The notes under the pieces were generated by a model that saw only the letters and a list, made by a program, of their open reading frames with translations, did no database searches and was not told where the DNA came from. A stretch of DNA of 38,351 nucleotides from a virus (taxonomy: Duplodnaviria; Caudoviricetes): positions 1 through 38,351 of the IMG/VR virus record IMGVR_UViG_3300018070_000009. One strand, 5' to 3'. The number at the start of each line of letters is the position of its first letter. Positions within the stretch are counted from its first letter, which is position 1. Made by a program: the position numbers and the translations under genes. This document shows positions 1 to 38,351 of this stretch, piece after piece.

Positions 1-14
1 TTAAATAGAACCAT

Positions 15-44
15 ACCCCTTACCATAAACCGGTAAGGGGTTTT
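15..44 (+). terminator. Stem-loop followed by a short T tract; possible intrinsic terminator or leader hairpin
   Basis: Perfect 10-bp stem ACCCCTTACC (15-24) / GGTAAGGGGT (32-41) with a 7-nt loop, followed by TTT; 30 nt upstream of the ORF at 75. Confidence 0.5.
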
Positions 45-74
45 GGCAGTATAAACAATTTAATTCCTATTATT

Positions 75-743
75 ATGAAAAAATTATTAAGTAAAAACAG
101 TGCAAGTGTATATTACTTTGATGCAGAAGGAAATAAACACGAAGGTGTTCACGAAAAAATAACTGGTGATGCTAGTGGTATAAGTGAAGATGTTACTGGT
201 ATACGTGGTTGTGTTACTAACATAAGTGGTTGTGTTAATGGTATAACTGGTTATGTTGATGGTATAACTGGTTGTGTTAGTGGTATATCCGGTTATATTA
301 CTGGTCTAAGTGGTTGTGTTAGTGGTCTAAGTGGTTGTGTTAGTGGTATAAGTGGTTGTGTTACTGGTATACATGGTTGGGTTAGTAATATATATGGTTG
401 TGTTAGTAATATAACCGGTTGTGTTACTGGTATAATTGGTTGTGTTGATGGTCTAAGTGGTTGTGTTGATGATATAACTGGTCATGTTAGTAATATAACT
501 GGTTGTGTTGATGGTCTAAGTGGTTGTGTTAGTAATATAACCGATTGTGTTACTGGTATAATTGGTTGTGTTGATGGTCTAAGTGGTTGTGTTGATGATA
601 TAACTGGTTGTGTTAGTGGTATAACTGGTTGTGTTAGTGGTATACGTGGTTGTATTGATGGTATAACTGGTTGTGTTGATCAGTGTGAAATAACTCCCGA
701 AGAGAGAGAAAAAGGAATAGATATTAACGATTTAATTAAGTAA
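75..743 (+). CDS. Hypothetical protein with 25 Cys/Gly-rich heptad repeats, consensus (I/L)(T/S)GCV(S/T/D)(G/N)
   Basis: ORF with short unique N- and C-terminal caps around the repeat block; stop is 1 nt before the next start. Confidence 0.85.
   Translation: MKKLLSKNSASVYYFDAEGNKHEGVHEKITGDASGISEDVTGIRGCVTNISGCVNGITGYVDGITGCVSGISGYITGLSGCVSGLSGCVSGISGCVTGIHGWVSNIYGCVSNITGCVTGIIGCVDGLSGCVDDITGHVSNITGCVDGLSGCVSNITDCVTGIIGCVDGLSGCVDDITGCVSGITGCVSGIRGCIDGITGCVDQCEITPEEREKGIDINDLIK
159..683 (+). repeat. Coding 21-bp tandem repeat, 25 units, with a higher-order 87-bp duplication
   Basis: Unit about ATAACTGGTTGTGTTAGTGGT; 396-482 and 522-608 differ at one base (offset 126 = 6 units). Confidence 0.95.
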
Positions 744-744
744 A

Positions 745-1623
745 ATGATTGGAATTTATCACTCGAAAGATTTAGACGGATGGTGTTCTGGAGCCATCAT
801 TAAAAAAAAATATCCAAGTGCAAAAATGATCAGTTGGGATTATGGCGAACCATTGCCATATATTGTTTTTAAAGAAATGTTTACCCAAGATGAAGATGTA
901 ATAATGGCTGATATTTCTTTTTCAATGCCAAATATGGTTGAGCTTTGTCAAAAAGTAAAGACAGTTATATGGATTGATCATCATGTTTCAGCCATTAATG
1001 ACTATATCCAATTTACTTCTGACCTCATTCCTTCTAATTTAGAAATTGTTTTGAATGCTAAAGTTGCGGCTTGTGAATTAATATGGTATCACTTATTTCC
1101 ACAGTTAGAAATGCCTTTTAGCATTGAACTTTTAGGCATATATGATTCTTGGAGAAATGAAGATATTGTATTTTGGGATAATGTTATAATGCCATTTCAA
1201 TATGGCGTTAGACTTATATGTCACGATTTAGATTCATTTCCAATAGAATTATTAGGTTTTGTGTGTATTGACCATTTTATTAGAGATGGTAAAAACATTA
1301 TTAAATATCAAGATCAATTAAACAAAACCCAATGTCAAAAAAAGGCATTTTTTACTATGTTTAAAAAATTTAAAGCAATATGTCTTAATACTGGAATATT
1401 TAATTCCAACGTATTTAAAAGTATTTATAATGAAAATGATCATGATATTATGATTCCTTTTCAATTTAATGGGAGAAGTTGGGATGTATCTTTATACACT
1501 ACTAAAGATAATGTTGATTGTTCGATATTAGCAAAGTTGTACGGTGGCGGTGGACACAGAAAAGCTGCAGGATTCAAAGTAAATGATATTAGTAAAGTGT
1601 TTAATAATTTTATGAATATTTAA
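745..1623 (+). CDS. DHH/DHHA1 family phosphoesterase
   Basis: Motifs YHSKDLDG, ADIS, WIDHH and C-terminal GGGGHRKAAG (DHHA1). Confidence 0.92.
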   Translation: MIGIYHSKDLDGWCSGAIIKKKYPSAKMISWDYGEPLPYIVFKEMFTQDEDVIMADISFSMPNMVELCQKVKTVIWIDHHVSAINDYIQFTSDLIPSNLEIVLNAKVAACELIWYHLFPQLEMPFSIELLGIYDSWRNEDIVFWDNVIMPFQYGVRLICHDLDSFPIELLGFVCIDHFIRDGKNIIKYQDQLNKTQCQKKAFFTMFKKFKAICLNTGIFNSNVFKSIYNENDHDIMIPFQFNGRSWDVSLYTTKDNVDCSILAKLYGGGGHRKAAGFKVNDISKVFNNFMNI

Positions 1624-1636
1624 AAAATCAATTAAA

Positions 1637-2335
1637 ATGGAAACAAACAAAGTACCGGTTTTAGATAGCCAAGTCTTACAAGATAAGACCAATGAGTATG
1701 CTCTAAAAGGAGCTATTGATACGATTAAGGAATTTTATATAGGTTATAATTCTCCTTATTGTAAAGCAATAAGAGGGCAATTAAACGATATGGGGATAAC
1801 ACCCAATATTGATTTGCCGGATATTATTTCTATAATAAATGATTCCCTTTCAAGAGAAATAGATATAATGGCTAACGAAACTGTGGCAAAGTCATTCCTG
1901 CCATTAGTTAGAAATTTATTAATTAGAGAAGATAAAGAAATTTTCTTTTCTACTATCTTGAAAAAATTCATAGATAGTATGGATAGTGATGAGTATAGGG
2001 ATTATTCTATTTCTATAGAAAAATCTTCATACGGATGGTTAAACGTAAAATTAATTTGCAATAAAGAAGTTTACGAAATAACCCTCCATGTAAATCATAA
2101 AAATAAAGAATGTAATGAAATAAAGTATAGTATATTATCATTACCATATAATATGTCGATTCATAAACAAACTATGAAAATATCTTTAGATGGCGCTACG
2201 CTGGAAATGCCATTCATTCAACATATCTTACAGGATAGTTTTATTTCATACATTGCTAAGTTAGTAATGTTTAAAAGTATTATAACTATAGATTGCGAGG
2301 ATTTTGACGAAGAAATGTTTGAAAACAATGATTGA
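1637..2335 (+). CDS. Hypothetical protein
   Basis: 232-aa ORF in operon, A-rich start context; no motif recognised. Confidence 0.8.
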   Translation: METNKVPVLDSQVLQDKTNEYALKGAIDTIKEFYIGYNSPYCKAIRGQLNDMGITPNIDLPDIISIINDSLSREIDIMANETVAKSFLPLVRNLLIREDKEIFFSTILKKFIDSMDSDEYRDYSISIEKSSYGWLNVKLICNKEVYEITLHVNHKNKECNEIKYSILSLPYNMSIHKQTMKISLDGATLEMPFIQHILQDSFISYIAKLVMFKSIITIDCEDFDEEMFENND

Positions 2336-2831
2336 TCCAGTCACATTTGTCCAAGTAAATAGTGTTAGTAATACTGTAATAATAAATGTTAGGTCATTTT
2401 TTGACCTAACATTTACCGAATTCAATATACTATCAGCAACAATGCTATTATTGAATGATAAGAATTTTAAAACAAATTCTTTTAGTCGTAAGGATATAGC
2501 CCCTATAATAAATGCTCATACTAGTACTATTTTTAAAGATAAACGAAAATCTAACCTATATATGACAGCTTTAATGAATAAAGAATTTTTTATTTATGTA
2601 GGAAATGTATCCGAAACTAAAGATGGTAAGCATAGTCGCATTAATAGGTATATCGTAAATAAAGAAAAGTTTGCATATTTTTGTGCTATATTACAAGCTT
2701 TTACGGCTATAGAATTAGCTAAGTTTGCTAGGTATACTACTAATAGTGTAGGTAGGTTTGAGCTTTTTAAATTTAAAAAAGATGCTATCAAACATATAAA
2801 AAAAATGAAAAAACTCATCAAGAAAAAATAA
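2328..2831 (+). CDS. Hypothetical protein, possible winged-helix DNA-binding protein
   Basis: ATG at 2328 overlaps the upstream gene end and is a more likely start than 2304; LTFTEFNIL helix, SRKDIA, wing-like RINRYIV and basic C-terminus. Confidence 0.6.
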   Translation: MIDPVTFVQVNSVSNTVIINVRSFFDLTFTEFNILSATMLLLNDKNFKTNSFSRKDIAPIINAHTSTIFKDKRKSNLYMTALMNKEFFIYVGNVSETKDGKHSRINRYIVNKEKFAYFCAILQAFTAIELAKFARYTTNSVGRFELFKFKKDAIKHIKKMKKLIKKK

Positions 2832-2840
2832 TTTTATGAT

Positions 2841-4310
2841 ATGAAAAAAATAAAAAAATTGACATTAGAACAAGAATCTAAAATGATAGATGTAAGGGAA
2901 TTTTGGTTAGATTATTTTTTTAGTTGTAAAAATTTTACAAATAAAAAATTAGCTAGTGCTAGTATATATTGGTTGTATGGGTTATCTACACTTAAAAAAC
3001 CTATAATTATTTACACAGATAGTCCGTTAGCATCTCAATATGCTATCACTATTTGTAAATATATTTTTCAATTTTTAACTAAAGATCAGGTCGTTAACCA
3101 GGTCCAGGATCAGGTCCAGGATCAGGTCGAGAGTCCGGTCATTAACCGAGTCTTTAATCAGGTCAGGATTCAGGTCAGGAATCAGGTCGTTAACCAGGTC
3201 CAGGATCAGGTCGAGAGTCCGGTCATTAACCGAGTCTTTAATCAGGTCAGGAATCAGGTCGAGAGTCAGATATTTAACCCGGTCAAGAATCAGGTCAATG
3301 ATCAGGTCGTTAACCAGGTCCAGGATCAGGTCCAGGATCAGGTCGAGAGTCCGGTCATTAACCGAGTCTTTAATCAGGTCAGGATTCAGGTCAGGAATCA
3401 GGTCGAGAGTCAGATATTTAACCCGGTCAGGGATCAGGTCCAGGTCAAGGATCAGGTCTTTGACCATGTCGAGAGTCTGATATTTAACCCGGTCAGGGAT
3501 CAGGTCAGGGATCAGGTCAGTAACCCTGTCCAGAGTCAGGTCGTAGATCAGGTCAGTAATCAATTTATAGGTCAGATCATAGATCAGGTCAGTAATCAGG
3601 TCTTTAACCAGGTCGAAAAAAAATATTATACATTTTCTTCGTTCGGCAATATATCTGATTTAGGCTGGATTTCTTTTTATGATTATTTTACTCAAATAGG
3701 TGTTTTTACGCACGAAAATTTTAATAAATATAAAAAATTATTATTATCTGGCATATATAATATGATTCAATTAGATGGACTGTGCGTAGTTTCTAATATG
3801 CCTGATATAATTAAAAAAGATCAACGCAATGTATTACATTGTGATAATGGCCCATCTATTCATTTTAAAGATGGATATGAATTATTCTATTGGCATGGTA
3901 TATGTGTACCTAAAACATGGATATTAGACAAACATAATATTACAAAACAAGATTTTGTATCTGAAAAAAATGCAGAAAAAAAAAGATGTCTTAAAGAAAT
4001 ATTAGGTAATGAAACTTTAATTAAGTTACTTGATGTTGAAATAATAGATGAAGATATTGATTCTTTTGGTTATCCTATTAAACTTCATCGAACAAAAACT
4101 AAAGACAAACTTATTGACGAATTTATTTACTTTCTGAATGTGATTGATCCTTCAACAGGCAGAGAGTATTACTTATGTGTACCTGGATGTAGTAATGTAT
4201 GGAAAGCTAAGTCGTGGACATTTCAAAATCAAAAGATAGAAATAAGACATGGGGATGTCGGACTTTTGAATTTAAAAAAAGAATTTGATCAACCAATTTA
4301 TGAATCATAA
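2841..4310 (+). CDS. DUF6745-like protein with QVxD/N tetrapeptide repeat insert
   Basis: DSP motif before the repeats; afterwards DLGWISFYDYF, LHCDNGPSIHFKDG, YWHGICVP, NAEKKR, DPSTGREYYLCVP and AKSWTF, as recalled for DUF6745. Confidence 0.8.
   Translation: MKKIKKLTLEQESKMIDVREFWLDYFFSCKNFTNKKLASASIYWLYGLSTLKKPIIIYTDSPLASQYAITICKYIFQFLTKDQVVNQVQDQVQDQVESPVINRVFNQVRIQVRNQVVNQVQDQVESPVINRVFNQVRNQVESQIFNPVKNQVNDQVVNQVQDQVQDQVESPVINRVFNQVRIQVRNQVESQIFNPVRDQVQVKDQVFDHVESLIFNPVRDQVRDQVSNPVQSQVVDQVSNQFIGQIIDQVSNQVFNQVEKKYYTFSSFGNISDLGWISFYDYFTQIGVFTHENFNKYKKLLLSGIYNMIQLDGLCVVSNMPDIIKKDQRNVLHCDNGPSIHFKDGYELFYWHGICVPKTWILDKHNITKQDFVSEKNAEKKRCLKEILGNETLIKLLDVEIIDEDIDSFGYPIKLHRTKTKDKLIDEFIYFLNVIDPSTGREYYLCVPGCSNVWKAKSWTFQNQKIEIRHGDVGLLNLKKEFDQPIYES
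3084..3616 (+). repeat. Coding 12-bp tandem repeat (about 44 units, CAGGTCnnnRAT) with an exact 106-bp duplication
   Basis: 3084-3189 is identical to 3300-3405; block is GC-richer than its flanks and Val is almost always GTC. Confidence 0.95.
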
Positions 4311-4324
4311 ATAAAATAAAAAAA

Positions 4325-4627
4325 ATGAAAACAAGAGATTTAACAAAAAGAGAATCCCGTATTATTACTAGGGGCGAAGTATCTAATCATTCTCACATTA
4401 TCACTGGGGAATGTGAAATAATTGAAGATAATGATAAGGTTATTATTAAGGCTGGGAAAAACTGTGTTATAAAACATTTACTAGAATCTGTATTTGTAGA
4501 ACAAGGTATCGAACAATGGACTGGTGAACATAAAGATATTGCCTTAAAAAAAGGTGAAAGTTACGAGTATATTCAGCAAGTAGAATACGATCCATACGCT
4601 AAAATTATTCAAACAGTAAAAGATTAA
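4325..4627 (+). CDS. Small His-motif protein (GExxxHxH...EH...QxEY), usual DUF6745 neighbour
   Basis: RGEVSNHSH, KH, GEH and QQVEYDP motifs; directly downstream of the DUF6745-like gene. Confidence 0.75.
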   Translation: MKTRDLTKRESRIITRGEVSNHSHIITGECEIIEDNDKVIIKAGKNCVIKHLLESVFVEQGIEQWTGEHKDIALKKGESYEYIQQVEYDPYAKIIQTVKD

Positions 4628-4629
4628 TT

Positions 4630-4812
4630 ATGGAAAATATTATTCCTCCAGTAGATTATGCCAGCAAAAGATATAAAGGGGAAATCCTTAGTAAATGTCA
4701 TATTTGTGGGTATTATGTGCCGGACTCTTTTATCAATAAAGATGGAATCTGTATTGATTGCGAAAATGAAGGTTTAACCTTAGATAATGTAAATAAAATT
4801 AAACATAATTGA
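4630..4812 (+). CDS. Small zinc-ribbon protein
   Basis: CHIC...CIDC pairs; starts 2 nt after the upstream stop. Confidence 0.7.
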   Translation: MENIIPPVDYASKRYKGEILSKCHICGYYVPDSFINKDGICIDCENEGLTLDNVNKIKHN

Positions 4813-4831
4813 ATAATTTAAAATAAATAAA

Positions 4832-5500
4832 ATGCTTGGATCGAACAACGGAACACAGAAAACATTTTTAACAGTTGGATTTGGCAAAATTCGCCAAAAA
4901 ACATTGGACAATAAAACAAAGGTAGATGAAAATACACCTGGGTCGGTTAAGAGAACTACTCAAAGTGGATCAGAATCTTGGGCATTAGAATATGATTTCA
5001 TCGAAGGTACTATCGAAAAAATCTTCTATAAAGAAGATAAGGATTATGGTAACTCTTACGAGGTTGTCATTTCAGATGTAGAAGTATACCAATTAAGCTT
5101 TTCGGAAACAAGCCAGTATTGTAATGATTTATTAAAAAAGCTACCAAATATTAACCTGCTTGATAGGGTTAAATTTACAGCTTACGATTTTGAAGACAAA
5201 GACCATAAACGTAAATGTGGTTTATCCATTGAACAACATAGTAATAAAATTACTTCTCATTACGAAGTAAAACAACCTGATGGTAAGTGGAAATTACTAC
5301 ATAGTTTTCCTAGCGGTGAAAGTATTGACTTTAAAGATAAAGATGAATGTAAGATATATTTTATCCGGGTTAAAAAATTTCTTCGGGCTGAATTTGATAG
5401 GCTTTTTAAAGATAAATTTAGCAGCACCGAACCATCAAATAAAAAAATGGATATTGATGATATGAATATTCCGCCGGTAGAGGACGACTTACCTTTTTGA
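4832..5500 (+). CDS. Probable single-stranded DNA-binding protein
   Basis: Beta-rich body with an acidic tail ending EDDLPF; lies before a nuclease gene. Confidence 0.7.
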   Translation: MLGSNNGTQKTFLTVGFGKIRQKTLDNKTKVDENTPGSVKRTTQSGSESWALEYDFIEGTIEKIFYKEDKDYGNSYEVVISDVEVYQLSFSETSQYCNDLLKKLPNINLLDRVKFTAYDFEDKDHKRKCGLSIEQHSNKITSHYEVKQPDGKWKLLHSFPSGESIDFKDKDECKIYFIRVKKFLRAEFDRLFKDKFSSTEPSNKKMDIDDMNIPPVEDDLPF

Positions 5501-5572
5501 TAATCAATTATTTATAAATATAATTATTAATTTAAACTAATTTTAAAAAGTGTAAAATATAAATAATTCAAC

Positions 5573-5608
5573 TTAATAGGATGGGTAGATATTTACCTGT
5601 CCTATTAA
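5573..5608 (+). promoter_or_regulatory. 16-bp RNA hairpin in the leader of the nuclease gene
   Basis: TTAATAGGATGGGTAG / TTACCTGTCCTATTAA with ATAT loop; the three non-Watson-Crick pairs are all G-U on the + strand. Confidence 0.6.
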
Positions 5609-5623
5609 AAAAAACAATAAAAA

Positions 5624-6583
5624 ATGGAACAAACAATAACCAATATTGAAAAAGTTGAGAACATATTAAAAATTGGTACATTCCTTAAGATGTATCGAAT
5701 TAATTTTAATGGACTTCGCATCTACATACTAGAAGAACCATTCATGTATTATTCAGGCTTAACCGGGGCTTTAAACGCAGCAACATTTAAAGGTGATCCA
5801 GATTCTAAACGTTTAGATAAATGGCGTACCTCTATGCTAGATTCATTTGGAGAAAAAAACTTAAACGACTATGTTAATACAACTGCCGATTTTGGAACTT
5901 TATTACACATGTCCTTGGTAACAATAAAAGAAAAAGGATGTATAAATTGGGACGAAGAAAAAGATATGGCTTATGCCTATTTTATAAATGCTTTTAAATC
6001 TAAGGGTATTGAACCAGATTTAAAAACTATCAAGAAAATGGTTTATGAATATCAAAAACATATTGCCAGTTTAATGCAGTTTATCTACGAAAGGGTAAAT
6101 GAAATATATGCTATTGAAACTCCTGTAAAATCAGATGAACTTAAAATAGCTACTCCAGTTGATTTATTTTGTTCTTGCCGTCAAACTCCTAAAGATAAAT
6201 TTAGAAATACGGTAATTAATCTTAAAACATCGACACAAATATCTAATCATCAAATGGAACAAGTGGCTTGTGAGTTTACTTTTTGGAATAATACTTACGA
6301 CATACAAGCGGAATGTGGAGCTATTTTAAGGACTAAGGATTGGACTGAGGGTAAAACTCCTTCCTTTGATTACAAATATCTTGATAAAGATGAGGCTTTG
6401 ACTTATTTTAAAGATGCTCAAAAAAGGCTTTCACTTTGCTTGAATAGTAATTCTACATATTATCCCTCACCTATTAGTAAATCATTCAATGGTGTGACTA
6501 AAATAGGGGAAATGCCTACTATATCAATAAAAACATTAGAGCAGGAATGGTTAGAAACAATGGAAGGGCAAAAAACTGAATAA
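5624..6583 (+). CDS. PD-(D/E)XK-fold exonuclease-like protein (N-x-K variant)
   Basis: FGTLLH, IETPV, TPVDL, INLKTS and downstream Q helix (HQMEQ), matching phage Cas4/RecB-like nucleases. Confidence 0.75.
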   Translation: MEQTITNIEKVENILKIGTFLKMYRINFNGLRIYILEEPFMYYSGLTGALNAATFKGDPDSKRLDKWRTSMLDSFGEKNLNDYVNTTADFGTLLHMSLVTIKEKGCINWDEEKDMAYAYFINAFKSKGIEPDLKTIKKMVYEYQKHIASLMQFIYERVNEIYAIETPVKSDELKIATPVDLFCSCRQTPKDKFRNTVINLKTSTQISNHQMEQVACEFTFWNNTYDIQAECGAILRTKDWTEGKTPSFDYKYLDKDEALTYFKDAQKRLSLCLNSNSTYYPSPISKSFNGVTKIGEMPTISIKTLEQEWLETMEGQKTE

Positions 6584-6584
6584 A

Positions 6585-7865
6585 ATGAAATATATTAAAA
6601 TAAAAAATAACGGTTTAATTGAATCCCAGGCATTACATTTAGTCGGAGCTTCGACTAAGCGCAATGATTCATCTAAAATTGGCCAGTTTGGAAGTGGTAA
6701 TAAATATGCGTTAGCTTATTTGCTTAGGAATAATTACCAAGTAAAAATCTATTCAGGTGAAACAGAAATTAATATACATACTGAAAAAGAAACATTTAGA
6801 GATATAGATTTTGATGTAATATTTATTGACAATCAAAAAACATCTATTACCACTGAAATGGGTAAAGATTGGGAATTTTGGCAAGCTATCCGGGAGATTT
6901 ATTGTAACGCCATAGATGAAGGTGGTTGTTCTATGGATTTTGTACAAACCATACAACCAAATCAGGAAGAAACACATTTTTACATTGACACTAAAAAAGA
7001 TGTTCTTGAATTTATATCAAATTATGATAATTATTTTGCTCATAATAAAAAAGTCCTTTTTGAATGCCCACAAGGTAAAATATTAGAAAAAACTGGTATA
7101 AAGGCTAATATATATCGTAAAGGAATTAATTGTTTTATTACTGACAAAACAAGCATTTTTGATTATGATTTTAATGATATATCTATAGATGAAAATAGAT
7201 TAATAAAATATTTTTGGCAGGTAGAAGAAAAAATATGGGACTTGATATATAGGTGTGATAATAAAGAGGTCATATTACAAATATTGCACAATTTATCAGA
7301 TAATAAATATCTTGAAGGTTGCTTGTCTGATATATCAACTATAAACAATAATGCTTCGGAAGTTTTTAAATTATGTCTTAAAGAAACAAGGATTGCTCCA
7401 ATTGGATATGCTGGTTTGCTTAAACCAGATGAAGTAAATAATTACATAATTATACCTACAAAAATATTTAAATCAATCCGGGGAATAATTGGAGATGAAA
7501 ATGTTAGTGATAAATTTAAGGTTACAAAATATGGAGCTTTTTATCGTGAAATTGAGATGAGTTTACTAGATGAAGCCACTATTAATAAAGCTATTGATTT
7601 TTTAAAAGAAGTTAAATTTAACATGCCTTATGATATTAAAACTGCCATTTTTGATGATAAAGACATAATGGGAACTATATATGGTAATAATATAATACTC
7701 TCAGATATATGTATTGATAAAGGTGTTAATGAAGTTGTTAATACTATTATTGAAGAATTTATCCATATTAAATACGATGTTAGAGATGAAACTAGGAGTT
7801 TTCAAACTGCAATAATATCAGAGTTAATTATTTATATGAAAAATATTAATGCTTATATATTATAA
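6585..7865 (+). CDS. GHKL (HATPase_c) ATPase, circularly permuted, with C-terminal zincin-like region
   Basis: KIKNNG, STK...IGQFGSG and AIREIYCNAIDEG motifs; C-terminal TIIEEFIH. Confidence 0.8.
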   Translation: MKYIKIKNNGLIESQALHLVGASTKRNDSSKIGQFGSGNKYALAYLLRNNYQVKIYSGETEINIHTEKETFRDIDFDVIFIDNQKTSITTEMGKDWEFWQAIREIYCNAIDEGGCSMDFVQTIQPNQEETHFYIDTKKDVLEFISNYDNYFAHNKKVLFECPQGKILEKTGIKANIYRKGINCFITDKTSIFDYDFNDISIDENRLIKYFWQVEEKIWDLIYRCDNKEVILQILHNLSDNKYLEGCLSDISTINNNASEVFKLCLKETRIAPIGYAGLLKPDEVNNYIIIPTKIFKSIRGIIGDENVSDKFKVTKYGAFYREIEMSLLDEATINKAIDFLKEVKFNMPYDIKTAIFDDKDIMGTIYGNNIILSDICIDKGVNEVVNTIIEEFIHIKYDVRDETRSFQTAIISELIIYMKNINAYIL

Positions 7866-7889
7866 ATTTATTAATTAAAAATTAAACAT

Positions 7890-8135
7890 ATGACAATAGA
7901 CACTAAATTTTCTCCAGGGCAATTTGTATGGACATTATTTAAAAACAAGGCAAGAACCTTTCAAATAAGTAAAGTAGAAATTTCTATATCAAATTATAAA
8001 ATTATAAAAGGATATACTTTGAATATAGGAACAGAGATAAAGCCTATTGATCTTTTAGTACTTGAAAATAATTGTTTTTCAAGTCGTGAAGATTTAATAA
8101 ATTCACTTTGGTATGAAGATACAAACTTGGATTGA
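7890..8135 (+). CDS. Hypothetical protein (small beta-barrel-like)
   Basis: TKFSPGQFVW...CFSSREDLINSL pattern typical of small phage proteins. Confidence 0.7.
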   Translation: MTIDTKFSPGQFVWTLFKNKARTFQISKVEISISNYKIIKGYTLNIGTEIKPIDLLVLENNCFSSREDLINSLWYEDTNLD

Positions 8136-8610
8136 TATTATCAATGGAAAAAAAGAGATTCATGAAAAAGAAAAATTTCAAGAATCTCTTAATTCCTTAC
8201 AAGATGGTAGGTATATTTATACTATTGAGAAGGTAGAAAATATACGTAGCCTAAATCAAAATAATGCCATATGGGGTATTCCATATGCCTTTTTTCATAA
8301 AGTTCTTATTAATGCAGGACATTACGAAACCCCATCCAAAGAGCAAGTACACGAATTTTGCATGCACTATTGCTTGCCGGATGATTACAAAGAACGTTTA
8401 AAAGAAGGATGGAATAATACTAAACCATTAATAGATATTAGAACCGGGGAGTTATTTAAATCAGCCTTTAGATTAACAACAAAAAAAATGACCACAATTG
8501 ATGCAAGTAATTATTATGCCAATATGCAAAAGTTTTATGCTGAGTATTTTGCGTCTGGCAAACCGGATGATATGATTCCTGATCCTATACATGATTTTAA
8601 AAAAAAATAA
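8113..8610 (+). CDS. NinB/Orf-like recombination accessory protein
   Basis: RSLNQNNAIWG near the N-terminus; TTKKMTT...YYANMQKFYAE...IPDP at the C-terminus. Confidence 0.7.
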   Translation: MKIQTWIDIINGKKEIHEKEKFQESLNSLQDGRYIYTIEKVENIRSLNQNNAIWGIPYAFFHKVLINAGHYETPSKEQVHEFCMHYCLPDDYKERLKEGWNNTKPLIDIRTGELFKSAFRLTTKKMTTIDASNYYANMQKFYAEYFASGKPDDMIPDPIHDFKKK

Positions 8611-8648
8611 ATATTATTATCAATTTACAACTTAATTTAAAAAACAAT

Positions 8649-8825
8649 ATGACAATAAAATTTAAAATTTGGAAGGTTACGTTCAGGATTGGAACAGTTA
8701 AAAATATGATTACGATTTAGCCATCACTGAATTTATGGATTAGAAAATCGGAATATTATATTATTGAACTGCATTGGTTGAATTTATCTACAGGATTCTT
8801 ATTTAATAATCAAGAAAATGAGTAA
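8649..8825 (+). pseudogene. 58-codon small gene interrupted by an in-frame TAG (8718-8720)
   Basis: MTIKFKIWKVTFRIGTVKNMITI*PSLNLWIRKSEYYIIELHWLNLSTGFLFNNQENE; fills the gap and ends in an ATGAGTAA overlap with the next start. Confidence 0.5.
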
Positions 8826-9101
8826 ATATTATTTTAGAGACTATAATGATTATTGTTATACTATTGATTGTCATAAGGAATATATGAAAGAAAATGGTAT
8901 TACAGAAATGATTATCTACGAAGCTAAAGTTGATCGAGGAATAGGATTTTTTTTTGTAAAGATATTGGAGAGTTTGAAGAAAGTAAAAAATCATGTGGAA
9001 AACAATGTGATTCATATGATCCACGTAACAGTAAATCTGGTATATGTAAATATTATGGCTACGTTTATAATCGAGGTGACGCTATTAATATAAAACTTTA
9101 A
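8818..9101 (+). pseudogene. Cys-rich small protein split by a -1 frameshift at a T9 run (8947-8955)
   Basis: The -1 frame after GIGFFF reads CKDIGEFEESKKSCGKQCDSYDPRNSKSGICKYYGYVYNRGDAINIKL*, more protein-like than the 0-frame tail. Confidence 0.7.
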
Positions 9102-9166
9102 TTAAAAAATTATGACAAAAGAAGAATATATTAGGTGTGAAGATATAATTATAAAAATATAATAAT

Positions 9167-9541
9167 ATGAAAAAAATACCACAAGGCTGGCAATGTCCAA
9201 TATGTAAAAAAATACATTCCCCCACAATCACTGAATGTAATTGTGAAATATTATTTCCAGAAGCAAATATATATATATCAAAGCCTATTTTTATTCCACC
9301 TACTTTTGACCAAGTAAAAACATATTGCGAAGAACGTAAAAACAATGTAGACCCTCAAAAGTGGCTAGATCATTATGAATCAAACGGGTGGAAAGTTGGT
9401 AAAGTTAAAATGATTAATTGGAAAGCTGCTGTAAGGACATGGGAAAGATCAGAATATTATGATTTAAATATTCGATCTTCTAATTCATTATCCCAACCAA
9501 AAATAACAACAAATATTCTTCCTTCATCAAAAATATTATAA
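9167..9541 (+). CDS. Zn-ribbon fused to a phage replication-initiator C-terminal-type domain
   Basis: GWQCPIC...ECNC, then PPTFDQVKTYCEER...DHYESNGWKVGK..MINWKAAVRTWE. Confidence 0.75.
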   Translation: MKKIPQGWQCPICKKIHSPTITECNCEILFPEANIYISKPIFIPPTFDQVKTYCEERKNNVDPQKWLDHYESNGWKVGKVKMINWKAAVRTWERSEYYDLNIRSSNSLSQPKITTNILPSSKIL

Positions 9542-9747
9542 TGAAAGCAGAAGTAAAAGAATTATTAAAAGAAAGAGGTACACCTGGATTATTCACTAAT
9601 GAAAGATACGATAGGATGAAATTGATTTTAAAGTACGCCACTAGTAAAGATAAGGGATTGAAATGTTTTCTTTCATTAGATGTTTATAATAGGGCTTCTT
9701 GGATAGTAGACCACTTAGTACTTTTGGTAAATAAAGGTTTAATGTAA
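9541..9747 (+). CDS. Hypothetical protein
   Basis: TAATG overlap with the upstream gene. Confidence 0.65.
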   Translation: MKAEVKELLKERGTPGLFTNERYDRMKLILKYATSKDKGLKCFLSLDVYNRASWIVDHLVLLVNKGLM

Positions 9748-9757
9748 TTTAAAATTT

Positions 9758-11200
9758 ATGAACAAAAAAGAAGATAGTAAATCTATTAGTATGGAACTTG
9801 GTGGAGGAAAAATACCTCCCCAAGCTATTGATATTGAAGAATCGTTACTTGGTGATATTATATCTAATTCAGATCTATTAGATGAAGTAATAGATTTAAA
9901 ACCACATTTTTTTTATAAAGATATACACCAAAAAATATTTAATGCTATTTTAGAACTAAATGCCAAAAATAACCCTATAGACTTATTGACAATTTGCGAA
10001 CAATTATCTAAAACTAATTTACTTGAAGATGTTGGGGGTAGGGTTGTAATAACTATGTTATTGAATAAGGGTTTAATATCTGATAATATACAATACTTAT
10101 CAAGCATTATAAAACAAAAATTTCTTCAAAGAGAATTGATAAAAAGCGGTTACGACATAGCATCTATGTCTTTTGATGACTCTGTAGATATTGATGATTT
10201 AATTTCTTTTTCAATAAATTCTATAGACCAAGCTGTTAATAATGCACTTGGTAACTTAGAAGATAATATTCCTTGGCCTGAATTATTAAAAAACACAACT
10301 AAAATGGCCGAGGATAGGGAGGCATTAAAAAAAGAAGGTAAAGTCCTTGGAATAAAAACTCCCCTTAAAAAATTAGATAAATTTACCGGTGGTTGGAAAG
10401 GTGGAGATTTAATAATTATTGGAGCTAGGCCATCTATGGGAAAAACAGCCTTAGCCATTTCAATTATGAAAGAAGATGCTAGGAATGGTGGTTGTCCTAA
10501 TTTTTACTCTTTAGAAACAACTAAAATTAAAATAACAGATAGGATTTTAGCTGGGGAGGCCGGTGTAAATTACGATAATTACACTATGGGATGTATGACT
10601 TCTGAAGAATGGCAAATGATTTCTAATGCTCAATATAGTTTATCTAAAATGAATTTTATAATAGATGATAATTACTGTATTTCTATGGATTACATTAAAT
10701 CTAAATCCAGAGCTTTAAAAAAAAAGAATAAATGTACAATGATAATAATTGATTATTTACAATTAATAAGAGAGGAGAAAACTTCTAAAAATACAAATAG
10801 GGAACAAGAAATATCTATCATAAGCAGGAAATGTAAATTATTATCTAAAGAATTAGAAGTACCAGTATTTGCTTTATCCCAATTATCTAGGGAAGTTGAA
10901 AAAAGAGATAATAAAACACCTCGTATGTCTGATTTACGTGAATCAGGTAGCTTAGAACAAGATGCAGATATTATTGGCCTTATCCATAGGCCAGAACAAT
11001 ATGGCATTATTGAAGATGAAAACGGAATTAGTACTAAGGGTATTGGCCAATTTATTATAGAAAAAAATAAAGAAGGTAAAGTCGGCATAATACAATTTAA
11101 GTACAATGAATCTCTCACTATAATATCTGATATAGAAGATAAACCTATTGATGTATATTATAATCCAAATGAACGTATAGAACCAAACACAGATTTTTAA
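9758..11200 (+). CDS. dnaB: Replicative DNA helicase DnaB
   Basis: PPQAIDIEESLLG, Walker A GARPSMGKT, IIDYLQL, LSQLSR and SDLRESGSLEQDAD. Confidence 0.97.
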   Translation: MNKKEDSKSISMELGGGKIPPQAIDIEESLLGDIISNSDLLDEVIDLKPHFFYKDIHQKIFNAILELNAKNNPIDLLTICEQLSKTNLLEDVGGRVVITMLLNKGLISDNIQYLSSIIKQKFLQRELIKSGYDIASMSFDDSVDIDDLISFSINSIDQAVNNALGNLEDNIPWPELLKNTTKMAEDREALKKEGKVLGIKTPLKKLDKFTGGWKGGDLIIIGARPSMGKTALAISIMKEDARNGGCPNFYSLETTKIKITDRILAGEAGVNYDNYTMGCMTSEEWQMISNAQYSLSKMNFIIDDNYCISMDYIKSKSRALKKKNKCTMIIIDYLQLIREEKTSKNTNREQEISIISRKCKLLSKELEVPVFALSQLSREVEKRDNKTPRMSDLRESGSLEQDADIIGLIHRPEQYGIIEDENGISTKGIGQFIIEKNKEGKVGIIQFKYNESLTIISDIEDKPIDVYYNPNERIEPNTDF

Positions 11201-11203
11201 ATT

Positions 11204-11788
11204 ATGAAAAAAATAACCATTTTAGTAGAATTACCTACAACTATTACAATAGCCAGTATGGGTGACTTATTTAGTATAATTACTCAATTTTCTTATTTTA
11301 AACCCCATAGTATGTTTGTTAGGATTGAAAGTAATGATATTAATCGTGAAATAAAAATTATTATTTATCATAATCCATTTAATAGTAATTTTACATTTCA
11401 AAAATTAAGTACTCATTTTATGTACTTACGAGATAATATATTTTTACTTAAACAAATAAAAAATATAGATACGAATATAGGTATAATAATAAAGCGAGAT
11501 GATGATTATAATAGGAATCCTGAGTATGTAATGAATAAAATAGAAAAATATTATAATTTACCTAAAGGGTCTTTGAATATAAACACAAATAGGCGGGAAA
11601 TAGTAGAAAAAAGACAAATAGCTCATTTTATCTCTAAACAAGCTGGCTACTCTCTTAGTAAAATAGGTGAAATAATAGGTCATAGGGATCATGCCACCGT
11701 ACTCCATAGTTGTAAAGTAATATCTAATTTAATAGAAACCAATCGTAAATTCAAAATTGAATTTGATATTTTAGATAAAAACATCTAA
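11204..11788 (+). CDS. Protein with C-terminal DnaA domain IV (Bac_DnaA_C) helix-turn-helix
   Basis: RREIVEKRQIAHF...SLSKIG..IGHRDHATVLHS matches the DnaA domain IV signature; no AAA+ motifs. Confidence 0.85.
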   Translation: MKKITILVELPTTITIASMGDLFSIITQFSYFKPHSMFVRIESNDINREIKIIIYHNPFNSNFTFQKLSTHFMYLRDNIFLLKQIKNIDTNIGIIIKRDDDYNRNPEYVMNKIEKYYNLPKGSLNINTNRREIVEKRQIAHFISKQAGYSLSKIGEIIGHRDHATVLHSCKVISNLIETNRKFKIEFDILDKNI

Positions 11789-11819
11789 ATAATAAATCAT
11801 TACCTTTACTATTAAATTA

Positions 11820-11969
11820 ATGAGTATGGAAATACGTATAGAACAGTCGTTATATCAAATTATTATTATAAATAATAAAGATATAAATATGTCTATTCTT
11901 AATATTTTTTATATATCTCGTATTAAATATAATACATATTTTTTATTTATAAATTTTAGTTTAAATTGA
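11820..11969 (+). CDS. Possible 49-aa hypothetical protein
   Basis: Open frame MSMEIRIEQSLYQ...FSLN in a very AT-rich gap; weak support. Confidence 0.3.
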   Translation: MSMEIRIEQSLYQIIIINNKDINMSILNIFYISRIKYNTYFLFINFSLN

Positions 11970-12094
11970 AAACAATAACAATACAATTTACTGAAAATAA
12001 AATGGATTTAAATTATAAACATGCTGTACAACATCGTAATTTATTTTTACTCCATAATTATTAGTGGTAATTTTAAATCATAATTAAATTAACT

Positions 12095-12313
12095 ATGAAA
12101 GTTAAAGATATAGAAGATTTTACTAATATCAAAGTTATTGATCCAAAGTCTGGTAAAGTAAGTATTTTTAAAGGTAATTGTGGAGACTTAATATTTTTAG
12201 GAACAAATAAAACACATCGCTGTACTGTTTTTCCATTTTATGTCCCTATAAAAGATTTCCAAGAATGGGAATTAGCTGACCCAAAAGACAAAGTAAATAT
12301 ACATATATTATGA
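12095..12313 (+). CDS. Hypothetical protein
   Basis: 72-aa ORF; ATGA overlap with the next small ORF. Confidence 0.7.
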   Translation: MKVKDIEDFTNIKVIDPKSGKVSIFKGNCGDLIFLGTNKTHRCTVFPFYVPIKDFQEWELADPKDKVNIHIL

Positions 12314-12474
12314 TAACTATTACCAAAAATATATGCGTATATTGTTTAAGTAAAGCCACTTCAAGTAAACAGACATCTAAATATGAAGTTGGATTATGTG
12401 ATAAACATAAATATTTATCTGATGAGGAAATTGATGATATTATTGGAGAAATTAAAACTAAAAATAAAAAATAA
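12310..12474 (+). CDS. 54-aa CxxC...CxxH zinc-finger protein (not in ORF track)
   Basis: MITITKNICVYCLSKATSSKQTSKYEVGLCDKHKYLSDEEIDDIIGEIKTKNKK; ATGA coupling and fills the gap. Confidence 0.7.
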   Translation: MITITKNICVYCLSKATSSKQTSKYEVGLCDKHKYLSDEEIDDIIGEIKTKNKK

Positions 12475-12486
12475 TGATATTTTCAA

Positions 12487-12954
12487 ATGAAGACTTGTAT
12501 TGAACCAAATTGTACTAACCTGGTATTTAGTCATGGAGTATGTAAATATCATTACCATTGGCAATCTAAAAATAATAATATAAAAACTAAACCAAGGATT
12601 AAAATTGTTAAAAATATAAGGCAAATTGAATTATTCAAACAGGTATGGAATACTAGGCCACATATATCTGAACTGAGCGGTGTTTCTCTTGAAAAATGGG
12701 AAAATACACCGTATTTTTATTGGATGTTTGCCCACGTACTGGATAAAAAAAATTATCCCTTATTTAAGACAAATGAAGAAAATATTATGCTCGTAGAGCC
12801 TTTTGATGAACATCGCTTATTAGACCAAGGTACATTTGACCAACGTACTGATTATAATGACAAATCTCAATTTAAAGCTAATTGGGATTTGTTTTTTCAA
12901 AAAAAAGAATATCTTAAAGTTAAATACCAAGAATTTTTAAATCAAATTTTATAA
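12487..12954 (+). CDS. Zn-finger plus HNH-like nuclease protein
   Basis: CIEPNC...GVCKYH, then FAHVLDK...NEENI...EH. Confidence 0.65.
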   Translation: MKTCIEPNCTNLVFSHGVCKYHYHWQSKNNNIKTKPRIKIVKNIRQIELFKQVWNTRPHISELSGVSLEKWENTPYFYWMFAHVLDKKNYPLFKTNEENIMLVEPFDEHRLLDQGTFDQRTDYNDKSQFKANWDLFFQKKEYLKVKYQEFLNQIL

Positions 12955-12955
12955 T

Positions 12956-13702
12956 ATGAATAAAAGAATTTATGGATGTTTGCCGGATAAGCATGATAAC
13001 CGGGACTTAAAGTATACAAGAAAAATAGTAGACTTACCTACCAAGGTAGATTTATCTTCCAACATGCCATCGGTATACGACCAGGAGAATATTGGATCGT
13101 GTGTGTTTAATGCTATTGCTGGTGGATTTGAATACCTTCTACCAATAGAAAAAAAAGAAAATTTTATGCCATCTAGGCTTTTTGCTTATTTTAATTATAG
13201 GGAAAAAGAAGGAAACATACAAGAAGATACAGGAGCTACTATTCGAGGAGGTTTTAAAATATGTGCAAAACTAGGTTTTTGCAAAGAAACCAATTGGCCT
13301 TATGATAAGAATTTTTTTACTACTAAACCATCTATAAAAGCTTATAATGAAGGTTTAAATCATCAAATTTTGAAATATGAAAGAATCCGCCATCTTTATG
13401 ATATGAAAGAATGTTTAGCCGAAGGTTATCCATTTGTAGCTGGAATTAAAATATATACATCTTTTGAATCCTCTACTGTAGCTAAAACTGGTATTGTGCC
13501 TATGCCTGACATTGAAAAAGAAGAATTATTTGGTGGCCATGCTGTACTAGTTGTAGGATATGATGATACAACTAGTATGGTTAAGGTTAGAAATTCATGG
13601 AGTGAAAAATGGGGAGATAAAGGGTATTTCTACTTACCGTATCATTTTATTACAGACATAAACTTAGCGTCTGATTTTTGGACTATTCGATTAACTGAAT
13701 AA
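12956..13702 (+). CDS. Papain-like cysteine peptidase (family C1A, xylellain-type)
   Basis: DQENIGSC, GGHAVLVVGY and RNSWSEKWGDKGY supply the Q/C/H/N catalytic residues. Confidence 0.95.
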   Translation: MNKRIYGCLPDKHDNRDLKYTRKIVDLPTKVDLSSNMPSVYDQENIGSCVFNAIAGGFEYLLPIEKKENFMPSRLFAYFNYREKEGNIQEDTGATIRGGFKICAKLGFCKETNWPYDKNFFTTKPSIKAYNEGLNHQILKYERIRHLYDMKECLAEGYPFVAGIKIYTSFESSTVAKTGIVPMPDIEKEELFGGHAVLVVGYDDTTSMVKVRNSWSEKWGDKGYFYLPYHFITDINLASDFWTIRLTE

Positions 13703-13717
13703 TTATAAATTAACATT

Positions 13718-13849
13718 ATGATAAAATTTATAAAAAAAATATCATTATTATTTTGCATTATAGCTATCATGGCTATGAGTTCCGATTCTTATTATACCTT
13801 TCATGGTGGAACTATACATTTAATTATAAATAATCATTTAAATTTTTAG
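13718..13849 (+). CDS. 43-aa peptide with signal-like N-terminus (not in ORF track)
   Basis: MIKFIKKISLLFCIIAIMAMSSDSYYTFHGG...; fills the gap between protease and membrane protein genes. Confidence 0.45.
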   Translation: MIKFIKKISLLFCIIAIMAMSSDSYYTFHGGTIHLIINNHLNF

Positions 13850-13853
13850 TATT

Positions 13854-14645
13854 ATGAAAAAGTACATTTATGCGTTTTTTGGAATTTTGGCTTTCTTAAG
13901 CCCTTTTTTTATTTTGTTATGTTTTGTGACTGAAATGCGGGCACAAGATTCTATCGGAGAAGTTCCTTTGAATGTTTCTGGCAGTTCATTTAAAGAATTG
14001 ATTGTGGGCAATTGGGCTGCGATTCTTACTTTTGTTCTATATGCTGTTTGGGAGTTTGCCCTTGGTGAAACTTCCAAAATCAAAGCTAATTCCACCGTAA
14101 AACTTATTTACAATTGGATAATGAGTTTTTTGAAAAAAAAAGCTGGAAAAGTAACAATTATCGCCGTCGTTTTTGGTTGTTCGGTCCTTGGGTCAAACGT
14201 AAACGCTCAAAGTCCTTTTGATGGATTTTTTAATCCAATTGCACAGAATGAAAATTTTAAAGTAAAAAAACTACAATTGGATTCAACCACAACATTAACT
14301 ACACCAGTTGCAAGCACCTCGTTTTTATTTCGCCCTTCGGTAGCCGTTACAGGTGTTCTGTTCGATCTAAAAACTAAGGAAACACAAACCCTTACCGGTG
14401 CTGGTTTTGGTATAAGTTATGGTAGTTATACCGTTACAAACGGGGTTTCTTATTGTAATTATTCTTTTAATGCGTCACTTCTTACAGCTATTAAGATAAA
14501 CGATGAAACTACGGCTAATTTTGGGGTTGCTGCTTCGGTGGATGTATTTAATAAAGTAGTAGGGCTGTTGGTAGGATATTTAGGAACTAGTGGTTTTGCC
14601 GATGGTCATATAGTGGCAGGCACTACCTTCTCATATTCATTCTAA
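13854..14645 (+). CDS. Membrane protein with two signal-peptide-like segments and a beta-rich C-terminal domain ending in Phe
   Basis: MRA|Q31, TM helix about aa 53-71, KKKAGK plus hydrophobic stretch plus VNA|Q119, alternating beta pattern ending TTFSYSF. Confidence 0.75.
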   Translation: MKKYIYAFFGILAFLSPFFILLCFVTEMRAQDSIGEVPLNVSGSSFKELIVGNWAAILTFVLYAVWEFALGETSKIKANSTVKLIYNWIMSFLKKKAGKVTIIAVVFGCSVLGSNVNAQSPFDGFFNPIAQNENFKVKKLQLDSTTTLTTPVASTSFLFRPSVAVTGVLFDLKTKETQTLTGAGFGISYGSYTVTNGVSYCNYSFNASLLTAIKINDETTANFGVAASVDVFNKVVGLLVGYLGTSGFADGHIVAGTTFSYSF

Positions 14646-14669
14646 CCCATAATAATTATTTTCACAAAT

Positions 14670-14702
14670 AAAGGGGTGTCCTATTTTAGGGTACCCCTTT
14701 TT
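14670..14702 (+). terminator. Intrinsic terminator at the convergence of the two arms, possibly bidirectional
   Basis: AAAGGGGTGTCCTA-TTT-TAGGGTACCCCTTTTT: stem with two G-U pairs and a T tract. Confidence 0.8.
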
Positions 14703-15033
14703 CTAATAAAATAGAATCAATACGTTCTTGTAGTTTTAAAAAATTTAATTCAACTTTATGCCTTATGTATACCTCATGTTTAATTTTATTCTTAAGAAGA
14801 ATAATAGAATCTTTATTAAGGTCGATGTTTGACAAATAAATACTATTAATAAATTGAATATTTTTATAATTAAGCATTTCTTTATTTAACAAGTTGTGAT
14901 AACAAATCAAACTATCTTTAACTTGTTTATACTTATATTCTAAATCAATTTTACTCCTATTAACTTTTACCAATAAAAACACTAATATAATTAGTGTAAT
15001 TATTGATAATAAATTAAATTTAGACACTTTCAT
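14686..15033 (-). CDS. Single N-terminal TM plus helical periplasmic protein (i-spanin-like)
   Basis: N-terminal hydrophobic helix and coiled-coil-like remainder; last gene of the late operon. Confidence 0.5.
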   Translation of the reverse strand: MKVSKFNLLSIITLIILVFLLVKVNRSKIDLEYKYKQVKDSLICYHNLLNKEMLNYKNIQFINSIYLSNIDLNKDSIILLKNKIKHEVYIRHKVELNFLKLQERIDSILLEKGVP

Positions 15034-15037
15034 TATA

Positions 15038-15409
15038 CTATTTCTTATTGATTAATAAGTTGTATATATTATCAATGGTAGCATGAGCCTCGGCTTGTTC
15101 GTTAGCTAACATAGATAATGTTTGATGTACCGAGTTGATTTGTACCTGTACCTTCTCTACATCTTTTAAATCAGCCTTATCTATTTCAAATTCTTTAAAT
15201 CTTTGATCTATCAAGTCTAGTTCTTTCTTTTTTATTTGACTAGTAAATTTAACATAAAATACAACTATAGATGTTAATCCCCCATATCCTAATATAAGAA
15301 TGTGTTCTTTGCTGTCCCATCCAATTTTAAGAATTATAGATGTAAGTATAATACCTATTACGCATCCAGCAAACCACGTTAAGATACTTTGCCAAAAAGA
15401 TCTTGCCAT
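15038..15409 (-). CDS. Two-TM membrane protein with coiled-coil tail (holin/antiholin-like)
   Basis: Two hydrophobic helices followed by a charged heptad region. Confidence 0.55.
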   Translation of the reverse strand: MARSFWQSILTWFAGCVIGIILTSIILKIGWDSKEHILILGYGGLTSIVVFYVKFTSQIKKKELDLIDQRFKEFEIDKADLKDVEKVQVQINSVHQTLSMLANEQAEAHATIDNIYNLLINKK

Positions 15410-15789
15410 TAAAAATATTTATTAATTATAAGACTTATGATTAACATTATTGCTATAGAAATAGCAATAATAAATCCAAAAACTTTGGAAGTACAATAGT
15501 TTACCCATTCAATATAATCTTGATTGATTAACGCTATATTATATAATATCAATTCAGATAAAAAAATAATAATAACCCAAATTATCATCTTTTGAAGAAT
15601 AGATTGTGTTATTGGTATTATTTCAATAAATATAGCTAATGGTAAAAAGAATACTAAAATAATATGATAATATGTCCTCCAAAATGTAGGACATATTATC
15701 TCTTTATCCCCAAATATCATATATATAACATACAATGCTAAATATATCATACCTGTAACAATAAACCTATTGATAACTTTTGCTATCAT
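15409..15789 (-). CDS. Four-TM membrane protein (holin-like candidate)
   Basis: Four hydrophobic segments; TAATG coupling to the next gene. Confidence 0.6.
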   Translation of the reverse strand: MIAKVINRFIVTGMIYLALYVIYMIFGDKEIICPTFWRTYYHIILVFFLPLAIFIEIIPITQSILQKMIIWVIIIFLSELILYNIALINQDYIEWVNYCTSKVFGFIIAISIAIMLIISLIINKYF

Positions 15790-15890
15790 TTTGAATACTG
15801 GCTAGGTTTAATTGGCTTAGTCTGTGCAGGAACTTTTTTAGAAGAAGATTTCTTCTTAGGCATTGGACGATCAGGATCTTGTACTGGCAT
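15786..15890 (-). CDS. 34-aa Pro/Lys-rich basic peptide (not in ORF track)
   Basis: MPVQDPDRPMPKKKSSSKKVPAQTKPIKPSQYSK; AAAATTATG start context and ATGA overlap with the 4-TM gene. Confidence 0.65.
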   Translation of the reverse strand: MPVQDPDRPMPKKKSSSKKVPAQTKPIKPSQYSK

Positions 15891-15994
15891 AATTTTAAGT
15901 TTTAAATTATTAATAAATATAGTTAATTTGATATTTTGTTCCTATGATTTCTTAATTTTTCATTATAATATATTTATTTCCTCGTTACATAATA

Positions 15995-17014
15995 TTAATT
16001 TGATATTTTATACGCTAAATGAGTAGTTCCCGTTGCTTTAGTAGTATAATAAACTAACATAATCTTACCAGTTGATAATGTTAAAAAATCAGCATAACCC
16101 CCATTACTTAATCCTGTAACATAAGCATCAACGATTTCTTGATTACTCCAAGTTAGTCCTCCATCTGTAGATTTGTGAATATTAAGACTATAACTACTAT
16201 CCGATAATAATACATGCCTTCCACAACAATATATATCTTCCCCTTGTTTTAAAAAAACAGGGTCTGCAAATGTATATAAAGTTATACTAGTCACTGGGAT
16301 CATTGTACTTAATTCATCTGTGGATTTATATATCTTTTTTAATACTGATCCACGTATGATTATATCACCTTTATTATTTCTAATTAATGCAAATTCTGAA
16401 CATGACATAAAAGTATCAACATAAGAATAATCTGCCCATGTTACCCCCAAATCTGTTGATCGCTGTATAATTATTCGGGTAGGATCAGTTGCTGAAATCA
16501 TACCCCAACATGCAACTACATGTGTATTATCAGTTAATGTAAGTATATGTGAATGAGGGCAAATATAAGCACTAGCATATATACTAGTTATTTGTACTTT
16601 AGTAGACCATGTGATTCCAAGATCATCAGAATAACAAGTATATGAATACATATCTGTTGCACCAACATAATCAGAGCAAAATGCAACAAGCCTAGTACCG
16701 ATCGCTGAAATCCATATATTCTGCCAATTAGCATTTGTTAGTCTCCTATCTGCTGTTGCAGCAATAATAATCTCACTACTCCATGTTACACCATCATCGT
16801 CCGAATATATAAGAGCTAGGTAAGCGGTTGTATCATCATCAACATGAAGTGTACCATTTTTATAAGCTACAAATAAACGAGTTCCTATTTTGCAACAGGA
16901 TGGAAATGCTATATATCTTCCTGTTTGATTTAATAAAGTCACTTCTGATGCACCTGAAAAAGTCAAACTTGATCGGGAATATGCTGCAACATTTGAAAAC
17001 TGGATTGTACTCAT
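15995..17014 (-). CDS. BNR/Asp-box beta-propeller (sialidase-fold) protein, probably tail-associated
   Basis: Asp-boxes SDDDGVTW, SDDLGITW, STDLGVTW, STDGGLTW and a degenerate STDELST; GGYAD near the C-terminus. Confidence 0.85.
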   Translation of the reverse strand: MSTIQFSNVAAYSRSSLTFSGASEVTLLNQTGRYIAFPSCCKIGTRLFVAYKNGTLHVDDDTTAYLALIYSDDDGVTWSSEIIIAATADRRLTNANWQNIWISAIGTRLVAFCSDYVGATDMYSYTCYSDDLGITWSTKVQITSIYASAYICPHSHILTLTDNTHVVACWGMISATDPTRIIIQRSTDLGVTWADYSYVDTFMSCSEFALIRNNKGDIIIRGSVLKKIYKSTDELSTMIPVTSITLYTFADPVFLKQGEDIYCCGRHVLLSDSSYSLNIHKSTDGGLTWSNQEIVDAYVTGLSNGGYADFLTLSTGKIMLVYYTTKATGTTHLAYKISN

Positions 17015-18720
17015 AAAATAGCCTCCGGGTATTTAGTTCTTAGAAATTGAATATGCCCATTTATCTGATTTTCCGTTACTGATCCATCAATAACGACAAT
17101 CCCACCAAAACTAACATTTGCCCACCAAGTAATATTTCCGCGTGTTCCTAATACCATATCGGTATGAGATTCTGGTGCAACCCAGGTTATAGTAGTACTG
17201 TAGTAAATATCGTTAATTCTGCAATATATAGTAGTCCCATTAATCCAGATACATGCTATATTATAGCATTCATTTATTGGAAAATTATAAACTGTGGCTG
17301 TTCCTGTTTCATTCCTAACTGTTAAAGTAAATTTTCCTGTATTTCTTCCTAAGTTAATCTTAGTATATGCAGTTGTATCTGAGGCATCAACAAATGTCAT
17401 ATCCCATAACCATCTAGTTACATCAAATGTAGCATAATCATTTATTTTAAAACATGTTATTATAGCAAAATCACTTAGATTAGTGATAAGTGCCCCTGAT
17501 GTAGAAGCATCATTTACCCCATCATATACAATAGTGTGATTAGCAAGATTATATGTTGGTGCATTTGTTGCTACAAAGTTATTTGATACATTATTGAGAT
17601 TATACCAAATCGGCACAGAAGCTCCATCAGCCGGGTTACTACCATTCAGTACATTATCACCAATTGCATACATAGTTACATTTGAAACATCAAATGGAGT
17701 TACTGCTGATGAAGTATCAGGTATATAAGCAGGATATTCACTCATTAACTGTGCTTCAATTGCAGCGATTTCTACTGTTGTTAATAACCTATTATATCCT
17801 ACTATTTTATATATTATTTCATTATCAGTAGAAGTAAACCCTTTCACCTTCATTGCTGCATTGATCAATACAGAAGTACCGCAAGCAACATTAGTTGCAT
17901 AACGTTCCCCATTTACTTGAGTAAATGATGATGGCCCATTATATACATGAGTATGTATTTTTACTTTATTCTTGATATAATACTCTGCACTTACATAATT
18001 CGTTTGAAACGCTGAAGAATATATACCAGTACCAGCAGCATAAAATTTACGGTTCGGTACCACCCCTAGTTCATAGGGGCGATTAACTGATGAACCTAAA
18101 GTGGTTACGGATAATGCTGCCGTATCCTCCCATACAATAAACATTGTATAAGGATCGGTGCTTAAATTAAGTAACTGTAAGGAGGTCAATAAATCCGTTG
18201 TAGAATCTATTTTTACTCCTTTACCCGATATAAAAGCTGGAGCGACACTACTACTTGCTGCTGCCTGGCTCATATCCTCACCAATTCCTGAATCATCGGA
18301 TTGAGCCATAACTAAACCATCTACAACCGTACTCCCCGTTACAAAATCATACAAGATTTCAAGTCCAGGAGTAAGACGATATACATCAGAACCAACATTA
18401 TTTGTAACCGGTACCAATGAAAATGATCGTAAAACATTACCTAGATAATCAGTTATATCTGTTCCTGTATATGATATTGTTCCTGAACTGGTATTATTTA
18501 ATTGCGCAGTAAGTACAATATCATACATAGTATAATTCAATAACGATATTGAAGATATTGTTCCGAGAGTAGTTGAAAAGTCATAGGGATAAATTATTGG
18601 ATTAATCATGATTCGATCAAATTGCAAATATATATGCCATCCGTCGACCGAAGTATATACTGTTAATGTTCCATCAATATTACCACCAATAAACTGGATC
18701 ATCCAATTGCGTACTATCAT
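17011..18720 (-). CDS. Tail or receptor-binding protein with tandem LamG/concanavalin-like domains
   Basis: YNRLLTTVEIAAIEAQLMSEY, ADGASVPIWYNL, IVYDGVND and QFLRTKY patterns; N-terminal Ig-like segment. Confidence 0.65.
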   Translation of the reverse strand: MIVRNWMIQFIGGNIDGTLTVYTSVDGWHIYLQFDRIMINPIIYPYDFSTTLGTISSISLLNYTMYDIVLTAQLNNTSSGTISYTGTDITDYLGNVLRSFSLVPVTNNVGSDVYRLTPGLEILYDFVTGSTVVDGLVMAQSDDSGIGEDMSQAAASSSVAPAFISGKGVKIDSTTDLLTSLQLLNLSTDPYTMFIVWEDTAALSVTTLGSSVNRPYELGVVPNRKFYAAGTGIYSSAFQTNYVSAEYYIKNKVKIHTHVYNGPSSFTQVNGERYATNVACGTSVLINAAMKVKGFTSTDNEIIYKIVGYNRLLTTVEIAAIEAQLMSEYPAYIPDTSSAVTPFDVSNVTMYAIGDNVLNGSNPADGASVPIWYNLNNVSNNFVATNAPTYNLANHTIVYDGVNDASTSGALITNLSDFAIITCFKINDYATFDVTRWLWDMTFVDASDTTAYTKINLGRNTGKFTLTVRNETGTATVYNFPINECYNIACIWINGTTIYCRINDIYYSTTITWVAPESHTDMVLGTRGNITWWANVSFGGIVVIDGSVTENQINGHIQFLRTKYPEAIL

Positions 18721-19598
18721 ATTGTAGTCATATTAAGAATTGAAACAAATGTATTACCTCCTAAATATTCTATCGTAATTAAATTATAAACTTCTGCCGT
18801 AGTACTATAAGTCCCTGATTGATAATCAAACGCTGTAAAATCAGGAGAATGGCTTCCATCACCAACCAACCATGTTTGTATACCACCACCTTCAACTGGA
18901 TCAGATGCAATTGTAAATACATCACTAGTAGTTAATGATTTACCAGTAATTATAGTAAGTGCCCTAGTAAATGGGATAGTTGTTGTATATGCAATTGTTA
19001 TAGGTGTACTAAATGCTACATTTGCCTTTTCAGTGTTATCATAATCATTTGTAGACAATGCTTTGCCAGTTACTTTATCTACTTTATCCCCTAATAATAT
19101 AGTTAAATCGGTTTGATCTGATAAAGTACCTGTAATAATTCCCCAAATTACACTACCACTACCACCACCAATACTATAATTATTAGCAGATGTTTCTATG
19201 GATGATAATGTATTATTTACTAAATATTTTTTACTATTTAAAGATATATCTGATATTAAAAGTGTAGAATAAGATGTATTAACATCTATCATACCTAATA
19301 TAATATCTGTTGTCTTCACGTTTTCGGTAACAATATGATCTATCCCATTTATGGATAAAACATTTAATGGAATTTGAAAATCTAAAGACCCGGTTAATTG
19401 AGCATTTATAGTAGAAGGAGATTCGTAAATACTTATTTTAACTACACTAGACTGCTTATCGCTTCCATTTGAATAATATATTAAACTACCTGCTCCTAAT
19501 GAATGTATTTTTTTTATCCTTAATATATTAAAAGAATACGATCCGACATTAGTTAATTTATTTATTTCAGTTACTGTTAGTCTAATTAGATTAGCCAT
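18717..19598 (-). CDS. Tail fibre-associated structural protein
   Basis: GGGSGSVIWGIITGTLSDQTDL...KVDKVTGKALSTNDY fibre-type motif; N-terminus has two similar ~70-aa units. Confidence 0.65.
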   Translation of the reverse strand: MANLIRLTVTEINKLTNVGSYSFNILRIKKIHSLGAGSLIYYSNGSDKQSSVVKISIYESPSTINAQLTGSLDFQIPLNVLSINGIDHIVTENVKTTDIILGMIDVNTSYSTLLISDISLNSKKYLVNNTLSSIETSANNYSIGGGSGSVIWGIITGTLSDQTDLTILLGDKVDKVTGKALSTNDYDNTEKANVAFSTPITIAYTTTIPFTRALTIITGKSLTTSDVFTIASDPVEGGGIQTWLVGDGSHSPDFTAFDYQSGTYSTTAEVYNLITIEYLGGNTFVSILNMTTI

Positions 19599-19604
19599 AA
19601 TTAA

Positions 19605-19928
19605 TTACCATTTAGATGAAAAGTATGTAAGTAAATTACTTCTTAATGTAGCTACATCAGCTATAGGAACTGTAGGTGTTCCAGATAATGCCCATTGAGA
19701 AGGAGACAGTTGTATAAGACCATTAGACTTATAATATTGCGAATCCTGACTAATAGTAGTTATAGTTACAACGCCAGTAATATCTTCTATTTTTTCATAA
19801 ATATAAGACTGGATAGATGTTACATTTATTTTAACTATATCTACAGTATGAGATTTTAAACCAGTTTTTTGATCATAAAAATCAAAAGTCACATAACCGG
19901 TATTATCTGTAATAATATTTAATGCCAT
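19605..19928 (-). CDS. Hypothetical protein in the structural module
   Basis: 107-aa ORF in the late operon. Confidence 0.75.
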   Translation of the reverse strand: MALNIITDNTGYVTFDFYDQKTGLKSHTVDIVKINVTSIQSYIYEKIEDITGVVTITTISQDSQYYKSNGLIQLSPSQWALSGTPTVPIADVATLRSNLLTYFSSKW

Positions 19929-20040
19929 AATGTTATTTTTTAAAATAATCTAATAAAGTTCTTCGTAAAATAAATATATCCTCTTTATTAAAAGGAATAA
20001 TATCTCCATTTTCTTTTAATAGGCATATGTATATTTTTTA

Positions 20041-20048
20041 CAAAGTTA
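20041..20048 (-). promoter_or_regulatory. Bacteroidota-type -7 element TAACTTTG
   Basis: Matches TAnnTTTG in the gap upstream of the receptor-binding/lysis block; no -33 TTTG at canonical spacing. Confidence 0.45.
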
Positions 20049-20069
20049 ATTTATTTTTAATAATGTATT

Positions 20070-23000
20070 TTAATCCAAATTCCTAACTACTTTTTTTTCT
20101 TCTTTCTTAATATTTTTTAATTTAAGAATATATTGTCGATAAATTTTAGACACTGTAGAATTTAATCTTACCCTAGAATTGTTAGTAAAAGCACTGTTTA
20201 CTTGGTTTATATTAGACTCTATTTGATTTTTATATATTTCCTGTTCTGATTTTGACATCTTTTCAAAAACATCAATAACTAATTTTAAAGCAGATATTTC
20301 AGATGAATTTTTCTTAATAAAAACATACTCTTTTTCCATGTTTTTACCTTTAGCGTATTTCAAGGCTTCATTACTTCCAAATTCTTTTACAACATCATTA
20401 ATTTCTGATTCAATAGACTTTAATTTATTAACTGTATTTAAAAACTTAAATTCAGGTTCGGCTTCTCCTTTAATCTTATTAATAGTTTCCCTGGCTAATT
20501 TTGATGCAGCAATATTTACTTCATTAATCATTTTCTTTTTAATATCACGGTCTATTTTAAGACCATCTATCTCAGTTAACTTATTTCTTAAATCAGTCAA
20601 TTGTTTTGCGGTACCTGTAACTAAATATTTATGTTCATAAAATTTATAATCTTCATTTGATATATTCCTGGGTTTTATACTTTTTTTTTCAGCAAAAGAT
20701 AAAGTTTTATCTAATGAGTTCATTCTTTTAAATTCATCATAAAATTTCTGGACACTTAATCCACCAAATCCTACGGTTGATGACCTAGTAAATAATCTAC
20801 CAATAACAGGCCAATCAGCTTTTTCTTTATATTCTTTAGGAAAAGAATTAAGAATATCCGTAGCTAATCCACCAGTATACCCACTTAAAAGATGGTCAAT
20901 ATTTATAGGCGCAACATTTAATATATTACCAGCTTCTATGGCTAACTTACTTGTATGTGAAGTATATTGCTGTGGAGGTAATAATCCTTCTTGACTTTTA
21001 GATACTAATGGAGCATCCCTAAATATATCCCAATTAAAATATACTTCCATTGCTGGCTTGACTAACGCTGGCATTACAGGTGGTATCATAGCTCCAGCAG
21101 ATTCCTTAAAAGCATTTTTGTAGTATCCTGGATCTTTAGTATAAATTGAATTAGCTACACCCTCTGGAATAGCTGCAAATAAATATCCCCACTCGAAAGG
21201 TTTAGGTAAACGAATTATCTCATCTCCCATTTTAAAATTCCAAAAACCATATTTTTGCCAATCCGGCAACTCTTGGTACCACTTTTCGTCTTTATGTAAA
21301 TACCACAAAGCTAATGTAGGTGCTGTCATCATAGCTAATGCTCTAAACCCAGACCTTGTAGGATGTTCATATATTGTCCTACCCATACGGGTAATACCTT
21401 GTATAGCTGGATTAAAAAATGGAACTATTTGGTTAATAACTGCCGAATAAGTACCAGCTCGTTTAAAGTTAACAGTGACTTCATTCGCAGCATTAGAAGC
21501 TTCAATAGCTGCATCTTCTTGCAACTTTTTAAGTTCAACTAAATCACCGTCAATCCTAGCTTTTTCGAAACGTGGTTCATAACTTTCCATTACAGATTTA
21601 AATTCAGCTAACCTAGTTCCAGCTTCCGTGAATGAAAGTATTTTTCTTAAAGCTTCGATTGGATGCTTTACAATTCCTAATGCTTTTATTTGGACATTGT
21701 CGGCCAATATTTCTTCTACTGCATTTTTAACCATTTTTCTATCTAACCCAAGGGGTTGAGCCATTTCTCCACCAGCTCTTTTGAATTGTTTACTATATTC
21801 ACTCTTGCCAATCAATTCCTCCCCAATAGCAGTACCTACTTTCCATATTTTACTTATACCTGTATATTCATTTTGTAATGCAAATGTTTGAATGTCACGA
21901 ATAGGATTAGTTATTAAACTAAATCCAGCACGAATACCCGTAGCTCCAAGCCTAACTACCCTAGAAGCTGAACCGAATGTCATATCAATAAACCAAGGTA
22001 ATGAAACATTGTCTAAACCTTTCATAGCTTCATACAAATCCTTATCTAGTTCATAAAATTCTCTTTTACCTTCCCTATATATAGAAACTACATTATCCTT
22101 ACCGTAATAATCTCCTTGTGAAAAAACATTTATCAAAGCATCCTTATCAACTGTTGACATATCCACACCTAATGACTCAATTTGATTGGATATATCTTTT
22201 AACTCAACCGTAGTTTTTTTAAGTGGAGGTGGTATTTTTTCACCCCATTTACCAACACCTTCAAACCTATCTATTAAATTAACTAATGCCCTAGCTACCC
22301 TCACCTTATCCGCCATATTTATTATTTGTTCAGTTTGAGAAATCATAGATTCAAGAGGGCTTATAATTTCTCTTCCACTACCTTTAATTCTTTTTATAGG
22401 GTTAGACAAATCAACATATCCTTTTCCGGTTCCCCCTGTCAAACCTTTATCTACAATAGACCTTTTTAATGGTATGTAAAATGGGTTAGTATCCCTCATT
22501 AATTGAGCTGCATCTTTTGATAATCCACCAGCATCTACTAGATAATCAACAACATAAGACGACCATTCGGTGAAATCTTTAGCAAATTGTTCGTATTCAG
22601 GTTTAGCATTATTTTTTAATACATATTCTGCATCTAACCTAGTTATGCCAGGATTTATATCTCTATCTAATAATGATATAGCATGCTTTGAATAAGCATA
22701 AGCTATTGCATTTTTTATATCTTTAGTTACAGGAGCTACAACTTCTTTAAGACTTTTACCTATTTTGTTTAACCCAAAATTATAAGCTCCATCCATGATA
22801 AATTGCCTAGCTTTAGACGGGGCAGTTTTAGCTACGCTCATAGCTATTAAGTATGGATCTTCACTAGGTCTTATGACTACTTTATCAACTATTTTATTTA
22901 CAACATATTTTAAAGGATATAACCTATTTGAAAATTTAGATTTAAGTTTAATATCTAAAGTTGTTAACCTATCTTTTAAAGATAAATCTGATTTCATCCC

Positions 23001-26000
23001 ATCAAAATCTACTTGGCTTAATACCCTATTAAGTGATCCTTGTTCTCTCCATTGGGTAATAAGATTAGTACCTTCTTTTATTATTTTTGCTTCAACCGGG
23101 TTGTCTTTTAATATAGTATTTTCAAAATAATCATGAAATTTAGGAGCAAGAATTTTAGTGTTACCTACTGTCATATAATAACGCATAAATTCGGCAAAAC
23201 CTTCATCAACTCTTTGTTTAGCTTGATCGTAATCAATAGGCCTTAATTCATCTTTTAGATCATTAGGTAAGTTACCTGTTATTTTTAATTTTTTATCTAA
23301 ATAATGGGCTACTTCATGGGATATAGTAGATAAATCATATGCTTCTTTAGTTCTAATTACTTCTGGATCTACTTTAAATATACCCACAGCTTTTTCTCTT
23401 ATTTTTCCTATCCTAATGGGTATATTTAAATCTTTAGCTATTTTAGATACTATGGAAGATGCTTTTATTAATGGTTTACTAGGCTCCCTATTAACCATCA
23501 TGGGTAGCCTAGTTACAGATTTTTCTACTTTATCTTTTCCTATTTTAGATGGTTTAACTTTATGTATAATGCCATCATCCGCTTTTATAGTAAACCTACC
23601 ATCAGGTTCTTTTGCCATTACTTCTCCAATACGATTATTTCCAACCATATCTTTAAAGTTAACTGTTTGTCCAATTTTAGGTTCTTTTAGTTCTGTAAGT
23701 TTTTTACCGGCTACTTCTATAGGTTTTTCCGGTTCAACTTTTGGTTTTTCAACTTTAGGTATTACTTCACCTTTAGATGAAAGCATTCTATAAGAGTTAT
23801 CTGGCATCTTTTCAGCTTCTCCAGATTTAACTAAAGAATTCCACAAACCTTTTGCAGAATCAGATATTTTATCTGGCCTATCAGATTTAACAACTTTATC
23901 CTCTAATTGTGCCTGTTTATTTAATTCCCTATATATTTGCTTGCCATATCCTTTACCTTTTTCATTAACTAATACATATTTAATTTCCCAACCTTCTGGT
24001 TTTTCTTCAACATGTACTTCACCAAAATCTTTACCATTTTTAATTATATCCCTAGAAAATACATTTTTTTCACCTGTATATAATATTTTTTTCATAGCCT
24101 TTGGAGTTTCTGTTTTTTCTCCAAATTCTAACTTTCCTGTTTCCGTACCGGCAGGTTCAGGTTCTGCCATCCCCTCCGGTACAAAACTTGGAACTACCTC
24201 CCCGATTCCCTCTTTTTCTCTAGGGCTATTGCTATCGACTGCTTGTCGGCCTTCTTTTTCCCGAACTTCATCTGCGTCGAGGCGTGTTTTCCCCCCTTGT
24301 GAAGTTCCCGGATGTTCTTGCCTACCACCTTCTGTGACTTCCCCTTCTTTAGCGGCATGACTTAATTCCTCCCTTTTGCTTTCTTTCCCGATTTCGGTGC
24401 CTGTTTCGGTGCCCTTCCTTGTTGTCCCACTCGTGATGTCGGCTTCATCTGGCTGTATGTCCCGTTCTTCCCCGACACTCCTTTCTGTTGTTTCATAACC
24501 TTCTGTTTTTAATTGTTCAACATTTTCAATACCAGGCAATACTTGTTTTAATTCATCGTGTGCCTGGGTTTTTTCTTCACGATGTATATCTTTGTCAAAA
24601 TTATCATTAATACCTTTTAATGGTTGATCGTAAAACCTTTTTTTTATATCATATTTATGCTTTAATAAAAGTGATATTCTTTTATTTAAAATATTTTCTG
24701 TATTAGCTCTTTTTTGTAATTCTATTCCTGGTAATTCTTCTTTATATAATTCCTCTCGTTGTTTTATAAGTTCATTAACTTTATCATCAATATCTTTAGT
24801 TTTAAAAGTAGTTTTTATTTTAATATCATCCTCTATACTAGAAAGTTGTTTATCAAATTCATTTACCTTGTTGACATCTGGATATTCTTTAGCTAATTCA
24901 TTAGCAATATTCCTATTTAATAAATTAATCTTCTCTTTTACTAACCTAGGTTGATTAATAACATTTAATTGACTATTAATATTATCAATAGCATCTTTAT
25001 TAATCAAATTAAAAGACTCATCGACATTTTTACCTTGATTAGTTAAATGATCTTTGTCTAATATCAAATCTAAAGATTGAGCATAATCTTCAAAAGGAAT
25101 ATTTTTAGGTACTTTCCCTCTTGCAATATCAATAGCTTCCTTGGCTTTAGTTATATCTTTATGAATACCCATAGCCTTATCCATTAAGGCCCATGTAATA
25201 CCAGCATCTAATACACCTTCCTCGACATTCCTATTTGGATCTATAGTAGATTTATCTACTAAATTATTAGATATTTGAGTCGACACGCCAATAGCAAATC
25301 CTCTTAAAGCAGGAGATGTAGCGCTATATATAGATGAAGCTGCATTATCTAATACTGTATTATATGATCTTGTTAATAATTCCCTAGCCTTTTCAACACC
25401 TACTTTACCAATTAAATTTTTAGCCGTTTGCATAGTTTGGTTTCCACCTATTTCTCCTAATGCAACAAAATTTAATGATGTCATTAAAGCATTATACAAC
25501 TTAGCTGCTTGTGGTATTTTAAGATTATCTATTTCTTTATACTTCTGAACACCTTCACCAAATGCTTGGACACCAATTACCGCCCTGGATAACCCGGCGG
25601 CAGCGCCTTGGTGCATAGTTACTAGCATTGGTACATATTGAGCAATAGATAACCCAGCAGCGCCTATAGCTTCACTTGTTTTACCTTGTTTGATGTAATT
25701 AGTAATATCGGTATCATATATCTTAGTGTTTTTTTCCATTTCCTCCGATACCATTTCATAATATTGTTGGTCGTCAGATATTCCTGCTATTTTTTTATAT
25801 GGCAATATAAAATCAAGAGAATTGGTTAAATCCCTCATTACTCCCTTAGCTCCAATACCTATTTTATAATAAAGAGCTTTTAAATAGCTATTATTTTTCT
25901 TATCACCTTCGTATGGTACAAAACTATAAGCATCTTTTAAAATATCTTCATATCTTTTTTGTTCATTTTCATTTACCATATAACCTATAGTCCCATTAAT

Positions 26001-26519
26001 ATTAGTCTTATTAAGACCTACTTTAGTAGCTACATCATCAAGTTCATTTTCATATTCTTTATGAATATCCTCTACTTCTTTTTTAGATTTAGCACTCCTA
26101 ATTAATGGTTCATATTTATCATTAAGTTTATTTTGCCAAGATTTTAATGAATTAACTTTTTGAAATGGAGATTCAATAGGGTATCTTTTATCTACGTAAT
26201 CTTGTACTTTCCTAACATATTCATCATCCTTAGATGATTTATAATCATTAATAGGTTTAGGATCAAAATCATAAACATTACTAAGCTCTCTTTGAGGAAT
26301 TACCCTAGAAATAATATCACCAACTATGTTTTGTGATTTCGATATACTTTCCTGACCAACATATTCGGATGGTAAACTTGGAGTTATAGAAGGTTGAGAT
26401 ACTTCTTTTGGCTCTATAGTAGAAACTTTTTTTTTTGAAGGTTCATCTATTTCAAATCCAGCCGGTAATCCAGCATTGTCATCTATTTCAAAACCTATTG
26501 GTAAAGTATCGTTTGGCAT
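20070..26519 (-). CDS. Large polyvalent (ejected/cargo) protein: GNAT-like, KOW/SH3-like, zincin metallopeptidase and LPD38-like domains
   Basis: KGKGYGKQIY...AKGLWNSL (about 23800-24050); SHEVAH (23304-23318) with EGFAE; RLPKPFEWG near 21200; N-terminal LPxGFEID twice. Confidence 0.85.
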   Translation of the reverse strand: MPNDTLPIGFEIDDNAGLPAGFEIDEPSKKKVSTIEPKEVSQPSITPSLPSEYVGQESISKSQNIVGDIISRVIPQRELSNVYDFDPKPINDYKSSKDDEYVRKVQDYVDKRYPIESPFQKVNSLKSWQNKLNDKYEPLIRSAKSKKEVEDIHKEYENELDDVATKVGLNKTNINGTIGYMVNENEQKRYEDILKDAYSFVPYEGDKKNNSYLKALYYKIGIGAKGVMRDLTNSLDFILPYKKIAGISDDQQYYEMVSEEMEKNTKIYDTDITNYIKQGKTSEAIGAAGLSIAQYVPMLVTMHQGAAAGLSRAVIGVQAFGEGVQKYKEIDNLKIPQAAKLYNALMTSLNFVALGEIGGNQTMQTAKNLIGKVGVEKARELLTRSYNTVLDNAASSIYSATSPALRGFAIGVSTQISNNLVDKSTIDPNRNVEEGVLDAGITWALMDKAMGIHKDITKAKEAIDIARGKVPKNIPFEDYAQSLDLILDKDHLTNQGKNVDESFNLINKDAIDNINSQLNVINQPRLVKEKINLLNRNIANELAKEYPDVNKVNEFDKQLSSIEDDIKIKTTFKTKDIDDKVNELIKQREELYKEELPGIELQKRANTENILNKRISLLLKHKYDIKKRFYDQPLKGINDNFDKDIHREEKTQAHDELKQVLPGIENVEQLKTEGYETTERSVGEERDIQPDEADITSGTTRKGTETGTEIGKESKREELSHAAKEGEVTEGGRQEHPGTSQGGKTRLDADEVREKEGRQAVDSNSPREKEGIGEVVPSFVPEGMAEPEPAGTETGKLEFGEKTETPKAMKKILYTGEKNVFSRDIIKNGKDFGEVHVEEKPEGWEIKYVLVNEKGKGYGKQIYRELNKQAQLEDKVVKSDRPDKISDSAKGLWNSLVKSGEAEKMPDNSYRMLSSKGEVIPKVEKPKVEPEKPIEVAGKKLTELKEPKIGQTVNFKDMVGNNRIGEVMAKEPDGRFTIKADDGIIHKVKPSKIGKDKVEKSVTRLPMMVNREPSKPLIKASSIVSKIAKDLNIPIRIGKIREKAVGIFKVDPEVIRTKEAYDLSTISHEVAHYLDKKLKITGNLPNDLKDELRPIDYDQAKQRVDEGFAEFMRYYMTVGNTKILAPKFHDYFENTILKDNPVEAKIIKEGTNLITQWREQGSLNRVLSQVDFDGMKSDLSLKDRLTTLDIKLKSKFSNRLYPLKYVVNKIVDKVVIRPSEDPYLIAMSVAKTAPSKARQFIMDGAYNFGLNKIGKSLKEVVAPVTKDIKNAIAYAYSKHAISLLDRDINPGITRLDAEYVLKNNAKPEYEQFAKDFTEWSSYVVDYLVDAGGLSKDAAQLMRDTNPFYIPLKRSIVDKGLTGGTGKGYVDLSNPIKRIKGSGREIISPLESMISQTEQIINMADKVRVARALVNLIDRFEGVGKWGEKIPPPLKKTTVELKDISNQIESLGVDMSTVDKDALINVFSQGDYYGKDNVVSIYREGKREFYELDKDLYEAMKGLDNVSLPWFIDMTFGSASRVVRLGATGIRAGFSLITNPIRDIQTFALQNEYTGISKIWKVGTAIGEELIGKSEYSKQFKRAGGEMAQPLGLDRKMVKNAVEEILADNVQIKALGIVKHPIEALRKILSFTEAGTRLAEFKSVMESYEPRFEKARIDGDLVELKKLQEDAAIEASNAANEVTVNFKRAGTYSAVINQIVPFFNPAIQGITRMGRTIYEHPTRSGFRALAMMTAPTLALWYLHKDEKWYQELPDWQKYGFWNFKMGDEIIRLPKPFEWGYLFAAIPEGVANSIYTKDPGYYKNAFKESAGAMIPPVMPALVKPAMEVYFNWDIFRDAPLVSKSQEGLLPPQQYTSHTSKLAIEAGNILNVAPINIDHLLSGYTGGLATDILNSFPKEYKEKADWPVIGRLFTRSSTVGFGGLSVQKFYDEFKRMNSLDKTLSFAEKKSIKPRNISNEDYKFYEHKYLVTGTAKQLTDLRNKLTEIDGLKIDRDIKKKMINEVNIAASKLARETINKIKGEAEPEFKFLNTVNKLKSIESEINDVVKEFGSNEALKYAKGKNMEKEYVFIKKNSSEISALKLVIDVFEKMSKSEQEIYKNQIESNINQVNSAFTNNSRVRLNSTVSKIYRQYILKLKNIKKEEKKVVRNLD
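24194..24358 (-). CDS. Overprinted 54-aa basic protein of the MPLKKGKS type, nested in the +1 frame
   Basis: MPLKKGKSQKVVGKNIRELHKGGKHASTQMKFGKKKADKQSIAIALEKKRESGR*; GGGAGG about 9 nt upstream; coincides with a GC-rich island. Confidence 0.8.
   Translation of the reverse strand: MPLKKGKSQKVVGKNIRELHKGGKHASTQMKFGKKKADKQSIAIALEKKRESGR
24362..24496 (-). CDS. Overprinted 44-aa Lys/Gly/Gln-rich peptide, nested in the +1 frame
   Basis: MKQQKGVSGKNGTYSQMKPTSRVGQQGRAPKQAPKSGKKAKGRN*; ATG sits at the edge of the GC-rich island; stop is 3 nt before the next nested ATG. Confidence 0.6.
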   Translation of the reverse strand: MKQQKGVSGKNGTYSQMKPTSRVGQQGRAPKQAPKSGKKAKGRN

Positions 26520-26520
26520 A

Positions 26521-27987
26521 TTATTTTACATTATCAAATTCTTGTTTAGAATACCATTTACCTTTATATTGATACATTTTTTCTCCTGTGGATTTATTTG
26601 TTGCTGTTTTTTCAGGCGCTATTTTAGTTTGTTTAGTAATCTTAATACCCGATTCTTCTGCTTTTTGTTTTCCTTTTGGAGTTATATCGTAAGGTATTTG
26701 ATCTATTTCTTTAGATAACTTTTTAAATCTATCCTTAAGTTTATTTTTTAATTCAGGAGTAAAATCTAAACCTTTACTAACACCTTCCTCTGTCCTAGTT
26801 ATTAATATAGCTTTAAGTTTGTATCCTGATTTTAAACTACCATCTTCATTCCTATAAGGCACATCCTTAGAAACTATCATTTTATTGCCAACTACAGGAA
26901 CATATTTTATTTCTGGGTATTTTAAAATAATATCATTACCAACTTCTACTTTTTGTTTTTCACCAGTTTCCATATCGTAATAATCTCTTGCTGTAGCAAC
27001 GCCCGCTATACTACCTGGAAATGAATAATTACCCCACACATCTACATCCTTATTTTTTGATACACCAGGAATTTTAGAAGCATTAATACTTATTACATCA
27101 CTAGGTGTTTCATAATTGATATTACCAGTTAATATTTGTCCAGATACTTCCCTGCCTTTTGGTGCAAACTTTTCATCTATTTTAGGTTTAAAAGCAAGTT
27201 TAGCGTTATTCTCCCAATTCCAATCTACAATAGCATTACCACGTTGATCATCTTCACCTTTATACTTTGCAAGATATTTATTTTTTTCAGCATCAAGAAG
27301 TGAATTAAAATCTTCCGTTACAGTTCTATACAACCCAGAATGCTTAGGATCAAAAAGATCGTATTTAGATTGTTCCTTCATTTCCTGTTCTGACATTGGA
27401 ACTTCTTCGGTAATTATTTTACCATCTTTTTTAGTAACAGATTGTTGCCTAGTTCCTTTCCAAGGTTCTTTTTGTGAATAATAACCCTTTAAATCTCCTA
27501 CCCTTGGAGGTAAAAGCAAATCATCATCAAGTTCACCTGTACTTAACCAATTAATAACTTTTTTTCTAAAATTATTTTTATCAAACTTGATACCATAAGG
27601 ATCTTGAGATATTAAATTTTCAGCTTGTGTATATTTATCTTGATTAGCTTTTGCTTGTTGTTGCCAACTAAATAAAGCATCCTTATGACTTTGAATTTCA
27701 ATCCTATCTTGTAGTGTCGGTTTATTTCCAGATCTATAATATACATCAGTAAGGAAATCCTGAAATTCTTCAATCTGGTTTCCTTGTTTTTTCTGCCAAT
27801 AAGTAGACATATTATAAACAGGGTCTACTTTAGCTTGCTGCAAATATTCAACTTCAGATTGCTTTCTTTCCTGTTCTTCCTGTAATTGCTTTTGACGATA
27901 TATGTTGCTAAATTGGGTTAATTGTTTATTAATATCAACACCAATAGGTATTTCTTTAGGAGCTCTTGTATATGATGATATAGCCAT
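26521..27987 (-). CDS. Probable internal virion (ejection/cargo) protein
   Basis: Gln/Lys-rich helical N-terminal half; C-terminal TATNKSTGEK...GKW; lies between muzzle and polyvalent genes. Confidence 0.65.
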   Translation of the reverse strand: MAISSYTRAPKEIPIGVDINKQLTQFSNIYRQKQLQEEQERKQSEVEYLQQAKVDPVYNMSTYWQKKQGNQIEEFQDFLTDVYYRSGNKPTLQDRIEIQSHKDALFSWQQQAKANQDKYTQAENLISQDPYGIKFDKNNFRKKVINWLSTGELDDDLLLPPRVGDLKGYYSQKEPWKGTRQQSVTKKDGKIITEEVPMSEQEMKEQSKYDLFDPKHSGLYRTVTEDFNSLLDAEKNKYLAKYKGEDDQRGNAIVDWNWENNAKLAFKPKIDEKFAPKGREVSGQILTGNINYETPSDVISINASKIPGVSKNKDVDVWGNYSFPGSIAGVATARDYYDMETGEKQKVEVGNDIILKYPEIKYVPVVGNKMIVSKDVPYRNEDGSLKSGYKLKAILITRTEEGVSKGLDFTPELKNKLKDRFKKLSKEIDQIPYDITPKGKQKAEESGIKITKQTKIAPEKTATNKSTGEKMYQYKGKWYSKQEFDNVK

Positions 27988-28673
27988 TATAAATTAGGTG
28001 TTGATCTTAAACTAGAAGTATCTAACTGTGTATTACCTTGACCTAAATCTAATAAAGTGCTAGCTTGATTTTGACTAGACATATTAGGAGCATTACTTGT
28101 ACCACTTTTTTGACCAGCATTCATCCCTAAATAATTCATAGCCGAACCAGTCATACCGCCCAATCCCTGGTTGACCATTCCTTGTCCAGCTTCATATTTA
28201 TTAATAGCCCTATTATACTTTCTCTGCCAAGGTGCATTTACATTGTACTCAAATTCTTGGTCAGCATATTTTGCTGACTCTTGTAATGCTTGTGATAATC
28301 TATCTTGTTGTCCTTGATGGTATTGAGCTTGTTGAGTAGCTAAATTATTATAAGCGCCAACTTCTGACTGGTATAATTTATTAATAGACCCAACATCTAA
28401 ACCACCTGATTCTTGAAGTTTAGATAACATTCCCTGGGTAGCCTGTTGAGTATTTTGAGTAAGCTGTGTTGTACCTGGCATTTGTGATCCCATACCAGAT
28501 TTAGCCATTTCTAAATATTGCTTAATCTCAGTTGGTCGTGTATAAGTTGGTGCTTTTTTTTCAAGTTCACGCATTTGTTTATTAGCTTGCCCTGATTTAA
28601 TACCACCCCATACTGTTTCTCCTAAACCAACACCCATTCCTATGCCCGATGATATTGCTGATAAGTTAGCCAT
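27987..28673 (-). CDS. Probable ejection/cargo protein with Gly-rich hydrophobic segments
   Basis: AISSGIGMGVGLG N-terminus, Q/A-rich helices and GLGGMTGSAM; directly after the muzzle gene. Confidence 0.7.
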   Translation of the reverse strand: MANLSAISSGIGMGVGLGETVWGGIKSGQANKQMRELEKKAPTYTRPTEIKQYLEMAKSGMGSQMPGTTQLTQNTQQATQGMLSKLQESGGLDVGSINKLYQSEVGAYNNLATQQAQYHQGQQDRLSQALQESAKYADQEFEYNVNAPWQRKYNRAINKYEAGQGMVNQGLGGMTGSAMNYLGMNAGQKSGTSNAPNMSSQNQASTLLDLGQGNTQLDTSSLRSTPNL

Positions 28674-28705
28674 ATATTTATGTTTATAACATAGTTTAAT
28701 TATTA

Positions 28706-28713
28706 CAAAATTA
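28706..28713 (-). promoter_or_regulatory. Bacteroidota-type -7 element TAATTTTG
   Basis: Matches TAnnTTTG in the 49-nt gap upstream of the cargo genes. Confidence 0.4.
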
Positions 28714-28722
28714 ACAAATTAT

Positions 28723-31700
28723 TTAATACTTATTACTTGCATCATATCCAACCTCGCACTCTAATATCCATACCTCAACATCTTCCAAATTTTCAATTTG
28801 ATGTTTTAAATAATTACCTCTTAATGTATCTCCATTAAATAAATCTAAAACCGATTCTGCGGAAGATGTAGTTAACATATTATTTAAATAGTCAGAATAA
28901 AATTGACCTTCTTTTAGTTCAAACCTAGTAGCTGGTATCTTAGATTTCATTCCCCTAGTATAAGAAGCATCTGCTTCTATCAATAATATAGGTACATCCC
29001 ATTTCTTATTAGACTTAATACCTAGCATTCTAAATATTTTCTTAGCTAATGGTAGTGCATTAGAATACCAATTTATTTGTTGTTTATATTTTACTCCATA
29101 AAAAGTACATCTATTTACATTATTTGAATTATGGCTATATCCTAGCCCATTTTTAAAAGAAAGTAATTCTGTCCCTACATAAGCATAATGTTCGGGGATA
29201 AACGAAAAATAACTAATCCATCTTGGCTTAGACCCTTCCATTTCAGAGTCATAAAATCCTAATGTTTCTGAATTGCCAGATATAATAAAAGTTATAAGGT
29301 ACATTTTATTTTCTTCATCAAAAGAACCTATTATATCTACATTACCTATCCCAACTCCTAATATTTCTTTAAATTTATTTTTAAAATAAGTCCTCATTCC
29401 ATATTCAGAAATAGGATATTGTCCGTTTGGACTCGATCTTATAATTTCACCAGTATATATATCCGGGTAGTATATATTCCTATTATGTGAAACTACTGCT
29501 TTTGGAAATATACAACCCCTATTTTCATCAGCACTATTAGCTGTACCTAAAACACTTGTAGATGAAATTATATTAGATGATCCATCAGAATTTTTCATTT
29601 CAGTTCTACCGACATATATAGAAGTTTCTTTTTTATCTTGCAAAACTTTAAGCACATTTCCAACTTCTTTTAAAGAATTAATACCACCAAATTTCTCTTT
29701 TAATTCATTTAATATATCTTCTGATTTAAATTTATTCAGCCTATTAATCTTAGTATCTTGTATTAAAGCACCCCCATATCTTAAAGATGATGTTAAGTTA
29801 ATTTCTCCAGCATCTTGATCATAATAATTTGGCGATTTAACTCCACAATAATTAGAAGTATAAAAATCAGTATAACTACCATCTACGCAAATAAACATAC
29901 GTTTTGCAAATCTCTGCCTATAATAACAGTCTCCAAAATTAGAACTTAATTTAGCTGGTACTGTTGATGGTGTTATTGGGTTTTGATTCTGGCTATCTCC
30001 TATATGATAATTATTACTTGTCCCTGGATTACCAATAGCATGTATGGTATCGTGGAAATAAAAAACCTTTTCAGTAATCTTTTTATTACGATATATTTCA
30101 ATAGTAAAAGAAATATAAGTAGGTGCTAAATAAGTATATAAATATTCATTATTTTTAATATCAATAACAATAAAAGAACTAGATGTATCATATATTTTAT
30201 TACCATTAATATCAAGAATATAATCAATATTAGTACTATAATCCTTCATGTAACTTATATCATCTTTAGGGTATTCTTGTCCAATAATTCTAAATACAGA
30301 AGTACCATCTTTAGTAACAGAACTAGTATAAGCTAACATGATCATTAACATATCTCCATTTTCCCATTCATATGATGGTAATGTACTATTTTTAACTAAT
30401 TCTCTCGATTTGTTTAATATTTTTTGTAACCTAATTCTCAAATACCCATCAGTACCAAAAAAATAATCCTGGTCTAAAACAATTTTTAATTGTAAAAAGA
30501 AATCAACTTTATTTCTTTTTGAAAATGCCAAACAATAATAATATGCCCAAGTAGGTGGTTTATTTTTTATCCATATTTCAAAATAAGATGGAAATGATGT
30601 TTCTCCTCCAAAAGGAGTATTTATTACTGATGGAAACCTATTAACAGTCGAATATCTTAAATCTTTATCAAAATACACTATGCTACCTAAATATGAATCT
30701 ATATTCTTTAAAGTTTTAACACTAGGTAAAGGAAGGTAACTATGAAGGTCTATACTTAAAATATTACAAGTATTATTTCCATTATAATCGGATGAATTTT
30801 CGAAATATGGTATCCTCATCATCCTTATGCAATTAGTATGTCCACTATCTGTCCAAGGATAATCAAAATGATATGTCGGGTTATAAAAACCTCCATATTT
30901 CCAACAATCATCTGCAAATATATTACCTAGTTGAGCAAAAAAATAAGCCATAATATTTTGCCTAGTAGTAGTGGATGTTGCTGGATATATTAAATATATA
31001 TCATCATTAGTAGTAGCTAGGTCAACAGATATATTTACATCATTATCTATAAACTTATAGGCTTCTGCTATATTTGTTATTTCAGCAGATTTAACCAATC
31101 TTAATGGGAGATGTAATATTACACAACTTATCCCGTTTGATCCAAATGTAATAGAATCTATAGTGAAATACCAATAATAACTATCCATACGAGAATATAC
31201 AGTTGCATTTTGCTGATCCCAAGTAAAACTTTTATTTCGTACATAACTATTAACATTTACAATTGTAGGATCAAATTCTTCTGTAATATTCCCAAGCGCT
31301 ATCTTATCTTTTTCTATTATCTCTAATGAAGTAGCTAATTTAGGGATAAAATCATAAGGTCTATTTATATCATCTTGGTCTATTTCTTCTTTTAACTTAG
31401 AATTATCAAAAGTATACGTAGTAACACCGGTCGTTTCTATAGTATCATATAAATACCAATTAGTATTTTCATTTTCTCTTACAAACAACTCGGTCCTTAA
31501 AATATCTTTAGTAGTAGGAATTGTGAAAGTTAACACTATTTGATCATAAGACGCATATAACCCATAACCATTAGATAAAAAAGTGTAATCACACCAAAAC
31601 ATTTCTGAAAATTGACTTAATACACTTTTTTGGTAATCTACATAAGTATATCTAAGAGCAAATTGAAATGATTTACCTGTTAATAAGTCGGTTGAATTAT

Positions 31701-32262
31701 TTACACCTGTTAATGTTATAACTCCATCATATGGTTTTTTGTATAACCTACACATATCTACAGTTAATGTAGAATATTTATAAGTAGTACTTATGCTATT
31801 AGTATAATTGTATGCCCTAATGTAATTAATTTCCATTACTGGTTGATTACCATCAGTCCAAGTCAAAAAATCACCTACTATGGCAGCATTTATTACAGAT
31901 GTATATGTAAATAATAATCCTATATTACCAAATATTAATTTATTACTACCATCAGTTATGTCATAATAAAAAATACCTGAATACCTACTTCCATCACTAG
32001 AATTAGATACCATATAAATAATCCTATTCCGGGCTTCATCTATACATGATCCTACTACTTTTATAGTATAACTTATATTAAATAATGAATTTAATAATGA
32101 TTGATCCGTTACCAATTCATTACCTTTTATATTTACAGCTACACCAAACCTACCATCTGATTGAATAATAGTATTTAATGTATAATCTGATCCTTTATTT
32201 ATTTTAGGATCAGAATCTATATCTAAATAAGTTTCACCAAGTATTTTTATATCTTTTTCCAT
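28723..32262 (-). CDS. Tail muzzle / stabilisation protein (crAss-like)
   Basis: 1179 aa; NIKGN, FQFALRYTYVD..KSVLS, WISYFSFIPE, KEGQFY and GDTLRGNY motifs; follows the ring genes. Confidence 0.8.
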   Translation of the reverse strand: MEKDIKILGETYLDIDSDPKINKGSDYTLNTIIQSDGRFGVAVNIKGNELVTDQSLLNSLFNISYTIKVVGSCIDEARNRIIYMVSNSSDGSRYSGIFYYDITDGSNKLIFGNIGLLFTYTSVINAAIVGDFLTWTDGNQPVMEINYIRAYNYTNSISTTYKYSTLTVDMCRLYKKPYDGVITLTGVNNSTDLLTGKSFQFALRYTYVDYQKSVLSQFSEMFWCDYTFLSNGYGLYASYDQIVLTFTIPTTKDILRTELFVRENENTNWYLYDTIETTGVTTYTFDNSKLKEEIDQDDINRPYDFIPKLATSLEIIEKDKIALGNITEEFDPTIVNVNSYVRNKSFTWDQQNATVYSRMDSYYWYFTIDSITFGSNGISCVILHLPLRLVKSAEITNIAEAYKFIDNDVNISVDLATTNDDIYLIYPATSTTTRQNIMAYFFAQLGNIFADDCWKYGGFYNPTYHFDYPWTDSGHTNCIRMMRIPYFENSSDYNGNNTCNILSIDLHSYLPLPSVKTLKNIDSYLGSIVYFDKDLRYSTVNRFPSVINTPFGGETSFPSYFEIWIKNKPPTWAYYYCLAFSKRNKVDFFLQLKIVLDQDYFFGTDGYLRIRLQKILNKSRELVKNSTLPSYEWENGDMLMIMLAYTSSVTKDGTSVFRIIGQEYPKDDISYMKDYSTNIDYILDINGNKIYDTSSSFIVIDIKNNEYLYTYLAPTYISFTIEIYRNKKITEKVFYFHDTIHAIGNPGTSNNYHIGDSQNQNPITPSTVPAKLSSNFGDCYYRQRFAKRMFICVDGSYTDFYTSNYCGVKSPNYYDQDAGEINLTSSLRYGGALIQDTKINRLNKFKSEDILNELKEKFGGINSLKEVGNVLKVLQDKKETSIYVGRTEMKNSDGSSNIISSTSVLGTANSADENRGCIFPKAVVSHNRNIYYPDIYTGEIIRSSPNGQYPISEYGMRTYFKNKFKEILGVGIGNVDIIGSFDEENKMYLITFIISGNSETLGFYDSEMEGSKPRWISYFSFIPEHYAYVGTELLSFKNGLGYSHNSNNVNRCTFYGVKYKQQINWYSNALPLAKKIFRMLGIKSNKKWDVPILLIEADASYTRGMKSKIPATRFELKEGQFYSDYLNNMLTTSSAESVLDLFNGDTLRGNYLKHQIENLEDVEVWILECEVGYDASNKY

Positions 32263-32972
32263 TATCTTGTATAAGTTCCTGAATATTCAGATAATAAAGC
32301 ATCATAAAGTTCATCTAAAGTAGGGTCTTCAAATGCAATCAACTTATTACATTCTTGCTCATATAAATCTTTAAAATAATCCGATCCCTTATAATCTATA
32401 GGTTCTCTTAATTTAATTTTCCATCTTACATAGTTTATAATGGCTTCTTTAAACCTAATAGGTATAACTGTATCTTTATCCGTAACTCCAGAACTAATGT
32501 ATCCTAATATAATATTAATAGGATTAGCCCCAATAAGAAAAAATCTTCTATTTACCTCATCCTCAGAATAATAAAAACTATTTTTTCCACCTGTAGCTGC
32601 ATATCCAACAATTTGACCTTCTATAGGGATAACACCTTCACCTTGTTCACTATTTAATGTTTCCTGTCCATTTACAAGAGTTGTAGTAGTTATTAATTCA
32701 TTTTTCCTAGTTAATGTCCATATCCTACCATCTGCCGTAGGAATACCTAAGTAACAAAGTCCAACATAATCATCGGGCCAATCAATGGTATTTGTTTGTA
32801 TATCAACCGTGACTTTAGCTATTTTATATTTTTTAGTATGAAACATATGTAAGTCACGAATAGCATTAAGGGCAAATTGACCTATGTATTTCCAATTTTC
32901 AAGTCCATATCCGCCTTCAAAATGAATATCTTTTACTATCTGTTTTAATGTTCTGTATCCAGGAGTATCCAT
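32262..32972 (-). CDS. Tail ring/adaptor protein
   Basis: WPDDYV, LGYISSG and EAIINYVRWK; synteny with crAss-like ring proteins. Confidence 0.7.
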   Translation of the reverse strand: MDTPGYRTLKQIVKDIHFEGGYGLENWKYIGQFALNAIRDLHMFHTKKYKIAKVTVDIQTNTIDWPDDYVGLCYLGIPTADGRIWTLTRKNELITTTTLVNGQETLNSEQGEGVIPIEGQIVGYAATGGKNSFYYSEDEVNRRFFLIGANPINIILGYISSGVTDKDTVIPIRFKEAIINYVRWKIKLREPIDYKGSDYFKDLYEQECNKLIAFEDPTLDELYDALLSEYSGTYTR

Positions 32973-33577
32973 TATGCTTTTTCATTTTGATTATTTAACT
33001 TATCAACAGGAATTAAATTATACATTTGACGTATAATATTTATTACTTCCAAATCTTGACCACTAGGAATAGGTACATCTTCACTTAAATCCCATTCTGT
33101 AAAATCAATCACCAAATCCATTTTTACAGCCGTAATAATCGGATCAAAATTGTAATAAGTAATAATACTACCACTAAGAGAATATCCTATTACATCATCA
33201 ATACTATCAAATTCTCCACCATATAATAATTCTCTTTCATTCATTTGAATTGGAGCAAAAGCCACATCACGACCAAGCATGTCATTAATATTCCAAATAC
33301 CATCTCCACATATTGGATATTGAATAACTTTTGCTGGAAGATTAGAATAATAAACTTGAGTAGCGGAATCATAATTTACAGCTATATTAGTATATTGTTT
33401 AGAATATCTATCTAAATTAGATGGGTCTTTTTTAAATGTTTGAAAAAATATAGTATTTAAAGCGGCAGATATATCTAATTCAATACGTCTCGGATCAGCT
33501 AAATGTATCCTGTCAACCGTTTCTTTTCCTCCAAAAATATTTAATCTTATTAATTCTATATATTTAGATTTTATCAT
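32972..33577 (-). CDS. Tail ring/adaptor protein
   Basis: YSNLP...VPIP...DKLNN pattern; coupled within the ring cluster. Confidence 0.6.
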   Translation of the reverse strand: MIKSKYIELIRLNIFGGKETVDRIHLADPRRIELDISAALNTIFFQTFKKDPSNLDRYSKQYTNIAVNYDSATQVYYSNLPAKVIQYPICGDGIWNINDMLGRDVAFAPIQMNERELLYGGEFDSIDDVIGYSLSGSIITYYNFDPIITAVKMDLVIDFTEWDLSEDVPIPSGQDLEVINIIRQMYNLIPVDKLNNQNEKA

Positions 33578-34323
33578 GATTGTTTACCCTCCACTTCTCT
33601 TACATAAGCTCTTATTTGTTCGTCTTTTAAGTTTATACCAATTTTTTGTAAAACTTCATTACAAAAATCTACATGCCAAAGTTCATTCCAATCTAATTCT
33701 ACTGTTAATGATGTTACGGTAGTCCCGGCTGTTTGTCCAGCAGAACCAGTTTCACCGGTTGTTAATAAATGGGTTGCTCCTGCAGCTAAATATACTAAAT
33801 TTAAATTTGCATCATAATAATAATCAAATACTGGTGTTACTGGATTTTTCATGAATACAAACTCAGCAGTAGTTATATTTGTAGGATATACTTTGATGGT
33901 ATTTCCTAGTATCATAGCTCCTGGATAATCTTCTAATTGTTTGGTGATTAAATTAGTCCTCCTATCAGTCAAATCCTTATCGGTAAGTATTTCTATTTCC
34001 CGGTAAGACCCATTATATAAAGTAATCATACTTAACCAATAAGCATAACTACCAATTAATGTAGTAATGTCAAATATCCCAGAAGTAAAAGTTATATTTT
34101 CAGTTACATGAAATTCTCTTAATGCCATATGTTCGTAAAGAGTTTTATTAAAAGGCATCCTAGATTGTATGGCCAGTAATTGTGCTTCTTGCACTTTACG
34201 ATTGAACATATTTATATCAGAAGCGGGAAATATAAAATTTAATTGATCCGGTTTTAAAGTAGATCCACTATTCTCTTTTACACAAATATAATTTACATAT
34301 TTTAATACCTGGTTAAGTGTCAT
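33574..34323 (-). CDS. Tail ring/adaptor protein, paralog of 34327-35013
   Basis: Shared blocks MTLNQVL/MNLKEIL, EIEILT/PVEILT, MKNPVTPVF/LRLPVIPIY and VELDWNE/IQLEWPE. Confidence 0.75.
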   Translation of the reverse strand: MTLNQVLKYVNYICVKENSGSTLKPDQLNFIFPASDINMFNRKVQEAQLLAIQSRMPFNKTLYEHMALREFHVTENITFTSGIFDITTLIGSYAYWLSMITLYNGSYREIEILTDKDLTDRRTNLITKQLEDYPGAMILGNTIKVYPTNITTAEFVFMKNPVTPVFDYYYDANLNLVYLAAGATHLLTTGETGSAGQTAGTTVTSLTVELDWNELWHVDFCNEVLQKIGINLKDEQIRAYVREVEGKQS

Positions 34324-34326
34324 AAT

Positions 34327-35013
34327 TTATACTCCTTGTACTTTTTTAGTTTCTATAAAATTAGATAAATTCATATCTTTAGAGGCTGGTGCTAAATAAC
34401 CTACCAACATTCTTACTATATCATTATGGTATTGTTCAGGCCACTCTAATTGAATGGAGTTTGCTGAATCATAAACATCAATTCCATTTTCTTGTTTTAT
34501 GGCATAAATAGGTATCACGGGAAGTCTTAAGTAAGACATACTTATATTTAATAAATCTATAGGATAAAATTGAAAATAAGTATTTTCATAAATAACAATT
34601 GGGTACTCTAATTCTGGGGCAGTAATATAATTACCAATCTTATCATCAGCTTCCTGGTGTGTCAATATTTCAACCGGTCTTTGTCGAGTAGTAATTGAAT
34701 TATAATACCCAATCCTACTTAAATGAACAAATCCAGTTGGATAAGCTAATTGACCATTACTATCTACAGTGTAATTTTGAAAAGGAACTAAAAAAGTTTT
34801 AAGAGCTTCTGTATTTTGTTCAGCCACCTGCCAACCTCTAGCTGTTATGGGTTGTCCTGGTTGCCATTGCTCAGGAGGACCACACCATAATTTAAAATAA
34901 TCATAATTAACAAGTTTTAATAATAAATTAAACCGATCAATTCCTAATTTTATACTAGGATTTTCTTGATTTACTATCGTAGTTACACTATGTAATATTT
35001 CTTTTAAATTCAT
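34327..35013 (-). CDS. Tail ring/adaptor protein
   Basis: YP..F, FYP, YLRLP..P and QLEWPE motifs; paralogous to its neighbour. Confidence 0.75.
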   Translation of the reverse strand: MNLKEILHSVTTIVNQENPSIKLGIDRFNLLLKLVNYDYFKLWCGPPEQWQPGQPITARGWQVAEQNTEALKTFLVPFQNYTVDSNGQLAYPTGFVHLSRIGYYNSITTRQRPVEILTHQEADDKIGNYITAPELEYPIVIYENTYFQFYPIDLLNISMSYLRLPVIPIYAIKQENGIDVYDSANSIQLEWPEQYHNDIVRMLVGYLAPASKDMNLSNFIETKKVQGV

Positions 35014-35020
35014 AATTATA

Positions 35021-38000
35021 TTAATTTACACCTGATGGTTGATACTCTATAGTTCCTAACTTAGCTGTAATACTATTATTATTAGCTAATCCTGCTAATT
35101 TAAATATATTAGTTGTAGTTAAATCTAAAGAAGTTAATTCTGAATAAGTCTGTTCATTTCCTGCTGATGATTTACCTTCAACTGATATTCTAACTATAGA
35201 AGAAGATACTCTTATTAAAAGTACATCTATTACATATGAATAACCTGTATAATCATTAGCTCCCGATGTAAAACATGATATACCTGCAAAATATATAATA
35301 GCAGACGCAGCTGTAGAAGTTCCTTCTATTACAAATTTTACTTTTAATTTATCGCCATTAGTTGTTAATGTATTAGCTGGTACAGTGTAACTATATAAAT
35401 CTGTTTCAGAAGTACCACTAGTAGAAACATCTGTATAAAAATCTTTTATAATACCAGGAACCATAATAAACGTAGAAGAAGTCCCAGCAGTAAGTGCTTC
35501 ACTTCCTTTATATGTTATATACGCCTTCTCAGTACCATTATTTATATAACTTGCTATTTTGGCACCAGAAGTAGATAGTGTATTAACTGTATCAAATTTA
35601 TAAGCAATAGCAGAACTACTATCAACTACTCTAGGATTCATATTTATTCTAACAGTAGTCCCAATAGTTGCTTTTAATACAGATCCAGATATAGTTCCTG
35701 ATGTAGTTGGGTTATCAGAGATGCTTATAATATCTCCTGTTATATTGTAAGTATGAATCCCTGTTCTTTGCAAATCAATTAATTTAGCAGAACAATTACT
35801 ACTTAGTAATGATGATATATCTGCTTTTATAGCACTACCTGTTGTTGTTGACTGTCCATAAATTGCAGTTCCTGTTGTTGCGGTAGCGAATATTCCATTT
35901 GAACTTGAAACTACAATACTTATACCATTACTAGTACCATTGTTAATAGTTATTGCATTACTAGGTAATGAATTTAAAACTATCCTAGTAGCTGAAAATA
36001 ATCCATTATAATTTAATCTAGTTGTAGTATCTGTAGGATCAGTACTACTGCTATCAAGGCATCCTATTGTAGATGCGGCATAAGGAGTGTATTTACTTGT
36101 ACCACTATTCCAGTATAATATATCACTTACCGGAGTAACTCCACCGCCTCCATTGGCAATCCATGATCTCACACCAGCGACTGTAGATGATAATACATAT
36201 CCATCAGTACCAGGATTGCCTAATACTGGTTCAGCATATCCAACTACATAACCTCTATCTACGAGTGTTCTATCTGTAAAATACGAAGAATAGTCAGCAA
36301 TATAAGCAAGTCCACTAGTGGTTAAAGTCACACTTGTACTAACTGGCATAACTTGAGAGTCCATAATTGTAAATGTTATTGCCGGTTCATTCACATTAGA
36401 CCCAAACATAACAAATGATTGTTTAGTACCCCATGTTCCAGAATTATCAGAACCTATAGTAAATGTATTACCTGACGTAGGCATCATGTATATTGTATAT
36501 GCCCCTGTTACAGTGGTATTCTGAGTTAAATCACCACCCCAAACTACTGCTCCACCATCTTCATATAATCCATTTGAAAATGTATTCCCTATGACAACAT
36601 CGTTTATTTTATAATTAGCACCAGTTGGAATATTAATAGATCCATCATATTGTATATCAAATTTCAATGATGAATTGTTATAGAATTGTGCTAATGATCC
36701 ACTGGTTAAAGTAGATGATGTGTCATATTTGTAAGCTAAAGATGTAGATCTTGGATTCAAATAAAATCTTTCAACAGTATTTACAACTCCAGATATTACC
36801 GATCCAAATGTAGCTGGGCTTGTTAAATTATCGATTAATTCTAATAAAGCACCAGTTATATTTAAGCCTGTGATAGATAACCTATTTATAGCTACTGTAG
36901 ACACGGTAGAATCTACAGCATAAGTCTTACTTAAATATGCTGCCCTAGAACTAGAAGATGAAGATGTCAACGTAGCATACACTCCTTCGTAACACTGCAA
37001 TCCTGTAGCATAAAACCATCCATCATAATTGAGCCTAGTAGTATTACTAGGATTAGTTGTCCCGGTATAAAAATACCCATTAGTCTTAGTCCCACCAGAT
37101 GTTTTTAAAACAGAAGTTGTAATATCATTAGTTAAAAATAAATTAGTGGCATAATAATTACCATCATATACTAATTGTGTTGTAGCTGTAGGTAAATCTA
37201 TAGCATCTCTATATAATTTTCCATTAGAAGATGCTCCCCCGGCTTCTGACTTAGTAGTATAAGGCCTAAATGTACTTGTATCCCATTTAAGTATATTATC
37301 TGTGACTGTTATACTTCCTGTTATGGTATTGTATACACCATTGTCAGATAAGTATTTGGTACCATCACCTGTAATAGTTATATATGATGCTTTGTTCCAT
37401 ATTACTTTATTAGCCGCCGTAATCGAAGTGACTGCTATATAATCAGTATACGCAGAAACCAACGAATAGTATGCACCGTCTCTTAAATTTGACAATGTTA
37501 TAGCTGCCCCACTGTCAGCTAAGGCATCTTTAAATATCAAATTATTACTAATATCTGTATATACCTCTACTGTTGATGTTCCAAATATAAATGCCTTAGC
37601 ATTAGCTATTGTAACATTACCACCAAATGTAAGGTCTAATGAACCTAAATCCCCATAAATAATTGGAGTAGAAGAATTAGTATTATGAATATATAATTTA
37701 CCTGTACCTGTTTCTAAATCTCCAGCATTTGGCCCAATTAATAAATTACCTCCTGTTGTATACCTAAAATATTTAGTACTAAAATTATCAGCTAATATAC
37801 TCCCGGTAACTTCTAGTGTTTCTGTCATTGTACCTATACCACCTATACCGACTTTATACCCATACCATATATTACTTCCACTAGGAGTCCAAAAATTAGT
37901 GGCTGTCCCAACTAATTCCGCTAATGTATAAGCAGTTGCTACGACCGAATCATAAAATGTTAAATCGCCTCCTGCACCTTTATGTATATTAGCAGTAGAA

Positions 38001-38350
38001 TCACCAAATTGTAATGTACTTATAACTCTTAAGGTATCTATATAAGTAAGTATACCATCAAATGTCATGGAAGATGACCCGGCGTATACTCCTGCATTAT
38101 TATATATTAATTGAGTATCTGAACCATATACTGTAGAATCTATAACTTTATACGTACCATCATCAGATAGGTACATAGTACCTAAACCGGTATTTATTAC
38201 ACTTGCCGCCGGGGAAGATGTTGATAAGGCATCAGTAATACCATATCCAGATAAAGTAGTAGGTGTACCAGTAATTGATGTAGTAAAATCCCATGTTTTA
38301 TTATCAACTTGCGTTTTAGTATAAGCATCAGTAATACCATATCCAGATAA
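35021..38350 (-). CDS. Long tail fibre protein, 5' end beyond the window
   Basis: Frame stays open from 38176 to the window edge (LSGYGITDAYTK...PTTLSGYGITDA); Thr/Ser/Gly-rich with internal duplicated modules. Confidence 0.85.
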   Translation of the reverse strand, partial: LSGYGITDAYTKTQVDNKTWDFTTSITGTPTTLSGYGITDALSTSSPAASVINTGLGTMYLSDDGTYKVIDSTVYGSDTQLIYNNAGVYAGSSSMTFDGILTYIDTLRVISTLQFGDSTANIHKGAGGDLTFYDSVVATAYTLAELVGTATNFWTPSGSNIWYGYKVGIGGIGTMTETLEVTGSILADNFSTKYFRYTTGGNLLIGPNAGDLETGTGKLYIHNTNSSTPIIYGDLGSLDLTFGGNVTIANAKAFIFGTSTVEVYTDISNNLIFKDALADSGAAITLSNLRDGAYYSLVSAYTDYIAVTSITAANKVIWNKASYITITGDGTKYLSDNGVYNTITGSITVTDNILKWDTSTFRPYTTKSEAGGASSNGKLYRDAIDLPTATTQLVYDGNYYATNLFLTNDITTSVLKTSGGTKTNGYFYTGTTNPSNTTRLNYDGWFYATGLQCYEGVYATLTSSSSSSRAAYLSKTYAVDSTVSTVAINRLSITGLNITGALLELIDNLTSPATFGSVISGVVNTVERFYLNPRSTSLAYKYDTSSTLTSGSLAQFYNNSSLKFDIQYDGSINIPTGANYKINDVVIGNTFSNGLYEDGGAVVWGGDLTQNTTVTGAYTIYMMPTSGNTFTIGSDNSGTWGTKQSFVMFGSNVNEPAITFTIMDSQVMPVSTSVTLTTSGLAYIADYSSYFTDRTLVDRGYVVGYAEPVLGNPGTDGYVLSSTVAGVRSWIANGGGGVTPVSDILYWNSGTSKYTPYAASTIGCLDSSSTDPTDTTTRLNYNGLFSATRIVLNSLPSNAITINNGTSNGISIVVSSSNGIFATATTGTAIYGQSTTTGSAIKADISSLLSSNCSAKLIDLQRTGIHTYNITGDIISISDNPTTSGTISGSVLKATIGTTVRINMNPRVVDSSSAIAYKFDTVNTLSTSGAKIASYINNGTEKAYITYKGSEALTAGTSSTFIMVPGIIKDFYTDVSTSGTSETDLYSYTVPANTLTTNGDKLKVKFVIEGTSTAASAIIYFAGISCFTSGANDYTGYSYVIDVLLIRVSSSIVRISVEGKSSAGNEQTYSELTSLDLTTTNIFKLAGLANNNSITAKLGTIEYQPSGVN

Positions 38351-38351
38351 A
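38229..38351. repeat. 27-bp exact direct repeat encoding the LSGYGITDA fibre repeat
   Basis: GCATCAGTAATACCATATCCAGATAAA at 38229-38255 and 38325-38351. Confidence 0.9.

Follow-up and report, generated by a model that had tools for sequence, protein, structure and literature searches.

The virus analysed here encodes, in a single open reading frame, what look like two exported proteins placed end to end. This raises the question of whether the product is one bridging protein or two separate ones, and of what a phage would gain from either. The window (the whole stretch of 38,351 nucleotides that was analysed) carries this gene at 13854..14645 on the + strand. The original prediction, made from the letters of the DNA, had proposed either a polyprotein cut by the host signal peptidase into inner-membrane and outer-membrane products, or an uncleaved bridge between the two membranes, such as an unusual unimolecular spanin or a superinfection-exclusion factor.

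Layout and setting of the fused gene

The 263-residue product consists of a signal peptide, a class-A inner-membrane module, a second signal peptide and a six-stranded domain of outer-membrane type, all encoded on the + strand. Signal peptide 1 (aa 1–30; 13854..13943), predicted from the sequence, ends in Ala followed by Gln31 and is longer than that of the homologues. The class-A module (aa 31–99; 13944..14150) comprises a periplasmic stretch, a transmembrane helix (54–70), an amphipathic helix (81–96) and a basic end. It leads into the internal signal peptide (aa 100–118; 14151..14207), the counterpart of the N-terminal signal of stand-alone members, with a signal peptidase I site predicted from conservation at A118|Q119. 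The mature domain starts with the motif Q-x-x-W/F-x-G-F-F-x-P and a variable linker (aa 119–154; 14208..14315), predicted to be periplasmic, and ends with six antiparallel strands (aa 155–263; 14316..14645). In these strands a hydrophobic face lies opposite a face of small residues, aromatic residues mark the ends, and the chain closes with Y-x-F.

The elements on which the original prediction was built, A30|Q31, a helix at ≈54–70, K94–K99, the hydrophobic stretch 100–115, A118|Q119 and the final Phe, were all found in the sequence. The out–in–out topology that it proposed agrees with an AF2 model of the full chain (pLDDT 69), which has helices at 2–28, 46–52, 54–70, 81–96 and 100–115 and strands at 155–262. 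Of the ≈145 residues that it described as a beta pattern, 155–263 make up the beta part, with six strands, whereas residues 119–154 proved to be a conserved short motif followed by a variable linker. The first Gln site is present in 19 of 27 class-A rows (20 of 28 when the window protein is counted) but missing in the eight nearest homologues; judged by sequence, cleavage there is less secure than at the second site.

A one-off lesion or an assembly error might have joined two genes, for which a single-base change at a stop/start overlap suffices. However, contigs from four of four sequencing runs, one of them possibly the source of this DNA, span the fusion junction with zero indels. The fused frame is also kept in eight close homologues (44–79% identity), and 26 class-A fused proteins share it at identities down to ≈22–30%. 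This origin, to which we gave hardly any weight, was refuted for the window gene by the indel-free contigs and the conserved fused frame.

The window has a GC content of 30% and encodes a DnaB helicase, an LPD38 protein and a weak match to a crAss muzzle protein; it is only part of a genome, and the same protein is found on a 66.9-kb contig. The fused ORF is the last of a + strand run, after a papain-like C1 peptidase (12956..13702, +) and a 43-aa ORF. The peptidase, a recurrent upstream neighbour of the family, has the catalytic residues Q43/C49/H195/N213, invariant in seven aligned rows. On the opposite strand, three small membrane genes converge on the fused ORF at a hairpin with A and T flanks (14670..14700, z −3.6), which is likely to be a two-way terminator. 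These three genes (14686–15789, −; one, two and four hydrophobic segments) terminate the virion-gene strand and may include the real holin or an i-spanin-like protein; they gave no significant family match and have no homologue in loci L002–L049.

The 43-aa ORF (13718–13849, +), between the peptidase and the fused gene, has a signal-like hydrophobic start; it has no Pfam match and is missing at the equivalent place in L002. Near the start of the window, 75–743 (+) encodes a 222-aa protein with short Gly-rich repeats, whose family matches look compositional. A scan of 33 window ORFs revealed no known wall hydrolase. A two-component spanin was not found either: the window gave no PHROG spanin match and, by pattern, no ORF with a lipobox. 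A sigma-70 scan gave matches at chance level only.

Split and fused members and the fate of the internal signal

A profile search of 1.84 billion representatives yielded 205 proteins at E 0.001. The best 150 of these 205, together with close homologues, made a set of 158 proteins, 81 of them 140–179 aa long, 74 of at least 200 aa and three fragments. Rows that were fragments, mis-starts or divergent (P0023, P0027, P0035, P0038, P0053, P0095, P0098 and P0109) were omitted, and the resulting alignment (A5) held 150 rows, 79 stand-alone and 71 fused among the matches listed. The short members consist of a signal peptide of ≈19 residues and the beta domain, to which the long ones add an N-module; residues 100–263 of the window protein match an entire stand-alone protein. 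The family is nearly exclusive to phage contigs. A genome scan with one subgroup gave two matches, while two queries gave none in 50,697 isolated-phage records. Pfam, PHROG and NCBIfam hold no family for the window protein or its homologues, there was no PDB sequence match for the protein, and a literature search, with subscription journals mostly outside its scope, found no paper describing the family. The host is inferred from sequence to belong to the Bacteroidota, because both genome-scan matches lie in Bacteroidota bins and the products follow the Gln rule described for signal peptidase I of Bacteroidetes (in the part of PMC5837995 available to us).

Among the matches listed, 77 N-modules (from 74 proteins and three locus ORFs) fell by BLAST into six groups and two oddities. 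Five of the six groups, including class A, also occur as separate adjacent genes (L036, L049, L040/L041/L046, L047 and L039); for the class-B fusion, no locus was among those retrieved. The separate class-A gene is the kind of split homologue for which the original prediction had proposed a search, and it was found, among other places, beside a stand-alone beta gene. The gene encodes ≈108 aa, the 15 matches to it are ≈100–110 aa long, and its product aligns with the window protein over 85 residues at 34% identity. At L036, the class-A gene overlaps the start of the stand-alone beta gene. When one split and two fused junctions were compared, the frame differed at the stop/start overlap, in the closest pair (L036 and a fused gene) by one base. 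In a quick tree built from the mature domains (144 columns), which cannot distinguish fusion from fission, 32 changes of the stand-alone label are required, at least nine of them forced by well-supported branches, indicating that fusion or fission has occurred repeatedly. The fusion is probably a tolerated by-product of stop/start overlaps rather than a source of new function.

In the alignment of the matches listed, the second site lines up with the cleavage site of the 79 stand-alone members, which places it above chance. Gln occupies its +1 position in 70 of the 71 fused rows among these matches. All 70 have Ala or Ser at −1 and a strong h-region (70/70 for each), and 65/70 have a net basic linker before the internal signal. 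Ala is found at −1 in 66/70 fused rows vs. 47/78 stand-alone rows, showing that the second site has not decayed in the fusions. By sequence pattern, a signal peptidase I signal is present in 76 stand-alone and 70 fused rows, and the mature domain begins with Gln in 99% of rows.

We considered the possibility that the locus contains two in-frame nested genes, with translation of the beta protein beginning at a separate internal start and the fusion an incidental read-through. In the window protein, Met90 lies just ahead of the basic segment, and a comparable Met, within 10 residues of the h-region, occurs in 19/70 fused rows vs. a background of 15%. However, the other 51/70 have no such Met, the context of Met90 is average (46th percentile among internal ATGs), and the pre-signal region of L030, L037 and L042 contains no in-frame ATG, GTG or TTG. 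Nested genes thus appear quite improbable, and internal restart was rejected.

The second hydrophobic segment might instead stay uncut, so that the protein bridges both membranes like an inverted unimolecular spanin. The topology permits such a bridge, and the fusion arose or persisted in about half of the family. Against this stand the absence of the inner-membrane part from 79/150 rows, the intact second site with its preference for Ala at −1, and the assignment of the fused partners to six different groups. Moreover, only ≈37 residues separate the helix from strand 1, a short tether, and the protein has no lipobox. The uncleaved branch of the original prediction is therefore improbable, if slightly less so than nested genes.

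The polyprotein branch fared much better, being backed by the split class-A homologues, the conserved second site and the unsupported internal restart. Since the second site is conserved and most fused rows have no internal start, a polyprotein cut by signal peptidase is the simplest reading of these sequences, and we regard it as highly probable. Two neighbouring lysis-cassette genes would have been fused recurrently, and the chain would be made as one. After insertion by Sec, signal peptidase I would cut after A30 and A118, as conservation suggests, and the new Gln ends would presumably cyclise in keeping with the Bacteroidetes Q-rule, leaving one small product in the inner membrane and one, with six strands, that is predicted to go to the outer membrane. 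A bacterial polyprotein split at an internal signal-like peptide is known from Bradyrhizobium, the FbcH cytochrome b/c1 precursor. Unlike the chain described here, FbcH is not from a phage, and it gives rise to respiratory inner-membrane proteins with no outer-membrane product.

The six-stranded domain

The AF2 model of the beta domain has six strands (pLDDT 85, pTM 0.75). With strand faces assigned manually from the same alignment (150 rows), one face consists to 75% of large hydrophobic residues and has 0% charged residues, while the other is 65% G/A/S/T and is rich in Gly, Ser, Thr and Asn. The last residue is Phe in 86% of rows, the C-terminus reads Y-x-F, and aromatic residues sit at the strand ends. 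The features of a BAM substrate are thus present: amphipathic strands, aromatic ends and a C-terminal aromatic-x-Phe. Covariation was not used to pair the strands, as conservation artefacts dominated the signal.

A designed six-strand barrel comes closest in structure (Z 9.0, rmsd 2.6, 86 aligned residues); the matches that follow include OmpA, OmpW, NspA and PagL (Z 5.7–6.4). Foldseek returned no PDB row at E 0.001, and in BFVD one uncharacterised phage protein was matched (E 3e-4). To our knowledge, natural monomeric membrane barrels have at least eight strands, and the domain as modelled is not an ordinary monomeric eight-strand barrel. Both the designed barrel as best match and the strand number would suit a soluble small barrel, periplasmic or secreted, or a virion part, rather than an integral membrane protein. 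Such a protein is very unlikely, however, given the uncharged face of large hydrophobic residues, the small polar face opposite, the aromatic strand ends, the Y-x-F terminus and the presence of OmpA, OmpW, NspA and PagL among the next matches.

From sequence and model together, we predict that the beta domain is an integral outer-membrane protein. The C-terminal product would enter the outer membrane via BAM with both ends in the periplasm and form either a closed but very narrow barrel or an oligomer. If this is true and the protein is monomeric, it would be the smallest natural transmembrane barrel. In strand pattern, aromatic ends and C-terminal Y-x-F, the family resembles OmpA, OmpW, NspA, PagL and lambda Lom, but it has six strands rather than eight, no sequence match to them and a nearly exclusive occurrence in phages. 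Another phage-encoded, six-stranded protein resembling outer-membrane proteins is cyanophage DUF680 (IPR056410), modelled as a 12-strand dimer in the available section of 10.64898/2026.10.24.761521; like the beta family, it combines a signal peptide with six strands. However, the contexts given in that section are phosphate-uptake and virion loci rather than lysis, and it mentions no fusion. None of 79 family members matched Pfam DUF680 at E 0.1, and the DUF680 fold row for the beta domain was weak (E 0.12, TM 0.24); any kinship between the two would be remote.

Lysis cassettes and a possible role at the outer membrane

When loci retrieved with the beta query were clustered at 70% identity and inspected with 1.5 kb flanks, 14 of 18 clusters were found in lysis-type cassettes, by our own classification. 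Five clusters have a nearby amidase, M15-type or Tlde1 gene, and five more have a DUF5675 gene, whose product is inferred from its position to be a lysin. Typically, a wall hydrolase or DUF5675 gene is followed by a C1 or C14 cysteine peptidase, a small membrane module and the beta gene; in the window, the C1 peptidase alone marks the position as that of a lysis cassette. The link to lysis at which the original prediction had guessed thus gained support from the cassettes, although the spanin bridge itself did not. The other four of 18 clusters have no lysis marker, and two of these belong to large phages, in which the gene lies in the replication region. At L009:3546–4025 and 14 related large-phage loci, a stand-alone beta gene lies in a replication cluster, between a RecA-like gene and a 5'-3' exonuclease in these 15 loci, with gp32-like and helicase genes also there.

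Papain-like C1 peptidases, caspase-like C14 peptidases and a further papain-like family (phrog_19005) replace one another in one slot of the lysis cassettes (window 12956–13702; L019, L026, L028, L036, L039–L042, L046 and L047), and this slot frequently has a true amidase or M15 lysin as its neighbour.

At L002, L036 and L042, the class-A module occurs as a small transmembrane protein within a lysis cassette. It gave no holin-family match, the only lead being a weak atlas neighbour named 'putative Holin' (0.91), and it carries a signal peptide, unlike a typical holin. Class F and another of the small modules did give weak holin-family matches (E 0.016–0.1). Class A is thus a candidate holin at most.

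A reverse test took the 66 loci of the class-D holin-like gene as its starting point. Of these, 6/66 (four of them seeds) had the beta gene nearby, as did 2/80 C1 loci and 14/59 C14 loci; with so few, the inner-membrane or peptidase partner is not obligatory. A u-spanin-type lipoprotein of 159–183 aa was present in 16/66 class-D loci, never together with a beta gene; this call was our own pattern of a lipobox and a C-terminal transmembrane segment, after the available part of PMC6139136, and it misses some lipoproteins. The lipoprotein directly follows the class-D gene in L057, L060, L068, L080 and L084, and the same slot is taken by the beta gene in L040, L041, L046 and L053. By cluster, u-spanin-type lipoproteins occurred in 0/26 family clusters vs. 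9/32 family-negative class-D clusters (Fisher p 0.003, ignoring kinship), where 8/26 family clusters had come via the peptidases, flanks were short and 23/32 comparison clusters had neither gene by these patterns. Restricted to family clusters in lysis context, the figures were 0/21 vs. 9/32 (p 0.008, kinship again ignored). L060 is a possible counter-example to this exclusion: it has, besides its u-spanin-type gene, a truncated gene with an outer-membrane-like ending two genes upstream of the class-D gene (E 0.25 to the beta family). That u-spanins are the relevant comparison fits the statement, in the accessible part of PMC12596118, that Bacteroidetes phages use only u-spanins.

The proposal that the beta protein takes the place of a spanin, being itself anchored in the outer membrane as an integral protein, has in our view about an even chance. 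The protein would accumulate late and disrupt or fuse the outer membrane after loss of the wall, a timing and action suggested by the position of its gene and its mutual exclusion with u-spanin-type genes. Speculatively, it might breach the membrane by forming a pore; alternatively, the conserved aromatic motif at its N-terminus could reach across to the inner membrane after removal of the wall. Its pairing with any of six module groups, or with none, suggests that no particular inner-membrane partner is required.

The same cleaved polyprotein might instead supply an accessory outer-membrane protein that travels with late envelope genes and serves in receptor masking, in superinfection exclusion like lambda Lom, or in stabilising the envelope. 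The non-lysis context of four of 18 clusters, including the large-phage replication region, would agree with this, as would the place of the window gene at the end of an early/replication-strand run. Phage outer-membrane proteins are also common, and Lom is reported to block LamB (available section of 10.64898/2026.10.24.761521). However, an accessory role leaves unexplained both why the gene follows holin-like genes and lies next to wall hydrolases, and why it and u-spanin-type genes exclude each other. It is clearly the less probable of the two roles, but we take it seriously.

The single-gene, beta-rich envelope protein resembles unimolecular spanins such as T1 gp11 (PMC6139136, as far as available) in its occurrence in lysis cassettes, in the same slot behind the class-D gene. 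Unlike these, it has by pattern no lipobox and no C-terminal transmembrane helix, its C-terminus being an amphipathic strand, and its signal is of the signal peptidase I type rather than II. Its predicted anchor is the beta domain itself, and the fused form is likely to be cut rather than to span the periplasm. By membership the beta protein would not be a spanin, and it is a balanced question whether it acts like one, as seems likely to us. Another non-spanin solution to outer-membrane disruption in lysis is the phiKT gp28 disruptin, which, according to the accessible text of 10.1101/515445, is a cationic peptide, unlike the exported beta protein of ≈135–145 aa. The same text gives ≈15% as the share of phages of Gram-negative hosts that have no spanin gene. 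For the step in which such spanin-less phages breach the outer membrane, the beta family offers a concrete candidate, for which the gene-slot swap with u-spanin-type genes is the argument. The proposal of a fourth class of phage outer-membrane lysis protein, integral and six-stranded, inserted by BAM, replacing the spanin in Bacteroidota phages and repeatedly made in one polyprotein with an inner-membrane lysis protein, to be cut by signal peptidase, is tentative, falling a little short of an even chance. Its newness as a class of lysis protein holds under the spanin-substitute reading only. The family also provides a predicted six-strand BAM substrate and a phage polyprotein that would yield products for both membranes.

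The u-spanin-type lipoproteins fell into eleven sequence clusters with no significant PHROG match (e.g., L057:3725–4240, L060:731–1264, L066:4965–5468, L068:3743–4222, L080:3685–4167 and L084:3783–4328), and only one of 11 scanned had so much as a weak spanin match. These clusters are candidates for new Bacteroidota u-spanin families. Elsewhere, the place after the class-D gene is taken by a third kind of product, proteins of ≈200 aa with an N-terminal hydrophobic segment (L054:3734–4345, L074:3731–4351 and L100:3731–4339). Finally, a Cys-rich lipoprotein family recurs in cassettes beside either the beta gene or the u-spanin-type gene (L058:3731–4129, L223:4988–5608, L202:1595–2164 and L070:2832–3410).

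Follow-up and report, generated by a model that had tools for sequence, protein, structure and literature searches.

In a 38-kb phage contig (IMGVR_UViG_3300018070_000009; 38,351 nucleotides, analyzed at full length and called the window below), the gene for a giant late protein contains, one base off its own register, two small basic genes in tandem, one of which belongs to a recurrent phage protein family. Both frames are very probably translated, with the nested genes under selection and the host frame read through as a linker. The arrangement is best described as the out-of-frame capture of an old gene and not as a de novo overprint.

The host gene and its nested genes

The plus strand of the window carries a replication block, the minus strand a late block. 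The replication block ends with a gene for a papain-family cysteine protease (12956–13702, plus strand; Peptidase_C1, E = 5e-14). A 1179-aa virion protein (28723–32262, minus strand) weakly resembles the C-terminal domain of the crassvirus muzzle (E = 5e-5, short of the cut-off), and this resemblance, in combination with the starts without Shine-Dalgarno (SD) sequence described below, hints at a Bacteroidota podophage.

The host gene (20070–26519, minus strand) encodes a protein of 2149 aa and matches phrog_9854 (E = 9e-76). The only Pfam domain passing in this protein is an LPD38 domain near the C-terminus (20823–21284, minus strand; host residues 1746–1899; E = 7e-36). With this domain and a setting among late virion genes (the upstream neighbor or neighbors match virion structural PHROGs), the protein shows these two features of polyvalent proteins and is likely an ejected polyvalent cargo protein. 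Near residues 813–905 lies a stretch that may be GNAT-like.

Gene B (24194–24358, minus strand) occupies host codons 721–775. Re-translation returned exactly the 54-aa peptide, from ATG 24358 to TAG 24194, that the first-pass annotation had proposed, and its placement in the +1 frame of ORF 26519–20070 was confirmed. The protein is strongly basic (17 K/R versus 4 D/E) and has neither a cysteine nor a hydrophobic signal. Overlooked in that annotation was gene A (24362–24496, minus strand), which encodes a basic peptide of 44 aa (12 K/R, no D/E) in the same frame as B and whose stop codon sits 3 nt before the B ATG. An assembly artefact was rejected, since single contigs from three of four sequencing runs (X10, X12, and X18; X14 does not cover the region) span B without any difference; among the four runs compared, of 24 listed, no variant was found inside the nested ORFs.

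An open frame of this size is not in itself remarkable. When the host gene was recoded with genome codon usage, some +1 ATG ORF of at least 54 aa arose in 175 of 500 recodings, and an intact +1 ORF at the very place of B in 15 of 500. As length alone is thus not significant, the case rests on homology and selection, on which a chance ORF was rejected.

Across A and B the host frame encodes a linker (24192–24497, minus strand; codons 675–776) that is acidic, polar, Gly-rich and almost devoid of aromatics, with F, W, Y, or C at 1 of 102 positions versus 8% elsewhere in the host protein. Its composition makes it likely disordered. A phmmer search of the linker against long proteins found only the host protein itself. 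The G/C-rich host wobble positions that had been claimed inside B were also seen (GC3 0.35 inside versus 0.16 outside); the first positions differ more, with a GC fraction of 0.75 inside versus 0.43 and a T fraction of 0.02 versus 0.19.

Gene B belongs to a widespread phage family

The recurrent type of small phage protein to which B had been assigned is real: the phrog_2423 profile matches residues 1–50 of B, covering the conserved core of the family (E = 1e-8). A search with the 54-aa peptide yielded 95 homologs among 163 candidates (best E = 5.8e-16, up to 75% identity), most of them free-standing, and B has all 8 invariant and all 12 near-invariant columns of a 92-row family alignment. Pfam gave no match of B to DUF6496 (PF20106) at E 0.01, whereas three of four close homologs tested pass its gathering cut-off of 24 bits (24.7–30.8 bits); B is therefore DUF6496-related and not a formal member. 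In the nearest atlas cluster (score 0.96), 17% of the members carry DUF6496. The AlphaFold2 model of B consists of three helices (pLDDT 91.5). No fold match at E ≤ 0.001 was found in the PDB and a viral library, where the nearest entries were uncharacterized phage proteins, and no solved structure was matched by sequence (best E = 0.04).

Three scans identified 238 family loci, 236 with a match at the start of the family. Seventeen of the 236 lie in a stop-free same-strand frame of at least 300 codons, all in the register of the window; these are the window itself, one duplicate, 14 ORFs of 776–3499 codons, and one contig-cut ORF. The other same-strand frame was open over at least 300 codons at one locus, and nine further loci have only antisense open frames of that length. 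Not counted as nested were L174, a 3' tail of a glycosyltransferase ORF in the other frame, and L120, L249, and L250, where the −1 frame is merely a short chance extension of the downstream gene. L249 (5071) and L250 (5540) are family copies in contigs of metagenome-assembled genomes labeled Bifidobacterium.

At the remaining loci the family gene stands alone or forms the N-terminal part of a longer protein. Fusions to proteins of 184–1683 aa include L134:4074–9122, L194:6080–10939, L003, L004, L090, L140, and L221, and in fused copies a GG motif frequently comes next (22 loci, counting duplicates); the N-terminal domain with its GG might serve as a cleavable leader that targets the capsid. 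The hosts of the nested copies are diverse; among 15 scanned, three had Pfam matches (GNAT in one; SLT, InPase, LPD1, and helicase in another; InPase in the third).

A profile of the imprint that the family leaves in the host frame matched 158 clusters among 1.84 billion representatives. Among the 150 matches listed, 111 are proteins of at least 1000 aa, known from their protein sequence alone, and 101 of these 111 contain a dipeptide that would permit a nested ATG or GTG start, a feature that the profile itself rewards. With the imprint masked, the giant proteins and the host protein of the window form 32 groups at 150 bits and 10 groups at 60 bits.

Selection acts on the nested frame

A search with the C-terminal part of the host protein alone identified loci L239 and L240 (73–74%) and L241 (40%), to which a second host query added L246 and L247. 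Genes A and B are intact and in the same frame in L239 and L240; the more distant L241, L246, and L247 lack B. The A homologs are 55–57% identical and located at the matching place. No free-standing A homolog was found among the free proteins, PHROGs, and Pfam, and a viral scan with A returned L239 and L240 only. Between A and B, L239 (7935–8069) and L240, at the same place, carry a third nested basic ORF of 44 aa, gene C, which starts with ATG in L239 and GTG in L240 and is absent from the window. Its presence or absence corresponds to a 52-codon difference that preserves the host frame.

L239 and L240 were compared with each other, which leaves out the lineage of the window. Inside the three nested ORFs, 5 of 147 codons differ at the host third position (3%; A 2/46, C 1/45, B 2/56), versus 824 of 1984 outside (42%), a contrast with p = 1e-25 overall, 2e-10 for B alone, and 2e-8 for A alone. 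Outside the cluster, each bin of at least 100 codons shows 34–50% differences. Host first positions, which are the wobble positions of the nested genes, behave the opposite way: 40 of 147 differ inside (A 14, C 17, B 9) versus 199 of 1984 outside. The check on synonymous sites that had been proposed for homologs of the host gene thus came out in favor of the nested genes, and we conclude from the third-position contrast that selection acts on the +1 frame.

Comparisons that include the lineage of the window agree. Between the window and L239, B shows 29.5 nested-silent changes versus 12 expected and 2 host-silent changes versus 13.9 expected; the signal over A is weaker (20 nested-silent changes versus 10.8 expected). 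Across nested copies, protein identity is 0.63 in the nested frame versus 0.35 in the host frame, and start (ATG or GTG) and stop codons are kept in all 16 distinct nested copies. The nested frame is thus under purifying selection, as dual coding demands.

Constraint on the host frame

The host frame across the overlap bears its own marks. Third positions of the nested genes coincide with host first positions, and across 15 nested copies a synonymous T that would create no host stop occurs at 14 of 280 such positions versus 93.5 expected; the corresponding count in 73 free copies is 373 of 1503 versus 422 expected. Because T is avoided even where no stop would arise, the host frame is under selection at the amino-acid level. 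Third-position G+C follows that of the locus with a slope of 0.93 in free copies and 0.22 in nested ones. The part of the host gene N-terminal to the cluster evolves as host-frame coding sequence, and no stop occurs before 20070. Read-through of the overlap is thus indicated at the sequence level by the open frame, the avoidance of T, and the frame-keeping indel at gene C.

Chance alone leaves the −1 frame open in 22 of 98 free family copies, which calls for caution and also makes capture of such a gene into a host frame feasible.

Initiation signals

An SD-like GGGAGG had been noted before the B start. It is present (24368–24373, minus strand) in the last codons of gene A, 9 nt before the B ATG; as evidence for a start it is weak, because 29 of 32 ordinary genes in the window lack an SD sequence and GGAGG is not kept before B in L239 or L240. 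The three ordinary genes that have one (at 33577, 34323, and 17014, minus strand) all belong to the late block. An SD sequence of at least 5 nt precedes 10 of 16 nested copies versus 29 of 98 free copies. The base at −3 of the B start is G, and 24 of 32 window genes have A at this position. SD-poor starts with A at −3 resemble the pattern of Bacteroidota, from which we infer a host in this phylum.

An in-frame stop immediately precedes B and another lies four codons before the ATG of A, so that neither is likely to be a frameshift product. The junction of stop, 3 nt, and ATG between nested genes is kept in L239 and L240, which suggests translational coupling. Both frames are likely read from one late mRNA, with B starting at its own ATG, probably coupled to the stop of A 3 nt upstream. 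A promoter scan returned 5 sites versus 5.3 expected.

Origin of the overlap and alternative explanations

The first-pass annotation had left open whether this was true dual coding or a captured gene read in a new frame as linker. Both hold, with selection on both frames and a family that is mostly free. Its term "overprinted" does not apply in the strict sense, as the direction is wrong: the nested frame, with its 95 mostly free-standing homologs, is the older one, and because the family is old the host linker is taken as the new frame. A cluster of pre-existing small genes would have been swallowed out of frame, either through read-through fusion of two flanking genes or through recombination into a linker. 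Read in −1, Lys-rich genes are polar, and after a purge of codons ending in T they would give a stop-free acidic linker. Identity between the window and L239 is at most 27% upstream of the cluster and 47–85% from codon 801 to 2000; this jump and a conserved GGAGGG-ATG after B fit a read-through fusion across the small-gene cluster. No repeats were found flanking the cluster. The GGAGGGG in question (24168–24178, minus strand) is directly followed by an in-frame host ATG at 24170, where the identity to relatives jumps, and is kept in L239 and L240. This ATG may be a relic or an internal start of the C-terminal half of the host protein, with a spacing too short for a canonical SD sequence, and an additional internal start in the host gene is possible.

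The same jump in identity and the same conserved motif could instead be read as two genes flanking small genes that are open by chance in the host frame, or as a C-terminal half that starts at ATG 24170, so that the host frame would not be read through at all. We consider this very improbable: no stop ends the N-terminal part, under genome codon usage the −1 frame of B would be open with p ~ 5e-5, the avoidance of non-stop T shows that amino acids of the host frame are under selection, and the 52-codon gain or loss of gene C preserves that frame. An equally far-fetched idea is that B, once captured out of frame, has lost its expression and persists solely as part of the linker DNA. The start context of B is indeed atypical for the genome, and 10 of the 111 giant imprint proteins lack the start-compatible dipeptide, although at least two of these look like false matches. 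The substitution pattern strongly disfavors such a fossil, as changes between relatives sit on the nested wobble and avoid the host wobble, starts and stops are all retained, and identity is higher in the nested than in the host frame.

Birth of B de novo in the +1 frame of a cargo gene, with the free copies as its descendants, is the classical course of overprinting. A single origin of the nested copies was not rejected in an AU test (p = 0.054; all 18 nested and 33 of 98 free rows), and the family tree (46 columns, 116 rows), with 13 changes between free and nested labels, is too weak to tell one capture from several. This course is nonetheless highly unlikely, since nested copies are greatly outnumbered by free and fused ones, which are known from many kinds of cultured phages, since relatedness among the host proteins is patchy beyond the imprint, and since the host frame has no conserved function at the nested site. 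Capture of an existing gene out of frame remains our preferred reading.

Other small basic ORFs are found in comparable positions. At L246:9445–9579, a 2265-aa gene that has a domain in common with the host gene of the window contains, in its +1 frame, a 44-aa basic ORF of another kind. A homolog of this ORF is free-standing and unannotated in Aeromonas phage 1233 (51% over 43 aa, E = 1e-3), which suggests that other small-gene families can also be taken in out of frame. L241:6696–6833 is a candidate 45-aa basic nested ORF with AGGAG upstream, over which host GC3 drops from 0.71 to 0.43; no homolog of it was found. Lys-rich +1 ORFs lie directly upstream of the nested family gene at L154:7866–7994, L074:7818–7952, and L092:7848–7946, and the one in L154 has only a short motif in common with gene A.

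We lean, somewhat, toward a general reading in which the linkers of giant phage cargo proteins serve as a parking place for hidden +1 mini-operons, where unrelated families of small basic head genes are repeatedly captured, gained, and lost, as Lys-rich codons read in −1 give an acidic disordered linker. If this is true, more than 100 lineages of giant proteins hide a second layer of unannotated virion genes, expressed together with the cargo whose packing or ejection they assist.

A possible role in the virion

PB1 ORF19 matches phrog_2423 (E = 7e-29; hhalign to family alignment A1, 95%) and is located after minor head genes. S1_022 of phage SCUT-S1 is nearly identical to it; the two represent a short Pbunavirus subtype that lacks the middle helix and is 37% identical in the aligned part. 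Published mass spectrometry of DNA-emptied SCUT-S1 particles (virion ghosts) identified S1_022, a distant member of the family, by 7 peptides at 77% coverage (PMC6521218, Table 1). In phage Pa193, gp21 (207 nt, 7.4 kDa), which is equated with the PB1 ORF19 family by synteny only, appears in the LC-MS list of virion proteins with a Mascot score of 288 (PMC11456595). The proteomics of TC6 resolved only 18–190 kDa and is uninformative on the family (PMC6209634), and no link to the family was found in the accessible part of the SU10 paper (PMC4281155). In phage AB1 the head maturation protease begins with the family domain, and a head, terminase, portal, or virion gene is among the large neighbors of 14 of 27 free loci, a count from hand-picked neighbors that is biased.

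By analogy with these relatives, we regard it as fairly likely that B is in the virion. DNA binding, judged from charge alone, is conceivable, though we would not quite favor it. B is probably an internal head protein whose basic surface contacts DNA or the acidic inside of the capsid. The products of B and A would be components packed in the phage head, and the host frame would supply a linker of the ejected cargo protein.

B and A could instead be translated to act in the infected cell, as a nucleic-acid-binding regulator or translation modulator. Both are very basic, some free copies adjoin replication or lysis genes (L097, L120, L103, L157, and TC6), and the chromosomal copies L249 and L250 lie upstream of a gene that is presumably aminotransferase-like and apparently housekeeping. 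We think such a role less likely in view of the mass spectrometry of S1_022 and the syntenic Pa193 gp21, the fusion to a head protease, and the head or packaging genes among the picked neighbors of free loci. With a place in the head as the preferred reading, the family would comprise widespread, unstudied basic virion proteins with members in cultured Pbunaviruses.

Comparison with known systems

Our literature search, which covered few subscription papers, returned no description of the nested arrangement or of the family, and none under DUF6496. With the known phrog_2423/DUF6496 proteins (PB1 ORF19 and S1_022), B shares the N-terminal MPL..G.S....NI.E and the C-terminal KQA(V/I)AIAL helix. 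B differs from them as a long subtype with an extra middle helix of about 12 residues, and in lying out of frame inside another gene, whereas they stand alone or form N-terminal fusions. The free and embedded states of one family are thereby open to comparison.

The host protein resembles the LPD38 polyvalent proteins, which are giant multidomain proteins of the late region, predicted to be packaged and injected (Iyer et al., 2017; PMC5512222); that of the window is likewise a giant late-region LPD38 protein. The word "overlap" does not occur in the main text of that paper. The nested genes suggest that an apparently low-complexity linker in a cargo protein can be the imprint of another gene, which may mislead homology searches between otherwise unrelated giant proteins, and that small structural genes within giant ORFs are systematically overlooked when uncultured phages are annotated.

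Embedded spanins offer a close architectural parallel, in which a larger phage gene holds a complete small one in its +1 frame. Lambda Rz1 lies in the +1 frame of Rz, and such genes are often missed by annotation (PMC6139136). The same paper proposes an origin from separate genes, including loss of a stop codon, and reports that embedded and other architectures were not found together in any one family. The partners of a spanin pair form one lysis complex and their genes are short, whereas A and B have no known tie to the host protein and are nested, in a tandem of two or three genes, in the linker of a protein of more than 2000 aa. Unlike the spanins, the family of B exists both free and embedded. 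An embedded spanin pair was rejected as an identity for the present genes, as B has no cysteine or hydrophobic signal and the host is an LPD38 protein.

The arrangement also shares with overprinted viral genes a same-strand +1 overlap in which one frame is polar and likely disordered (reviewed in PMC8227390). There the de novo protein usually has no homologs; here it is the nested frame that has homologs, and the host linker would be the de novo frame. The window may therefore offer a clean natural case of an overlap that arose through capture of a finished gene and not through birth of a new one.
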